Source: a bacterium (GTDB lineage Bacteria; SAR324; NAC60-12). Taken from it: a stretch of 64,000 nt of DNA. The stretch is taken from assembly GCA_965205865.1 (NCBI GenBank), contig CBDBHR010000029.1:64001-128000 (forward strand), read 5' to 3'. Shown here piece by piece: positions 1-64,000 of this stretch. Each line of letters begins with the position of its first letter. The first letter of the stretch is position 1. The translations under genes and the position numbers were made by a program. The notes under the pieces are model-generated. The model was not told where the DNA came from and made no database searches. It was given only the letters and a program-made list of their open reading frames with translations.

Positions 1-3000
1 CGCGTTTGAGATAGTCACCAACATCGTGGTAGAGGATACGATGATTTACGCGATTGACATGCGGATTACGGACGAGAAGGGTGATGGCGACTGGTGCTCG
101 TGAGCCCTGGCCAAATGCATTATCACCTTCTGAACGTCTGAGTTCACCTGACGTTCTAGCATTCCCCCGCAGGTGCAGCACATAAATGGAGCTGAACTCT
201 TCTGCCAGGCAGGCCCGGACACCGGAATCCGCATTGCCATCGACCCAGGAACCGTTGGTCACAAAGGCGATAACGCCATGTTTACCAATCCGGTCCGAGG
301 CCCAGCGGATGGCCATCTTGTAGGTGTCGTAGAGGCTGTGTTTCAATGATACTGTAGAACGAGCGACATACGTTTCACTGACGCGACTTTTCAACTCAGG
401 ATAGTTAATATTAGGATTATTATCTGCTGCGCTTCGTTGTTGTTTTGACCATGGTGGATTGCCCACGATAACCTCGATCGGTTGATCCTGTTGTCGTTCC
501 GCACGTTCGCTGTTGTCCGGTAGCCAGGATCTGGGGAACCCCTTGCGTTCCGTATGCAGATTGAAGGTGTCCGTTAAAACGATGCCATCGAAGGGTTCAT
601 AGGAGCTTGCCGTACCGCGCCGTCCGAGATACGCCTCCTCGATGTGAATGGCCGCAATGTAATAAGCGAGCAGGACGATCTCTTTGGCATGAAGCTCGCG
701 ATGGTACTTCCTGGAGAGATCGGTCGGCTTGATCAGCGCGGACTGGAGCAAGCGCACCAGAAAGATTCCCGTGCCGGTGAAGGGGTCGAGGACGTGAACG
801 CCTTCATCGCTCAGACTGCGGCCGAATTCCTTACGCAACACATGATCCGCGCTGTTGAGAATGAAGTCCACGATTTCCTCGGGGGTGTAAACGATGCCGA
901 GGCGGTCGGAATCCTTTTTCAGGGCAGTGGCGAAGAATTTCTGGTAGAGTTCCATCAACACGCGCTGGCGGGCATCGCTGTTGTCGAGTCCACGAGCACG
1001 CAGACGGACGCTTTCGTAGAAGCGCTCGAGATCCCGCGTTTCGTTTTCAAGACCGAACTCTCCGAAATCCCGCTGCAGCGCCTCCAAGGCCTTGGCTACC
1101 GGATTGCTGGCAGCGAAATCATAATGCTCGAAAAGGGCTTCGAAGACCGGTCGCGTGAGGAGATGCTGGGCCATCATGTCGATGGCATTCTCTTTGCGGA
1201 TCGACTCGTTGATCGAGACCTTGAGTTCCTCGTGGAAGGCGTCGAACCATTTACTGAGAGTTGCGTTTTGGGGATTGGCCAGCAAGCTCTCGATGCGATG
1301 CACCAGTTTCCGGAAAATTTCCCCCACGTCCCTGGCCCAACTCTCCCAGTATTTACGATCTCCGCATTTTTCCACGACTTTGGCATAAATCGCGCCGGGT
1401 GGCAGATCCAGCGGGGGAATTGGAAATTCAAGGTTTCTCGCAGTGGCGCCATCATTGCCACTGAAGATAATGCGACTGGTCGGATTGTCGTTGAGATCGA
1501 TATGATTGATTTCGGCATTGAAGCGGTCATCGTGTGAACGCAAAGCGCACAGAACGCTCCAGACGACGGCAAAGCGTTCGTTGTCATTAAAGACTACCTC
1601 CGGATCAATGCCGGCGGGTACCGCGATGGGCAGTATGATGTAACCGTATTTTTTGCCCTCGGATTTGCGCATGACGCGACCGACGGCCTGAACGATGTCG
1701 ACGTGCGAGTTCCTGGGATTCATGAAAAGCACCGCATCCAGAGCGGGTACGTCGATCCCCTCGGAAAGGCAGCGCGCGTTGGAGAGAATACGGCAGTATT
1801 CCCCGGAACCCTCCTTCAACCATTCGATACGGGATTTACGATCGAGGGCGTGATGCTGACCGTCCACGTGTTGCGTCTCGCAGTGAAATGCGGCGGAGTT
1901 TTTTGAGTCGGGTAAGGACTCGATGGCATGTTCGATGATGCGGTTCCAATGGCTCTGCAACCTTTTCGAGGAGGCGATCGTGTTGGTGAATGCGATGGCG
2001 CGAGTGAGGGGATTGAGCGGTCCTTCTCGAGTATTTTTGTTCTCCGGATTCTGCAGGGCATTCCAGCATCCAATGATTTTAGCGGCATCGGTGATGTTGA
2101 TTTCGCTGTCTCCTTCTGCCAGGTGCGCTTGCAGAGCCGCGTCGACGAACTGTTCGGACATGGCGAAAACCACTACTTTGTAATCGGACAACAGCTCCTG
2201 TTCGACCGCGCGGGAGAAGGGAAGCCGGTGGAACTCCGGTCCATAGGTCTCAGGATCATCCATAGAGAACACTTCGACGTCGTGATGCGCCGCCTTTGCT
2301 TTGGCGCCTGCCGTGTAGAGACGAGGCGTTGCCGTCATGTAGAGTCTTTTTCTGGCCCGGATCCTCTGTTCATCGTGAACGAGTACGAAGGGTGAGGTTT
2401 TGTCAGCGGGACGATCGACACCGGTCGTCCTGTGGGCTTCGTCGCAGAGCACGATATCAAAAGCAGGCGCTCCTCCATCCTGCGCACGTTCCACAAGGCC
2501 AAGCGACTGGTAAGTACAAAAGACCACCGTCATCAGGTCCTTATGCGCATCCTCGAGCGCATTGGAAATCAGCACCGTGTCCGTGGTGACCGGAATTTCA
2601 AGCTCCTGCATCGATGCGTCTTCATCCTCTTTACCGGCACGCGTATCGGAGCAGATACCGACGTAGCGTTGTGGAACAGCCTTTTGCGTTGCCCATTCCC
2701 GCATCGACTGGGAAAAGAGGGAAATCGAAGGCACCAGATAAAGCACCCGGCCACCGATGCCTGCGGCGTCTTCCGCAATGCGCAGCGCGGTAAAGGTCTT
2801 TCCCGTACCGCAAGCCATGATCAATTTGCCCCGGTCATATTGTTCAAATTGCCTTTTGACGTCGTGCAATGCAGCCTGCTGGTGGGGACGCAGTATGAAC
2901 GGTTCGTGTCGATAGGAAAGCTCTTCCGGATCGGCATGAGCCAGATCAGGCCAGTCGAAAGACCGGCTTGCGAGATCACTGTAGTGGATCACGGCGCATG

Positions 3001-3409
3001 CAGGTTTCAGGGGTGCGATCGTTTTTTTCGCGTTTGGCCCCCATTCGGCACCGGTATCGACGACGATACGGGACGTGAACGGGTCACGTGCCGATGCAGA
3101 GACAAAGGAGTCGAGAGCGGGTTTCGATATCCTGGTGTCAGGCGCATAGCACTTGCACTGAATGGCGCAGTAGCCCCCTCCCCGTTCCTCCGCGACCAGA
3201 TCGATGCCCGTATCATTGCCATCGAATTCAGCCTGCTCTTCCTCCCATTCGGAGTAAAGCCGGACCTGGGAAAATCGTTCCTTGTATACCGGGTCCTCCG
3301 TCAGGTACTTCTTCATCAACCGCTCGAACTTACGCCCTTTCGCCGCTTCGGTGCCTGCAATGGACCTGATGTGATCCAACGCATTCTGAAATCCGTTGTT
3401 TTCGTTCAT
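1..3409 (-). CDS. Type ISP restriction-modification enzyme, copy 1 (partial, runs off left edge)
   Basis: ATG at 3409 (MNENNGFQ..FERLM..DTGIDLV..IQCK, Mrr-like nuclease), SF2 helicase motifs, MTase DPFTGTG and NPPW. Frame is consistent through to base 2. Colinear with 23261-26670. Confidence 0.9.
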   Translation of the reverse strand, partial: MNENNGFQNALDHIRSIAGTEAAKGRKFERLMKKYLTEDPVYKERFSQVRLYSEWEEEQAEFDGNDTGIDLVAEERGGGYCAIQCKCYAPDTRISKPALDSFVSASARDPFTSRIVVDTGAEWGPNAKKTIAPLKPACAVIHYSDLASRSFDWPDLAHADPEELSYRHEPFILRPHQQAALHDVKRQFEQYDRGKLIMACGTGKTFTALRIAEDAAGIGGRVLYLVPSISLFSQSMREWATQKAVPQRYVGICSDTRAGKEDEDASMQELEIPVTTDTVLISNALEDAHKDLMTVVFCTYQSLGLVERAQDGGAPAFDIVLCDEAHRTTGVDRPADKTSPFVLVHDEQRIRARKRLYMTATPRLYTAGAKAKAAHHDVEVFSMDDPETYGPEFHRLPFSRAVEQELLSDYKVVVFAMSEQFVDAALQAHLAEGDSEINITDAAKIIGCWNALQNPENKNTREGPLNPLTRAIAFTNTIASSKRLQSHWNRIIEHAIESLPDSKNSAAFHCETQHVDGQHHALDRKSRIEWLKEGSGEYCRILSNARCLSEGIDVPALDAVLFMNPRNSHVDIVQAVGRVMRKSEGKKYGYIILPIAVPAGIDPEVVFNDNERFAVVWSVLCALRSHDDRFNAEINHIDLNDNPTSRIIFSGNDGATARNLEFPIPPLDLPPGAIYAKVVEKCGDRKYWESWARDVGEIFRKLVHRIESLLANPQNATLSKWFDAFHEELKVSINESIRKENAIDMMAQHLLTRPVFEALFEHYDFAASNPVAKALEALQRDFGEFGLENETRDLERFYESVRLRARGLDNSDARQRVLMELYQKFFATALKKDSDRLGIVYTPEEIVDFILNSADHVLRKEFGRSLSDEGVHVLDPFTGTGIFLVRLLQSALIKPTDLSRKYHRELHAKEIVLLAYYIAAIHIEEAYLGRRGTASSYEPFDGIVLTDTFNLHTERKGFPRSWLPDNSERAERQQDQPIEVIVGNPPWSKQQRSAADNNPNINYPELKSRVSETYVARSTVSLKHSLYDTYKMAIRWASDRIGKHGVIAFVTNGSWVDGNADSGVRACLAEEFSSIYVLHLRGNARTSGELRRSEGDNAFGQGSRAPVAITLLVRNPHVNRVNHRILYHDVGDYLKR

Positions 3410-3485
3410 CTTCAATTAACTTTAATTTTTGACTTGATGTGGTGAGAAATCTCAGAAAATTCGATGCTGGTCCGAATAGATTTTA

Positions 3486-3920
3486 CTAAATGCCATATAA
3501 TTTGCTTTCAAATTCGAGTATTAATTGATCCCTGTATTCAGCATTATCAATTTGTTTAAACAGTTCTAACTCTTCTAATGCCTCACCAAGATTTGACTGA
3601 TCTTAGTTCATTTTTTCATAAACTGCATAACTCGGATTAACTTCGATACCCGAAATTTGACAAAAAGCCAGCAGTGCTACTGCATCTCTATAAATTTCTT
3701 TAGGCTGTTCTTTTTTAACTGAATTAATCAGGAACTGATAGATATTGAGATCTAAAAGCAAATTGTATGTAACACCTTCATCCTCCCCGTTAATTATGTA
3801 ATTAGCAGGGTTATAGATTTCTTCGCGTACTTCTAGATCATAATTATGTATCAACCAATTTCTTTTTTTAAAAGAATCAATTACTTCAAAGATATACGGG
3901 GGTACCATAACGTAATTCAT
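3486..3920 (-). pseudogene. AT-rich hypothetical protein with in-frame TAA at 3603-3605
   Basis: 105-aa ORF; the frame continues past TAA (DQSNLGEALEELELFKQ..) to TAG at 3486. Confidence 0.45.
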
Positions 3921-3938
3921 TGCATAGCTTAGTAGTTA

Positions 3939-4143
3939 GTGCTTGGCAGAAAAATACTCAAATTGTTGATATTAAATGACATTTTTTCAATTTCATAGGA
4001 TGAAGATTTGTTTGATACAGTGTTCAGATGGCCAAAATCAGCAAAAAATGGGATTTTTGATGAGATTCCCCAAAATCTTCGTTTCTTGAAAATAGGTGAA
4101 TACCATTAAATATCATGTAGTTATCTAATTTTCGGCCAAGCAC
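3939..4143. mobile_element. MITE family A (205 bp)
   Basis: 15-bp TIR GTGCTTGGC(A/C)GAAAA; 6-bp direct repeat TAGTTA at 3933-3938 and 4144-4149; no coding capacity. Confidence 0.8.
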
Positions 4144-4181
4144 TAGTTAGAAGTTTAATAAGAATTAGATAGTGTAAATTA

Positions 4182-4435
4182 ACCTGAGTTCGAGATAAGA
4201 ATTTAATAAATTCAATAAGTTATAGAATCTTCATATCTTAGAGAAACCTTGTCATTCCTGCGAGATCCCTGCGTACGCAGGGAAGGAATCCGGTGGTATG
4301 CAGCCAGACTGAAATCCGGATCCCCGCTCCCCGCTCCCCGCTTTCGCGGAGACAAGTTTCGCGGAGACAAGTTTCGCGAGGATGACATATACACTAGGAT
4401 ACTCATATTATTGAAGATTTATGTCGAACTCAGGT
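4182..4435. mobile_element. MITE family B copy 1, with internal REP-like palindromes
   Basis: 17-bp TIR ACCTGAGTTCGA(G/C)ATAA; 7-bp direct repeat TAAATTA; homologous to 36984-37177 and 55721-55805. Confidence 0.85.
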
Positions 4436-4473
4436 TAAATTAAATTGTGTGATATTGAGAAGGGCTTGAATCC

Positions 4474-4526
4474 AAGGGACTTTCCCGGTAGGTTTGATGT
4501 TGTCAAACCTACCTGGAAAGTCCCTT
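4474..4526. terminator. Long hairpin (about 24-bp stem), possible terminator downstream of 4571-5242
   Basis: AAGGGACTTTCCCGGTAGGTTTGA-tgttg-TCAAACCTACCTGGAAAGTCCCTT. Confidence 0.55.
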
Positions 4527-4570
4527 AAAAATTGAATTGACTGTAACGGGATCTAAGAAAATGCTCAATA

Positions 4571-5242
4571 CTATTCAAAGTCCGGCACATCCGGAAATTT
4601 CACTATCTCGCCTTCTGTTTCAACGATGGCATTCCGGATTTTCTCGGAAAAAGATGAGTCTCGTATGCATTTCAGGTACTTGACCAGTGGAAACATTTCA
4701 GGCGTGTGAACCAGTGCCGTTCCAGTTCGTTTTGCAGCTTGACGGACCTTATCCGTGAAAGGTGGATGTTTTCGATTGTCCGGCTCGATTAGTCTGAAGG
4801 GATTACCAAACAAAACTCCCTTGGCTGGCTCTGTTATTTCAGGTCTGGCAAAATCTTCACTGATATGCCGCTCCAACTGCTGGAACTTATGGATGTCAAT
4901 GGGCTTATTATCCTTGCCTTCGACTTCACCAAGACAACGATTCTGTGCTGATTCAAAGACAATGTCGAAGTCTGAATCTTTATCACTGTACCGGTCTGCA
5001 CTGAAGCCGAAGGTTTCCATGGCGTCAATGACAGCCGATTCCAAAATTATTCCGGCTTTTCGTGTGTAGGTCATGTTCATGCCGAGGGTGAAATCCCAGG
5101 CACCAAAGGAAAGGCGGCGGATTCGGGTTCCCGCATTGCAAATTTCTCTTAGTGCTGCAATACCTTTGCTGGTTTCAATCACAGGGATGATATCGATCTT
5201 TCTTTCTTCCAACCCCCGTTCCCCTTCCAACTGCCGGATCAC
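4571..5242 (-). pseudogene. Chimera: HpcH/CitE-like aldolase fragment fused to the C-terminal PD-(D/E)XK-like domain of the 26816-28228 paralogue
   Basis: N-terminal IIPVIETSKG..LSFGAWDF (CitE/HpcH-like); from LESAVIDAMETFGF onward highly similar to 26816-27811. Confidence 0.6.
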
Positions 5243-5408
5243 CTGACCTTGAGCATGTTTTGCGCAAGAGATCTTCAGTCAATGATTTTGATTTGTTAAG
5301 CAATAGTTGTCCTTTTTTGTATCGTTTTTGCAATTTTTTGTAAAAAGTTATCTTTTTTTGTAAAATTCTCTTCTATTCCAAGTGACACCCCTTTTGTTAA
5401 ACTCTCTT

Positions 5409-6425
5409 CTATTCCAAGTGACGCCCCATTACAGGCAGGAAATGACGCACATGATTTGCGGGAATTTGTTGACCTGCCGGGATCAGGTTTTCTACAAAAC
5501 GCTCGTCTTCTTCTGTGAATGGATGCTCAAAAGCTTTGAGGTAACCAAACAATTGCTCTACATTGCGAGGCCCGGCGACGACACTTTTCACAATCCGGTT
5601 CTGAAGAACCCAAAGCACGGCAAATTGGACAGGTCCCATCTTTTGGTTTTCTGCATGTTGCTTTATTTTTTGAGCAAGCTCCAAACTCTCTGGATGGTAT
5701 TCCGCTTTCATGGTGAATGAGGTTTCCAATGATTTACGACTCTCCTTTGGGGGAGGGGTTCCTGGTTGGTATTTCCCAGTAAGAACGCCACGTGCTAAGG
5801 GAGAATAACCTATAACCGAGATACCGAAATGCTCACAGGCTGGCAGGTATTCTCTCTCTGCAAAACGCTTGAATACATTATAATGTGTTTGAGCGATCAC
5901 AGGGCGAGGGATTCTTTCAAGGTCACAGATTCGGATGATTTCTGCTATTTGCCAGGCATAATAATTCGAAAAACCCCAACACCGTGCTCTGCCGGATTCG
6001 ACAACCTCTCCCATTGTGCGAACCGTTTCGGCAATTGGAGTTTGAGGATCGTTGCAGTGCAAATAATAAATATCGACAAACTCTGTGCCGAGCCGTTTTA
6101 AGCTGGATTCAAATTTTTTTAGAATTCGATCTCGATTCAATCGAGGTCCTTGACCATCGGATGGAAGCGGGTAGCCAGTTTTTGTGGCAAGGATCCATCG
6201 TTTTCGGTCATCGCGAATCAATTCACCTAAGAGACGCTCCGATTTACCGTTTTGATAAGCATCTGCGGTGTCTAGAAAATTGATTCCTTGCTGACGTAGG
6301 GTTTCGATCATTTGTTCAGCTTCTTGTTGCTCCACCAACCCCCCAAGCATATCGGTACCCCAACAAAGGGCGGAAACTTCAATCCCCGTATTTCCAATGG
6401 TTTTATACTGCATCCTCATCACCAA
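5409..6425 (-). CDS. Aldo/keto reductase
   Basis: GINFLDTADAY, ATK, DIYYLH and YSPLARG motifs. Confidence 0.92.
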   Translation of the reverse strand: MVMRMQYKTIGNTGIEVSALCWGTDMLGGLVEQQEAEQMIETLRQQGINFLDTADAYQNGKSERLLGELIRDDRKRWILATKTGYPLPSDGQGPRLNRDRILKKFESSLKRLGTEFVDIYYLHCNDPQTPIAETVRTMGEVVESGRARCWGFSNYYAWQIAEIIRICDLERIPRPVIAQTHYNVFKRFAEREYLPACEHFGISVIGYSPLARGVLTGKYQPGTPPPKESRKSLETSFTMKAEYHPESLELAQKIKQHAENQKMGPVQFAVLWVLQNRIVKSVVAGPRNVEQLFGYLKAFEHPFTEEDERFVENLIPAGQQIPANHVRHFLPVMGRHLE

Positions 6426-7420
6426 ACTTTTTGTATTTTGATAGGTCGATTTTCAGCAATCGATTGAATGGCAGCCTCAGCCACTGCCTGTGCCTTCAGA
6501 CCGTCTCTTAGCGTAGCATGGACTGGGGTTGATTCTGTTAAAGAAGCCACCAGCATGTCTAATTCCGTAGAATATGTTTGCTTGAATTGCTCATACCAAG
6601 AATGGTGAATACCTTCTGTAGAAATAGCGCCTTCAGTATAAAGCAATGTGGTTCCTGTCGGTTGTCTTCCGGCTTGTAGCATCCCTTCAGAGCCGACAAC
6701 TTCGATCAGTTCATCTTGCCCAAAAACCGCTCGTCGACTAAAATTAAAGGAAACCAATGCTTCATTTTCCAGCCGCATCACCAAGGAAGCGGAATCCACT
6801 TTTCCGTAGTCAGCAAACCGTTTATCAATCAAACAGGCTCCTGCAGCATAGATTTCTTTCGGATCCGATGCGGAGATCCAAGAAGCAAGGTCGAAAAAAT
6901 GGGTTCCTTTTGTACGCATCATCCCTCCGGAAGCAGGCAGAGCCTCATGAGGGGGGGCTTGATGACTGCGTGATACAATATGGATCATCTCCACTTTGCC
7001 AAGCTGGCCTGCTCTCACCCGATCAAAGACAGACCGATAATCGTAGTCCAAACGACGATTGAAACCCATTGCGGTTACAATACCGGAATCTTCCACGGCT
7101 CGAATACAGTTGAGAGCCCCTTGCAGACTAATCGCGATGGGTTTCTCACAAAGAAACGCTTTACCGGCTTTTGCGCAGGCGAGAACCTGCTCTTCATGGG
7201 CCGAAGTCGTTGAGGCAATGATTACAACGTCTACTCGGTCGTCCTCCAAGGCTGAACCCACCGTCGTGCTGGGAGAACCACCAAACTGTTCAGTGAGTTT
7301 CTGGGTCCGGTCAACCATCGGATCGACCACGTGAATTAACTGGTAGTGCGGATGCAACCAAACGTTACGGGCATGAATCGTTCCAATCGCACCGGCTCCA
7401 AACAACGCAAATCCAACCAT
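6419..7420 (-). CDS. Gfo/Idh/MocA oxidoreductase (inositol 2-dehydrogenase-like)
   Basis: GAGAIG, CEKP and GFNRR motifs. Confidence 0.88.
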   Translation of the reverse strand: MVGFALFGAGAIGTIHARNVWLHPHYQLIHVVDPMVDRTQKLTEQFGGSPSTTVGSALEDDRVDVVIIASTTSAHEEQVLACAKAGKAFLCEKPIAISLQGALNCIRAVEDSGIVTAMGFNRRLDYDYRSVFDRVRAGQLGKVEMIHIVSRSHQAPPHEALPASGGMMRTKGTHFFDLASWISASDPKEIYAAGACLIDKRFADYGKVDSASLVMRLENEALVSFNFSRRAVFGQDELIEVVGSEGMLQAGRQPTGTTLLYTEGAISTEGIHHSWYEQFKQTYSTELDMLVASLTESTPVHATLRDGLKAQAVAEAAIQSIAENRPIKIQKVW

Positions 7421-7544
7421 GAGTATCTCCTGCTTTTCATTAATTTCACTATTCTCAATTTTCTGCGATCAGAAAATTATTTTCGTCGTTTCCCTGCCAC
7501 TGGTCAAAGGTTTCGGGTTGAGTCACTTCATACCATTGTGAAAC

Positions 7545-7911
7545 AGGGTCAGGCTTGCAAGTTTGTAAAAATGGGTATTCTTTAAATTTTAACCTTTTTC
7601 AATTTGCCAAGATGTCTCGGAAAACGCTTTTGTACGACCCTGGTACGCTTTATCATGTGATACTTCGAGGCAATGGGGGCCAACGTATTATTTTCGATGA
7701 CTGCGACTCTCGACGCTTTTATCAGTCTTCGATTGGAAATCTGCAACAATCCGGGAAGTGGCAAATGCTCTCAATCGAGATGATTCTACTATCAGTCGTG
7801 GAGTGCATAAGTTGAGAGAAAGATTGAAGGAATCCACAAATCTCCAAGAGCGGTTAAAAAACTCAACCTGAAAATGTTTTCTTAAATTCGCAAACTTGCA
7901 AGCCTGACCCC
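7545..7911 (+). mobile_element. RAYT-derived non-autonomous element, copy 1
   Basis: 21-bp TIR (G)GGGTCAGGCTTGCAAGTTTG. Encodes a Y1 transposase N-terminus (MSRKT..PGTLYHVILRGNGGQRIIFDD) joined to a C-terminal HTH remnant (ATIREVANALNRDDSTISRG); the catalytic core is deleted. Confidence 0.85.
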
Positions 7912-7915
7912 CTCA

Positions 7916-8007
7916 AATGTCCACTTCAAGACTAAGAACCGCCCTGTGCGGACCAGCATGCAGGGTGGTGTGGTGGGGTAGCGGAGAAAAACCGCTACTT
8001 ACCCGAT
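7916..8007 (+). ncRNA. Group II intron 3' fragment (domains V-VI)
   Basis: GAACCGCCCTGTGCGGACCAGCATGCAGGGTGGT (DV, CGC triad), then GGGTAGCGG-AGAAAAA-CCGCTACTTACCCGAT (DVI, ends AT). Confidence 0.8.
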
Positions 8008-8308
8008 TATTTTTCTTCATCCTCTGGGGTGAAAATAATTTACATAAATGATACGAGGGGCTTGTACATAGGATTGAGGCGTGCTCTCCACATGATACTT
8101 TAGGTGACTGGGGAGGGCTTGGAGATTTTGTAAAAGGAGCAATGGCTCGCAAATCAGTATGAAGATGGGTCGCACTGTTTTATACAGTAGGCAATGTGTT
8201 ACCTTGGAAAGTCGGGTGAGACGCAATCCCCAGTTGGGTGAAGAACTCTTGGACTTGAGACGATATGTTATTACCAATATGCAAACCTGACCCAAACTTA
8301 ATTTGATG

Positions 8309-9088
8309 TTACCCATGGACGTGCTGATACATCTTTCGTATAACTTTGAGGATTTTTGGTGCGTTGGCAAGGTATCGATTTTTTGTCTGTTCTTTGATAT
8401 CTCGAGGAATACCATGTAGCGCCTCGGCAATGGGACCAGCAATGGCTGCGAGGGTATCAGAATCGCCCCCCAGAGAGACAGCATTACGCACCGCATCTTT
8501 AAAACTATCTGATTCCAGCGCGCATGTAATCGCCTGCGGCACGGTGTCCTGGCAAGTCTCGTAAAATTTGTAACCGGGCCGAATTTCGTCTACAGTCCGG
8601 GTCAAGTCATAGCCGTATTCGGTGGTGATAAACTCTCGGATAAACGTTACATTCTTGCCTTGATATGCGAGCCAGATGGCGTGCGTTGTTGCTCTCGCTC
8701 CTTTAATACCCTCGGGGTGATTGTGGGTGACGGAGGTTACTTTGTCGGAAGCAATGAGTGCCGTATCCAAGTCGCCACGGTGTAAGAATGCTGCTGGTGA
8801 GACGCGCATCGCCGCACCATTTCCATAACTTCCGTAAGGTTCAGGCTGATTCAAATCAATCCAGTCTCTGAACATACCGCCGTAGCCACGCCCCGGAAAA
8901 CGGCGACACCACCTCTGCAGCGTTTCCGCAGGCGGGACTTCGCGCATCAGAATATCAGCAACAGCTGCAGTACAAACCGAATCGTCCGTGAAATCACAGC
9001 CATTGCCGAAGAAAGCAAAATCCTTGGTTTTTATTGGGTTCCACTCATAGATAGAACCGACGATGTCCCCGATAACTGCGCCTATCAT
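8309..9088 (-). CDS. ADP-ribosylglycohydrolase (DraG family)
   Basis: MIGAVIGDIVGS, FTDDS, SYGNGAAMR, TH and GGDSDT motifs. Confidence 0.92.
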   Translation of the reverse strand: MIGAVIGDIVGSIYEWNPIKTKDFAFFGNGCDFTDDSVCTAAVADILMREVPPAETLQRWCRRFPGRGYGGMFRDWIDLNQPEPYGSYGNGAAMRVSPAAFLHRGDLDTALIASDKVTSVTHNHPEGIKGARATTHAIWLAYQGKNVTFIREFITTEYGYDLTRTVDEIRPGYKFYETCQDTVPQAITCALESDSFKDAVRNAVSLGGDSDTLAAIAGPIAEALHGIPRDIKEQTKNRYLANAPKILKVIRKMYQHVHG

Positions 9089-9407
9089 ATACTCTCCATC
9101 TTGCAAATAGTCTTTCAGAATATCGGGCATTGGACAGTAGTGATTTATTGAAAAAAAACTATCCATAGCCCTTTGCAAGAGCATGACACAATTCGACTTT
9201 ACGGACAAGCGTCAATTCCGACAGATAGATTATTTGTTTCTCCTCTTGGGGGTTGTGGTATGGAAGAAGTTGAATTAATCCTCATTTTTGAAAAACATCA
9301 AAAAATTGACGTCAGAAAAAAATTTTATTTACGATTTCAAATTTTCTTTTATTGTCGGTTTATATCCTGCCGCATTGAATTTCACAGGTTACGCACGAGC
9401 ATTTCAC

Positions 9408-9725
9408 ATGAAACTCCTTTCCTGGAACGTTAACGTTTATACCTTGTCCCAAAATTTAAACAAAGTTGTTGAAGCTATTGGTTCCGTAAAGCCGGACCTG
9501 GTCACATTGCAGGAGGTCAATTCGGAGCTCGCCGGTGAGATGGCGAAATGCCTCGCTGGTCTCGGACTCAAAGACTCCTTTGACAGTGGCAAAGATGCGC
9601 CTGCCAAGGTTAACTTGGTTTTGTCACTCATACCAACGATGATGAATTTTTTAAATGACTTGGGGCAAAATCAAATAAAACACGAAAATTCCGGAGATTC
9701 TGTTTTTGATCTCCCCTATAATTGA
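9408..9725 (+). pseudogene. Endonuclease/exonuclease/phosphatase family, N-terminal fragment
   Basis: MKLLSWNV..PDLVTLQEV; too short for the full fold. Confidence 0.65.
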
Positions 9726-9738
9726 AAGGAAAGAATGT

Positions 9739-10713
9739 ATGACTACCGAGAAACTGGGAAAATTGGAACAAATTGATCTCCGTAGTGTTTGGGAATATGA
9801 AGAAAACGACTTCACGCCCTGGCTCGTGGAAGAAGAAAACCTGAATGATCTCGGCGAACTCTTGGCAATTCCATTGGAGTTTCCGGAACGTGAGAAAGCC
9901 ATTGGCCCTTACTACGCCGATGTCTTATGCAGAGATACAGATGATGACCGTTATGTCGACATCGAGAACCAGTTGGAAGTATCAGATCACGACCACCTGG
10001 GCAAACTGTTGACTTATGCTGCGCATTTCGACGCTTCGACCGTGATTTGGATCGCCAAGTCTTTCACTGATCAACACCGTGCGGCAGTGGACTGGCTCAA
10101 CGAGCATTCGGATGAAAAGACTCGATACTTTGGATTGGAAATTGAAGTCTGGCAAATCGGGGAGTCTGCTTACGCGCCAAAGTTCAATATCGTGGCCAAA
10201 CCGAATAATTGGACCAAGGGCACCCAGACCATGGGCTTGACCACACTTCGACAAATGCAACTCAAATTCTGGCAGGGCTTCAAGAACTATGTAAAAGATC
10301 ATGGAGAGCTTATAAAGCAAACCGCAGAACCTCAACCTAAGAATTGGATGGGGCTGGGCAAAAAAATCGGGCGTCCCGGTTTTTATCTCGATGCAGTTAC
10401 CTCCGGGCACAATGAACTGAGAGCGCAACTTTCCATGAATAAAAGTAAATTCCCTGCTCATTTCTATGAACAACTAAAATCTCAAAGAGAAGAGATCGAA
10501 TGCGAGATGGGACAGAAACTGACTTGGAACGATGATCCCAGTAGGATAAGTTCTCGTCAAGACGTTCCGGACCTAAATGATGAAAAAGCTCGTCTCAAGC
10601 AATATGCCTGGCTTCTGGAACAACTGGAGAAGCTTTATCGGGTTTTCTCGTGCTCGGGTCGGATTCAGAAACTGAAGGATCCGGAGGAACCACCAAACGA
10701 ACCATTAGAGTAA
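9739..10713 (+). CDS. DUF4268 protein with N-terminal PD-(D/E)XK-like nuclease
   Basis: LRSVWEYEENDFTPWL, ADVL..IENQL..DHDHLGKLLTYAA; RBS GAAAGGA. Confidence 0.82.
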   Translation: MTTEKLGKLEQIDLRSVWEYEENDFTPWLVEEENLNDLGELLAIPLEFPEREKAIGPYYADVLCRDTDDDRYVDIENQLEVSDHDHLGKLLTYAAHFDASTVIWIAKSFTDQHRAAVDWLNEHSDEKTRYFGLEIEVWQIGESAYAPKFNIVAKPNNWTKGTQTMGLTTLRQMQLKFWQGFKNYVKDHGELIKQTAEPQPKNWMGLGKKIGRPGFYLDAVTSGHNELRAQLSMNKSKFPAHFYEQLKSQREEIECEMGQKLTWNDDPSRISSRQDVPDLNDEKARLKQYAWLLEQLEKLYRVFSCSGRIQKLKDPEEPPNEPLE

Positions 10714-11031
10714 TAGCCATTGTCATCAAACGGAGAAAAATCTGATCATTTTGTAAAGGGATCAATACCGGATCTTCTATCAAAAACTGATGATGATCGA
10801 ACTCTCTGAAGACTGTCTACAGAAGGATTACCTTAGCTTTTTGAGTCCCCTTCCTCGTTCAACCACCAGTATACGTGCGTCCCTGCGAACGCGGCGTTCG
10901 ACTGGGTGTAGTACCAGGGTGTTTTACCCGCATTGTACGTTTATCACCCTGATTTACCGGTCCTGCTGCGGGGCTTCCACGCGGACGGTGACGATATCCG
11001 TGCCATGGTATTGCTAAAGAGGGGTCAGGCT

Positions 11032-11595
11032 GTGCGCCAGGAAAGCTGGCAAGAAATAGAGAGTGAAAGTCTCTTACTCGGTAAGGCAGTAACGACCCGC
11101 CGAGTCCCCGAGTCATGAGTGGTTATTCGCAAGGATAGGCGCTAAGCGTTGACAGGGGAGAACACAGGCTCGGTATTGAGCTCCGAAATCATAGTTTCAG
11201 GCGCTGACCTTGTGGTCTGGTGGGGAAGGCCATATCAACCGAAGGCGTTAGCGTGAGTCTCGGCTGAGCCTGGCGGAGTCAAAGACCCGGCGCAGGTGTG
11301 GAAGTTTCTTGATCGGAACCTGGGAGATCCTGAAGACGACTGTCAACATTCTATTGGTAGTCAGATCGGGAAAATTAATAAATAACCCCGATATCTACGT
11401 CTTCAGGAAGTCGGACAAGTTCGTAGTAGCGATGAAGCGGCGAACAATGAGATCATTTTCAGAGAGTAACAATGCAAAGGAAATCAACGGAGCCTGTGGA
11501 GCAAAGGGACTTGGCTGAGAGGAATTCTGCTTGCCCTCCCGTATTCGGAACTCAGAGGCCGGTAAAATCAGAGAGCGGTTTAAGCAGGGTGCGCC
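11032..11595 (+). ncRNA. Group II intron 5' fragment (domains I-III, truncated at the IEP start)
   Basis: Starts GTGCG. Conserved motifs GAAGCGTTGACAGGG-like, GGTATTGAGC, GGAACCTGGGAGATC, AAGTCGGAC..GTAGTAGC..GAAG and GGAGCAAAGGG; helix CCTGAAGACG/CGTCTTCAGG. Confidence 0.82.
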
Positions 11596-11880
11596 AAACG
11601 GCGGCTTCTATTTCGTTTGAAACTCGTATATCCTGATAATTTGGTTTGTCCGATCTCAGTATCACGTCGTTTCTGAAGCGAAATATTCGTTTGCAGAGCA
11701 GTTTTCCCTCGAAGGCGACTACCGCCACCCGGCCGTCCACCTGGTCAATACTGCGGTCGACGATTAAAATGTCATCTGGGAGAATGAGAGGCGCCATTGC
11801 GTTGCCGGAAATCTTGAAAAAGAAAGCGGATGCCTTGTTTTTGATGAAACGCTCATCGAGCGATGAGACTCAATCCACTT
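11596..11880 (-). pseudogene. umuD: UmuD/LexA S24 peptidase fragment
   Basis: SLDERFIKNKASAFFFKISGNAM..DDILIVDRS..LLCKR; both ends are disrupted. Confidence 0.72.
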
Positions 11881-11959
11881 AGAAGTAGTGCTCAGAACCA
11901 TTTTGTTGTGTTAAGATGAATAAAAAATCCATCACTCTATGATCAAATGGCTTTAAAAA

Positions 11960-13381
11960 GTGCAACAATATACTTTATTTCCTGACGATACGTTTGTTCC
12001 TGACTCCCCGAACGGTGGGTTGACCTGTGAACGAGCAGGTCTGCATCAACGATTTACAGACCGAGTATCGGTGAATCCGTATTTGACCCGAAAACTTGTG
12101 TCCTATCAGGGTAATAAAGAATCTGTGGGATTTCGCTGGATGAAGTACAAAGAGGGATTTTCCACCGCGCTCGTCCGACAGCTTATCAAGTCGGGAAAAG
12201 GGACACAAGTCCTTGACCCCTTTTCAGGAATTGGTACAACAGCTCTGACAGCGATGGGTATGGGGCTGCAGGGAACTGGCATAGAGATTTTACCCTTGGG
12301 CAATATGGTTGCGCACGCCGTCTCATATGCTGCAAATGGGCTGTCTGTTCAAGAGTTTTGCTGCGTTTCTCAAGCCTTGCTTCATGCAATTACTCATCAT
12401 GACTATGATGACCAATATGCGCTTAAACATGTTCGGATAACAAAAGAGGCTTTCCCCTATCGCACTGGATGCGAAATTGCTAAGGCTAGGAAATTCATAG
12501 CCCAGGTGGCCGACCCAGGTCTTTCAATGATGTTAAACCTTGCCTGTCTGAGTGTTCTGGAAGACGTCAGCTATACCCGGAAAGACGGACAGTTCTTGCG
12601 GTGGGACCCTCGTTCTGGAAGAACCGTTTCAACAAAGCTTGACAAGGGACAGGTTCCGTCTCTTTCGGCAGCCCTTACTGTTCGGCTTCGACAGATTACA
12701 CAAGACTTGCCCCTATTGAAAAAGGCTTATGCCGGCCCAAAACCGACTTTAATTGCTGGCTCTAGTTTGACGGAGTTGCAAAATCTGAATGAAGGTCAGT
12801 TTGATTGTGTCGTCACCTCTCCCCCGTATGCGAATCGGTATGATTACACAAGGACGTATGCGCTCGAACTGGTTTATCTCGGCTACAATGATTTACAGAT
12901 CAAAAACTTACGACAAGCACTTCTCTCAGCAACTGTAGAGAACCGTTCAAAAAAGGCATCACTCCGTGCTACATATCAGAATGCTCAGGATCTTGAGCAT
13001 GCATTTCACATGGTTGATGAACAAGCCGCATTGCAGGAAGTCCTTTCCGTGTTGCGAAATCACGCTTCGGAACTGAGTAATCGTAATGTTGTTTCTCTGT
13101 TAGAGAACTACTTTACTGAAATGGCCGTAATCGTGAAGGAACTTGGACGCGTTGTGAGAGCAGGGGGCAATGTGTTTATGGTAAATGACAATGTGCAATA
13201 TCATGGGGAAGAAGTGCCTGTCGATCTTATTTTGTCGGACTTTGCCGAACAGTCCGGATTCCGGTGCGCTGCGATTTGGATGCTGAAGCAGGGCAAAGGA
13301 AATTCCAGCCAGCAGATGGGGAAATTCGGTCGGCGTGAGATCAGGAAATGTGTATATCGGTGGGTCAAGACCAATGGTTGA
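11960..13381 (+). CDS. Site-specific DNA methyltransferase (N4-C/N6-A)
   Basis: LDPFSGIGTT and TSPPY motifs. Confidence 0.9.
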   Translation: MQQYTLFPDDTFVPDSPNGGLTCERAGLHQRFTDRVSVNPYLTRKLVSYQGNKESVGFRWMKYKEGFSTALVRQLIKSGKGTQVLDPFSGIGTTALTAMGMGLQGTGIEILPLGNMVAHAVSYAANGLSVQEFCCVSQALLHAITHHDYDDQYALKHVRITKEAFPYRTGCEIAKARKFIAQVADPGLSMMLNLACLSVLEDVSYTRKDGQFLRWDPRSGRTVSTKLDKGQVPSLSAALTVRLRQITQDLPLLKKAYAGPKPTLIAGSSLTELQNLNEGQFDCVVTSPPYANRYDYTRTYALELVYLGYNDLQIKNLRQALLSATVENRSKKASLRATYQNAQDLEHAFHMVDEQAALQEVLSVLRNHASELSNRNVVSLLENYFTEMAVIVKELGRVVRAGGNVFMVNDNVQYHGEEVPVDLILSDFAEQSGFRCAAIWMLKQGKGNSSQQMGKFGRREIRKCVYRWVKTNG

Positions 13382-14330
13382 TACAAAACAAAGCAATGCT
13401 CAGGCCCGATCTTAAATCTTGTCAAAGGCACTAAAACGCCGGAATGACATTCGTATCCGTACATTGATTGAGAATTTTACTGGTGATCTGAACTACCTGA
13501 AGCTTGGGTTGAAAGATCTCGCAATCTCAGGTGAAGCGTGGGCGTGCATTCAACAATTGGAGGTGGAGCCGAGAATGGTATTTGCCCACCCTGACTTACT
13601 ACAACGACATCCCGATACCTCACTCTATTATCGTGGAATTGCTACATTGTCCCTAAAACGAGTAAGCGACATGGTGACGAATGTAGACAGTTGGGAAAAT
13701 CCGAAAAGAAATAAACAGCGAACACCGAAACGAAATACTGTCCTCAGAATCACACGGCTATACAATGCTGTGATTTCTTCCATCATCGAAGGAACGGATA
13801 AATGGACTCTGGAAAATGGCTACCGCAACATCCTGGCGACCATTGGCATCACCCAAGACGGAAAAATGCGGAATATCATTGGACAGGAAGCAGAGCGTGC
13901 GATTCAAGAGAAGCTGTTCCAATGGATTGTAGACATGAGGATCCCCTGTGAGCAACAAGGACGGTGGTACCTACTTGGCGAGGCAAAAACCATTCGTATG
14001 GCCTATGGCTCTGAACCAGATATTCTGTTTGAAAAATACAACATGCAGACTAAAACCTGGATACAGGAAGTGACCATTGAAATTAAAGGCGGAACGGACC
14101 CGGCTGGAGCTTTGGAACGATTAGGCGCAATTAAAAAGAGTTTTGATCAAACTCACGCGCGAACAGAAAACATTGCCATACTGGGTGTGGTTACCAACGC
14201 AATGCGAGCAGAGTTGAATGAAATGAAAATTACGGATTTCGACCTGTATGACCTTATACATTCCAAGGAAGGATGGGACGAGTTTATAAAAGAGTTATTC
14301 TATCATAAACTACGGCTACTCTCCTCCTAG
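13374..14330 (+). pseudogene. XcyI-family Type II restriction endonuclease with premature TAA at codon 14
   Basis: ATG at 13374 overlaps the MTase stop; in-frame TAA at 13413-13415; SEPD..IEIKGGTDPAGALERLG. Confidence 0.7.
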
Positions 14331-14334
14331 AAAT

Positions 14335-14701
14335 GGGGTCAGGCTTGCAAGTTTGTAAAAATGTGTATTCTTTAAATTTAACCATTTTCAATTTGCCAAG
14401 ATGTCTCGAAAAACCCGTTTGTACGACCCCGGTACGCTTTATCATGTGATACTTCGAGGCAATGGGGGCCAACTTATTTTTTTCGATGACAGCGACTTTC
14501 GTCGCTTTTATCAGTCTTCGATTGGAAATCCGCAACAATCCGGGAAGTGGTAAATGCTCTCAATCGAGATGATTCTACTTTCAGTCGTGGAGTGCATAAA
14601 TTGAGAGAAAGATTGAAGGAATCCACAAATCTCCAAGAGCGGTTAAAAGAACTCCACCTGAAAATGTTTTCTTAAATTCGCAAACTTGCAAGCCTGACCC
14701 C
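14335..14701 (+). mobile_element. RAYT-derived non-autonomous element, copy 2
   Basis: Near-identical to 7545-7911; right end partly duplicated (CTGACCCCTTCA twice). Confidence 0.85.
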
Positions 14702-14717
14702 TTCACTGACCCCTTCA

Positions 14718-15105
14718 CATACGGCAACCAATCCGATACCAAAGAAGGGCATGCTGTTTTCGAGCAAACTGCTCTGAAATATCCAAGCTTGAGAGCTTTT
14801 CCCGCTGACCAAGGAAATTGTGGTACCTTGCTGGAGTTTGTCGAAAAGGTATTGGGACTGAAACTCGACATCGCCAAAGGCACCAAGGGCCAGTGGTTGC
14901 TCTTGAAAAAACGGTGGATTGTGGAGCGCACCTTCGCTTTGTTCGGGGGATTCAGAAGATTAGCCAAAGATTTTGAAATCCTCCCAAAATATAATCTGGT
15001 CGATCGTGTGGGAACCCTCACAAACACTGCTGAAAATATGATTTGTATTGCCATGATCAAAGTTACCCTGGCCAAGTGTCTTATATAACCAAACGAGTTC
15101 TTAGG
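14718..15105 (+). mobile_element. IS5-family transposase C-terminal fragment
   Basis: ADQG..KRWIVERTFA..RRLAKDFE. Confidence 0.8.
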
Positions 15106-15249
15106 ATATTGGACAACCCGTTGCTTTAATTGACATTTTCCAATACTTTGATATCTTATTTTAAAGCTCGTTATCTTGCTTAAATAACCGGTTGAACCTC
15201 CAGAATACCCGGAGCAGTGTTTCTCTGCACTTGCTGATACTGAAAATAT

Positions 15250-17181
15250 ATGAAGCACTTAGACGACTTCCCTAAATACGACGAAAATCGTAGAATTCAA
15301 GAACTATCAGAATCGGCATTCCATTCGGCAGTAACCGAATGTGACGCATTCTTTATTCAAAAGGAAGACAAGAAAGACTATGGAACCGACTTCCAAATCG
15401 AAGTGCGCGATGACAGAGCAGCGACGAACATAAGAGTGCATGTGCAACTGAAAGGCACCAAATGCGAAGAGAACTCGGACGGTAGCGTCAGCAGGGATGT
15501 TTCCAGATCGACCTTGAATTACCTGGCGATGCAACCCGATTCGATTTTTGTTTGCTATCATATTCCTTCAAATCGTTTACTTGTTCGCCAGGTGGATAGT
15601 GTGATCCGGGAATATGAGCGTATCCATTTGCGGTCACTTCAACGAAAAAAAAATTGGAGCACCCAAAAAACAATTACAGTCAAATTTATTGACGACTTTG
15701 ATAAGACATATCAAAACACCCTGAAAGCGCACGCCGTAGCTTCCGCAAAAGCAGCGAGAGATCATCGCTTGTCATGTACTATTCAGCCTCCTGGGGTGTA
15801 TGTATCTGCAGACCCGCAACAGGAGAAGGAACGGCTGATCGCTCTTTATAACTGCGGGGAAGATAAAAGCATCAGTCAATCCTTCGAAATTTTTCGCGCA
15901 GTTCTCGGCGCCGCGCCCGAAGACCTGATTCACGCATACATGGCCGAAATCAACTTGGGCATTAACGGTGTGGCATGCGATAAATCCCGCATTGAAGAAG
16001 GTATCAAAGTGCTTGAGAGTGCAGTCAACAACGGCAACTATGATCCTGGATTATTGCTTTATTCCATTGGCAACGGGTGGTTGGCCGTTAGAAATTATGA
16101 AAAAGCAAAGGAAGCGTACAATTCGGCTCTGAGATCATTGGAACATGGAGGTCCCTCAGTAGTCGCTCAATGTTATAAGAATCTGGGGACCACTATGAAA
16201 AATTTGGGAAAGGAAAATGAGGCTTTCAAACTCTATGAAAAGGCATTGGAATATGATCCAAATCTGGGTGAGGCTCATTTTGCTCTGGCAGTTTGGCACT
16301 GTGATCGCAATAGCGAACTGGACCGTGCATTGTATCATTTGGATAAGATAGTCTGGCACGAAGGCTCTGCCGGAACTGCCGCATCAGTACAAGGCTGGCG
16401 TGCGTATATATTTTTTAATACTGGAGACATCAAGTCCGCATTTCGTGAGATTAATACCCTGTTGAGTGAAGTAGACAATTTTGATTGGATATGGACATGG
16501 TGCGAACGACTAGTCAGAATACATGGCAGAACATCGCTTGATGCCGCGCAAAAGGCGCTCCAGTTCTGGGATAAATACCTCAGTAAGTTTCCTGAAAATC
16601 TGAAGGCCAAAACCGAGAGGTTGCTTTGCATTTGGTACATTAAGTCGAACGGAGGTTCAGTTGCGCACGATTTTGAAAGTTTTAAAAAGGATATCGCCAA
16701 CGTCGTTTCCCAAGGTGCCCCGGAACCTGCATTTCTTTGGGATCGCACTGGTCATTGGGCGCAAGATGAAAAGAACTGGGTCGAGGCAGAAAAATGTTAC
16801 CGAAAGGCATTTGAGTTGTCACCGTCGGAGTATGGATATTGTTTGGGAACCGCATTGAATTTTCTGGGCAGATATGAAGAAGCGCTGCCTATACTCACTG
16901 AACAGGCAGAAGAACATATACCAGATGAAAAGAGTTGGTTCCAGGTCGCTGTTGCCAGAAAAGGAATGAACGATGTCGAAGGCTCCATATCAGCTTACAA
17001 ACGTGCCATACAATTGGACGAAAATTACGATCTTGCTTGGTTCGATTTGGGTGGCATCTATTGGAATTCTCAAAATTGGGAACTCGCAATAGCTATATGG
17101 AAAGAAGCGATCCGACGCTTTCCATCACATGAGTTATCATCGAAGTTGTTCCAGGACTTGCCGTCCCTGTTTAAACAATGA
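15250..17181 (+). CDS. DUF4365 (PD-(D/E)XK-like) plus TPR-repeat protein
   Basis: DYGTDFQIE..VQLKGT at the N-terminus, followed by multiple TPRs. Confidence 0.8.
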   Translation: MKHLDDFPKYDENRRIQELSESAFHSAVTECDAFFIQKEDKKDYGTDFQIEVRDDRAATNIRVHVQLKGTKCEENSDGSVSRDVSRSTLNYLAMQPDSIFVCYHIPSNRLLVRQVDSVIREYERIHLRSLQRKKNWSTQKTITVKFIDDFDKTYQNTLKAHAVASAKAARDHRLSCTIQPPGVYVSADPQQEKERLIALYNCGEDKSISQSFEIFRAVLGAAPEDLIHAYMAEINLGINGVACDKSRIEEGIKVLESAVNNGNYDPGLLLYSIGNGWLAVRNYEKAKEAYNSALRSLEHGGPSVVAQCYKNLGTTMKNLGKENEAFKLYEKALEYDPNLGEAHFALAVWHCDRNSELDRALYHLDKIVWHEGSAGTAASVQGWRAYIFFNTGDIKSAFREINTLLSEVDNFDWIWTWCERLVRIHGRTSLDAAQKALQFWDKYLSKFPENLKAKTERLLCIWYIKSNGGSVAHDFESFKKDIANVVSQGAPEPAFLWDRTGHWAQDEKNWVEAEKCYRKAFELSPSEYGYCLGTALNFLGRYEEALPILTEQAEEHIPDEKSWFQVAVARKGMNDVEGSISAYKRAIQLDENYDLAWFDLGGIYWNSQNWELAIAIWKEAIRRFPSHELSSKLFQDLPSLFKQ

Positions 17182-17220
17182 GTCAGGAAGATTTTCAAAT
17201 GGACTGTTCATACTTCGAGA

Positions 17221-17499
17221 ATGATTATCAGTTTTCACCATAAAGGTCTCGAATTGCTCTATGAGAAAGGAATTCGACGGCGCGTACCGCAGGAAGTTAT
17301 CGAAAAAATCGAGCGTATATTAGCCCGCCTCGACGTAGCGTCAAAACCGGCGGACATGAAACTGCCAAGCTTTAGCCTTCATCCCTTGAAAGGCGATCTT
17401 GCAAATTACTGGGCGGTCAACGTCTCCGTGAACCTGCGCCTCGTCTTCCGCTTCGAAGGGACTAATGCTTGTGACGTTGACTTGCTTGACTATCACTAG
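17221..17499 (+). CDS. higB: HigB toxin (RelE/ParE superfamily)
   Basis: MIISFHHKGL..LHPLKGD..WAVNVSVNLRLVFRF..DYH. Confidence 0.9.
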   Translation: MIISFHHKGLELLYEKGIRRRVPQEVIEKIERILARLDVASKPADMKLPSFSLHPLKGDLANYWAVNVSVNLRLVFRFEGTNACDVDLLDYH

Positions 17500-17511
17500 G
17501 AGGAATGAAAA

Positions 17512-17748
17512 ATGCCAATGAAACATCCACCCCATCCGGGCCTGTCCATCCAACACGATTGCCTGGAACCCCTTGGGCTCAGCGTATCCGAAGCTGCAAG
17601 AAAACTCGACGTCAGCCAGGAGCAGCTATCCGATATCCTGAATGGTTACTGCGGAATTTCTCTCGATATGGCAGTCCGTCTCAATAAAGTATTCGGTGGA
17701 GGCGTCACTACCTGGCAGCGCCTGCAATTGGCCTACGATCGCAGCTAG
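17512..17748 (+). CDS. higA: HigA antitoxin (possibly C-terminally truncated)
   Basis: PPHPG..LSVSEAARKL..ISLDMAVRL..WQRLQLAYD. Confidence 0.88.
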   Translation: MPMKHPPHPGLSIQHDCLEPLGLSVSEAARKLDVSQEQLSDILNGYCGISLDMAVRLNKVFGGGVTTWQRLQLAYDRS

Positions 17749-17769
17749 ACGATGCAGGATGCCACAGAA

Positions 17770-17867
17770 GGGGGTCAGGCCTTTGATTAAATGAAAAGGG
17801 AGCAAAAAAATTAGACTCGTTCCTAATCAAATAATCAAAAGCCTGACCCCCTTCAAAGCCTGACCCC
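17770..17867. repeat. Short GGGGTCAGGC inverted-repeat element with duplicated right end
   Basis: GGGGTCAGGCCTTTGATTA..TAATCAAAAGCCTGACCCC, plus a second AAAGCCTGACCCC. Confidence 0.75.
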
Positions 17868-18079
17868 CTTCCAGTGAAATTCGTAAGGATAAGATCCCTC
17901 TGAAGTTTTTAGGTGGTAAGTTTCGGGCTCATGCTTGAGAGTTTGAGGGAAGCGGTAATTGAGAAGGATGATTGATGATAGGGGATTAAGAGGGTTCATC
18001 CATCGAGGACACGATTCAATCCCGGAACCGTCAAGATAACCTGGAAACCCTTCCAGACTCAAATCTTTGCTAAAAACTC

Positions 18080-18100
18080 CAAACTTACAAGCTTGACCCC
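18080..18100. repeat. Orphan right TIR of the RAYT-derived family
   Basis: CAAACTTACAAGCTTGACCCC, 2 mismatches to the consensus. Confidence 0.65.
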
Positions 18101-18205
18101 CTTTTTTGATAAGCCTGGAGCCTGAGCTCAGTGACGGGAAGTCCTTGACAGTCACCGTTCAGTTCGTTAATGAAAAGAGTATGATGTCATACAACAGGAG
18201 GCAAG

Positions 18206-19066
18206 ATGGTGAATAAAGCATCGAATCCCTCATCCGGCAACTTTGGTGGACAGTGGACAATCGACAAGTTGAACATACTGGAAGAGTACTTGAACTTCTA
18301 TACCACTGCGCTGAAGAGCCAGTTGTTCAAATTGTTGTACATTGACGCCTTCGCCGGCACTGGTGAGGTTAACCCGCGTCACGAAGACGAAGACGCGCGG
18401 GCCTTTATCGAGGGATCAGCAAGACGAGCGACAAGGATTACCGATAAGCCCTTCGACCGCTTGATCTTTGTAGAGAAGGATCCTCAACGATTTGTTTGTC
18501 TACAATCCTTGCGCAAAGAGAATCCCAGTAGGGACATACGGACAAAAAACGCCGATGCTAACTCTTTCTTGAAAAATCTGCAGGAAGACTGGTTGTCATG
18601 GCGGGGCGTACTCTTTCTCGATCCATTCGCCACTGAGGTTGAGTGGGCTACGATCGAGAAAATAGCGGGATTCAACGCCCTTGACACCTGGATACTCTTT
18701 CCAGTGTCTTCGATTGGGAGAATGTTACCGAAATCGAAAAAGCCTGAAGATATTTCGGATAAGTGGGTAGATTGTCTGAACCGAATTTTTGGTGATCGAA
18801 GCTGGGAAAAGCTATATTCCCCTGACCCTCAGTTATCACTCTGGGGGGGACAACAGTATCAAAGAAAAACAGGTGTTGACGGAATCATCCAAATTTACAA
18901 AGACAAGCTGAGATGTCTGTTTGGCTCCAGATTCTTAGGGACTTCGAAGACTCTTATGAATTCAAGGAATTCTCCGTTGTTTGAGTTTATGTTCTGCGCC
19001 GGTAACCCAAGTGGAGCGAAGCTTGCCAAGGACGTAGCCAGTTATATTTTGAATTCGAGTATGTAA
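18206..19066 (+). CDS. tcmP: Three-Cys-motif partner protein TcmP
   Basis: [27 protein letters not shown]; directly upstream of DUF5131. Confidence 0.85.
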
Positions 19067-19068
19067 GC

Positions 19069-19821
19069 ATGGCCACACTCTCCAAAATCGAATGGACGGA
19101 GACCACTTGGAACCCCGTCACCGGTTGTACCAAGATCAGCTACGGTTGTAAGCACTGCTATGCTGAGAGGATGTCCAAGCGACTTCAGGCCATGGGCATG
19201 GAAAAGTATCGAAGAGGGTTCGAGGTCGTCGTCCATGAGTCCGTCCTTAAAGAGCCCCTGAAGTGGAAAAATCCAAGCGTCGTATTCGTGAACTCGATGA
19301 GCGACCTGTTTCACAAGGTTGTCCCCTTGAATTTCATCCAATCCGTCTTCGAGGTCATGAACCAAGCGCCGCAGCACACGTTTCAAGTCCTCACCAAGCG
19401 GCCTGGGCGGGTGATGCAGATAGACGCGCGCCTCGATTGGGGGCCAAATATCTGGTTGGGCACGAGTATCGAGTCGGAGAGGTGGCTGAATCGATTGGAA
19501 CAATTGAAGGCCACCAGCGCCTATACCAAGTTCCTCTCCCTGGAGCCATTGCTGGGACCTCTGCCTGACCTCGACCTGTCAGGCATCGACTGGGTCATCG
19601 TGGGCGGCGAATCGGGCCCGGGCGCAAGACCCATGGACGCCGACTGGGTCAGAGAAATCCGGGATAATTGCCTCGACAGTGAAGTCCCGTTTTTTTTCAA
19701 GCAGTGGGGAGGCGTGTTCAAGAAACGCACTGGCAGAACCCTCGACGGTCAGACTTGGGACAGGATGCCTCGGCCGAGGTTATCGCTTTCTTCGATAAAC
19801 CCAATTGAGGAAAATAGTTGA
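19069..19821 (+). CDS. DUF5131 / phage Gp37-Gp68 family protein
   Basis: [35 protein letters not shown] and FFKQWGG. Confidence 0.92.
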
Positions 19822-19846
19822 ACGTAAGATTAGAAAGGAATTGCAA

Positions 19847-20176
19847 ATGGAAGAAATAAAACAGCCATGAATTATTTTATCGGAACGCATTCAAAATGGC
19901 GTAGATATTTCTGTAAGAGTTGATTTGGGGAATATGGATACAGGAATAAAATCTATGGTATTGATCACAAAATCTTTATACGAAGATGATGATGACCTTG
20001 CGATTCGAAAAAAGATTTATTGTGAAATTAAGAAGGAAATTGAGAATTTGAAGGAAAAGATAAGTGAAATTCTCAAACATAAATGTCATGTGAAAGTTGA
20101 AATGGACCCCGGTGTTGATGAATATCCAATAACCATGGAAGATGTGGAAAGTATGAAAATTGAATATGAAAAATAA
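19847..20176 (+). pseudogene. AT-rich hypothetical protein with TGA at codon 8
   Basis: RBS AGGA and ATG at 19847 are in frame with ORF 19925-20176. Confidence 0.45.
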
Positions 20177-20549
20177 AAATCTCAAACAAATTTAAGGGAA
20201 CCGGACTCCGCGTGGGTGGGTCGTCTTCTCTATGGGATGCTACAATGTTTCATTTTTTTCCGGAGTTGAAAAACGTGAGGATACGAGCTGGGAACATTCA
20301 AGCATGCAAGGTGACGTTTCTATGATACATGCCAGGCCTGGAGAAAATCTCGCACCGGTTTTCGGGAGACCCTGCGATCCAAGATACTTTTTCCTTCCGC
20401 GACGACGGCGATCGCATCCAGCGGCGTAGCGTGGGTGAGAGTGAAGACGAAAATTATGAATTTGCGAACTTTACCCTCATATCAGGCAATGACTGGCGTC
20501 CTATTGTCACGTTGAGCTCCTGTAACGGCCGTAGCGACACGTTTTTTCA

Positions 20550-21104
20550 TCAGCGTTCAGAAATTGAAGAAAACAATCTATCTTGTATCATTATAAGTTC
20601 ATCCATCTTAGATGTCAGGAAAACGCGGTATTTTTCAGTAGACACAGGATGTAATTGTCCTATCTCATAATAAATAATTCTGGAAAATTCTGCTTTCTCA
20701 TCTAATTCCCACCGTTTAATATCGGAACTTATTGACGTATTTAATGATTTTAAAACCGATAGAGAAAACTTCATTTCATGAATTGACCTATCGATATTTT
20801 TGTTGCGTTCATCTTCCCATTCTGAAAAAAGCCAGAAATTTATCTCTGCAAAGGATGCAATGAGTTTCTGTAAGTGATCCACCTCAATCTGGTGTTTCAA
20901 GAATTGGACTCTGTTATGCTCCAGAAATTTCTGATGCCGCAGTGTCATTATCGCAACTATCCATGCCCCGACAGCGGCAAATGCTGACATAATAGGCGGA
21001 ATAATTAATAGTATCTCACTCGTAATCGCAACTATCCATGCCCCGACAGCGGCAAATGCTGACATAATAGGCGGAATAAATAATAGTATCTCACTCGTAG
21101 TCAT
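20550..21104 (-). CDS. Hypothetical membrane protein with a tandemly duplicated TM segment
   Basis: 184 aa; 75-bp tandem repeat at 20950-21099. Confidence 0.65.
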   Translation of the reverse strand: MTTSEILLFIPPIMSAFAAVGAWIVAITSEILLIIPPIMSAFAAVGAWIVAIMTLRHQKFLEHNRVQFLKHQIEVDHLQKLIASFAEINFWLFSEWEDERNKNIDRSIHEMKFSLSVLKSLNTSISSDIKRWELDEKAEFSRIIYYEIGQLHPVSTEKYRVFLTSKMDELIMIQDRLFSSISER

Positions 21105-21172
21105 AATTTCTCCAATAGGGTATTAGTAAGCAAGTTGAAGAAAACTTAATAAGTTTTGTTTAAATACATAGC

Positions 21173-21790
21173 TTGGGACTTCCTATTCATAGCCTTTCTG
21201 CAAACACATATTTATTGCTGAGTATGTGGGATTTCTTTGTGAACAATTTAGCAATCATCACATTTTGTATTACATTGATTTCGACTATATCTCTTTCGAT
21301 ATTGGCTGTAATTGGAGTGATCAATTTCAGGAACCGTTATGGACATCCATTGATTCATCTTGCTGGCGAAGTTTGTTGTGCAGATTTCCCACCCTCCGCA
21401 TTTGAAAAGCAAATTGGATCATCATTATTTGATGATTTTATTCGTTTTTCTCAACCCATTTCTGATAGAGAATCCCCAAAATGGTCAGTAAATAAAATCA
21501 GTATTTTCAAATCAAGTAAAAAATGGATTTCTGAACCAGGAAAAGCAGTTAGAGATCATGAAATTGTTAATGGTAGCTATAGAATGGTAGGTTATCGTCA
21601 TAAAGAATGGAAAAAAACCATTAAATATGAAATTCCTTTCGACAAAGGTATTATATTGCTCCATCCTGACTCTCCCTCGCATATCAAACTTTTATTCCAC
21701 GTTACGCTGAAGTCCAACCCCCGTGTTAAACGAAAAGTGCATGCGGAAGTTACTATTCCGGATCCTTTGGATGAACCGTGGGAAGATTAG
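21173..21790 (+). CDS. Hypothetical protein with N-terminal TM helix
   Basis: 205-aa AT-rich ORF. Confidence 0.55.
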   Translation: MGLPIHSLSANTYLLLSMWDFFVNNLAIITFCITLISTISLSILAVIGVINFRNRYGHPLIHLAGEVCCADFPPSAFEKQIGSSLFDDFIRFSQPISDRESPKWSVNKISIFKSSKKWISEPGKAVRDHEIVNGSYRMVGYRHKEWKKTIKYEIPFDKGIILLHPDSPSHIKLLFHVTLKSNPRVKRKVHAEVTIPDPLDEPWED

Positions 21791-21929
21791 GACATCGTTC
21801 TGGATATTCGAGTTTGCGGTTATCGCTTTCTTCAATAAACCCAATTATGGAATGAAATATAACAATTTTGCTCGATGTTTCTTGCGGGGCGGAGACGGAG
21901 ATGTTGTGATTTGTGAGTAGTCTTTCTGT

Positions 21930-24900
21930 TCAAGGTCCATGGACATCGTTCAGGTTGAATTCGGGTAGGGCATCGATGATGCGCATGGTTTCGACGCTGA
22001 CATGTACGATGCGGTTGATTGCGGTTACCAGGTCTTGCGGGTGCTTGAACCAGGCATTGGGATCGTTGACGATGCCGCTTTGCTTGTCCTTTGTAATCCG
22101 GTAACGATCGATGAACCACTCCAGGGGCGTTTTCCCGTTGACCTGATAGCGATGAGCGGCGGCGGGAATGCCCTGTAAGCTCACGTGCTCGTTGATGCGC
22201 AGGGTGGTTTTTTCGTTGTCGAGGATACGCATTTTCTGGTGACCGATGCGAAAATGCTCCGCTCTTGCCTCTCCATCGTGCGCGCACTTGATTGTCAGCG
22301 GGTATTCTTCACAAGTCTCATAACCGAGGTGGAGGGTGGCCAGGTCAAGCCCGGCCTGGGCAAACGAATGGAAATCCGTTGCGAATGGAATGCGTGGTAA
22401 CTCTTTCGCCAGATCATTGGCAAACTGTTTGCGAAAACCGGGGGAGTGCAGGAACCCGTAAACATAGTCGAAAATTTGGTCCTTGGCGATCGAGTCATCT
22501 CGATAATGCGTGCGAAACTTTCGCAATGCCGTGTCCGTGATGTTATCGATACGATCCAGAATTTGTCCTAATCCCGGGTTCGCTCCCTGTCCTTCCATCA
22601 CTTTCGAATACTCATACCGAGGGAAGCATTGACTCTTCGAGATCAGCTCGAGATCCGGCATTGAATCGACCATAAGCGCGGAAAATGGCGTAGTCGATCC
22701 AATCCCGGGGACACAGATTGCACGATTTTCTGTCGAACTGTGCGGGAAAATGCGATCAAGTTGGTACTTGCGATTTACAAGAACATATTCGACATAGCAG
22801 TTTTGCTTGACAAATGGACGATATTGCGTATTTCTATTTTTTTTTGGTTCGAAGGAAATTTTTTTCAATCTTTTGAGATTGTCTTTTAATTGGTCATCCC
22901 ATCGAATATGCGAAGAGTGAGAGCGTGCGACCTGATCTGCAATAAGATTGGGATTCTCTTTGTAAGTCTGAATTGCTCCCAAATAGTCTCCAGTCGCCAA
23001 TCGTGCGTTTTGTGCGCAAGCGTCATGAGAAAAATTATAAACGTACGCGTCTCTGCTGGTATTCAATCCTTGTGAATACAAAATGAAAACAGCATTGTCT
23101 GACTTTCCTGCCTTGGCTTCCTTCGATCCCATTGGAAAGATGCGTTGGAACTCTTCGTTGCGTTGGTCCACCCAGTCGTGATGTCGATCAGGCGTGATCG
23201 GTTGCCAGTCTTTGATGCCAGCGATTGATCCCGCATTACGGAGGATTGCCAGTTTCTCTTCACGTTTGAGATAGTCACCGATATCGTGATAGAGGATACG
23301 ATGACTGTCGCGATTGACATGCGGATTACGAACGAGGATGGTGATGGCGACTGGTGCGCGTGAGCCCTGGCCAAATGCATTATCACCTTCTGAACGTCTG
23401 AGTTCACCTGACGTTCTAGCATTCCCCCGCAGGTGCAGCACATAAATGGAGCTGAACTCTTCTGCCAGGCAGGCCCGGACACCGGAATCTGCATTGCCGT
23501 CGATCCAGGAACCATTGCTGACAAAAGCGATAACGCCTTGTTTGCCAATCCTGTCCGAGGCCCAGCGGATTGCCATTTTATAGGTATCGTAAAGGCTGTT
23601 TTTCAGTGTTACGTTGGAGCGAGCGGCGTAAGTTTCGCTAACACGGTTCTTTAACTCAGGGTAGTCGACGTTGGGATTGTCTTCCGCCGCGCTCTTTTGT
23701 CCCTTTGACCACGGTGGATTGCCTACGATAACCTGGATCGGCTGATCCTGTTGACGTTCCGCGCGTTCGCTGTTGTCCGGTAGCCAGGATCTGGGGAACC
23801 CCTTGCGTCCCGTGTGCAGATTGAAGGTGTCCGTTAAAACGATTCCATCGAAAGGTTCATAAGCGATTTCCTTACCACGGCGGCCATGGTAGGCCTCTTC
23901 GATGTGAATGGCCGCAATGTAATAGGCGAGCAGGATTATCTCGTTGGCATGAAGCTCGCGGTGGTACTTCCTGGAAAGATCGGTTGGTTTGATCAGTGCT
24001 GACTGGAGCAAGCGCACCAGAAAAATTCCTGTGCCGGTGAAGGGATCGAGGACGTGCACGCCTTCATCGCTCAGACTCCGGCCGAACTCCTCACGCAACA
24101 CATGATCTGCGCTGTTGAGAATGAAGTCCACGATTTCCTTGGGGGTGTAGACGATGCCGAGGCGGTCGGCATCCTTTTTCAGGGCGGTGGCGAAGAATTT
24201 CTCATAGAGTTCCATCAACACGCGCTGGCGGGCATCGCTGTTGTCGAGTCCACGCGCACGCAAACGAACGCTTTCGTAGAAAGGCTCGAGATCCCGCGTT
24301 TCGTTTTCGAGCCCGAATTCTCCGAAATCTCGCTGCAGAGCATCCAAGGCCTTAGCCACCGGATTGCTGGCAGCGAAATCATAATGCACGAAGAGGGCTT
24401 CGAAAACCGGTCGCGTGAGGAGATGCTGGGCCATCATGTCAATGGCATTCTCTTTGCAGATCGATTCGTTGATCGAGACTTTGAGTTCCTCGTGGAAGGC
24501 ATCGAACCACTCACTGAGGGTTGCATTTTGGGGACTGGCCAGCAAACTCTCGATGCGATGGACCAGTTTCCGGAATATTTCCCCCACGTCCTTGGCCCAG
24601 CTTTCCCAGTATTTACGATCTCCGCATTTTTCCACGACTTTGGCATAAATCGCGCCGGGAGGCAGATCTACCGGTGGAAATGGAAATTCCGGGGCTTCCG
24701 CAGTTGCGAGGTCATTGCCACTGAAGATAATGCGACTGGTCGGATTGTTGTTGAGATCAATATGATTGATCTCGGCATTGAACCGGTCATCGTGTGAACG
24801 CAAGGCGCATAGAACGCTCCAGACGGCGGCAAAGCGTTCGTTGTCGTTAAGAGCCTTTGCGGGATCGATGCCGGCGGGAATGGCGATGGGCAATATGATG

Positions 24901-26670
24901 TAACCGTATCCTTTGCCCTCGGACTTGCGCATGACGCGACCGACGGCCTGGACGATGTCAACGTGTGAGTTTCTGGGATTCATGAAAAGCACCGCATCCA
25001 GAGCGGGCACGTCGATCCCTTCGGAAAGGCAGCGCGCGTTGGAGAGAATACGACAGTTTTCCCCGGAACCTTCCTTCAGCCATTCGATACGGGATCTACG
25101 ATCGAGGGCGTGGTGCTGACCGTCCACATGTTGCGTCTCGCAGTTAAACGTAGAGGAGTGTTTTGAGTCGGGTAAGGACTCGATGGCATGTTCGACGATG
25201 CGGTTCCAATGGCTCTGCAACCTCTTCGAGGAGGCAATCGTGTTGGTGAATGCGATTGCGCGGGTCAGGGGAATCAGCGGTCCTTCTCGAGAATCTTTGT
25301 TCTCCGGATTTTGCAGGGCATTCCAGCAACCAATGATTTTCGCCGCGTCGGTGATGTTGATTTCGCTGTCTCCTTCTGCCAGGTGCGCCTGCAGAGCCTC
25401 ATCTACGAACTGCTCGGACATGGCGAAAACCACGACTTTGTAATCGGACAACAGGTCCTGCTCGACCGCGCGGGAGAAGGGAAGCCGGTGAAACTCCGGT
25501 CCGTAGGTGTCAGGATCATCCATGGAGAACACTTCGACGTCGTGGCGCGCCGCCTTTGCTTTGGCGCCTGCCGTGTAGAGACGGGGCGTTGCTGTCATAT
25601 AAAGACGCTTTCTGGCCCGGATCCTCTTTTTATCGTGAACGAGTACGAAGTGTGAAGTCTTGTCACCGGGACGATCAATACCAGTCGTTCTGTGGGCTTC
25701 GTCGCAGAGCACGATATCAAAAGCAGGCGCTCCTCCATCCTGCGCACGTTCCACAAGGCCGAGCGACTGGTAAGTACAAAAGACCACCGTCATCACGTCC
25801 TGATGCGCATCCTCCAGTGCTTTGGAAATCACCACTGTATCCGTGGTGACCGGAATTTCAAGCTCCTGCATCGATGCGTCCTCATCGTCTTTACCGGCAC
25901 GCGTATCGGAGCAAATACCGACGTAGCGTTGTGGAACAGCCTTTTGCGTCGCCCATTCCCGCATCGACTGGGAAAAGAGGGAAATCGATGGCACCAGGTA
26001 AAGCACCCGGCCGCCGATCCCTGCGGCGTCTTCCGCAATGCGCAGGGCGGTAAAGGTCTTTCCCGTACCACAAGCCATGATCAATTTGCCCCGGTCATAT
26101 TGTTCAAATTGCCTTTTGACGTCGTGCAATGCAGCCTGCTGGTGAGGGCGAAGTATGAACGGTTCATGCCTGTAGGAAAGCTCTTCCGGATCGGCTCGAG
26201 TCAAATCGGGCCAGTCGAAAGGTCGGCTTGCGAGATCACTGTGGTGGATCACGGCGCATGAGGGTTTCAGGGGTTCGATCGTTTTTTTCGCGTTCGGTCC
26301 CCATTCGGCACCGGTATCGACGACGATACGAGAGGTGAACGGGTCACGTGCCGAAGCGGAGACAAAGGAGTCGAGAGCGGGTTTCGATATCCTGGTGTCA
26401 GGCGCGTAGCACTTGCACTGAATGGCGCAGTAGCCTCCTCCCCGTTCCTCCGCGACCAGATCGATGCCCGTATCGATTGCCATCGAATTCAGCCTGCTCT
26501 TCCGCCCATTCGGAGTAAAGCCGGACCTGGGAAAATCGTTCCTTGTATACGGGATCCTCCGTCAGGTACTTCTTCATCAACCGCTCGAACTTACGCCCTT
26601 TCGCCGCTTCAGTGCCTGCAGTGGAGCGGATGTGTTCCAATGCACTCTGAAATCCGTTGTTTTCGTTCAT
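21930..26670 (-). CDS. Type ISP restriction-modification enzyme, copy 2 (1-bp frameshift near 26475)
   Basis: Nuclease, helicase (GTGKT, DEAH), MTase (DPFTGTG, NPPW) and TRD. One extra base relative to copy 1 splits it into ORFs 26398-26676 and 21930-26483. Confidence 0.9.
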
Positions 26671-26815
26671 CTTCAATAAACTCTAATTTTTGACTTGATA
26701 AAGTGAGAAATCGTCAGACTTGATCTTCATTTTCAGTGATCTCCCTCATTTCCATGCATTTCCTATTCTTAAAAAAATTTATTTCTTGAGAAAACAAAGA
26801 ACTGAAGAATTCGGA

Positions 26816-28228
26816 TCAGTTTTTTGATGTATCTTTCATGCTCGGTACATCCGGAAATTTCACTATCTCACCTTCTGATTCAACGATTGCTTTCCGGATT
26901 TTCTCGGAAAAAGATGAGTCTCGTATGCATTTCAAGTACTTGACCAGTGGGAACATGTCCGGCGTGTGAACCAGTGCCGTCCCAGTTCGTTTTGAAGCTT
27001 GACAGACCGTAACTGTGAAGAGTGGTTGTTTTCGATTGTCCGGTTCGGTAAGTCTGAATGGGTTACCAAACAAAACTCCCTTTGCTGGCTCTGCTATTTC
27101 AGACTTGTCCAAATCTTCATGGATATGCCGTTCCAACTGCTGGAACTTTTGGATGTTAATGGCTTTATTATCCTTACCTTCGACTTCACCAAGACAACGT
27201 CCCTCTGCTGATTCAAAGACAATGTCGAAGTCTGATTCATTATCACTGTACCGGTCTGCCCTGAAGCCGAATGTTTCCATGGCATCAATGACAGCTGATT
27301 CCAGTGCTTTTCCAGTCTCGTACAGAAGTGCTCTTGGCAGGGTTTGCTTCTCAAGGTCTTGAATGCTTGAATCGTGTTCTATTTTCAGCTTATGAATCTC
27401 TTCCTCAATTTTTGTGACTCGACAAAGCAAGATCTTTTCTCCTTCAAGAATGTACATCTCCGTTTTGCACCAATCAGGCTGGGGAGTACGGGTCGTACCG
27501 CTACGAAGGACTTTATGGATCTGGACCAAACAGTCAATTAAAGCATTTCCCTGATTCGAATTTTCCAGGTCCAAAGCAGGCAGCAGAATGAAGTGGCCGC
27601 TGCTGCCCTTGATCCATGATGCAACGCACCGGTCACCAGAACTGGTGACCATCAAGGGTAAATTTTTATTCTGTGAATCATTAGAATGACAGAAAGCATT
27701 CTGTGAATCATTAGAACGACAGAAAGCATAATGTACTTTATATTGAGAGGATATCACTGCATTGTTTTCCAATATGAAGCTAAGAAATTGACCATCCTTC
27801 GTAAGTTTCATTTTCTTGCCAGTTTCTACTTTGATTGAACGGAAGTCGATCGGAAGACATTCATAGTTATTGAAATGATGGTATTGGCGTTGAACCGATT
27901 TACGATGGTATTGGCGTGGAACCGATTTACTGAAATGATGGAGTTGGTTGACTTAGAAAGATAAAGATCGTCTTACCTGCAATAAAAGGCGTCCCGTAGT
28001 TTTTCCTGCCAACTGGACATCAACGATTTCATTTGATCGCTAACTATTAATTCATTTGATGGGAGATCGTCTGGTTTTATAGTTCAAGTCTCTGAGCATG
28101 TTTTCAAGATCAGGTTCAAAAATAATTATGTCCGCATCGAGGAGCGATTGCTTGGAGTTGAAGGGCACATATTGGTGGTCGTAGCCTGGAATCTTTTTCC
28201 CAACGCAAAAAATTTCTTCTTTTGCCAT
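26816..28228 (-). pseudogene. Hypothetical protein with C-terminal PD-(D/E)XK-like domain, 5' part disrupted
   Basis: ATG at 28228 (MAKEEIFCVG..SLLDADIIIFEP); 3' ORF has DFDIVFES..GEVEGKD; internal short duplications. Confidence 0.6.
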
Positions 28229-28877
28229 ACAAATTTTTCTCAGCGATCGTTATGCAGGAAATGTCCTAAAATTAGTTGAAAATTGAAAGATGACCTTCCA
28301 TTCTTATGTTGTGGTTTCATTGACCACGTAAAAACCAACCCCAACGAAGGGAGGTCGTATGAAAAAGGTAAGCAAAATCCTGAGAAAGAAGCAACGCGGA
28401 AGATCGAGTGGAGACGTATAAAGAATTGCTAGCCAGTGAGTTTGAGTCTTCCACTGCGCATTGGACATGGTTGAGAACTACGACATTAAAATTAAATCTA
28501 CGCAAAAACCCTTTGCAGTCAAGTCCGAATCACAATTCATATGAGCAATCATTGAAAACATCGATCCCTTACCTTTGTCCCCATCAAAACGTCCAGTGTC
28601 CGCCAAATGAGAGTCTCGAAATATTCCGGATTCGCATCAAAAGGGCCTTATTGAGTCAAAGTATACAAAACCCCGTCAATGGTGTCCTTCAGGCGCCATT
28701 CAGCCTTTTTCACGCCAGGCCTGCGTTGCATTACTTAATCATATCAGCTCAAGAACAACACAGTAGGGTTGACTACTCATAAAAAGTGTGTCATTCAATA
28801 TTCAAGATACAATGCAAGCATAAATACCGCACACCGAATGGTGAGCACAAGACGAGCTGAAAACAAAAGGGAATCGT

Positions 28878-29135
28878 ATGATCATGGATACTCAGGAAGC
28901 ATTTGAGGACTTGCAACAAGTTGGTTTTCAACAGGAGCAAGCAAAGGTCATTGTCAAATTATTGCGGAACACGGAAGCCAGGGGGATTACGCAAAGCGAT
29001 CTCGAGACACTAGGAACCAAAATTGATGCAAAATTTAACGTGCTCAATTCTCGCATGACAGTATTACAGTGGGTTGTGGGATTGCACTTCACATTCACAG
29101 TAGCCATCCTGGCCAAGCTGTTTGAAGTTATCTGA
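28878..29135 (+). CDS. Small coiled-coil plus TM protein (DUF1640-like)
   Basis: DTQEAFEDLQQVGFQQEQAKVIV..LQWVVG; RBS AAGGG. Confidence 0.65.
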   Translation: MIMDTQEAFEDLQQVGFQQEQAKVIVKLLRNTEARGITQSDLETLGTKIDAKFNVLNSRMTVLQWVVGLHFTFTVAILAKLFEVI

Positions 29136-29422
29136 AAGTGCCAGGCACGAATTCTCTCCACTGCCACCTGCCGACCGGACTTCATGATCCGGAGTATGAA
29201 TTTGCGCAAATGCCTTTGTTTTCCCATCAATCTGCTCCAGCTGTCGACAGACTGAAGCAGTGACCCGAGTTGCCGTATTCCTCCAACCCCCTCTGCCTAT
29301 TGACCTACCTGAAAACGTGGCATCACAGTTGTTTTAAGAGCTTCTGAATTTTCCGGATTCGCATCCAAAGGCCCTTTTTGAGTCAAAACACGCACACCTC
29401 TTTCAACAAATCGCCGTCGCCA

Positions 29423-29726
29423 CTGGTTCCAACTCTCCCTTGTGCAGTTTATTTGTAAATTCACTGTAAGAACAGCGAAATCTTCTTTCCAAAGCAAGGT
29501 AGTAAGCGTCAAGAATAAGAAAAATTATCGTCGGAATTACAGCCAACCGGACGAGGTCCGGAGTATCGTTCGTAGCTAACAAGACCAAAGTAGCGGAGAC
29601 AATCGTAATTCACCACAGCTTACAAGAACGGCTGTTGTCCGCCATTCTTTGTACGACTCCTTGTAATATGGAAAGGTGGCATTGGACAGCAGAGCTTTCC
29701 TCATTGAGAATTGACTTGTCACTCAT
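29423..29726 (-). pseudogene. Conserved multi-TM hypothetical protein, copy 1
   Basis: HLSILQGVVQRMADNSRSCKLW*..LDAYYLALERRFR; TGA where copy 2 has TGT; 3'-truncated. Confidence 0.7.
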
Positions 29727-29987
29727 GTGATCCTCGCCTGATAAATCCGTCAAACCACGATTGCCGGCCCAATGGACTTTTGACTTTTCGTATGAATCTT
29801 CGGCACTGTTTGCATTTTGAGGAATTAGAGGGTATTTCAAGTATGAGAAAAGAATCCCTAACGATCGCCTGAATGTTTATCACAAAACTCTTCTACTCGT
29901 CAAGTCTCGATTCGCTTGTATTGGCACGTTGAACGCAGGAAAAGTAAGTGCTATATTTCATTATCAGAGAATAGAATGGAGGTCTGA

Positions 29988-30272
29988 ATGGATGTAAAAG
30001 AAGCGGCGCGTACAGCGAAAAATTATCTTGTCAGTCTATTTGATGACGAAGAGATTATGAACGTCGGCCTGGAAGAGGTCGTGTTCGAAGAAATGTCAAA
30101 TAGTTGGAGAATAACTATAGGCTTCTCCCGGCATTGGGACCAGAAAGGAATCTTGACTACTGCACTTGGCGAGGGACGGCCAGCACGCTCATATAAAGTC
30201 TTATGTATCGATGATGTTGACGGTCAGGTCAAATCCCTGACAGACCGTGTCCTGCCTGACCTGAAAAGCTGA
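29988..30272 (+). CDS. Hypothetical protein, putative partner of the PIN gene
   Basis: 94 aa, RBS GGAGG, TGATG overlap with the next gene. Confidence 0.75.
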   Translation: MDVKEAARTAKNYLVSLFDDEEIMNVGLEEVVFEEMSNSWRITIGFSRHWDQKGILTTALGEGRPARSYKVLCIDDVDGQVKSLTDRVLPDLKS

Positions 30273-30733
30273 TGCGCCAAAAAGGACTTTACATCGATGC
30301 GAGTCTCCTTGTGCTGCTTGTCGTAGGCAGCGTGGGACGAAAGTTGATCGCCAAGCACCGCCGACTACGAGAATTTTCTGTGGAAGATTACCAGTATTTG
30401 CTCAACCTGATCGACCAAGTGGCCCGGGTGTTCGTAACACCGAACACCCTGACTGAAACGTCTAATTTGATTGCTCAGCATGGAGAACCCGAGCGTGGCC
30501 GCTTTTTTGACAAGCTCAGAGTCCTTATTGAGAAGACAAAGGAAGTGATGGTTGCCAGTACAGAAGCCTCGCATATCCACGAGTTCAGGCGGCTTGGGCT
30601 AACCGACGCGGCGCTTCTGGTGGTTGTCACGGCGGAAACCCCGCTGATCACCGTGGATTTGGAGTTGTACCTCGCGGTGTCAGCAAAAGATCCAAAAGCT
30701 GCTAAGAATTTCTGGCATCTTCGGGACCAATAA
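30272..30733 (+). CDS. PIN-domain protein
   Basis: YIDASLL..TPNTLTETSN..LGLTDA..LITVD. Confidence 0.8.
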   Translation: MRQKGLYIDASLLVLLVVGSVGRKLIAKHRRLREFSVEDYQYLLNLIDQVARVFVTPNTLTETSNLIAQHGEPERGRFFDKLRVLIEKTKEVMVASTEASHIHEFRRLGLTDAALLVVVTAETPLITVDLELYLAVSAKDPKAAKNFWHLRDQ

Positions 30734-30881
30734 TCGTTTGTCCACCCTGTCGAAAAATCAGACCAATGCCCACTTCATTTTCCTTCGAACGACAGTGTGG
30801 GAAGCCTCAGAAATTCTGCTAACAATCAAAGTTACGGTCGTATGTTTTCAACCTAACGGGATCTGAGCGATACTTCGAAAT

Positions 30882-31343
30882 GGGGTCAGGCTTGCAAGTT
30901 TGCAAAAATGGGTATTCTTTAAATTTTAACCTTTTTCAATTTGCCAAGATGTCTCGGAAAACGCGTTTGTACGGACTCTGGTACGCTTTATCATGTGATA
31001 CTTCGAGGCAATGAGGCCACCGTTGTCGCCGCCGCTCCCCCACGTATTTCACTCACATTTGGCCCCAGCACAACCAAGTCCGGTGGAGGCCCGTCCACCG
31101 TGATCGGCCGAGCGTCCGAGCATTTTTCGATGACTACGACTCTCGACGTTTTATCAGTCTTCGATTGGAAATCTGCAACAATCCGGGAAGTGGCAAATGC
31201 TCTCAATCGAGATGATTCTACTATCGGTCGTGGAGAGCATAAGTTGAGAGAAAGATTGAAGGAATCCACAAATCTCCAAGAGCGGTTAAAAAACTCAACC
31301 TAAAAATGTTTTCTTAAATTCGCAAACTTGCAAGCCTGACCCC
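30882..31343 (+). mobile_element. RAYT-derived element copy 3, with inserted CARDB-gene pieces
   Basis: Both TIRs present; inserts at 31020-31041 and 31049-31122. Confidence 0.8.
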
Positions 31344-31399
31344 CTCACTCCGCCATGTAGGCCCATTACGAAATGCAAGAGCTTTTCAAGTGGCTTTAG

Positions 31400-31787
31400 T
31401 TTACGTCCAAACTTGCGGACGATGACGAACAATTGTTAGTGGTGTCGGACTCCCTGGGCACCACATCCACGCATGCGCCGTAGTAGTACGTGCCAGCCTT
31501 CGACGGCGCCGTCAGCTTGATCGTCGCTCGCGTAGTTGCCGGAAGGGAAAAGCGTATTCACCGCGTCCGTGCCCACCGTCGTGTCAGAGGTCGTGATCGT
31601 CCCGTCCGTTGAGCGTTTATACCGCACCGTTGTCGCCGCCGCTCCCCCATCGCCTTGGTTGTGCACCGTCACTATGAGCCAAAACGTCCCATCCTCTCTG
31701 ATTTCACTCACATTTGGCCCCAGCACAACCAAGTCCGGTGGAGGCCCGTCCACCGTGATCGGCCGAGCGTCCGAGCAGTTGTTGGTG
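31400..31787 (-). pseudogene. CARDB (Ig-like) repeat fragment of a surface protein
   Basis: PDLVV..VTVHNQGDGGAAATTVRY..STDGTITTSDT..GTYYYGACVDVVPRESDTTNNCS, frameshifted; GC-rich. Confidence 0.72.
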
Positions 31788-31792
31788 GAAAC

Positions 31793-32158
31793 GGGGTCAG
31801 GCTTGCAAGTTTGTAAAAACGGATAAATTAACCTTTTTTTAATTTGCCAAGATGTCTCGGAAAACGCGTTTGTACGACTCTGGTACGCTTTATCATGTGA
31901 TACTTCGAGGCAATGGAGGCCAACGTATTTTTTTCGATGACTGCGACTCTCGTCGCTTTTATCAGTCTTCGATTGGAAATCTGCAATAATCCGGGAAGTG
32001 GCAAATGCTCTCAATCGAGATGATTCTACTATCAGTCGTGGAGTGCATAAGTTGAGAGAAAGATTGAAGGAATCCACAAATCTCCAAGAGCGGTTAAAAG
32101 AATTCAACCTAAGTCTTCGAAATGTTTTCTTAAATTCGCAAACTTGCAAGCCTGACCC
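31793..32158 (+). mobile_element. RAYT-derived non-autonomous element, copy 4
   Basis: Near-identical to copies 1 and 2. Confidence 0.85.
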
Positions 32159-32163
32159 TCTCA

Positions 32164-32406
32164 CAGGAAGCATTTGAGGATTTGCAACAATTTGGTTTTC
32201 AACAGGAGCAAGCAAAGGTCATTGTCAAATTATTGCGGAACACGGAAGCCAGGGGGATTACGCAAAGCGATCTCGAGACACTAGGAACCAAAATTGATGC
32301 AAAAATTAACGTGCTCAATTCTCGCATGACAGTATTACAGTGGGTTGTGGAATTGCACTTCACATTCACAGTAGCCATCCTGGTCAAGCTGTTTGAAATG
32401 ATCTGA
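32164..32406 (+). pseudogene. 5'-truncated duplicate of 28878-29135
   Basis: Near identity begins at CAGGAAGCATTTGAGG, right after the element end. Confidence 0.75.
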
Positions 32407-33182
32407 AAGTGCCAGGCACGAATTCTCTCCACTACCGCCTGCCGACCGGACTTCATGATCCGGAGTATGAATTTGCGCAAATGCCTTTGTTTTCCCATTG
32501 ATCTGCTCCAGCTGTCGACAGACTGAAGCAGTGACCCGAGTTGGCGTATTCCTCCAACCCCTTCTGCCTATTGACCTACCTGAAAACGTGGCACCACGGT
32601 TGATTTGAGAGTCTGGAAATATTCCGGATTCGCATCCAAAGGCCCTTTTTGAGTCAAAACAGGCAAACCTCCGTCAATTGTATCCTCTTGCCACCACTCA
32701 GCACTTTTCACACCAGACAGAGACGGAGGCTTTCATTTCCAATTCCAGCGCTTCAGAAAATATCGCCCTGGCTTTCACTCTCAAGAGTTCATTCCAGTTG
32801 CAGGAATTTCAGGATCGGTAAGTTCAGACTGTTCAATCAGTCCCTTGTTCCTTTTGCATTTCATTCAGATTTTATCAAGATTGCCTTTTTGCAAACAGTA
32901 CTTGGACATTTGTCGGGTTATCCCATGAATACAAGAATCCAAATTCCAACTTGCGGGGTAGCTCCCTTCAAGTGGATAAATAATCGGGACATACCCCTCA
33001 GTCCGGGTACTGTTTGCAATAGCCCGGCGCTCTTTTTTCCGGGGGCGTCGCTATTGAGTACCTGAGAAAAAAGACGGATTTTACGATTCCGGATCTTAAG
33101 CACTTGATATGTGGCTGTAGTGAACGGTTTTTTTGTGTTGCAATAATTCATAGTAGTACGCTTCAGACTTCCCTTGGGTTTG

Positions 33183-33755
33183 TTAGAGCCAATCTGCTAA
33201 AGAATCCAACTCACTTTGCTTTAATTGCCGTGTATTCCAGCATTGCGGGAATGTCGAACATCCCCAAAAATATGTGTCTTCTCCTTTGCGTAAAACCATT
33301 CGATTACCACACTTTCTACACAATGGCGCGTTTCGTTTAAGCTGGTTGATTGCGATAGAGAGTTCAAGCGACTTCTTCCGTTCAGACTCCGAGGGCATAG
33401 TTACCTTACGTTCATTCAATTCTCTTATTTCTTTCCGCACCCGACCTGCTACAGCCAGCCCATCAAGATATTTTAAAATGGAATCAAGCCGGGTGATTAC
33501 CTCTTCCGCATCCTCCACAGTATCAATACCGGAAAACTCTTCTTGCTCCTGCAGAAACTTTTTTAATGCGCAGAGCTGATACCGGATTTTTTTCAAAGTT
33601 CTGACATCGTCTTCCGTAAACTGCTTTCTTTCAGTCTGCCAAGCCTGTCGAAGTGACTCGAGAATCGTCTCGCTATAAGAGACAAGCGACTTCTCATCTA
33701 TACGATTTGTGACCACATCAACCAGCTCTTCTATGCGCTTTCGTATTGAGATCAT
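33183..33755 (-). CDS. Protein with C-terminal topoisomerase-type C4 zinc finger
   Basis: APLCRKCGNRMVLR..FWGCSTFPQC. Confidence 0.75.
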   Translation of the reverse strand: MISIRKRIEELVDVVTNRIDEKSLVSYSETILESLRQAWQTERKQFTEDDVRTLKKIRYQLCALKKFLQEQEEFSGIDTVEDAEEVITRLDSILKYLDGLAVAGRVRKEIRELNERKVTMPSESERKKSLELSIAINQLKRNAPLCRKCGNRMVLRKGEDTYFWGCSTFPQCWNTRQLKQSELDSLADWL

Positions 33756-33761
33756 AGCATG

Positions 33762-34330
33762 CTAGCGTATTGCTCAGTTAATACATTGTATTATTGGTCA
33801 TTTAATAGACCGTTTTGAGTTTGTTGATAATTTCCTCGCCAGTTTTAGACCGGACATGGGGTTTTGGTTGCAATTGTGTGACTCGATGTAACTATGGATC
33901 GCTTCGGTCAACTCGAGCACGCTTTTGAAGGCGCCTCGTCGAATCCGTTCTGCAGTTATCTTGCCAAAAAAGCGTTCCACCCTGTTCAGCGATCGCGTGC
34001 TCCAATGGGTACGGTCCTCAGGCTTCTCTTCAATGGTTTTCTTCACAATCTCCTCGATTTGAGCCGCTCCATAAATGCGAGTCCTGCCGGGCCGCGGATC
34101 ATCATTGAGACCTGTTATTCCTTTTTCAACAAATCTCCGTCGCCACTTTCCGACGGCATTGCCACTGGTTCCAAGCGTTTTGGCAATCTCTTGATTCTTA
34201 AGGCCATCAGCAGCCAAGAGGATGATGCGCGCACGAAGAGTGTCTCGCATCGCTCCGGTCTGACGGCGTGCGGTTTTGCTCGATCCATCCCGTTCTTCAC
34301 GGGTCAGTTTTATACGAGGTGGAATTCCGA
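33762..34330 (-). mobile_element. IS630-family remnant (HTH joined to the C-terminal tail, DDE core deleted)
   Basis: RARIILLAADG..KWRRRF..PRPGR..THWSTRSL|NRVERFFG..IRRGAFKS. Confidence 0.82.
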
Positions 34331-34704
34331 ACGAATGTGAGAAATCCTGAATATCTCTCCCTGCGGTCAGGGTAACACATGGGGCTACAAGCCATCGGAG
34401 CATTACAATCAACCTCTGAGTATCAATGGGGGGACAAACCAAATGAACAGGACAAGGAAAAGGTAGTATGAATAAATTGAAAAAGACAGAAGGCTTGAGC
34501 AGAAGTGACGATATTTTGAACCGGTTGGCACGATAATGTAAAGATCAGATGGTTCCAACTCTCCCTTGCGCAGTTTTTTTGTAAAGCCGTTGTAAGAACA
34601 GCGAAATCTTCCTTCCAAAGCAAGGTAGTAAGTGTCAGGAATAAGAAAAATTATTGTCGGAATTACAGCCAACCGAACGAGGTCCGGAGGTTCGTTCGTA
34701 GCTT

Positions 34705-36537
34705 GATCCTAGCCGAAAAGGTATTTTTTAGAATTATATCTTTAAACTTGAGGTTAAAAAGTGCCATAATTCATTGAAATCACTGTGAATAACTTCAATA
34801 TTAAGAATTATGGCACCCAAAATGAAACCATTCATTCGAGCAGAAAAACATCTTTTTTTAACCGCTCCTGATACAGAATTTGAAAATTTCTTATCAGAAC
34901 TTGATCAATTGTCTGAGCGAGAGCCGGAGATATTGGACAAAATTGAACAGGATTTGGAGAAATACGCAAGAAATAAAAAGAAAGAGCGTTTAGAGGATAA
35001 ACGATGGCAGGAAGCCCGGAATCCATGGCTTCCTCATCTTCCCGTGGAAGATGAGGAATTGAAGCCGGAAGAACTGAGGCTGGAAATAGGGTGTCCTCGG
35101 ATGTCGGCTTTTTTAGTCTACCTTTTTATGATGATTCGGGGATATTTAGGAAGTATCAAATCCCAAACGGCCCAAATATTTCTTTCAGAGTCAATCACAC
35201 TGCATCTGCTTCTGCTCAACCGTGGATTGAAAATGCCGGGAGCGAGTACAATCCTTGATAATGTCAATGCTGTCAGCAACGAGAGCAGACAGTTTATTTT
35301 CGATGCTCAAATTCGAATGGTTCTCAATGAAGAGTTGGACGATTTTGATATTTTAAAACTGGATAGCACCTCTGTAAAAGGAAATACAGCTTGGCCTACT
35401 GATTCGTCGATATTGACTCGTCTCGTGGAGCGAAGCTACCATCGAGGGCGTTCCCTTGATACATTTGGAATCGCTGAGATCAGTGAAAGAAATTTTGATT
35501 TCCTCATCAAGGAGATGAATAAGCTCTCTAAGATGATTGCTTTTGAGACAGGTAAAAAGGACAGTAAAACGAAGCGAAAAAAACATTACAAAACCCTATT
35601 GAAGAAAGCTCAAAGCGCTCATGGGAAATTTTTAAAAGAAATGGCAAAGGTGGATATCCGTGCCCAAAAAGCTCTTCTCCCCCCTTCTCGGAAAACGCGT
35701 TTGATTCGCCTCATTGAAATGATGAATGAAGATATTTCTAATTTGCAACGGGTAATCATCTACTGTCATCAAAGAGTTTTTGAAGAAAAGAAGGTTCCTT
35801 CTACTGAGAAAGTATTGAGTCTTTCCGATCAGAGCTCGGCTTATATTCAAAAGGGAGATCGAGAAGCGCTTATCGGATATAAGCCTCAATTAGGAAGGAG
35901 CGGAAATGGTTTTATTTCCGTGTTAATTACTCCGGAGGGCAATGCTGCTGATTCAGGGCAACTCGACCCTGCCCTTGTTGAACATTTGCGATGCACCATC
36001 ACCATTCCCTCTGAAGTGAGCCTTGATGATGGATATGCCAATCAGGCGATCAGAGAAAAGTGGATGGGCAAAGGCGTTAAGGTTTTTAGTATTAGTGGGG
36101 CAAAGGGAAAAAAGATGACCCCGATTGAAGAATGGGAAAGTGAAATCTATTTGGAATCACGAAATGGAAGATCTGCTGCAGAGTCGTTGATGTTTCATCT
36201 TAAGCATCGTTTCCATTTCGGACAAGTTATGCGCAGAGGGATTGAAAACGTTCGGGCAGAGTTGCTGGAAAAAGCATTAACCTATAATTTTTGCAAAATG
36301 ATTGAGTTGAAAAAAAGACAACTCAAACAAGCGGCCTGAATATTCAATGGGGGAGTGTGAAATATGAGCAGGGGCGAGGAAAGTATGTCCAAAAAAGATT
36401 TTTTCCCTATAAAAACTGTGCTGTGGGCGAATAAAAAACAAAAAAATCGTTTTCTCGTCATATTGAATCAAATAGAGAATCAAATAGAATCAAATTGGTT
36501 ACATTTACTATTTTCGAAACCCTTTTCGGCTAGGGTC
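34705..36537 (+). mobile_element. Intact IS (ISNCY/IS5-like DDE), 1833 bp
   Basis: TIR GA(T/C)CCTAGCCGAAAAGG; flanks TAGCTT/TAGCTA; the empty site in the paralogue is TAGCTA. Confidence 0.88.
34810..36339 (+). CDS. Transposase
   Basis: LDSTSVKGNTAWPTDSSIL, KGDRE..GYK, DDGY and RSAAES. Confidence 0.88.
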   Translation: MAPKMKPFIRAEKHLFLTAPDTEFENFLSELDQLSEREPEILDKIEQDLEKYARNKKKERLEDKRWQEARNPWLPHLPVEDEELKPEELRLEIGCPRMSAFLVYLFMMIRGYLGSIKSQTAQIFLSESITLHLLLLNRGLKMPGASTILDNVNAVSNESRQFIFDAQIRMVLNEELDDFDILKLDSTSVKGNTAWPTDSSILTRLVERSYHRGRSLDTFGIAEISERNFDFLIKEMNKLSKMIAFETGKKDSKTKRKKHYKTLLKKAQSAHGKFLKEMAKVDIRAQKALLPPSRKTRLIRLIEMMNEDISNLQRVIIYCHQRVFEEKKVPSTEKVLSLSDQSSAYIQKGDREALIGYKPQLGRSGNGFISVLITPEGNAADSGQLDPALVEHLRCTITIPSEVSLDDGYANQAIREKWMGKGVKVFSISGAKGKKMTPIEEWESEIYLESRNGRSAAESLMFHLKHRFHFGQVMRRGIENVRAELLEKALTYNFCKMIELKKRQLKQAA

Positions 36538-36983
36538 TAGCTAACAAGACTAAAGTAGCGGAGACAATCGTAATACACCACAGCTTACAAGAACGACTGT
36601 TGTCCGCCATTCTTTGTACGACTCCTTGTAATATGGAAAGGTGGCATTGGACAGCAGAGCTTTCCTCATTGAGAATGGACTTGTCACTCATGTGATCCTC
36701 GCCTGATAAATCCGTCAAACCACGATTGCCGACCCAATGGACTTTTGACCTTTTGTATGAATCTTTGGCACTGGTTGTATTTTGAGAAATTAGAGGGTAT
36801 TTCAAGTATGAGAAAAAGAATTTCTAACGATTGCCTAAATGTTTATCACAAAACTCTTCTACTCGTCAAGTCTCGATTCGCTTGTATTGGCACGTTGAAC
36901 ACAGGAAAGGTAAGTGCTATATTTCATTGCGTCATTTTCAACCAAACGGGGGATTATTTAAATTTATCTCTTAAAGTTAAATA

Positions 36984-37177
36984 ACCTGAGTTCGAGATAA
37001 GAATTTAATAAATTCAATATGTTATGGAATCTTCATATCTTAGAGAAACCTTGTCATTCCTGCGAAAGCAGGAATCCAGAGATATGCAACCAGACTGAAA
37101 TCTGGATCCCCGCTTTCGCGAGGATGACATATACACTAGGATACTCATATTATTGAATATTTATGTCGAACTCAGGT
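36984..37177. mobile_element. MITE family B copy 2
   Basis: Same 17-bp TIR; 6-bp direct repeat TAAATA; internal GTCATTCCTGCGAAAGCAGGAATCC..GGATCCCCGCTTTCGCGAGGATGAC. Confidence 0.85.
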
Positions 37178-37226
37178 TAAATAGTGAATTGAATTATTAA
37201 GAAAAATTCAATAAGAACAATCCTTC

Positions 37227-38390
37227 ATGCAACGAAGAAAAATTGGTAGATACAAGATGACCAGAATCGCCGGTGAGCGAGTTCGCGCCTTTGTACCAGC
37301 ACTGCTGCCGCCAAAACCCGCCTTGGTTCTGAACGGTTCACTGCAACAGGCGTTGGAATCGGCTGTGCTTGCCCTGGGTCACCTCGACAGCGTCTCAACG
37401 TTCTTGCCAGACCCGGCGCTTTTTCTCTACGCCTACGTGCGTAAGGAAGCGGTGCTCTCTTCCCAGATCGAGGGGATGCAGTCATCGCTGCTGGACCTCC
37501 TGCTCTTCGAATTGCAGGAGGCGCCCGGGATTCCGCTCGATGACGTGGTCGAAGTCTCGAATTACATGGCTGCGCTCGAGCATGGCCTGCACCGTCTGGA
37601 GGAAGGCTTCCCTCTGTCCAATCGATTGCTCCGCGAGATTCACGGCGTACTGCTGTCTAGCAGGCGGGGCAGCATCAAATCTCCCGGAGAGTTCCGCCGC
37701 TCCCAGAACTGGATTGGCGGTTCCCGGCCTGGAAACGCAGTCTTCGTGCCGCCGCCGCATACTGCCGTGCCCGACTGCATGGCGGCGTTGGAACGTTTCC
37801 TTCACGCCGGTGAGAATGGACTGTCCATGCTACTGCGGGTGGGCCTCGCCCACGTGCAGTTCGAAACGATTCACCCCTTCCTCGACGGCAACGGGCGAGT
37901 GGGACGGTTGCTCATCACGCTGTTGCTATGTCATGCCGGCATGCTGCGCGAGCCACTCTTGTACTTGAGTCTTTACTTCAAACAACGCCGGGCTACCTAC
38001 TATGACCTGCTGAATCGGGTCCACCGTTCCGGTGATTGGGAGACGTGGCTCACCTTTTTTCTTGATGGCATACGTCTGACTGCTACAGATGCGGTTTCGA
38101 CTGCCCAACGTATTACCCGAATATTCCAGGAGGACCACGATCATATCGTAAAGGCCAGGCGTCTCGCCAAGTCGGCCTTGCGTGTACATGACGCGCTGAA
38201 GGCAAGGCCGGTTCTGTCTCTTTCCGCTGTCTGCAATCACACGAAGCTCTCCTTCCCCACCGTGACCTCGGCCATGGATCTACTCGTCCAACAGGGGATT
38301 GCGCGCGAAATCACGGGAAAATCCCGTAACCGATTGTTTATCTACGACCAGTATCTTGCCATCCTCAACGAAGGAACCGAGATGCCGTGA
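37227..38390 (+). CDS. Fic family protein
   Basis: HPFLDGNGRVGR and EAVLSSQIEG; C-terminal wHTH. Confidence 0.93.
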   Translation: MQRRKIGRYKMTRIAGERVRAFVPALLPPKPALVLNGSLQQALESAVLALGHLDSVSTFLPDPALFLYAYVRKEAVLSSQIEGMQSSLLDLLLFELQEAPGIPLDDVVEVSNYMAALEHGLHRLEEGFPLSNRLLREIHGVLLSSRRGSIKSPGEFRRSQNWIGGSRPGNAVFVPPPHTAVPDCMAALERFLHAGENGLSMLLRVGLAHVQFETIHPFLDGNGRVGRLLITLLLCHAGMLREPLLYLSLYFKQRRATYYDLLNRVHRSGDWETWLTFFLDGIRLTATDAVSTAQRITRIFQEDHDHIVKARRLAKSALRVHDALKARPVLSLSAVCNHTKLSFPTVTSAMDLLVQQGIAREITGKSRNRLFIYDQYLAILNEGTEMP

Positions 38391-38779
38391 CGTTTAGCAT
38401 AGCTCAACTCAAATCCTACCCCCAATACAAGCCACCGGCATCGAGTGGCTGGGCGACGTGCCGGCCCATCGGGAGGCGCTCCAAGTTCGAACCATAGCTC
38501 AGACAATCAGCGGAGCAACGTCTGTGGGCAACAATCCGGAATATTGAGTGGGTTCCATCGATTGGATTACACTGGAGGATTCAGGCAGCTAACAAAGCGA
38601 TTCAACTTCAGCTTGCAAATGTGACTAAATCCATATTCTATAGCATTGACCCTTGGGTCCCGTTGCATATTGATCACGTACTGGCCTCAAATGGACCAAC
38701 TAATGTGAAACAGGGTAACAATTTGTGGAAAACAACACGGAGATGTCCCGACTCTTTGGAAGCTCGGGTAAGCGCAGGT

Positions 38780-39646
38780 ATGATGGATAAACGTTTTCAC
38801 ATGATTGTGATCCTGATAACTATTTGCTGTTATCATGGTGGTGGTTGTTCTCGCATTCCTTCCCTGCAGGAGAAGACTGAGATCGACGTCGTGACCATGA
38901 AGGAAAAGGATGGGGTCCAAGTACAAAATACGGAGCAATCCTCGCCGACCCCGAACGTCCCGTCTGAAGACGCTGACGACGCATGGGAGGATGCATTTGA
39001 AGACGAACTGGAAGATGAATTCGCAAAGGAGGACGAGATCGAAGTTTTTGATCCACTCAGTGGCTACAATGAAATGATGACGGTAGTAAACGACCGGATT
39101 TATTTCTGGATACTCCAGCCTGTTGCCACTGGTTATCGAGCGGTGCTGCCTCAGTTTATACGCAAAAGCATCGCCCGGGCATTCACCAATCTCCAGTTTC
39201 CTCTGCGTTTCGTCAATAACGTGTTGCAACTCAAATTCGAGCAGGCTGCCGGTGAAACCGGGCGCTTTGTATTGAACACGACGGTGGGAATCCTGGGTTT
39301 CATGGATCCTGCAAAAGATATTTTCAAGCTGGCACCCCAGCCTGAAGATTTTGGCCAGACCTTGGGGCATTATGGGATGGGTGGTGGATTCCACATCGTT
39401 CTGCCGCTACTGGGGCCTTCCAATCTTCGTGATACCTTAGGTAAGATTCCGCATCTGTATCTGCTTGATCCCAAAGTCCTCATTGAAGATGCCAACACGG
39501 AAACACAAGTCCGCGTGATTGAGATTGTCAACCAGACCTCATTGGAACTGGGACAGTATGAAAGCCTGCGTAAAGATGCCGTTGATTTGTATCCTTTTTT
39601 GAGGGACATCTATGAGCAAAATCGAAATAAACTAATTGAGGAGTGA
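38780..39646 (+). CDS. mlaA: MlaA/VacJ lipoprotein
   Basis: DPLSGYN..NTTVGILG..EDFGQTLG..LPLLGPSNLRD; lipobox-like GGC. Confidence 0.9.
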   Translation: MMDKRFHMIVILITICCYHGGGCSRIPSLQEKTEIDVVTMKEKDGVQVQNTEQSSPTPNVPSEDADDAWEDAFEDELEDEFAKEDEIEVFDPLSGYNEMMTVVNDRIYFWILQPVATGYRAVLPQFIRKSIARAFTNLQFPLRFVNNVLQLKFEQAAGETGRFVLNTTVGILGFMDPAKDIFKLAPQPEDFGQTLGHYGMGGGFHIVLPLLGPSNLRDTLGKIPHLYLLDPKVLIEDANTETQVRVIEIVNQTSLELGQYESLRKDAVDLYPFLRDIYEQNRNKLIEE

Positions 39647-40248
39647 TCATGAAATTCCTAATCTCTGCCGTCCTTTTTGTCCTGCTGTTTTCCCCACCCG
39701 GATTGTCAAATGAATTGGAAGAAGTCGATCTGCTGACCAAAGAAAAAATTGGAGCCATGATTGAGATTCTACAAGACGAATACCTGGATAAAGCAGCACG
39801 CAATGCCCGGGTGATTGCCTTGCTGACCCCTATCTTCGATTTTCCCAGAATGGCCCAGTTGAGCCTGGGACAAAAACATTGGAAACAACTCAGCCCGGAA
39901 AAGCGACAGGAATTTTCCGATCTTTTTGTCAGACGGATTCAAAATTCCTATTTGGAGAAGTTGGAGCTATATACTGATGAGGAAGTCCTCTTCAAGGGAA
40001 TCAAACAGGTTAAAAATAGAATCCACGTCCTCACCCAGCTGGTTTCCGATGACGCGACGATCGAGGTGCTCTACAAGCTCTACGAATCGAAAGATGGATG
40101 GAAAATCTATGACGTCGAAATATTCGGAGTGAGCATCATCCAAACCTACCGTTCGCAGCTGCAAACTGCTCTCAAGAAGGGCAGTATCGATGATCTGCTG
40201 GCAACGTTCCGCAGCGACGAGTCGAAGTTCTCCGGAGAAGAGCAATAA
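39643..40248 (+). CDS. mlaC: MlaC/Ttg2D phospholipid-binding protein
   Basis: FDFPRMAQLSLG..WKIYDVEIFGVSIIQTYRSQ. Confidence 0.88.
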   Translation: MIMKFLISAVLFVLLFSPPGLSNELEEVDLLTKEKIGAMIEILQDEYLDKAARNARVIALLTPIFDFPRMAQLSLGQKHWKQLSPEKRQEFSDLFVRRIQNSYLEKLELYTDEEVLFKGIKQVKNRIHVLTQLVSDDATIEVLYKLYESKDGWKIYDVEIFGVSIIQTYRSQLQTALKKGSIDDLLATFRSDESKFSGEEQ

Positions 40249-40270
40249 TACCTTCCAAACAACGATCGTC

Positions 40271-42775
40271 ATGTTGAGACGTTTTTATGAAGATTTTATC
40301 CTGCGGCACAGCCTTGTTGTCTCGCTTGTCCTGCTGACAATTCTTCTCTTACTGGGTTATGAAGCTCGCAAGCTCGAGGTGGATGCATCTGCTGAAACCC
40401 TGGTTTTGGAAGACGACGAAGACCTTCGTTTGACGCGCATCCTCAATGAGCGCTACCAGAGTCCGGATTTTTTGGTGATCACATTCACGCCTCGAGGCGA
40501 TCTCCTCTCAGATAGAAATTTAAACTACCTACGGCAACTCAAGGATGATCTAAACAAGTTGGAGCAGGTTGAATCGGTTATCTCGATCCTCGACGTCCCC
40601 CTGTTGCAAAGCCCTCCCCTTCCCCTCGAGACCCTGTTACAGGATATTCCAACCCTGCAGTCGCCGGGTATTGACAAGGAATTGGCCAGAGAGGAATTCC
40701 TCAATAGTCCCATCTATCAGAACCTACTCGTCAGCGCCGATTTCCGTACCACCGCATTGCAAGTCAATTTGCATCGAGACGAAGTGTTCCGGGAAATGAT
40801 CAAGCTTCGCTATGAACTTCGTCAAAAAGAAAAAGACGGTATGCTCACCCCAGGTGAAAAGGAGCAATTGGCAACACTCCTCATCGATTTCAAACAGCAC
40901 CGGAACCAGATTCGTATCATACAGCATCAGACGATAATAGATGTGCGTGCCGTCATGGACAAATATCGGAATCAGGCGGATCTTTTTTTGGGTGGCATCA
41001 GTATGATTGCTGACGACTTGGTCACTTTTGTCAAGAATGATCTTCAAGTTTTCGGACTGGGAGTGCTCATTTTTCTGATTGTCACTTTGTGGTTGATCTT
41101 CAGACAGCTTCGCTGGATTCTGCTTCCTCTCCTCTGCTGTGCTTTTGCAGTGATTGCCACTAGTGGATTTCTGGGAATGTTCGGATGGGAAGTCACAGTA
41201 GTTTCTTCGAATTTCATTTCATTGCAATTGATCATCACCATGGCAATTACCATCCATTTGATTGTGCGTTATCGGGAGTTGTTGCAAAAGCATCCGGGTG
41301 CGGATCAGAGCCAACTCGTCCTGGAGACGGTCCTTTTCATGGGCAAACCCTGTTTTTATACTGCCTTAACCACCATCGCCGGCTTTTCTTCCTTAGTCCT
41401 CTCCGGTATCTTACCGGTGATCAACTTCGGCTGGATGATGAGTGTCGGAACCGCGATATCTCTGCTCGTGAGTTTCCTCGTCTTTCCCACAATCGTCATT
41501 CATTTGCAGAAACGACCTCCCGACGTCGCCTTCGAATTGCGTTTCGCCTTGACAGAAAAACTGGCTCATTTTACAGAAAACAATGGACGCGCGATCTGGC
41601 TGATCAGTGGAATTTTAGTCCTCTTCAGCCTCAGTGGAGCATCACGATTGATGGTGGAAAACAGTTTTATCGACTATTTCAAAGAGTCGACAGAAATTTA
41701 TCAGGGTATGAGAGTGATAGACCAGCAGTTGGGCGGTACTACCTTGCTTGACGTGATCCTTGATTTTGAAGAAGTGGGAGACATCGTGTCAGATCGAATT
41801 TCCGGGGGCGCGGATGAAGTGGAAGATGACGATTTCGATGAATTCGAAGAGGAATTTGCTTCAGTCGAGGACGAGGCGCAATACTGGTTTACTGCGGAAA
41901 AAATGGAACAGATCGAAAAACTCCACGACTATCTCGATAATCTCCCGGAGACCGGCAAAGTCATCTCTCTGGGCACGTTACTAAAAATTGGCAGAACTCT
42001 CAATGAAGGGGAACCCCTCGACGATTTTACGCTGGCTCTCGTTTATAATGAACTACCAGAGCAGTTTCGCGAGATCATCCTCACTCCTTATGTTTCTGTC
42101 GAGCACAATCAGGCCCGGTTTTCCGTGCGTATACGGGATTCAGATCCCAATTTGCGGCGCAATGAATTGCTGCAACGCATTCGTCACGAGTTGATCCACA
42201 AAGTGGGACTGGAAGAAAAAAATGTCCATATGGCCAACCTTTTGGTTCTCTACAATAATATGCTGCAAAGCCTGCTTGACTCGCAGATATTGACATTGGC
42301 TGCCGTCGTGGCAGCCTTGATGATGATGTTCCTCGTCCTGTTTCGTTCCCTGAAGATCGCATGCATCGCCATTTTTCCCAATCTCCTTTCCATAGGAACG
42401 GTGCTTGGATTCATGGGATGGGCCGGTATCCCGCTGGATATGATGACCATTACCATTGCTGCCATCAGCGTAGGAATTGCCGTGGACAATACTATTCACT
42501 ACATATACCGATTCAGGAGCGAATTTCCAAAGGATCGGAATTATCTGGCGAGCATGCGCCGTTGTCACGGAAGTATCGGAAACGCCATGTATTACACTTC
42601 TTTTACCGTTATCATGGGTTTCTCCATTCTGGTCTTCTCGAACTTCATCCCCACCCTGTATTTTGGATTGTTGACCGGACTGGCCATGCTCATCGCGCTC
42701 ATTGCCGCTTTGACCCTCCTGCCGCAACTGATCATGGGTATCCAACCTTTTGGCCCGGAAGGAATAAAGCAATAG
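40271..42775 (+). CDS. MMPL/RND-family transporter
   Basis: Two TM bundles with large loops; GIAVDNTIHY. Confidence 0.9.
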   Translation: MLRRFYEDFILRHSLVVSLVLLTILLLLGYEARKLEVDASAETLVLEDDEDLRLTRILNERYQSPDFLVITFTPRGDLLSDRNLNYLRQLKDDLNKLEQVESVISILDVPLLQSPPLPLETLLQDIPTLQSPGIDKELAREEFLNSPIYQNLLVSADFRTTALQVNLHRDEVFREMIKLRYELRQKEKDGMLTPGEKEQLATLLIDFKQHRNQIRIIQHQTIIDVRAVMDKYRNQADLFLGGISMIADDLVTFVKNDLQVFGLGVLIFLIVTLWLIFRQLRWILLPLLCCAFAVIATSGFLGMFGWEVTVVSSNFISLQLIITMAITIHLIVRYRELLQKHPGADQSQLVLETVLFMGKPCFYTALTTIAGFSSLVLSGILPVINFGWMMSVGTAISLLVSFLVFPTIVIHLQKRPPDVAFELRFALTEKLAHFTENNGRAIWLISGILVLFSLSGASRLMVENSFIDYFKESTEIYQGMRVIDQQLGGTTLLDVILDFEEVGDIVSDRISGGADEVEDDDFDEFEEEFASVEDEAQYWFTAEKMEQIEKLHDYLDNLPETGKVISLGTLLKIGRTLNEGEPLDDFTLALVYNELPEQFREIILTPYVSVEHNQARFSVRIRDSDPNLRRNELLQRIRHELIHKVGLEEKNVHMANLLVLYNNMLQSLLDSQILTLAAVVAALMMMFLVLFRSLKIACIAIFPNLLSIGTVLGFMGWAGIPLDMMTITIAAISVGIAVDNTIHYIYRFRSEFPKDRNYLASMRRCHGSIGNAMYYTSFTVIMGFSILVFSNFIPTLYFGLLTGLAMLIALIAALTLLPQLIMGIQPFGPEGIKQ

Positions 42776-42844
42776 CTTTATATTCAACAACCAGTAACTC
42801 TGTCATATTCAGACGTCGAATCTCCTTCATGGAATACTTCTCCT

Positions 42845-44065
42845 TCAAAGTTTGACTGGTTTGGCTTGTTCAAACGAATCCCGCAATTTGCGTAATTGTC
42901 CTGTTTTGTTCTGCGCTTCGTTGTGGGTTTCAAAAAAACCCAGGCGGATACGGTATTGGAATTTTTGATCCATGAATTTATAAGCCAGATAGGAAAAATC
43001 TGAAATGTCAATCAACTCTGGCAAATCTTCGACGGCTTTTTCCTGCGAATCGTATAATGGTAGTTCCACGAACCAGGGCTTGCTCCGCAGTGCTTGAAAA
43101 TCGACCAATTGCCGATTCAGTTCTCGTTGAGTGGGCAAAACAGCCCAATAATTTTTTGATAAATCTATTTTGTCACGGTAACGAAAATATATTTCCTCTC
43201 CAATCTCTTGCGCTGCTTCGGTGGTTTTAAAAAACCCCACACGTACGCGGTACCAATATCTGTTTTTAAATTTTTCCTTGGTTCGGTGCATGTAAGCATA
43301 GTAACCATCATGGACCAGATCATGGAGTATCTGAATCGCGCTGCTGAAATATCGACGCTCTACCGAAAGGATTTGAACCGCATATTTTTCTCTTTCCTTG
43401 CGGGATAGGATGTCATCCTGGTCTTCCACTTCATTCATCAATTGAATTTTTAGTCCGGTGACGGATTGCGCGATCTGCCAAATCCGGGAATCTCGAGGTA
43501 AAATGGTATAATCCCATTTGTGCTCGTTTTGGATGAGAATCGTACGCCATTGGGCGGAGTCGCTATCCTCACTGTTCGAGAAAATTACATTCCAAGGCAG
43601 TTCTGCAGATTCGATCAGGGCTCCATGACTGACAAGTTCAGGGACAATCCTCTCCTCGATCTCAACTGTTTGAACAGGCTCTTCTTTTTCTGCCTCCGTT
43701 TCTGTTTTCGATGTAACCACTTCAGGTTCCATCACTTCTTCTACCTTTGGAGGGTCAGCCGTCTCCGTTGTCATCTCCTTGTCCTCGGAATCCGGAGTAT
43801 TTATTTCCTGCGCGTCTGTTTTTTCAACCGGTGGCTCCTCTTCTCCTATTTCAAGAATTGGTGTTCCCTCATCTTTCACTACAATAGGTTCCACTTCATT
43901 TGCGAACGGTTCTGCAACTTCTGGTTTCTCCTCCGTATTTTCTGAGAGTTCTCTTTCCAAAATCAGAGAAATATTGTTTTCTTGCAAAGAAATTTGGTAC
44001 AGTACCAGCATAATGGCTGCGACGAGAATTATCGGAACAGCCCAAAAAATTATCCGTGTTGTCAT
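42845..44065 (-). CDS. SPOR-domain membrane-anchored protein
   Basis: N-terminal TM, acidic linker, WYRVRVGFF and YRIRLGFF. Confidence 0.75.
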   Translation of the reverse strand: MTTRIIFWAVPIILVAAIMLVLYQISLQENNISLILERELSENTEEKPEVAEPFANEVEPIVVKDEGTPILEIGEEEPPVEKTDAQEINTPDSEDKEMTTETADPPKVEEVMEPEVVTSKTETEAEKEEPVQTVEIEERIVPELVSHGALIESAELPWNVIFSNSEDSDSAQWRTILIQNEHKWDYTILPRDSRIWQIAQSVTGLKIQLMNEVEDQDDILSRKEREKYAVQILSVERRYFSSAIQILHDLVHDGYYAYMHRTKEKFKNRYWYRVRVGFFKTTEAAQEIGEEIYFRYRDKIDLSKNYWAVLPTQRELNRQLVDFQALRSKPWFVELPLYDSQEKAVEDLPELIDISDFSYLAYKFMDQKFQYRIRLGFFETHNEAQNKTGQLRKLRDSFEQAKPVKL

Positions 44066-44242
44066 CTAAATACCTTGCTTTGATATATTATATAATCATT
44101 CTGAGAATCATTTCCGGATAATTGTTTTGAAGTTTCACCCATAAAGCTGGAGCCAAGATAGTTCTTCTCCCAATATTTTGTCCTGTAAGTCTATAGCAGA
44201 CGCAGACGCAAGTTTTCAAGCGTAGAAAGAATTGTCAATTCG

Positions 44243-45484
44243 ATGGAAGTCATCAATAATACGATGTACTTAGGGGGAATTTCTGTTGAAGAATTGATGC
44301 AGGAATACGGTTCTCCCTTGTATGTCTATGAAGAGCAAATCCTTCGCTCCCGATTTCGCATACTGAAGCAGAGTTTTCCAGGAATTTCTTTGCAGATCCA
44401 CTATGCCATGAAAGCCAACCCCAATCCGGCTTTGCTGCAAATTCTCAAGGAAGAGGGAGCGTGGGTGGATACAGTTTCCCCTTGGGAAGCCCAATTGGCA
44501 TTGGATGTTGGATTTCCACCCGAGCATATCTTGTTCACGGGCAATAACGTTCCTCTTTGCGAAATCGATTATTGTCTGAAGAGACGAATACCTGTCAATA
44601 TCGAGTCGCTATCGCTGTTGAAGCAATTCGGACAATCGTATCGGGGAGGATCACTTTCCTTGCGTATCAATCCTGGCATCGGGAGTGGACACCACGCTCA
44701 CTGCATCACAGGCGGACCTCTCTCCAAATTTGGTATATATCACGATCAACTGGCGCAGGCAGAGGAATTGCTGCAACAATACGATCTCTCCCTGACAGGC
44801 ATTCATGCTCATATCGGTACTGGCATTCTCGACCCGGAACCCATGCTGGAAGCAATGTCCCTGATCTTGTCCATTGCCAGGCGGTTTCCCGGATTGCAAT
44901 TCATTGATATTGGCGGAGGTTTTGGCATTCCATACCATCCCCGGCAGTCTCCCCTGGATATTTCCACGCTGGGTGCCGGCATCGCCGGTCGTTTTCTGCA
45001 ATTTTGTGAAGAATATGGCGCCTCTTTGGATATGAAAATCGAACCGGGACGATTCTTGATCGGTTCTGCAGGGACGCTCTTAGCAACCGTCAATAATATC
45101 AAAAAGACGCCTCGATACCAATTTGTAGGTGTCGATACGGGGTTCAACCATCTGCTACGACCCGCTCTCTATGGCGCCTATCATCGCCTTTGCAATGCTT
45201 CCTGCGTGGAAGGGAATCCCACACCTATGGTTTTAGCAGGAAATATTTGTGAAACCGGAGACGTGCTGACTCATACGTCTGAAGGGATCAGCGAGCAACA
45301 CCTTCCAACTCCGGGGCTCGGAGACCGGGTTGCCATTTTGGACGCGGGCGCCTATGGAATGGCCATGAGTTCTCAATATAACCTGCGTCCTCGCCCTGCA
45401 GAAATTTTGGTGAATAACGGACAGTCTTCTTTGATCCGGAAACGGGAAACATACGAGGATTTGACCCGGGGGTTTATCAGGTGA
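44243..45484 (+). CDS. lysA: Diaminopimelate decarboxylase
   Basis: YAMKAN, SKFG, HIGT, EPGR, GNICETGD and GAYG. Confidence 0.93.
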   Translation: MEVINNTMYLGGISVEELMQEYGSPLYVYEEQILRSRFRILKQSFPGISLQIHYAMKANPNPALLQILKEEGAWVDTVSPWEAQLALDVGFPPEHILFTGNNVPLCEIDYCLKRRIPVNIESLSLLKQFGQSYRGGSLSLRINPGIGSGHHAHCITGGPLSKFGIYHDQLAQAEELLQQYDLSLTGIHAHIGTGILDPEPMLEAMSLILSIARRFPGLQFIDIGGGFGIPYHPRQSPLDISTLGAGIAGRFLQFCEEYGASLDMKIEPGRFLIGSAGTLLATVNNIKKTPRYQFVGVDTGFNHLLRPALYGAYHRLCNASCVEGNPTPMVLAGNICETGDVLTHTSEGISEQHLPTPGLGDRVAILDAGAYGMAMSSQYNLRPRPAEILVNNGQSSLIRKRETYEDLTRGFIR

Positions 45485-45619
45485 TAGGCCTTTACCCCTC
45501 CGAAATCTCCCATACTCTTTTTCAAGAGGATGTACTGCTTCGTTAGATTGTACCCCTCGGCATCATCTCGAGCGCGGGGAGATATCTTTAAAATTTCTCA
45601 CGTTATTGTAGAATTGGTA

Positions 45620-46912
45620 TTACAAAAGGGCCAATAGTACGCCAGCAGCCACTGCGGAGCCAACCACTCCGGAAACATTGGGACCCATGGCATGCATGAG
45701 CAGAAAATTTTGAGAATTGGATTCCAAACCCACCTTGTTGACAACTCGTGCCGCCATGGGAACTGCAGACACTCCGGCAGCGCCAATCAGAGGGTTGATC
45801 GGAGTTTTCAGAATTTTGTTCATTACTTTGGCCATCAATACGCCAGCAGCTGTTCCTATGCAAAAAGCGAGCATCCCCAGCGTCAGAATACCTAACGTTT
45901 CGATATTGAGAAATTGTTGAGACGATAACTTACTTCCCACCCCCAATCCCAGAAAAATAGTAAAGGAGTTGATCAGGGCATTTTGTACGGTATGCGAAAG
46001 ACGATCGACCACGCCGCATTCTTTTAGCAGATTGCCGAACATCAGCATTCCAATCAAAGGAGCTGCCGATGGAAGCAAGAGGATGCACAGTCCCAGAACA
46101 GCCAGAGGGAAGAGGATTTTTTCCAGACGGGAAACATAGCGCAACTGCAACATCACAATGCTCCGTTCTTTCTCGCTGGTCAGCCATTTCATGATGGGAG
46201 GCTGAATGATGGGCACCAGAGCCATGTAAGAATAAGCTGCCACTGCAATCGAACCCAGCAGACGTGGTGAAAGCTGACTGGCCAGAAAGATTGCAGTAGG
46301 CCCATCGGCTCCCCCAATGATCCCAATAGCGGCGGCATCACGCAGGGTAAAATTGATTCCGGGAACGCTGTTCAAAATCAGCGCACCCATTAGTGTGCTG
46401 AAAATACCAAATTGCGCCGCACCTCCCAGCAGCGCCATTTTGGGATTGGCGATCATCGGACCGAAGTCAGTCAAGGCGCCCACACCCATGAATATCAGCA
46501 ATGGTAGCACCCCCGTGTTGATTCCCAAGTCTGCTATATACCTCAGCAACCCGCCCGCTTCCGCCAAACCAGCCAAGGGGATATTGGCAAGAATGCTTCC
46601 AAAGCCAATGGGGATCAGTAAGAGAGGCTCAAATTTTTTTACAATCCCCAGAAAAAGCAGCAATCCTCCGGTACCGATCATTAACACCTTTCCCAATCCC
46701 TTTGTCCAATGAGATTGGTGTCCTGAAAAGAAAGAGGCAATACCGGTCGTTTTATAAAGTTTCTCCGTTAGTTCCTGGAAGGAAGGCAATCGGGTGGGCG
46801 CCTTTTTTTCCTGAGTTCCCCCTTTTTGTGGAGCATCACTTTCAACCCGTTCTTGGGCCATTGCCGGTGCCATCAAAAAAATGAGAGACAGCACCAATAA
46901 GACAAATTTCAT
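45620..46912 (-). CDS. oadB: Na+-translocating decarboxylase beta subunit
   Basis: [19 protein letters not shown] and HAMGPNVSG. Confidence 0.95.
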
Positions 46913-46931
46913 CGCGGCAATCTGGTAGGCG

Positions 46932-48716
46932 TCAAGCGATTGTCAGTAAAGGCGCACCAGCGGGAAGAGAATCACCGGCGTTCACATGAATGGCAAGGAT
47001 TTTTCCAGATTGTGGCGCTTTGATTTCAGTTTCCATCTTCATCGCTTCCATCACTAACAGAGGCTGTTCGGCTGTAACCTTATCCCCGGAATTGACAAGG
47101 ATTTTGAGAATATTGCCTGGTGTGGGCGCTGCAATCGTTTCTCCTTGGGCAACAGGCGCGACGTCAGAAGACACAAGAGCGGGGTTGGCCAGGAGAGTTC
47201 CATCACCGGAGGAGATGGAGACTTGGTAGACCCGACCATCTACTGAAATCACGTAATTGCGGGGGCCCTCACTTGGAGAAGAGGGTTCAGGCTTTTTTTC
47301 TACGGCCGTCGGAGGAGGAGATTCATCACTTTTCTTACGGATATTCAATTTGGCTTTACCCATTAGAAAATCCAAGCCCTTGCTTTCACAACTGGCAATG
47401 ATAAAGAGGTTTTCATCTGTCAACGGAAGCCGGTTTTCCTGCAAAATCGTCTTTGCTTTGGGAATCCCAGGTTCCAACACGTCCAAAGGATCTTCTTTGA
47501 AGACGGGTTTACCCAGCTGTTCGGCAGCAAGCTCAACAATTTCGGGATCCGGTTCCACAGGAGTGGATCCAAAGTATCCCAATACCATGTTGCCATACCC
47601 CTCTGTGATTTTCTTCCATTTTCCCAAGGTAGTATTGGCATAGGCCTGTTGGAAATAAAACTGGGAGACGGGAGTCACGGAAGTGGCGAATCCTCCCCGT
47701 CGTACAACTTCCGACATTTCCTTGATCACTTGAGGATAGAGGTGCAGGGTTCCAGTGTCCCGCATCATCATTGTATTGGAAGTCAATGCTCCGCCAGGCA
47801 TGGGAGAGAACGGAATGATGGGAGAAACCATTTTGGCTTCCGGAGGGACATAATAGTCTTGCATGGCCTCCTCGAATACTTCTTCCGCTTGCAAGATCTT
47901 TTCAATATCTATGTCCAAGTCAAAATCAGTGCCTTTGAGCGCCTGCCACATGGAGAGAATATCAGGCTGGCAGGTTCCACCGCTGACTGGGCTTTTGCAA
48001 AGGTCGATCCCGTCGACTCCCCCTTCAAGAGCCGCCATGTTTTGGGAAATCCCCACGCCTGCCGTATCGTGAGTATGAAACCAAAGGACCGTTCCTTGTG
48101 GAACCATTTTGCGAGCGCCCTTCGTCGTCTCATAAATCTTTTGAGGATTGGCGGTCCCACTCGCATCTTTGAAACAAATCGACTGAAAAGGAATGTCCGA
48201 AGCCAGAATTTGTTGGAGACGATCCAAGTAAAACTCAGTCGTGTGCGCCCCTTCACAACCGGGAGGAAGGTCCATCACTGCGATGACGATCTGGTGGTGC
48301 AGTCCGTGGTGGGCAATGCGCTCGCCAGAATAGCGAAGATTGTTGACATCATTCAAGGCATCAAAATTTCGGATCGTGGTGATTCCATGTCTTTTGAACA
48401 TCTTGGCGTGCAAATCGATGATGTCTCGTGGTTGTTGACTGAGCGCAACCACGTTGATTCCTCGCGCGAGAGTCTGTAAATCCGCATTGGATCCTGCAAC
48501 CTCCCGGAAACGATCCATCATGTCAAATGCCGATTCATTACAATAAAAAAACAAACTCTGAAACCGCGCGCCACCTCCTGCTTCAAAATGCTGAATGCCT
48601 GCATCCACGCTTGCCTGTAATGCAGGTAGGAAATCATCAGTCAACACCCTTGCTCCGAAACAGGATTGAAAGCCATCCCGAAAAGACGTGTCCATGAATT
48701 TGACGATCTTTTTCAT
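46932..48716 (-). CDS. oadA: Oxaloacetate decarboxylase alpha subunit (carboxyltransferase plus biotinyl domain)
   Basis: RDGFQS, HTHDT and EAMKM; lies between oadG and oadB. Confidence 0.9.
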
Positions 48717-48813
48717 ATTTCAGTCCATCAATAAATTAAAAAATCCCCGGAAAATCATTGCGCGTGCTTCTCAGGAAAATACCAGTTGAGTTCGTTTGCA
48801 GTGTCAACGCCAT

Positions 48814-49071
48814 TCACATCTGTCCCTTTTTATCCCGATCGGATTCGAAAGCACTGATTGCAGCCGCGAAAACAGCAATGGGGATCTCTTCTTGTGGAGA
48901 AGCAATTGCATCAGATTTTCCGAATTTTTCCATTTTCAGCAATTCCTCTTCCCTCTTGGTCTCATGACGGCTCATCCAGGCAATACCCTGTAAGCAATAA
49001 ACCATCATTGTTAAAAACAAACCAACGGTACCCATTCCGATGATCATCAATTTGAACCCTTCCAGTAACAT
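48814..49071 (-). CDS. oadG: OadG-family gamma subunit
   Basis: LMIIGMGTVGLFL..IAVFAAAI. Confidence 0.85.
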   Translation of the reverse strand: MLLEGFKLMIIGMGTVGLFLTMMVYCLQGIAWMSRHETKREEELLKMEKFGKSDAIASPQEEIPIAVFAAAISAFESDRDKKGQM

Positions 49072-49368
49072 GTCTTTCCGAAATTTTTTGATGGTGTTTG
49101 GATGACGCGCTGAAAATTGACCCGAACTCTAACACATTTCATAAGAAAATATAGATTTCCGGAAATTTTTCTTTGCCGTGAAGTGAAGGTCTCACTCACA
49201 ATGCGGGAGTAGAGACGCCCCTTCAATTCCATATTGAATTTCCCTTCGCCATCCAGTGGAAAAAAAAGCTCCTGCTCGCAATGCAACAGATATTTTCGAC
49301 TTTCATTTTGAGGATTTTTTCAGTATAATAAAATTTTCGTTTTTCAACAATCAATATTAGGAGGATCT

Positions 49369-50028
49369 ATGTCGCTGCGAATCAATGACGAAGCACCGAA
49401 TTTTACGGCAGAAACTACCGAAGGCACCATCGATTTCCACCAGTGGATTGGAGATCAGTGGGCTATTCTTTTTTCCCATCCGAAAGATTTTACTCCCGTT
49501 TGCACAACCGAATTGGGTTACATGGCAGGCTTGGCTTCCGAATTTGCCAAGCGGAATTGTAAAGTGATCGGCCTCAGTGTGGATCCTGTCACAAATCATC
49601 GAGGTTGGGCCAAAGACATTGAAGAAACCCAAGGACACGCGATCAATTATCCGTTGATTGGTGACACGGGTCTGGCTGTTGCAAAAATCTACAACATGCT
49701 CCCTGCCGAGGAAACAGGTACCTCGGAAGGGAGAACTGCGGCGACCAACGCCACTGTACGTTCTGTATTTATCATCGGTCCAGACAAAAAAATCAAATTG
49801 ATGCTCACTTATCCCATGACCACGGGTCGTAATTTTGATGAGATCTTGAGAGTTCTGGATTCGATGCAACTCACTGCGAAACATAAAGTGGCGACTCCGG
49901 TGAATTGGCAAGATGGTGACGAAGTCATCATCGTCCCCACTGTTAGCAATGATGAAGCCCAAGGTATGTTCCCGGAAGGTTGGAAAACCGTGAAGCCTTA
50001 CCTTCGCTTGGTCAAACAACCTCAGTGA
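49369..50028 (+). CDS. 1-Cys peroxiredoxin (Prx6)
   Basis: FSHPKDFTPVCTTE. Confidence 0.95.
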   Translation: MSLRINDEAPNFTAETTEGTIDFHQWIGDQWAILFSHPKDFTPVCTTELGYMAGLASEFAKRNCKVIGLSVDPVTNHRGWAKDIEETQGHAINYPLIGDTGLAVAKIYNMLPAEETGTSEGRTAATNATVRSVFIIGPDKKIKLMLTYPMTTGRNFDEILRVLDSMQLTAKHKVATPVNWQDGDEVIIVPTVSNDEAQGMFPEGWKTVKPYLRLVKQPQ

Positions 50029-50132
50029 TTGCTTTTCTTGGTATTCCTCCCTGCAAATGGCGCAGGAAATACCTCGCTTGGAACCGAATTTGATTTCTAG
50101 TTGAATCGAGGTAGTCAAACATGAGATCAATT

Positions 50133-50169
50133 ATAGGCTAATTCAAAATTAAAACTTGAATTAGCCTAT
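50133..50169. promoter_or_regulatory. Perfect 14-bp inverted repeat upstream of the AAA ATPase gene
   Basis: ATAGGCTAATTCAA-N9-TTGAATTAGCCTAT. Confidence 0.5.
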
Positions 50170-50190
50170 TTTATCATGTAGGTTTCGATC

Positions 50191-51429
50191 ATGATTATTC
50201 ATCGAGACCTCGCCCCTATGTTGGAGAAGGCAGCAGAGACATGGCCTTCTATCACACTCACCGGCCCTCGCCAAAGCGGCAAGACAACGTTATGTCGGGA
50301 CTTGTTTTCGCAGCATTTGTATACGACCCTTGAGGCTCCGGATACACGTGCTTTTGCAACGAATGATCCACGAGCATTCCTGGTACAATTTCCTCTGGGA
50401 GCAATCATTGATGAGGTGCAACGTGTGCCTGATCTAATTTCTTATTTACAGGGAGTGATTGATGCGGATCCTGCGCATGGAAGATGGATCTTGACAGGTT
50501 CGCAAAACTTTTCCCTGCTCGAGTCGGTCAGCCAATCTTTAGCTGGACGGACGGCGGTACATCATTTGCTGCCGCTTAGCCGTAGCGAAATCATACGCTT
50601 TGCAAAGCATCCAAAGACTCTTGACGAGACTCTCTATGCTGGATCTTACCCTCGCATATTCGATCATGAACTCAACCCATCGGACTAGCTTCGCTCATTT
50701 GTTGCAACCTATATTGAACGTGATGTGCGCACGATCAGCAATGTGGGTGATCTAACGACATTTCAGCGATTCCTTGAATTGTGTGCCGGCCGCTCGGCGC
50801 AGTTGTTGAACTTCTCTTCTTTGGCGGACGACTGTGGAATATCCCAACCGAGCGCCAAAGCATGGCTTAGCATTCTGCAAACCAGTTTTGTCGTTTTTTG
50901 TCTTCCGGCATTTCACTCCAATTTGCGAAAGCGGCTTGTGAAGTTGCCCAAGCTTTACTTCTACGACACGGGCCTCCTTTGCTGGATGTTGGGTATCCGG
51001 TCTCCCGAGCAACTTCGCGCGCATCCACTTCGAGGTCCTATATTTGAGACCTGGGTGGTTGCGGAAGTCCTGAAGCACCGCACCAATCTTGGAGAAACAG
51101 GTGGTCTGTCGTTTTATCGAGATCGCAACGGAGCCGAGGTCGATTTGATTATCGAAGATGCGTCCCGTACCATCCTGGTCGAAGCCAAATCCTGCGAAAC
51201 GGCATCATCAAATTTGTTCAATGGAACACGACGTGTCTGGAAACATTTCACGCAGTCGCCCCACCCCACCGACGTCGTTGTCGTTTACGGCGGCGATCAA
51301 TTCCAGCAACGATCAATTGGAAGATTGATTCCGTGGCACAAGATCCATCAGTCCGAATTTTTTAAAAAAAGGACTATCGAGGAATCCGGCCTTCCAGGGG
51401 GTAGGCGGGATCGTTGTAGCCAGCAGTAG
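50191..51429 (+). pseudogene. AAA_14 ATPase with DUF4143, in-frame TAG at 50686
   Basis: GPRQSGKT, IIDEVQ, LAGR, KLYFYDTG and EVD..VEAK; both ORFs share one frame. Confidence 0.88.
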
Positions 51430-52295
51430 AGGGATGACCGGGTGTGACCAATTCATCAACCAGCGCTTCATCTTCAGCAGTGAAGGTATAATTGAGAGCG
51501 CCTAGGTATTCGTCCCACTGAGTTTCCGTCCGGGGACCGGAAATAGTACCTGTCACCAACCGATTATTCAACACCCAGGCGACTGCAAACTGGCCTGCCG
51601 TGATGCCGCGCTCTTCTGCATGGATTTTGAATTTTTGCGCAATCGTCAGGGATTCTTCCCGCCATTCCGTCTGCAACATCCGTCTGTCCTGGCGTCCTGC
51701 CCTGGTTCCTTCGGGAGCTTCCAAATTGACGCCATACTTGCCGGTCAAGACTCCACGTGCCAATGGGCTGTAAGGGAAAACACCCAAGCCGTAATAATGA
51801 CAAGCCGGTAAGTGCTCGGCTTCCGGCATACGGTTCATGGCATTGTAGGAGGGTTGACTGACCACCGGACGGTCGATTCCCAGTTGATCACAAAGATGTA
51901 CCATCTCAGCAACTCGCCATGAGCGGAAATTGCTTAACCCAAAATGAAGAATTTTTCCCTGCCGGATCAAATCTCCGATGGCGTGCGCAGTCTCTTCCAA
52001 TGGCGTGGAGGGGTCTTCTCTGTGTAAATAGTAGATATCGATATAGTTGGTTCCCAATCGTTTTAAACTGTTCTCGGCAGCTTCCATGATCCATTTGCGG
52101 TTCAACCCCTTTTGGTTGGGACTCTCTCCCATGGGATTGGCCACTTTGGTGGCGAGCACCCACCATGAACGATCCTCAGCAATGAGTTTTCCGGTGACCT
52201 CTTCGGAAATTCCCTTGTTGTAGACGTCTGCTGTGTCAATGAAATTGATGCCAGAGTTTCGTGCGCTGTCCGTGATTCGTTTAGAGGTGGCGACG
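51374..52295 (-). pseudogene. Aldo/keto reductase lacking its N-terminus
   Basis: The frame extends upstream through GINFIDTADVY but has no start codon or first beta-hairpin before a TAA. Confidence 0.75.
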
Positions 52296-52526
52296 GGAAA
52301 AGCTTTTTCACTTGACAGGTTTACAAGATAATTGCTAATTGATGATTTTCTGCCGTTATATTACCCAGCCAGGGTTTAACATCCGGCTTCTTGCGGCATT
52401 GTTAAAAAAGTAACACTCCATGATACCCTTGGCTTGGTGGGGTAGGTCATTAAAAATTTTAATAATTGGTTGGAGGATCGTTATCTCCATCAGCAATTGT
52501 CACAGAGTTGAAATATAGCAGATGCT

Positions 52527-53546
52527 ATGAAATGGACAGTGGCGACATTAGCGAAGCAATTGGAGCTCACCTTTGCTGGCGATGGCAGTAAAAAAATCAC
52601 TCATGCATGCGGTTTGGAAAGCAATATCCCTCACGGAATCTCTTATGTGGAAAATGAAAATTTTGTCGCAAGAGCTCTCGGTTCGACAGTGGAAATCCTT
52701 ATTAGTCAGGAGCCTGTCGAGTTGCCGGGAAAAATCCGCATTTTCGCTCCCTTTCCTAAACTCACCATGATTACGGTGACGCAGCTATTGCATCCCGACA
52801 AAACCTTTCCGCATCATATACACCACTCTGTAGTTCAGGGACAGGGCGTGCAGTTGGGGAAAAACATTTACATAGGAGCCGGTGTAACTATCGGTCACGG
52901 CACAAAGATTGGTGAGAATTCTGTGGTTATGGAAGGAACTGTCATCGGAGATGATTGCGAAATCGGCAGAGAATGCCAAATTCATTCTAATGTGACTATT
53001 CTGGACGGTACTCGTGTTGGCAATCGAGTGGTGATCAATGCCGGTAGCGTCGTGGGATCGCAAGGATTCGGATTTGTAACCCACCAGGGCAAGCATCACA
53101 AAATTCCTCAAGTGGGCAAGGTGCGCATTGAAGACGACGTGGAGATTGGGGCATGCAATACAATAGATCGGGGACGGTTTGGAATCACCCGCATCGGACG
53201 TGGTACAAAAACCGACAACTTGGTCCATATCGGACATAACGTGGAAATTGGAGAAGATTCCTTGATAGTCGGCATGGTTGGATTTGCCGGAAGCACCAAA
53301 ACAGGACACCATCTGACAATAGGAGGACAGGCGATGCTGGATGGGCATTTGACCCTCGGCAATCATGTCACGGTGAGTGCCAAATCGTTGTTGGCCAAGA
53401 ACGTGGGAGATGGCGAACATTATTCCGGTATCCCCGCACGGCCCCACCAAAAGTGGTTGCGGGCAAATGGCTATCTCTATAGATTGCAACAGATATTTGA
53501 GTTTATCAAAAAATTCAAGAAAGACCCTTTGCCTGAAGAAGAGTAA
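52527..53546 (+). CDS. lpxD: UDP-3-O-acylglucosamine N-acyltransferase
   Basis: Hexapeptide repeats, GFGF, EIGA..IDRG and DNLVHIGHNV. Confidence 0.95.
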   Translation: MKWTVATLAKQLELTFAGDGSKKITHACGLESNIPHGISYVENENFVARALGSTVEILISQEPVELPGKIRIFAPFPKLTMITVTQLLHPDKTFPHHIHHSVVQGQGVQLGKNIYIGAGVTIGHGTKIGENSVVMEGTVIGDDCEIGRECQIHSNVTILDGTRVGNRVVINAGSVVGSQGFGFVTHQGKHHKIPQVGKVRIEDDVEIGACNTIDRGRFGITRIGRGTKTDNLVHIGHNVEIGEDSLIVGMVGFAGSTKTGHHLTIGGQAMLDGHLTLGNHVTVSAKSLLAKNVGDGEHYSGIPARPHQKWLRANGYLYRLQQIFEFIKKFKKDPLPEEE

Positions 53547-53557
53547 TCCGGACTCTC

Positions 53558-54040
53558 CTAACAGCCCGTGGTGGCGGCCATGCGGATCGCAGTTTCCCGT
53601 CCCCGGTAATAACCGGGAATTCGCTTGATTTCCCGATAACCCAATGCGTGATAAAAAGCCAACCCCTCCTCATTGGTTTCGCGAAGTTCCAAAAAAATGT
53701 TAGGAATACCTATCGCTGCTGCTGAGGATTTTACAAATGTCACCAAGTCCTGTCCGATTCCTTTACGTTGATAGGATTTCGAGACAGCCAGCAAATCCAA
53801 ATGGGCGGTCTTATCCAGAAATCTCGTGATGGTAAAACCTTGTACTTTTTGTTCAGCCCTTGCCACCACGACCATAGAGCTTGTCAGGCAAATGTGCTTA
53901 CTCACCCGCGCCGGTGTCCAGGACCAACCCAAGCCATCCTCTATGAGATCCCGGGAGAGGAAGGCAATCGTTTCTGCGTCTTCCGGCTTTCCCAATTCCA
54001 GTTTGACACCTTGATGTTGGCTAAAACGCGTTAAATACAT
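53558..54040 (-). CDS. GNAT acetyltransferase (RimI-like)
   Basis: LAVSKSYQRKGIG..LELRETN..FY..GY. Confidence 0.85.
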   Translation of the reverse strand: MYLTRFSQHQGVKLELGKPEDAETIAFLSRDLIEDGLGWSWTPARVSKHICLTSSMVVVARAEQKVQGFTITRFLDKTAHLDLLAVSKSYQRKGIGQDLVTFVKSSAAAIGIPNIFLELRETNEEGLAFYHALGYREIKRIPGYYRGRETAIRMAATTGC

Positions 54041-54954
54041 TGAAATCCTTGAAATGGCATTCCCGGAGGCCTCTGTAGCCAATTGTCCGCGGGATAATCG
54101 CATTCGGCATCAATCACGTGGATGGAATAAGCATGCCTGGAACGTGAAGTACGATTCTCCCGGCTCATGTGAGGGAGTGAACCATGGAGGATGATCAGGC
54201 TGCCTTGCGGGACCTCGAGGGGAATCAGTTTTTCCATGGGCCAGGGGCCTTTATCATAGATTTCAAATTGCGACTTCCCTCGTGGCTTTCTCAAGAATCG
54301 GGACTTGATTCCGGCATGGTGAACTCCTGGCAAAACCCACAGGCAGCCATTCTCGATCGTTGCGTCTTGTAGAGCAAACCATAAACCGACGACACTCATA
54401 GGCTCTGTGTAGAGAAAGCTGCTGTCCTGGTGGCATTGCACCTCTCCTCCAATACGAGGCTGTTTGAAAATATACATGGATTGCGCCAGCAGAGGAGTCT
54501 TGATTCCCAAATCCCGGACAATCTCTTCCAGGTGTTTATTGCAAGAGAATTGCCGAAATAGCGGGTCCAGTTCATGAAGCGCGTGGCCAATCTTATTGAT
54601 TGATTGTTCTTTAGCTTGTTTTAGTTGCCCCTCTGCAGTGAAACCATCTTCCTCAAAGAAAAAACGGATCTTGTCCCCGGATTCCATGAAGTACGTATCG
54701 GAAGTCTCAGTTTGATTTTTAGTTGAAAAAATGGAAATCGATTCGGGTTCGAATTGATGCGCTAATTCGTTGGCTCTCTGGCGCAATCCCTTGCAGAAAA
54801 TCGGGTCCACAAAATCTTCGAGGTACAAATAGCCATTTTCATGGAAAAACCGGGTTTGTCGTATACTCAAATACAATGGATCTGCTTGCATTTTATCAAG
54901 ATCAGGACTGTTTTTTAAAAGAGAAAGGTCTTCAGAACTCCTCTCCGGGGTCAA
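54031..54954 (-). CDS. Phytanoyl-CoA dioxygenase family (PHYHD1-like)
   Basis: QSMYIFKQPRIGGEV..HQD..H..R; start codon uncertain. Confidence 0.9.
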   Translation of the reverse strand: MTPERSSEDLSLLKNSPDLDKMQADPLYLSIRQTRFFHENGYLYLEDFVDPIFCKGLRQRANELAHQFEPESISIFSTKNQTETSDTYFMESGDKIRFFFEEDGFTAEGQLKQAKEQSINKIGHALHELDPLFRQFSCNKHLEEIVRDLGIKTPLLAQSMYIFKQPRIGGEVQCHQDSSFLYTEPMSVVGLWFALQDATIENGCLWVLPGVHHAGIKSRFLRKPRGKSQFEIYDKGPWPMEKLIPLEVPQGSLIILHGSLPHMSRENRTSRSRHAYSIHVIDAECDYPADNWLQRPPGMPFQGFQCI

Positions 54955-55360
54955 AATTACGCGTCTTTTTGATTTGAGCTCTTCGGTTTTTTTTCTCTAT
55001 CCTTTTTTGCAATGTTGCCAAGCTTGGTTTTGTGGGTTTGCGGCGTTTTGGTTGGACCAGGGCTTCGCGTATCAGTGATCTCAGCCTGTCTAAGGCGTCC
55101 TGGCGGTTTTGTGTCTGGGTGCGGAATTTTTTGGCTTCGATAAGAAGTACGTCTTTTTCCGTAACCCGGCGTCCGCAGATTTGAATCAACCGTTTTTTAA
55201 CGTCTTTCCTGAGCACTCCGCTATTTCCGATATCAAAACGAAGCTGTACGGCGGTATTGACTTTATTGACGTTCTGCCCTCCAGGACCAGTGGCTTTGAC
55301 GAATTCCAACCGGATTTCATTTTCGGGAATGGAAAAGGATTTGTTGATGATGATGGCCAT
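54932..55360 (-). CDS. arfB: Alternative ribosome rescue factor B
   Basis: GPGGQNVNKV and a basic C-terminal tail. Confidence 0.93.
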   Translation of the reverse strand: MAIIINKSFSIPENEIRLEFVKATGPGGQNVNKVNTAVQLRFDIGNSGVLRKDVKKRLIQICGRRVTEKDVLLIEAKKFRTQTQNRQDALDRLRSLIREALVQPKRRKPTKPSLATLQKRIEKKNRRAQIKKTRNFDPGEEF

Positions 55361-55720
55361 TGAATTTCACAAAAAAATGTCGTTGCAGTGGAACAATTAC
55401 AAAGTACTTTGAGTGGGTCGCCGGAAAAGCTGTTCATCGGGATGTAGCTTGCGGACAGTGTCCTAATTCGCTTCCGGATTGCTGCGCGACGCTGCCAGTT
55501 GCCAATCTAGCATTGAAATTGAAACTTGACAACCACTTGGATTCGCATGCCGAATGCGGCTCCCTTTTTTAAATTAGGCGATGTTCCTCACAACATATCG
55601 CTGGCAATTGATCCTGACCTCCATATAGGATAACCTGTATGGAAATAGCATTTTACGAGGAATTTATATGATTAACTGATGTTACGCGCACGGATTTTGC
55701 AGTTATGCGTCTCATCGAGT

Positions 55721-55805
55721 TGTCATTCCTGCGAAGCTTGTCCTCGCGAGGATGACATATACGCTAGGATACTCATATTATTGAAGATTTATGTCGAACT
55801 CAGGT
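55721..55805. repeat. Right half of MITE family B
   Basis: GTCATTCCTGCG..GAGGATGACATATAC..TTATGTCGAACTCAGGT. Confidence 0.8.
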
Positions 55806-55888
55806 TGATTTAATAATTTCTGCCTCCGGTGAAATTTTAAAGCCTACTAATACAGATACAGGAAAATCTCGAAAGCGGGGAGAAACCA

Positions 55889-57061
55889 GTGAGTAAATTT
55901 CAATTGAAAGTAATTTCCAATAACAAAGAGTCATGGCCATTCATGCGAGGCATCCTGACCCATTCCCTCGTCCAGCATGGCATGGAATTCAATAAAGCCT
56001 ACAATGTCGCCCAACAGGTCAAACGGAGCTTGTCTGGCAAGGAAGCCATTGCCAAGGAAGAGTTGAGAACGATCGTAGAAAACGAAATCAAAGACAAATT
56101 GGGTCAAGATGACCTGAAAAAATTCAAGCAACCACTGGATATGTCTCTGTCAACGATCAAGGTGGTATCTGAGGATTCCAGTGCTCCGTTTTCCAAAGGG
56201 TTGCTCGCTCGCTCGCTCATGGCAGCAGGAATTCCGCCCAATCATACCCATCAGATGGCGCAGGAAATTCAACAGAAGCTGTACCAGGATCAAATCCTGG
56301 AAATCACCACTAAAAATTTGTATAAGCGCACTTATCGAAAAGTCCTCAATGAATCAGGAGAAGAAACGGCAGAGTTTTATAAACTGGCCACCAGCATCAA
56401 CCGCATGGATCGTCCGATGATCATCTACATAGGCGGCGGCATTGGCGCGGGCAAATCCTCCTTGGCGACCGAATTGGCTTCCCGTTTGGATATTTCGAAG
56501 GTCACCGGAACGGACATGATTCGCCAGATAATGCGTACGATTTTCACGGAACAAATGCTGCCCACTTTGCACAGTTCTTCCTTTGATTTCATCGGAGATA
56601 TTCCCAAAATCTCGCATACGGATAATACAAAAGAGGGATTTATCGCCCAGGCGGTCAATGTCAACGTAGGTGTGCGCGCCATGGTGGAACGCGCTATCAA
56701 TGAAAATATAAATATGATCCTGGAAGGTGTCCATTTGTTACCTTCTTTGATCCATTTCGAAGATTTGGCCAATAAAGCCTACCATATCCCAGTGGTGATC
56801 TCATTGAGTAATGACAAAAGTCACCGAGCACGATTCAATATTCGTCAAAAGCGAGCATTCAACCGCAAGGCGCAACGCTATGAGGAATACTTCGAAAGAA
56901 TTCGGCAAATTCATGATTATTGTATCGAAACAGCGGGAAAGCACGGAGTCGACATCATTGAGAATGAGGACTTTGATCGCTCCATCAACCAATTGGTGCG
57001 CATGGTGATCACCAAATTGCTCCAACAAATCGGTTCCGGTCGTAAACCTTCAAAGCCATAA
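55889..57061 (+). CDS. 2-phosphoglycerate kinase family (ATP-cone-like segments plus P-loop)
   Basis: PFMRGIL, PFSKGLLARSL, GGIGAGKS, TDMIRQIMR and LEGVHL. Confidence 0.82.
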   Translation: MSKFQLKVISNNKESWPFMRGILTHSLVQHGMEFNKAYNVAQQVKRSLSGKEAIAKEELRTIVENEIKDKLGQDDLKKFKQPLDMSLSTIKVVSEDSSAPFSKGLLARSLMAAGIPPNHTHQMAQEIQQKLYQDQILEITTKNLYKRTYRKVLNESGEETAEFYKLATSINRMDRPMIIYIGGGIGAGKSSLATELASRLDISKVTGTDMIRQIMRTIFTEQMLPTLHSSSFDFIGDIPKISHTDNTKEGFIAQAVNVNVGVRAMVERAINENINMILEGVHLLPSLIHFEDLANKAYHIPVVISLSNDKSHRARFNIRQKRAFNRKAQRYEEYFERIRQIHDYCIETAGKHGVDIIENEDFDRSINQLVRMVITKLLQQIGSGRKPSKP

Positions 57062-57066
57062 CAAGG

Positions 57067-58323
57067 ATGAGATACCCAACTTTAATTCTGATCTTGGATG
57101 GGCTCGGAGACGAACCTTTGGAAGAGTTGGAAAACCGTACACCTTTGCAGGCGGCCCGTATTCCAACATTTGACTGGTTAGCAAAAAAAGGGCAATGCGG
57201 TCTCATTGATCCCCTCGGCAATGGAAAGCCCGCAAACACGACTGAAGGCATTTTAGGGCTCTTGGGATACAATCCGCATGTTTACCCGGTCGGACGGGGA
57301 GTGGTCGAAGCCTTGGGAGCCGGGATTCAACTGCAAAATGGGGATATTGCCCTGCGAGGCAATTTGGCTTGCCTGGATGATGGCAATAGAGTGCGAGACC
57401 GGCGGGCAGGTCGCATCCGTGAAGAAGCCGGGGAACTTTTGCAGGCCCTTGGCCAAATCCGGACGCCGCCGGAGGTAGAAATTCTTATTGGAGCAGGGAC
57501 GGAACACCGTTTTGCCTTGGTCATGCGAGGAGAAGGCCTTTCCGAACAAATATTGGGAAGCGATCCCAAAGATGGCAACCCCAACGGATTCCGCATTTCC
57601 CCCTCTTCCCTGAATTCTTCGAACCCTTTGGCGCGAAAGACTGCGAAAATGTTGGATCAGTTCGAAAAGCATGCGCAACAGGTATTGTCGAAACATCCAA
57701 TCAATCACCAACGAATCCGACAAGCGCGTTTGCCTGCTAACGCGATTTTAACGCGTGATCCGGGGAAGGCGGTTCAACTTCCTCCACTTCGCTTGAGGAA
57801 TCAGTCCTTGCGGGGAATGTGCATTGGTGGAGACAAGATCATACTTGGCGTGGCGAAGCTACTCGGTATGGAGTATTATTGGGCAGAGCAAATGACAGCC
57901 AATCTTGATACGGACTTATCGATAAAATTCAATCATGCTTTGAAATGCTTACATCATTATGACCTGGTCGTCCTTCATATCAAAGGTTGTGACATTGCTG
58001 CTCATGATCGTCAGGCTCGCAAAAAACTAGGTTTTATTGAGAAAATTGATCAAGCTCTGGCAGCTTTTTTAGAAGAATTGACTGCCGACAAGGACTATTT
58101 AGCGATTCGAATTGGTATCACGGCAGATCATTGCACTTCCAGTAAAAAAGGCTATCATATCAGCGACCCAGTGCCCGTTATCATTCATCATCCGGAGCAA
58201 CCTGCCGATTCGGTTGAGGGATTTGATGAATTGCAAGTCGCCCCGGGAATCCTGGGTCGATTCCAGAGTGATCAACTGTTGGAAAAATTATGGCACGGAA
58301 CGAGACCTTCTTCCCGGCAGTGA
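57067..58323 (+). CDS. apgM: Cofactor-independent phosphoglycerate mutase, ApgM type
   Basis: LDGLGD..TPLQAA..GRGVVEALG..DRRAGRI..HIKGCD..H..TADH. Confidence 0.88.
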   Translation: MRYPTLILILDGLGDEPLEELENRTPLQAARIPTFDWLAKKGQCGLIDPLGNGKPANTTEGILGLLGYNPHVYPVGRGVVEALGAGIQLQNGDIALRGNLACLDDGNRVRDRRAGRIREEAGELLQALGQIRTPPEVEILIGAGTEHRFALVMRGEGLSEQILGSDPKDGNPNGFRISPSSLNSSNPLARKTAKMLDQFEKHAQQVLSKHPINHQRIRQARLPANAILTRDPGKAVQLPPLRLRNQSLRGMCIGGDKIILGVAKLLGMEYYWAEQMTANLDTDLSIKFNHALKCLHHYDLVVLHIKGCDIAAHDRQARKKLGFIEKIDQALAAFLEELTADKDYLAIRIGITADHCTSSKKGYHISDPVPVIIHHPEQPADSVEGFDELQVAPGILGRFQSDQLLEKLWHGTRPSSRQ

Positions 58324-58395
58324 TGTGTTTTCGACAGGCTTCCCATTGTTTTACCAGAGCGACCGTCTTTTCAACTCTTTATACCAAAGAAACTC

Positions 58396-59283
58396 ATGTT
58401 GATTGAAGGAAAAACCAAACGTATAGTACCCGGACCGCAACCCGGAACAATTCTCATGGAAACAAAAGATGAATTGACCGGGGGCGATGCGGCAAAAAAG
58501 GCGAGAATCTCGGGTATCGCCGCACACAAGACTCAACAAACTGCCAATGTGTTTCGCTACCTGCGACGGAAGGGAATTCCGGTTGCATTCATCGAACAGC
58601 CAGAACCCGCGTCTTTGTTGTGTGACGCTTGTGACATGATTCCTTTGGAACTGGTCATGCGACGTTATGCTTGGGGTAGTTACCTCAAACGAGAACCATC
58701 ATTTCAACAGTCTGATGGTACAGCCTATCGCTTTGAAGATATCCTTTGTGAATTCTTTCACAAATGGGCTGTGGTTACCGACCCTTTAGCTGATCCTCCT
58801 TTGCAAATGGACGAAAACCAGGCGCGTTCTTTATATCTCGAGGAAGGTAACTGGCCCGAAGGAGTCTATACGGATCCCTACTTGTACATAGTCAATGACA
58901 GGTGGCAGTTACACCCTGCCAAATTAAATTTTGATGCCACAAAACCGCTGATGATCATCGAAGCGATGATTGCGGTGGAGGAACGACAGCGGATAATCCA
59001 TAATTTGATGCTACCCTGCTTCCACTCGCTGGAAAAGGCTTGGAGTGATGTGCAAACTCAACATGGCGCGGTGGCATTGGTGGATCTCAAAATTGAAGTG
59101 GGACGCCGTCAAAATGATGGAGAAATTGTCATTGCCGACGTGATCGACAATGACAGTTGGAGGATTTGGCCTGGAGGGGACCCCAAAAGGCAGTTGGATA
59201 AGCAAAATTTCCGAGACGGACACCCCCTGAGCATGATTGCTGATAATTATGCATTGGTCGCGGAATTGACTCAGCAGTTTTAA
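58396..59283 (+). CDS. purC: SAICAR synthetase
   Basis: EGKTK, IPLELVMR, VDLKIE, ADVIDNDSWRIW and DKQ. Confidence 0.88.
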   Translation: MLIEGKTKRIVPGPQPGTILMETKDELTGGDAAKKARISGIAAHKTQQTANVFRYLRRKGIPVAFIEQPEPASLLCDACDMIPLELVMRRYAWGSYLKREPSFQQSDGTAYRFEDILCEFFHKWAVVTDPLADPPLQMDENQARSLYLEEGNWPEGVYTDPYLYIVNDRWQLHPAKLNFDATKPLMIIEAMIAVEERQRIIHNLMLPCFHSLEKAWSDVQTQHGAVALVDLKIEVGRRQNDGEIVIADVIDNDSWRIWPGGDPKRQLDKQNFRDGHPLSMIADNYALVAELTQQF

Positions 59284-59285
59284 AG

Positions 59286-60641
59286 GTGAGTGCTGTGTCT
59301 GAATCCTTGAAGCACCTTTCCTATGATTTAGCATATACTGTATTTTTTCCCCTCACCGGTAATCCGGCAGGGTTCCATCATCTGCTTTTGGCAGAATGCG
59401 TTCTACGGCAATTCCCGAAGTTGCAAAAAATCATTTTCATTCTGTCAAACGGCAGGCATCCGGATCCCACCAAAGAGCAAAAGATAATGGGTCAACAACT
59501 CCGTTTGGAAATTTTGAGAAATGCGCTTCAAGAGTTTGCTTTTCCTTCTGTCAGCTTTCTTGCAAAAGTTGCTCATGCAGACCAATTTTCATTTAAACTG
59601 GGGGAACAGAATACTTTCATATGCGAAGCAGAATTCGAAAGGAGCAATTCTATTCCACTTGCCGAGCACGTTGATCAACTCAAGCAAAACGCGTCCCCTG
59701 CCTCTTACAATCATCCAGTGCAAATAATTCTTGGAGACGATCTGGTGGGACGTATGCGTAGTCCTGAAATCTTCAATGATTCAGATCTTCTCCTGCTTGC
59801 TGAGAATAGTCGATTTTTGATTGCGCCTCGGGAAAAACAGGTAGTCGCTTCATCCATTGAATCATTAAAACAAGTTCGTGATGTTTCCCTTCAATACCAG
59901 GAAATTCGATTCGAACTGCTTCCAAAGACATTGCATCCTTGGCTGGATTTGTCTTCAACGCTGATTCGCCAAATGGCGCAGGCCGGGCATGTTTTAACTT
60001 GCTTTCTCCCCGACAGCGCTGCCCGGGTGGTGGAACAAAACAATCTCTTCCGGCATCCTCCTAAATCTTTTGATTGCAGTGAATGGGAACAAGCATGTCG
60101 CCAGCAGGAGCTGCTTCTTGATCAATTGGCGCACCAACTGGAAGATTTGCTCAACCGACGGGCTGACCGGCAGTTGCCTCATACGATTTCTATTGTGGAA
60201 ACCAGTACTGGTGGTCGATTGACGGCTGCTCTAGCGGCTTTACCCGGGATATCCCGGCATCTCCAGGAAGGCGCGATCCTCTATAATCAGAAATCCAAGG
60301 AGCGATTGTTAGGAAAATCGATGCCAGAGTCTACGGTTACTGAAGAAGTGGCAATGCAGCTTGCAATAGCATTCCAAGAGCAGAGTCAGGCGGATTTTGT
60401 CCTGGTGGAAACCGGAGTGGCCGGTCCGTCTCATGGGAAAAGACGCAGCTGCAAGCAAGGAGTATGTGAGATTGCGTTGGCTACTCCGAAAACCATCATG
60501 CATCTCCGTCATCAGAGTCACCCTTTTCTCACAAAAAAAGAACATCAACTGCGCTTTGCAATTGCCGCGCTGGAATGGCTAAGGAACACTCTTGAAAAAA
60601 TAGATGAAAGTCCGACTGGCAACGGACCTGAAGAACTATGA
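59286..60641 (+). CDS. NadD-like nucleotidyltransferase fused to a CinA/PncC-like domain
   Basis: N-terminal TGNPAGFHH, ILGDD and LSSTLIR; C-terminal IVETSTGG, PGIS, YNQKSK and ETGVAGP. Confidence 0.72.
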   Translation: MSAVSESLKHLSYDLAYTVFFPLTGNPAGFHHLLLAECVLRQFPKLQKIIFILSNGRHPDPTKEQKIMGQQLRLEILRNALQEFAFPSVSFLAKVAHADQFSFKLGEQNTFICEAEFERSNSIPLAEHVDQLKQNASPASYNHPVQIILGDDLVGRMRSPEIFNDSDLLLLAENSRFLIAPREKQVVASSIESLKQVRDVSLQYQEIRFELLPKTLHPWLDLSSTLIRQMAQAGHVLTCFLPDSAARVVEQNNLFRHPPKSFDCSEWEQACRQQELLLDQLAHQLEDLLNRRADRQLPHTISIVETSTGGRLTAALAALPGISRHLQEGAILYNQKSKERLLGKSMPESTVTEEVAMQLAIAFQEQSQADFVLVETGVAGPSHGKRRSCKQGVCEIALATPKTIMHLRHQSHPFLTKKEHQLRFAIAALEWLRNTLEKIDESPTGNGPEEL

Positions 60642-60711
60642 CGTCATACGGAATATTGCGAGATTTTCGTTCAAACGCCGACTGTCAAAGCAAACAAAAA
60701 GAAAATTTCTG

Positions 60712-61329
60712 ATGATTTCCGCAATTGTACTTGCCGCTGGTGAATCAAAAAGAATGGGAAGACCAAACAAACTGCTGCTTCCATTTGATGGGAAAGCACT
60801 CGTTGCTCACCTGGTGGATGCTATTCTGGCCTCCAATGTCCGTGAAACCTTGGTGATCTTGGGGTACGAAGCAGCATTCGTGAAAAATGCGCTGCGCAGT
60901 CGAAAAGTACGTTTTGTGGAAAATCAACATTATCTGCAAGGGATGACCACGTCCATTCAGGCAGGGGTGCGCGAGGTGGATGCCGGGTCAAAAGGAATCA
61001 TGGTCTGTCTTTCTGATTTACCACTGGTGCAAACCGGAGAATTGAATAAGCTGATTCTTGAGTTTGAAGAAGCCTGCCTCACCAACAGAAAACAGATCGT
61101 TCTGCCCAGCTACCAAGGACAACGTGGTAATCCTGTAATTTTTTCGGTATATTATAAATCTCGGATCCTGAAACATGGGGAAGAGAATGGTTGCCGGGGA
61201 TTGATCCACCAGTATAAGGATCAAGTGCATGCTGTCGAAATGCTGACTTCCCACGTCCTGACCGATATTGATACGAAAACAGACTACGAAATACTTGTTT
61301 CAGGTAACACGCAGGAACACAATGAGTGA
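60712..61329 (+). CDS. Molybdenum cofactor cytidylyltransferase-like (MocA)
   Basis: VLAAGESKRMG..NKLLL, GMTTSI, LSDLP, GNPV and DID. Confidence 0.85.
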   Translation: MISAIVLAAGESKRMGRPNKLLLPFDGKALVAHLVDAILASNVRETLVILGYEAAFVKNALRSRKVRFVENQHYLQGMTTSIQAGVREVDAGSKGIMVCLSDLPLVQTGELNKLILEFEEACLTNRKQIVLPSYQGQRGNPVIFSVYYKSRILKHGEENGCRGLIHQYKDQVHAVEMLTSHVLTDIDTKTDYEILVSGNTQEHNE

Positions 61330-62179
61330 GGTTTTTTTTGAAAAAATGACAGAGTTATATAGGTGCAGGGAACCGTTTGCCCTGGCAACTGTGATTCGAA
61401 TTGAAGGCTCGGCCTCTGCGAAACCGGGAGCCAAAGCCATTATCGACAAAAATGGAAAAACCCTCATGGGTTGGGTGGGAGGAGGCTGCGCAGAAAGTGC
61501 GGTCTGCCAGCAAGCCTTGGCCAGCCTCGAGGATGAACAAACGCGCATTGTGCCCATTGATCTGGACGACGAAGTGCTCGGAGTGGGCATGCCTTGCGGG
61601 GGAATGATGGAGGTTTATGTGGAACCGTACCTGCCGAAGCCGGAATTGTTGATCGTGGGCCATGGCCGTATTGCCGAATCTTTGGCGATGCTAGGAAAAT
61701 TTCTTGATTTTTTTGTAACAATCAATGACCCCATGGCCACCAAAGAAATCTTTCCCACAGCCGATCGATTGGTTACCGACGACCAGGACTTCAGCCAGAT
61801 GCACGTCAATCCGAATTCCTATGTCGTTGTCGTGACTCAACATAAAGGGGATCATCTTTCAATTAAAAAAGCCTTGGAAGGACATGGGGCTTATATTGCC
61901 TTGGTTGCCAGCAAAAAACGATCTGCGCTCGTATTGGAATACTTATTGGAAGCAGGAATCTCGCAGGAAGAGTTGGCCACTGTGTATGCTCCTGCAGGAA
62001 TCGATATCGGTTGTGTCATGCCAGAAGAAATTGCTTTGAGTATTATCACGGAAATTGTGGCAAAGCGCCGGGGAGGGTCGTGCCGTCCGATGATGGAAAT
62101 TAAAGGAACCCGCATTTTTGCAACCCCTCAAAAGGAGGGAAAAGCCCCCATCAAGATCGTTGAGGAAGTCTCGGAATGA
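61322..62179 (+). CDS. XdhC/CoxI family molybdoenzyme maturation protein
   Basis: GWVGGGCAE, CGG and PAGIDIG..PEEIALSI. Confidence 0.9.
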   Translation: MSEVFFEKMTELYRCREPFALATVIRIEGSASAKPGAKAIIDKNGKTLMGWVGGGCAESAVCQQALASLEDEQTRIVPIDLDDEVLGVGMPCGGMMEVYVEPYLPKPELLIVGHGRIAESLAMLGKFLDFFVTINDPMATKEIFPTADRLVTDDQDFSQMHVNPNSYVVVVTQHKGDHLSIKKALEGHGAYIALVASKKRSALVLEYLLEAGISQEELATVYAPAGIDIGCVMPEEIALSIITEIVAKRRGGSCRPMMEIKGTRIFATPQKEGKAPIKIVEEVSE

Positions 62180-62185
62180 GGGCGT

Positions 62186-63448
62186 ATGAGAACAACATTC
62201 TCTCAAAAAATGGAAGAACTGACTCGGGAGAACTGGGTAAAACGCATTCGCTTCGATTTTCCAATCCTCCAGCGAAGAGTGAATGATAATCCTTTGGCCT
62301 ACCTGGACAATGCAGCCACCACTCAAAAACCCCGACAAGTCATCGAAGCGCTGGTTCGCTTTTACGAGCAGCACAATGCAAACGTTCATCGCGGAGTCCA
62401 TACTTTATCCGAAGAAGCATCTCAACTGTACGAAGACTCGCGTGAAAAAGTAGCGGCTTTTATTCGAGCCCCATCGGCACGGTCGATTGTCTTTACTCGA
62501 GGAACGACGGAAGCGATCAATCTGGTTGCTCATTCTTGGCTCAGACCACGGCTACAGCCTGGTGATCAAATTCTGGTCTCCAGAATGGAACACCATTCCA
62601 ATCTAGTCCCTTGGCAGATGGTAGCCCGGCAAAGAGGAGCCAGGATCCGATACATTCCTTTGACCCCGGAAGGAACCCTGGATCCGGACGTATTGGAACG
62701 ATCGATGAACCCCCGCACGCGGATGCTGGCCTTTTGTCACATTTCCAATGTTTTGGGCACCCGCAATCCCTTGGAAGATATCATCAAAACCGCCCATGGA
62801 CACCAAATTCCAGTGTTGGTGGATGCCGCGCAGTCGGTTGCCCACTGCCCGGTTGATGTGGCTGCTTATGATTGTGACTTTCTGGCATTTTCCTCTCATA
62901 AGATGTATGGCCCCACCGGGATTGGCGTGCTTTACGGCAAACCTCACTATCTCGAAGAAATGGAACCTTTAACTAGCGGGGGAGGTATGATTCGCCAGGT
63001 AGGGGATGAGCAATCCACATGGGCCGATTTCCCGGCAAAGTTTGAAGCGGGAACGCCTCCTCTGGCGGAAGCTGTTGGGCTGGCTGCCGCAATTGACTAC
63101 CTCCATACGATCGGTATGGATAGAATTGAGCTGCATGAGCGGGAATTGATGGCTTATGCCCTGGCACTGTTGCAGCAAACCCCTGATGTGACGATCTATC
63201 CTCCTTTGGATTGCAATCAGAAAACAGCTGTACTTTCCTTCAATATTGGTGATGCGCATCCTCATGATGTCGCCCAAATTCTGGACTTCGAAGGCGTGGC
63301 AGTACGAGCAGGTCACCACTGTGCGCAACCACTTATGCGCGCTTTGGGAGTGCAAGCCACTATTCGCCTCAGCTTTTCTTTGTATAACCTCTCTTCCGAA
63401 ATTGACCAGCTCGCGCAAGGGTTACGCAAGGTACGTGAAATTTTTTAA
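62186..63448 (+). CDS. sufS: Cysteine desulfurase, SufS type
   Basis: YLDNAATTQKP, EHHSN, SSHKMYGPTG and RAGHHCA. Confidence 0.95.
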   Translation: MRTTFSQKMEELTRENWVKRIRFDFPILQRRVNDNPLAYLDNAATTQKPRQVIEALVRFYEQHNANVHRGVHTLSEEASQLYEDSREKVAAFIRAPSARSIVFTRGTTEAINLVAHSWLRPRLQPGDQILVSRMEHHSNLVPWQMVARQRGARIRYIPLTPEGTLDPDVLERSMNPRTRMLAFCHISNVLGTRNPLEDIIKTAHGHQIPVLVDAAQSVAHCPVDVAAYDCDFLAFSSHKMYGPTGIGVLYGKPHYLEEMEPLTSGGGMIRQVGDEQSTWADFPAKFEAGTPPLAEAVGLAAAIDYLHTIGMDRIELHERELMAYALALLQQTPDVTIYPPLDCNQKTAVLSFNIGDAHPHDVAQILDFEGVAVRAGHHCAQPLMRALGVQATIRLSFSLYNLSSEIDQLAQGLRKVREIF

Positions 63449-63485
63449 AGGACTAAAAACTGTTGGCGATTTGGAGAACAAAAAA

Positions 63486-64000
63486 TCATTGCCAAAAGTG
63501 CAAAAGTTCTTCTGGCTTTTCGATCAAGGCCTGTGCTCCGTGGTTCTGTAATTCTTCCCTGGGACGGAATCCCCAAAGAACGCCGACAGCAAACATCCGG
63601 GCTGCATTGGCAGTTTTCATATCAATACCCGTATCTCCCAAGTAAAGAAATGATTCGGGAGGAAAATCGAGACTGCGTGCGATTTCCAGGGCCCCCGCGG
63701 GATCTGGTTTACAAGGCAGGTTTTCTTGTTGCCCCAAAACCTGGTCAAACTTCCATTTTCCCAGCATTTCACCAACACATTTCTGTGCGAAAGCATTGGG
63801 TTTGTTGGATAGCACTCCAATGCGGATACCACCTGCAACCAGGGAATCGAGCATGGAATCCACACCCGCATAGGGTTTACTTTTGATGTTCCAGTTTTGC
63901 TCATACAATTGATTGAAAGCATATACGCAGCGGCACAGCGTGGATTTGTTCCTCTCACTTTCCGGAAGTGCTCGCTTGATCAACATAGTAGCGCCTTCTC
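63486..64000 (-). CDS. HAD hydrolase, phosphoglycolate phosphatase-like (partial)
   Basis: LSNK, KPDP, YLGD..D and WGF; frame is open past the window edge. Confidence 0.88.
   Translation of the reverse strand, partial: EGATMLIKRALPESERNKSTLCRCVYAFNQLYEQNWNIKSKPYAGVDSMLDSLVAGGIRIGVLSNKPNAFAQKCVGEMLGKWKFDQVLGQQENLPCKPDPAGALEIARSLDFPPESFLYLGDTGIDMKTANAARMFAVGVLWGFRPREELQNHGAQALIEKPEELLHFWQ

Follow-up and report, generated by a model that had tools for sequence, protein, structure and literature searches.

Our analysis indicates that the intron sequence found in the window (the whole 64,000-nt stretch of DNA that was analysed) is a dead copy, derived from an ORF-less form, of a group II intron family that has very probably spread by ordinary retrohoming into the terminal-repeat tip of RAYT-like Y1 transposase elements. 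A search of the host genome (G000; 4.74 Mb in 30 contigs, 91.9% complete) found the family at 44 loci. The exons of these copies, the empty paralogues of their targets and the pairing between intron and 5' exon all bear on this reading.

In the window, GTGCG (11032-11036) lies directly 3' of GGGGTCAGGCT (11021-11031, + strand), and the sequence across the junction reads ...GCTAAAGA GGGGTCAGGCT / GTGCGCCAGG... The 5' exon is the outermost 11 nt of a Y1-transposon/REP-type terminal repeat, as identified by motif counts, and its positions -6 to -1, CAGGCT, are the IBS1 of this copy; the remainder of the terminal repeat has been lost at the locus. The Rfam model RF02005 (group-II-D1D4-6) matched 11066-11288 over its full length (model positions 1-225; 165.6 bits, E 5.8e-48, gathering score 49). 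By RF02005 and BLAST, the intron fragment occupies 11032-11603 (+) and corresponds to nt 1-572 of the ORF-less form, that is, domains I-III and the 5' part of domain IV; when the window was compared by BLAST with a full-length copy from the same genome, intron nt 1-572 alone aligned. The original prediction had placed an exact intron boundary between GGGGTCAGGCT and GTGCG, and the letters bear this out: the intron has the canonical GUGCG start, and the last two bases of the full-length copy, AC, coincide exactly with the end of the domain V-VI model. It had also drawn the intron to 11595, which has to be extended, as the homology runs to 11603 and stops there.

The fragment includes a remnant of the RT/maturase ORF at 11472-11603 (+), the first ~44 codons (MQRKSTEPVE...), identical to the N-terminus of the 470-aa protein of a full-length copy (L012). 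Domain V/VI (RF00029) was absent from the window at the gathering threshold, and also from 9000-17000 at E values up to 1. Because domains V and VI are missing, the window copy is, judged from its sequence, a dead 3'-truncated relic of an ORF-less derivative, predicted to be unable to splice or to move. In this regard, GCGCCAAACGGCG in the window is the deletion junction of the ORF-less intron form, and the window diverges after it. When the window was aligned with one ORF-less copy and with two S24 loci from the congener G001, a rearrangement junction became apparent: the 10-nt microhomology CCAAACGGCG (11594-11603, +) occurs both in an S24 peptidase gene and at the point where the intron has lost its ORF, and this suggests that the 3' part of the intron and the 3' exon were lost by a microhomology deletion. 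Outside the intron, a C-terminally truncated fragment of an S24 (LexA/UmuD-like) peptidase gene is found on the - strand (11552-11797; Pfam Peptidase_S24, E 5.7e-11), with homology to the G001 gene from 11594 to ~11865. In a second 3'-truncated copy (G000:C30:988900-989470), too, the end comes to within 1-3 nt of the point of ORF deletion (nt 571-572); of these two independent truncated copies, one derives from the short junction form and the other from the long form.

The arrangement at this locus was also followed in other assemblies. One contig of 420 nt (run X1) covers 11573-11992 with zero differences, X1 being perhaps the sample of origin and hence not independent, and runs X3, X6 and X9 gave no contig crossing 11603/11604 and no cover over 11638-11800. 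In contigs of other runs the 5' flank goes on without repeat or intron, in a congener-like manner (loose ends at 11013-11015). The orthologous flank in the congener stops at window position 11016 and is followed by an unrelated gene, with no repeat there. The arrangement of repeat plus intron at the window locus seems to be strain-specific.

Across the genome, the family comprises copies in very different states. Four are intact, at 1957 nt (C26:286295, C29:631162, C29:732458 and C30:423584), one carries an internal insertion of ~80 nt, and two contain the ORF and are truncated at the 3' end. About 16 are ORF-less copies of 690-703 nt (~692), in which nt 1-571/574 are joined to 1825/1836-1957, and six further ORF-less copies hold a nested second ORF-less intron (~905 nt, at ~nt 401); the remaining loci are fragments. 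Full-length and ORF-less copies end in ...ACGGTGAC. The nested insert (e.g. L023:~598-1506, in G000:C28:262897-264375) starts with GTGAGC and scores 33.2 bits with RF02003, short of that model's gathering score; it resembles another ORF-less group II intron sitting in domain IV, which would make the composite a twintron, and in our reading its junction is one base off a clean GUGAG...AU insertion. Altogether, intron sequence amounts to ~40 kb or ~0.9% of the genome, as summed from locus spans including the nested inserts and two spacers. All eight loci on contig C28 are on the + strand.

The full-length copy encodes a 470-aa protein that was assigned to TIGR04416 (group_II_RT_mat; 339.8 bits, cut-off 300), with RVT_1 (E 2e-36) as its sole Pfam domain, and its nearest solved structures are group II intron RTs. 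No endonuclease (HNH) domain was detected in this protein by the Pfam search. The last 96 nt of the full-length copy were matched by the full RF00029 model, which ends on the terminal AC, with 28.8 bits, below the gathering score of 40.

The 5' exons of the family are strongly alike. Among the 40 copies that retain their 5' end, 23 carry the exact motif GGGGTCAGGCY, eight differ from it by one base, five by two and four by more, so that 36/40 lie within two mismatches; one of the four most divergent copies is a tandem copy behind another intron. Homologous copies thus share their exon, and unrelated 5' exons, which would have spoken against homing into the repeat, were not what we found. Position -1 of the exon is T in 24/40 copies and C in 16/40. 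Genome-wide, the exact motif occurs 138 times against 3.5 expected from base composition; 23 of these sites are occupied by the intron and the 115 without it go on as terminal repeats, mostly with TTTGAT (34), TGCAAG (25), TGCATA (15) or TGAAAG (6). When one mismatch was allowed, the motif was found 14 times in the window versus 0.69 expected, a number reached by none of 100 shuffles. An unoccupied example in the window, GGGGTCAGGCT/TGCAAG at 14335-14351, has the continuation that had been described as the normal one for the repeat. Furthermore, empty paralogous ends are contiguous (GGGGTCAGGCT/TGAAAGTTTGG) and occupied ends have the intron between the same two bases, which argues against a 5' boundary elsewhere.

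The 3' exons were collected by pattern search, and the 38 matches left 36 informative ones after removal of one unrelated sequence and one that abuts a tandem copy. Position +1 is T in 29/36 of these 3' ends (counted by eye). Four repeat families account for 30/36: TTTGATTA (16), TGNAAG-type Y1 ends (TGAAAG, TGCAAG, TGCGAG or TGTGAC; 6), TGCATA with its variants (6) and TCGTTA (2). Among the rest, three start with CYTTTG and may represent a fifth repeat family, and three are unique. Insertion thus falls on a fixed base 11 nt into the repeat, and target bases are neither duplicated nor lost, which is a signature of retrohoming.

Covariation with the 5' exon places EBS1 at 11214-11219 (+), where GGUCUG forms the terminal loop of a hairpin (11203-11230). 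This loop pairs with CAGGCY, and since its first G accepts U as well as C opposite it at exon position -1, both T and C are found there. We compared the loop with the last six exon bases in a set of 18 introns, made up of this family and of RF02005 introns from other phyla (the 5' ends of the distant ones were taken from Rfam coordinates): with G-U pairs allowed, pairing was 6/6 in 14/18 introns and at least 5/6 in 18/18. Mismatched intron-exon pairs reached 6/6 in 33/294 cases, in a control that was lenient (9 offsets, G-U pairs, related targets) and makes this contrast a rough one. The covarying EBS1/exon pairs are GGUCUG/CAGGCY in G000, AGCCUG/CAGGCU in G001 and UGGCUG/CAGCCA in a different genus of the same family (G008), and further pairs among related introns include UGAGCG/CGCUCA and UUAACG/CGUUAA. 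Variants in the first base of EBS1 are weakly associated with exon position -1 (AGUCUG with 7 T and 4 C; GGUCUG with 10 T and 9 C).

AGCCTG (11267-11272) had been put forward earlier as a possible partner of the exon, with the caution that it may belong to an internal helix with CAGGC, and this caution proved well founded. In the Rfam consensus structure, UCAGGC (11197-11202, +) and GCCUGG (11268-11273, within a segment at 11267-11273, +, that contains AGCCTG) are the 5' and 3' strands of a conserved domain I helix, which forms 6/6 pairs in 14/19 introns and 5/6 in 4, through many compensatory double changes. As an EBS1, AGCCTG was rejected: G000 (6/6) and G001 (5/6) are the only members of the set in which it matches the exon, and the other 17 introns show 1-4/6 pairs. 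UCAGGC is also identical to exon positions -7 to -2 in G000 and its congener, and its partner strand could also pair with the exon. An EBS2 candidate, GACCC (11094-11098), did not hold up in this comparison, as it pairs in close kin only, with 0-4/5 pairs in 16 more distant introns and one apparent compensatory change in the other genus (G008). EBS2 was not found by the exon-pairing test, so that the pairing identified accounts for exon positions -6 to -1 and not for -7 to -11.

The repeat that carries the target belongs to Y1 transposase elements. Pfam Y1_Tnp was found above its cut-off at 15 places in the genome, and for 10/15 of these genes the motif, which forms the tip of inverted terminal repeats, stands in inverted orientation on the two sides. 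Five of the ten flanked elements have the intron in their left end, in sense orientation, between GGCT and TGAAAG, TTTGAT or variants, and three empty paralogues (C29:722638, 737187 and 745556) show the uninterrupted GGGGTCAGGCTTGAAAGTTTGG. In the region C29:722000-746000, five near-identical elements with a 335-aa Y1 transposase lie within 25 kb, two with the intron (one ORF-less, one full-length) and three empty.

A 330-aa transposase shows HVH and YIHLNP motifs and a DnaA-C-like HTH tail, and its best NCBIfam family was REP_Tyr_transpos (NF047646; 70.8 bits, under the cut-off of 80). Classical RAYT genes are single-copy and domesticated. Here the transposase is present in at least ten flanked copies, so it is RAYT-like rather than a RAYT and behaves like an insertion sequence. 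The idea that the intron homes into a multicopy RAYT/REP end thus holds for the repeat, given the motif tips around ten of the 15 Y1 genes and the intron in five of them, and has to be amended for the transposase, which is multi-copy and not a classical RAYT.

Non-autonomous derivatives add to the number of tips. Elements of 367 bp in the window (7545-7911, 14335-14701 and 31793-32159) are internal deletions that keep the first transposase codons; the one at 14335-14701 (+) is an intact internally deleted element with empty intron targets at both tips (14335-14345, +; 14691-14701, -). Doublets of ~90 bp (e.g. 17771-17850 in the window) consist of both tips of the TTTGATTA subfamily, and 13 introns lie inside near-identical doublets, at either tip and always reading inward. 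Two irregular copies were also seen in the window. At 30882-31343, a copy of the 367-bp element has an extra G+C-rich insert of ~95 nt (~31013-31110) where the transposase remnant carries its deletion, and at 17771-17867 a doublet of ~80 bp is followed by a second right-hand tip, with AGCCTGACCCCC present twice, 17 nt apart.

From these data we propose that the intron RNA would pair its EBS1 loop GGUCUG with CAGGCY and reverse-splice between GGGGTCAGGCY and T, at a site 11 nt inside a terminal inverted repeat that is common to several Y1 subfamilies and to their 367-bp and ~90-bp derivatives. Since the target is itself a multicopy mobile repeat, the intron would have had more than 100 sites at its disposal, of which the present loci are the ones reached. 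Movement of the ORF-less copies would presumably depend on RT supplied in trans by the four intact copies, and priming may take place at replication forks, as for other endonuclease-less (En-less) introns in the accessible part of PMC5894124. The window copy would have lost its 3' part and its 3' exon after insertion, by deletion at the 10-nt microhomology. On sequence grounds, the family is presumably still mobile.

The main competing explanation is hitch-hiking, in which one or a few original insertions into the repeat family gave rise to most copies, as the Y1 transposase moved elements and doublets that already contained the intron. We regard it as unlikely, while granting it some weight: an intron 11 nt inside the element leaves the tips at the ends of the composite, and the 13 intron copies in near-identical ~90-bp doublets fit either route. 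However, introns are found in at least four repeat families and at both doublet tips, the intron is also present at sites that deviate from the motif by 2-4 bases and lack a repeat-like 3' exon (e.g. C28:358767 and C3:117990), and Y1 elements that are identical and close neighbours differ in the intron they hold (an ORF-less one at C29:725560, a full-length one at C29:732458). Several families, both tips and mixed forms together require several independent insertions in any case.

Two further readings would do away with homing at this locus or in general. Recombination or an assembly artefact could have placed an intron fragment beside some unrelated motif copy, and the window locus is indeed rearranged, with a microhomology at its 3' junction, a congener flank without the repeat and contigs from other runs without repeat or intron; but 22 other exact copies have the very same 5' junction and the 3' junction is spanned by the 420-nt contig without mismatch, which makes such a chance juxtaposition very improbable. 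Alternatively, the 11-nt motif could be part of the intron itself, whose 5' end would then be at 11021, or the repeats could insert beside introns, the motif being no target at all. That the motif accompanies most intron copies would agree with this, yet we find the idea scarcely tenable: the exact motif sites without intron, 115 of 138, go on as terminal repeats, the intron has its canonical GUGCG start, EBS1 pairs with the last six exon bases and changes accordingly in relatives with other exons, and the repeat interrupted by the intron is unbroken in its paralogues. Retrohoming into the repeat tip therefore remains our preferred explanation.

As for its lineage, the features of IIE/IIF introns, as given in the accessible part of PMC3753933, are a small ribozyme (450-700 nt once the protein gene is subtracted), an alpha' located in the tip of the DId3 stem-loop and a 5-nt loop in domain V. 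Without the ORF, the ribozyme of our family measures 544 nt (1957 minus 1413 nt), within this range, and the UUAGCG of a terminal loop (nt 217-222) has its complement in CGCUAA (nt 109-114) in the single sequence considered. The domain V loop plausibly has 5 nt by eye (GCGU-UAGCA-GCGC; GCGG-UAAUU-CCGC in relatives), and RNAfold closes one more pair, leaving 3 nt. Together with the missing endonuclease domain of the protein, these points fit a tentative placement as an IIE/IIF-like intron.

The same intron was found in the congener G001 (90-91% identity) and in the other genus of the family, G008 (83-87%), and was not found in 38 other relatives searched. The 5' exons are GGGGTCTGGCT or GGGGGGCAGGCT in G001 and AAGGACAGCCA in G008. 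G001 has 36 exact motif sites versus 3 for the reversed control, with many doublets ~80 bp apart, and this abundance suggests that the target family predates the intron burst in G000. Additionally, alike 5' exons are found in unrelated hosts (GGGACAGGCA, GGGGGACAGGCG, AAGGACACCCA and AAGGACAGCCA). A Psychrobium record contains hairpin-like GGGACAGGCA...TGCCTGTCCC(T)8 units around an 82-nt intron stub, and a Planctomycetaceae record has a full intron inside a doublet. The Psychrobium units, ~110 bp long (L088, L089) and present in at least four places, consist of an A-run, GGGACAGGCA, the first 82 nt of a related intron, TGCCTGTCCC and a T-run, and resemble a terminator-like hairpin.

One could extend these observations to the whole RF02005-type En-less clade, in several phyla, as being adapted to insertion in the outer arm of inverted repeats that form hairpins (Y1-transposon ends, REP doublets and terminator-like hairpins) and whose G-rich tips, for instance GGGAC/GGGGTC, precede another 5-6 nt; were this so, the conservation of exon positions -10 to -7 would reflect recognition by the protein or by DNA structure. 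We consider such a specialisation quite improbable. An inverted partner of the 5' exon within 250 nt was found for just 1/12 distant full-length introns, so a clade-wide rule that the target is an inverted repeat was not supported, and in genomes of distant hosts Y1 genes are not adjacent to the introns. In five genomes, the degenerate pattern RGGACAGSCR was barely above its reversed-pattern control, except in the Psychrobium record (30 vs 11). In six of the introns (L055, L058, L059, L060, L075 and L080), GAAAGCG or GAUAGCG is aligned to GUGCG and IBS1 ends two bases upstream of the aligned GUG; one RF02005 sub-lineage thus apparently has non-canonical 5' ends.

The closest precedent for this system is RmInt2. 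As far as the accessible parts of PMC4615759 and PMC5894124 report, all RmInt2 copies in Sinorhizobium meliloti are in the inverted repeats of ISRm17, with two opposite-strand sites per element, so that both cases involve an En-less intron in the terminal inverted repeats of a multicopy element with recognition by EBS-IBS pairing. They differ in that RmInt2 is of class D, with 7 copies and the ISRm17 transposase, whereas our family is IIE/IIF-like, mostly ORF-less, present at the 44 loci and tied to an HUH Y1 transposase; moreover, the target tip here is common to several subfamilies and to short non-autonomous derivatives, with its 138 exact sites. The strategy is therefore known, and the present case is an unusually large instance of it. 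RmInt1 in ISRm2011-2 likewise has its homing site in a multicopy IS and an En-less protein; according to the accessible part of PMC5894124, its target is internal to the IS instead of in a terminal repeat, it belongs to class D, and both IBS2 and the contacts with the protein have been defined for it. The same source describes RmInt1 retrohoming as biased to the lagging-strand template. In our genome, GC skew in 50-kb windows stayed within about +/-0.04 with irregular sign changes, too weak for a test of lagging-strand bias.

Other known introns share parts of the picture. TeI3/TeI4 of Thermosynechococcus elongatus (Mohr et al. 2010, PMC2882425) are likewise reported to show genome-wide proliferation of one family, ORF-less derivatives made by ORF deletion, and nested introns; set against them, a single target motif is reused here, because the target is itself a repeat. 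A 2015 review (PMC4424553), in its accessible part, names homing sites, terminators and attC sites as target specificities of bacterial introns, and the present intron is of the homing-site type. In the same account, IIC introns resemble ours in being En-less and associated with inverted-repeat DNA motifs, and they differ in using terminator or attC motifs, while here there is a fixed base, a 6-bp EBS1-IBS1 pairing and a different Rfam family (RF02005). A group II intron of Pseudomonas putida KT2440 was, as here, found with REPs, in just 2/9 copies (22%), and the accessible part of that paper gives no fixed insertion point in the REP (Tobes and Pareja 2006, PMC1525189). A literature search that omitted most subscription journals found no publication linking group II introns to RAYT or REPIN elements.

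These results suggest a simple route to high intron copy number, in which the target specificity is not diversified and the 11-nt tip of proliferating Y1 transposons is used instead, each spread of the repeat creating new intron sites. The many natural occupied and empty sites could serve to work out the target rules of the little-studied IIE/IIF-like introns and the trans-mobilisation of ORF-less copies. In addition, the system is suited to asking whether an intron 11 nt from the tip disables a single-strand transposon or rides on it.

Lastly, the neighbourhood of the intron fragment in the window contains, downstream, an XcyI-type restriction-modification pair (N6_N4_Mtase at 11960-13381 and RE_XcyI at 13419-14330), which is 91% identical to a G001 locus that is likewise beside a repeat tip. 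A DUF4268 protein (9706-10713) and a DUF4365-TPR protein (15250-17181) are also encoded in this region, and 9706-17181 as a whole, with the S24 fragment, looks like a defence or mobile-element island.
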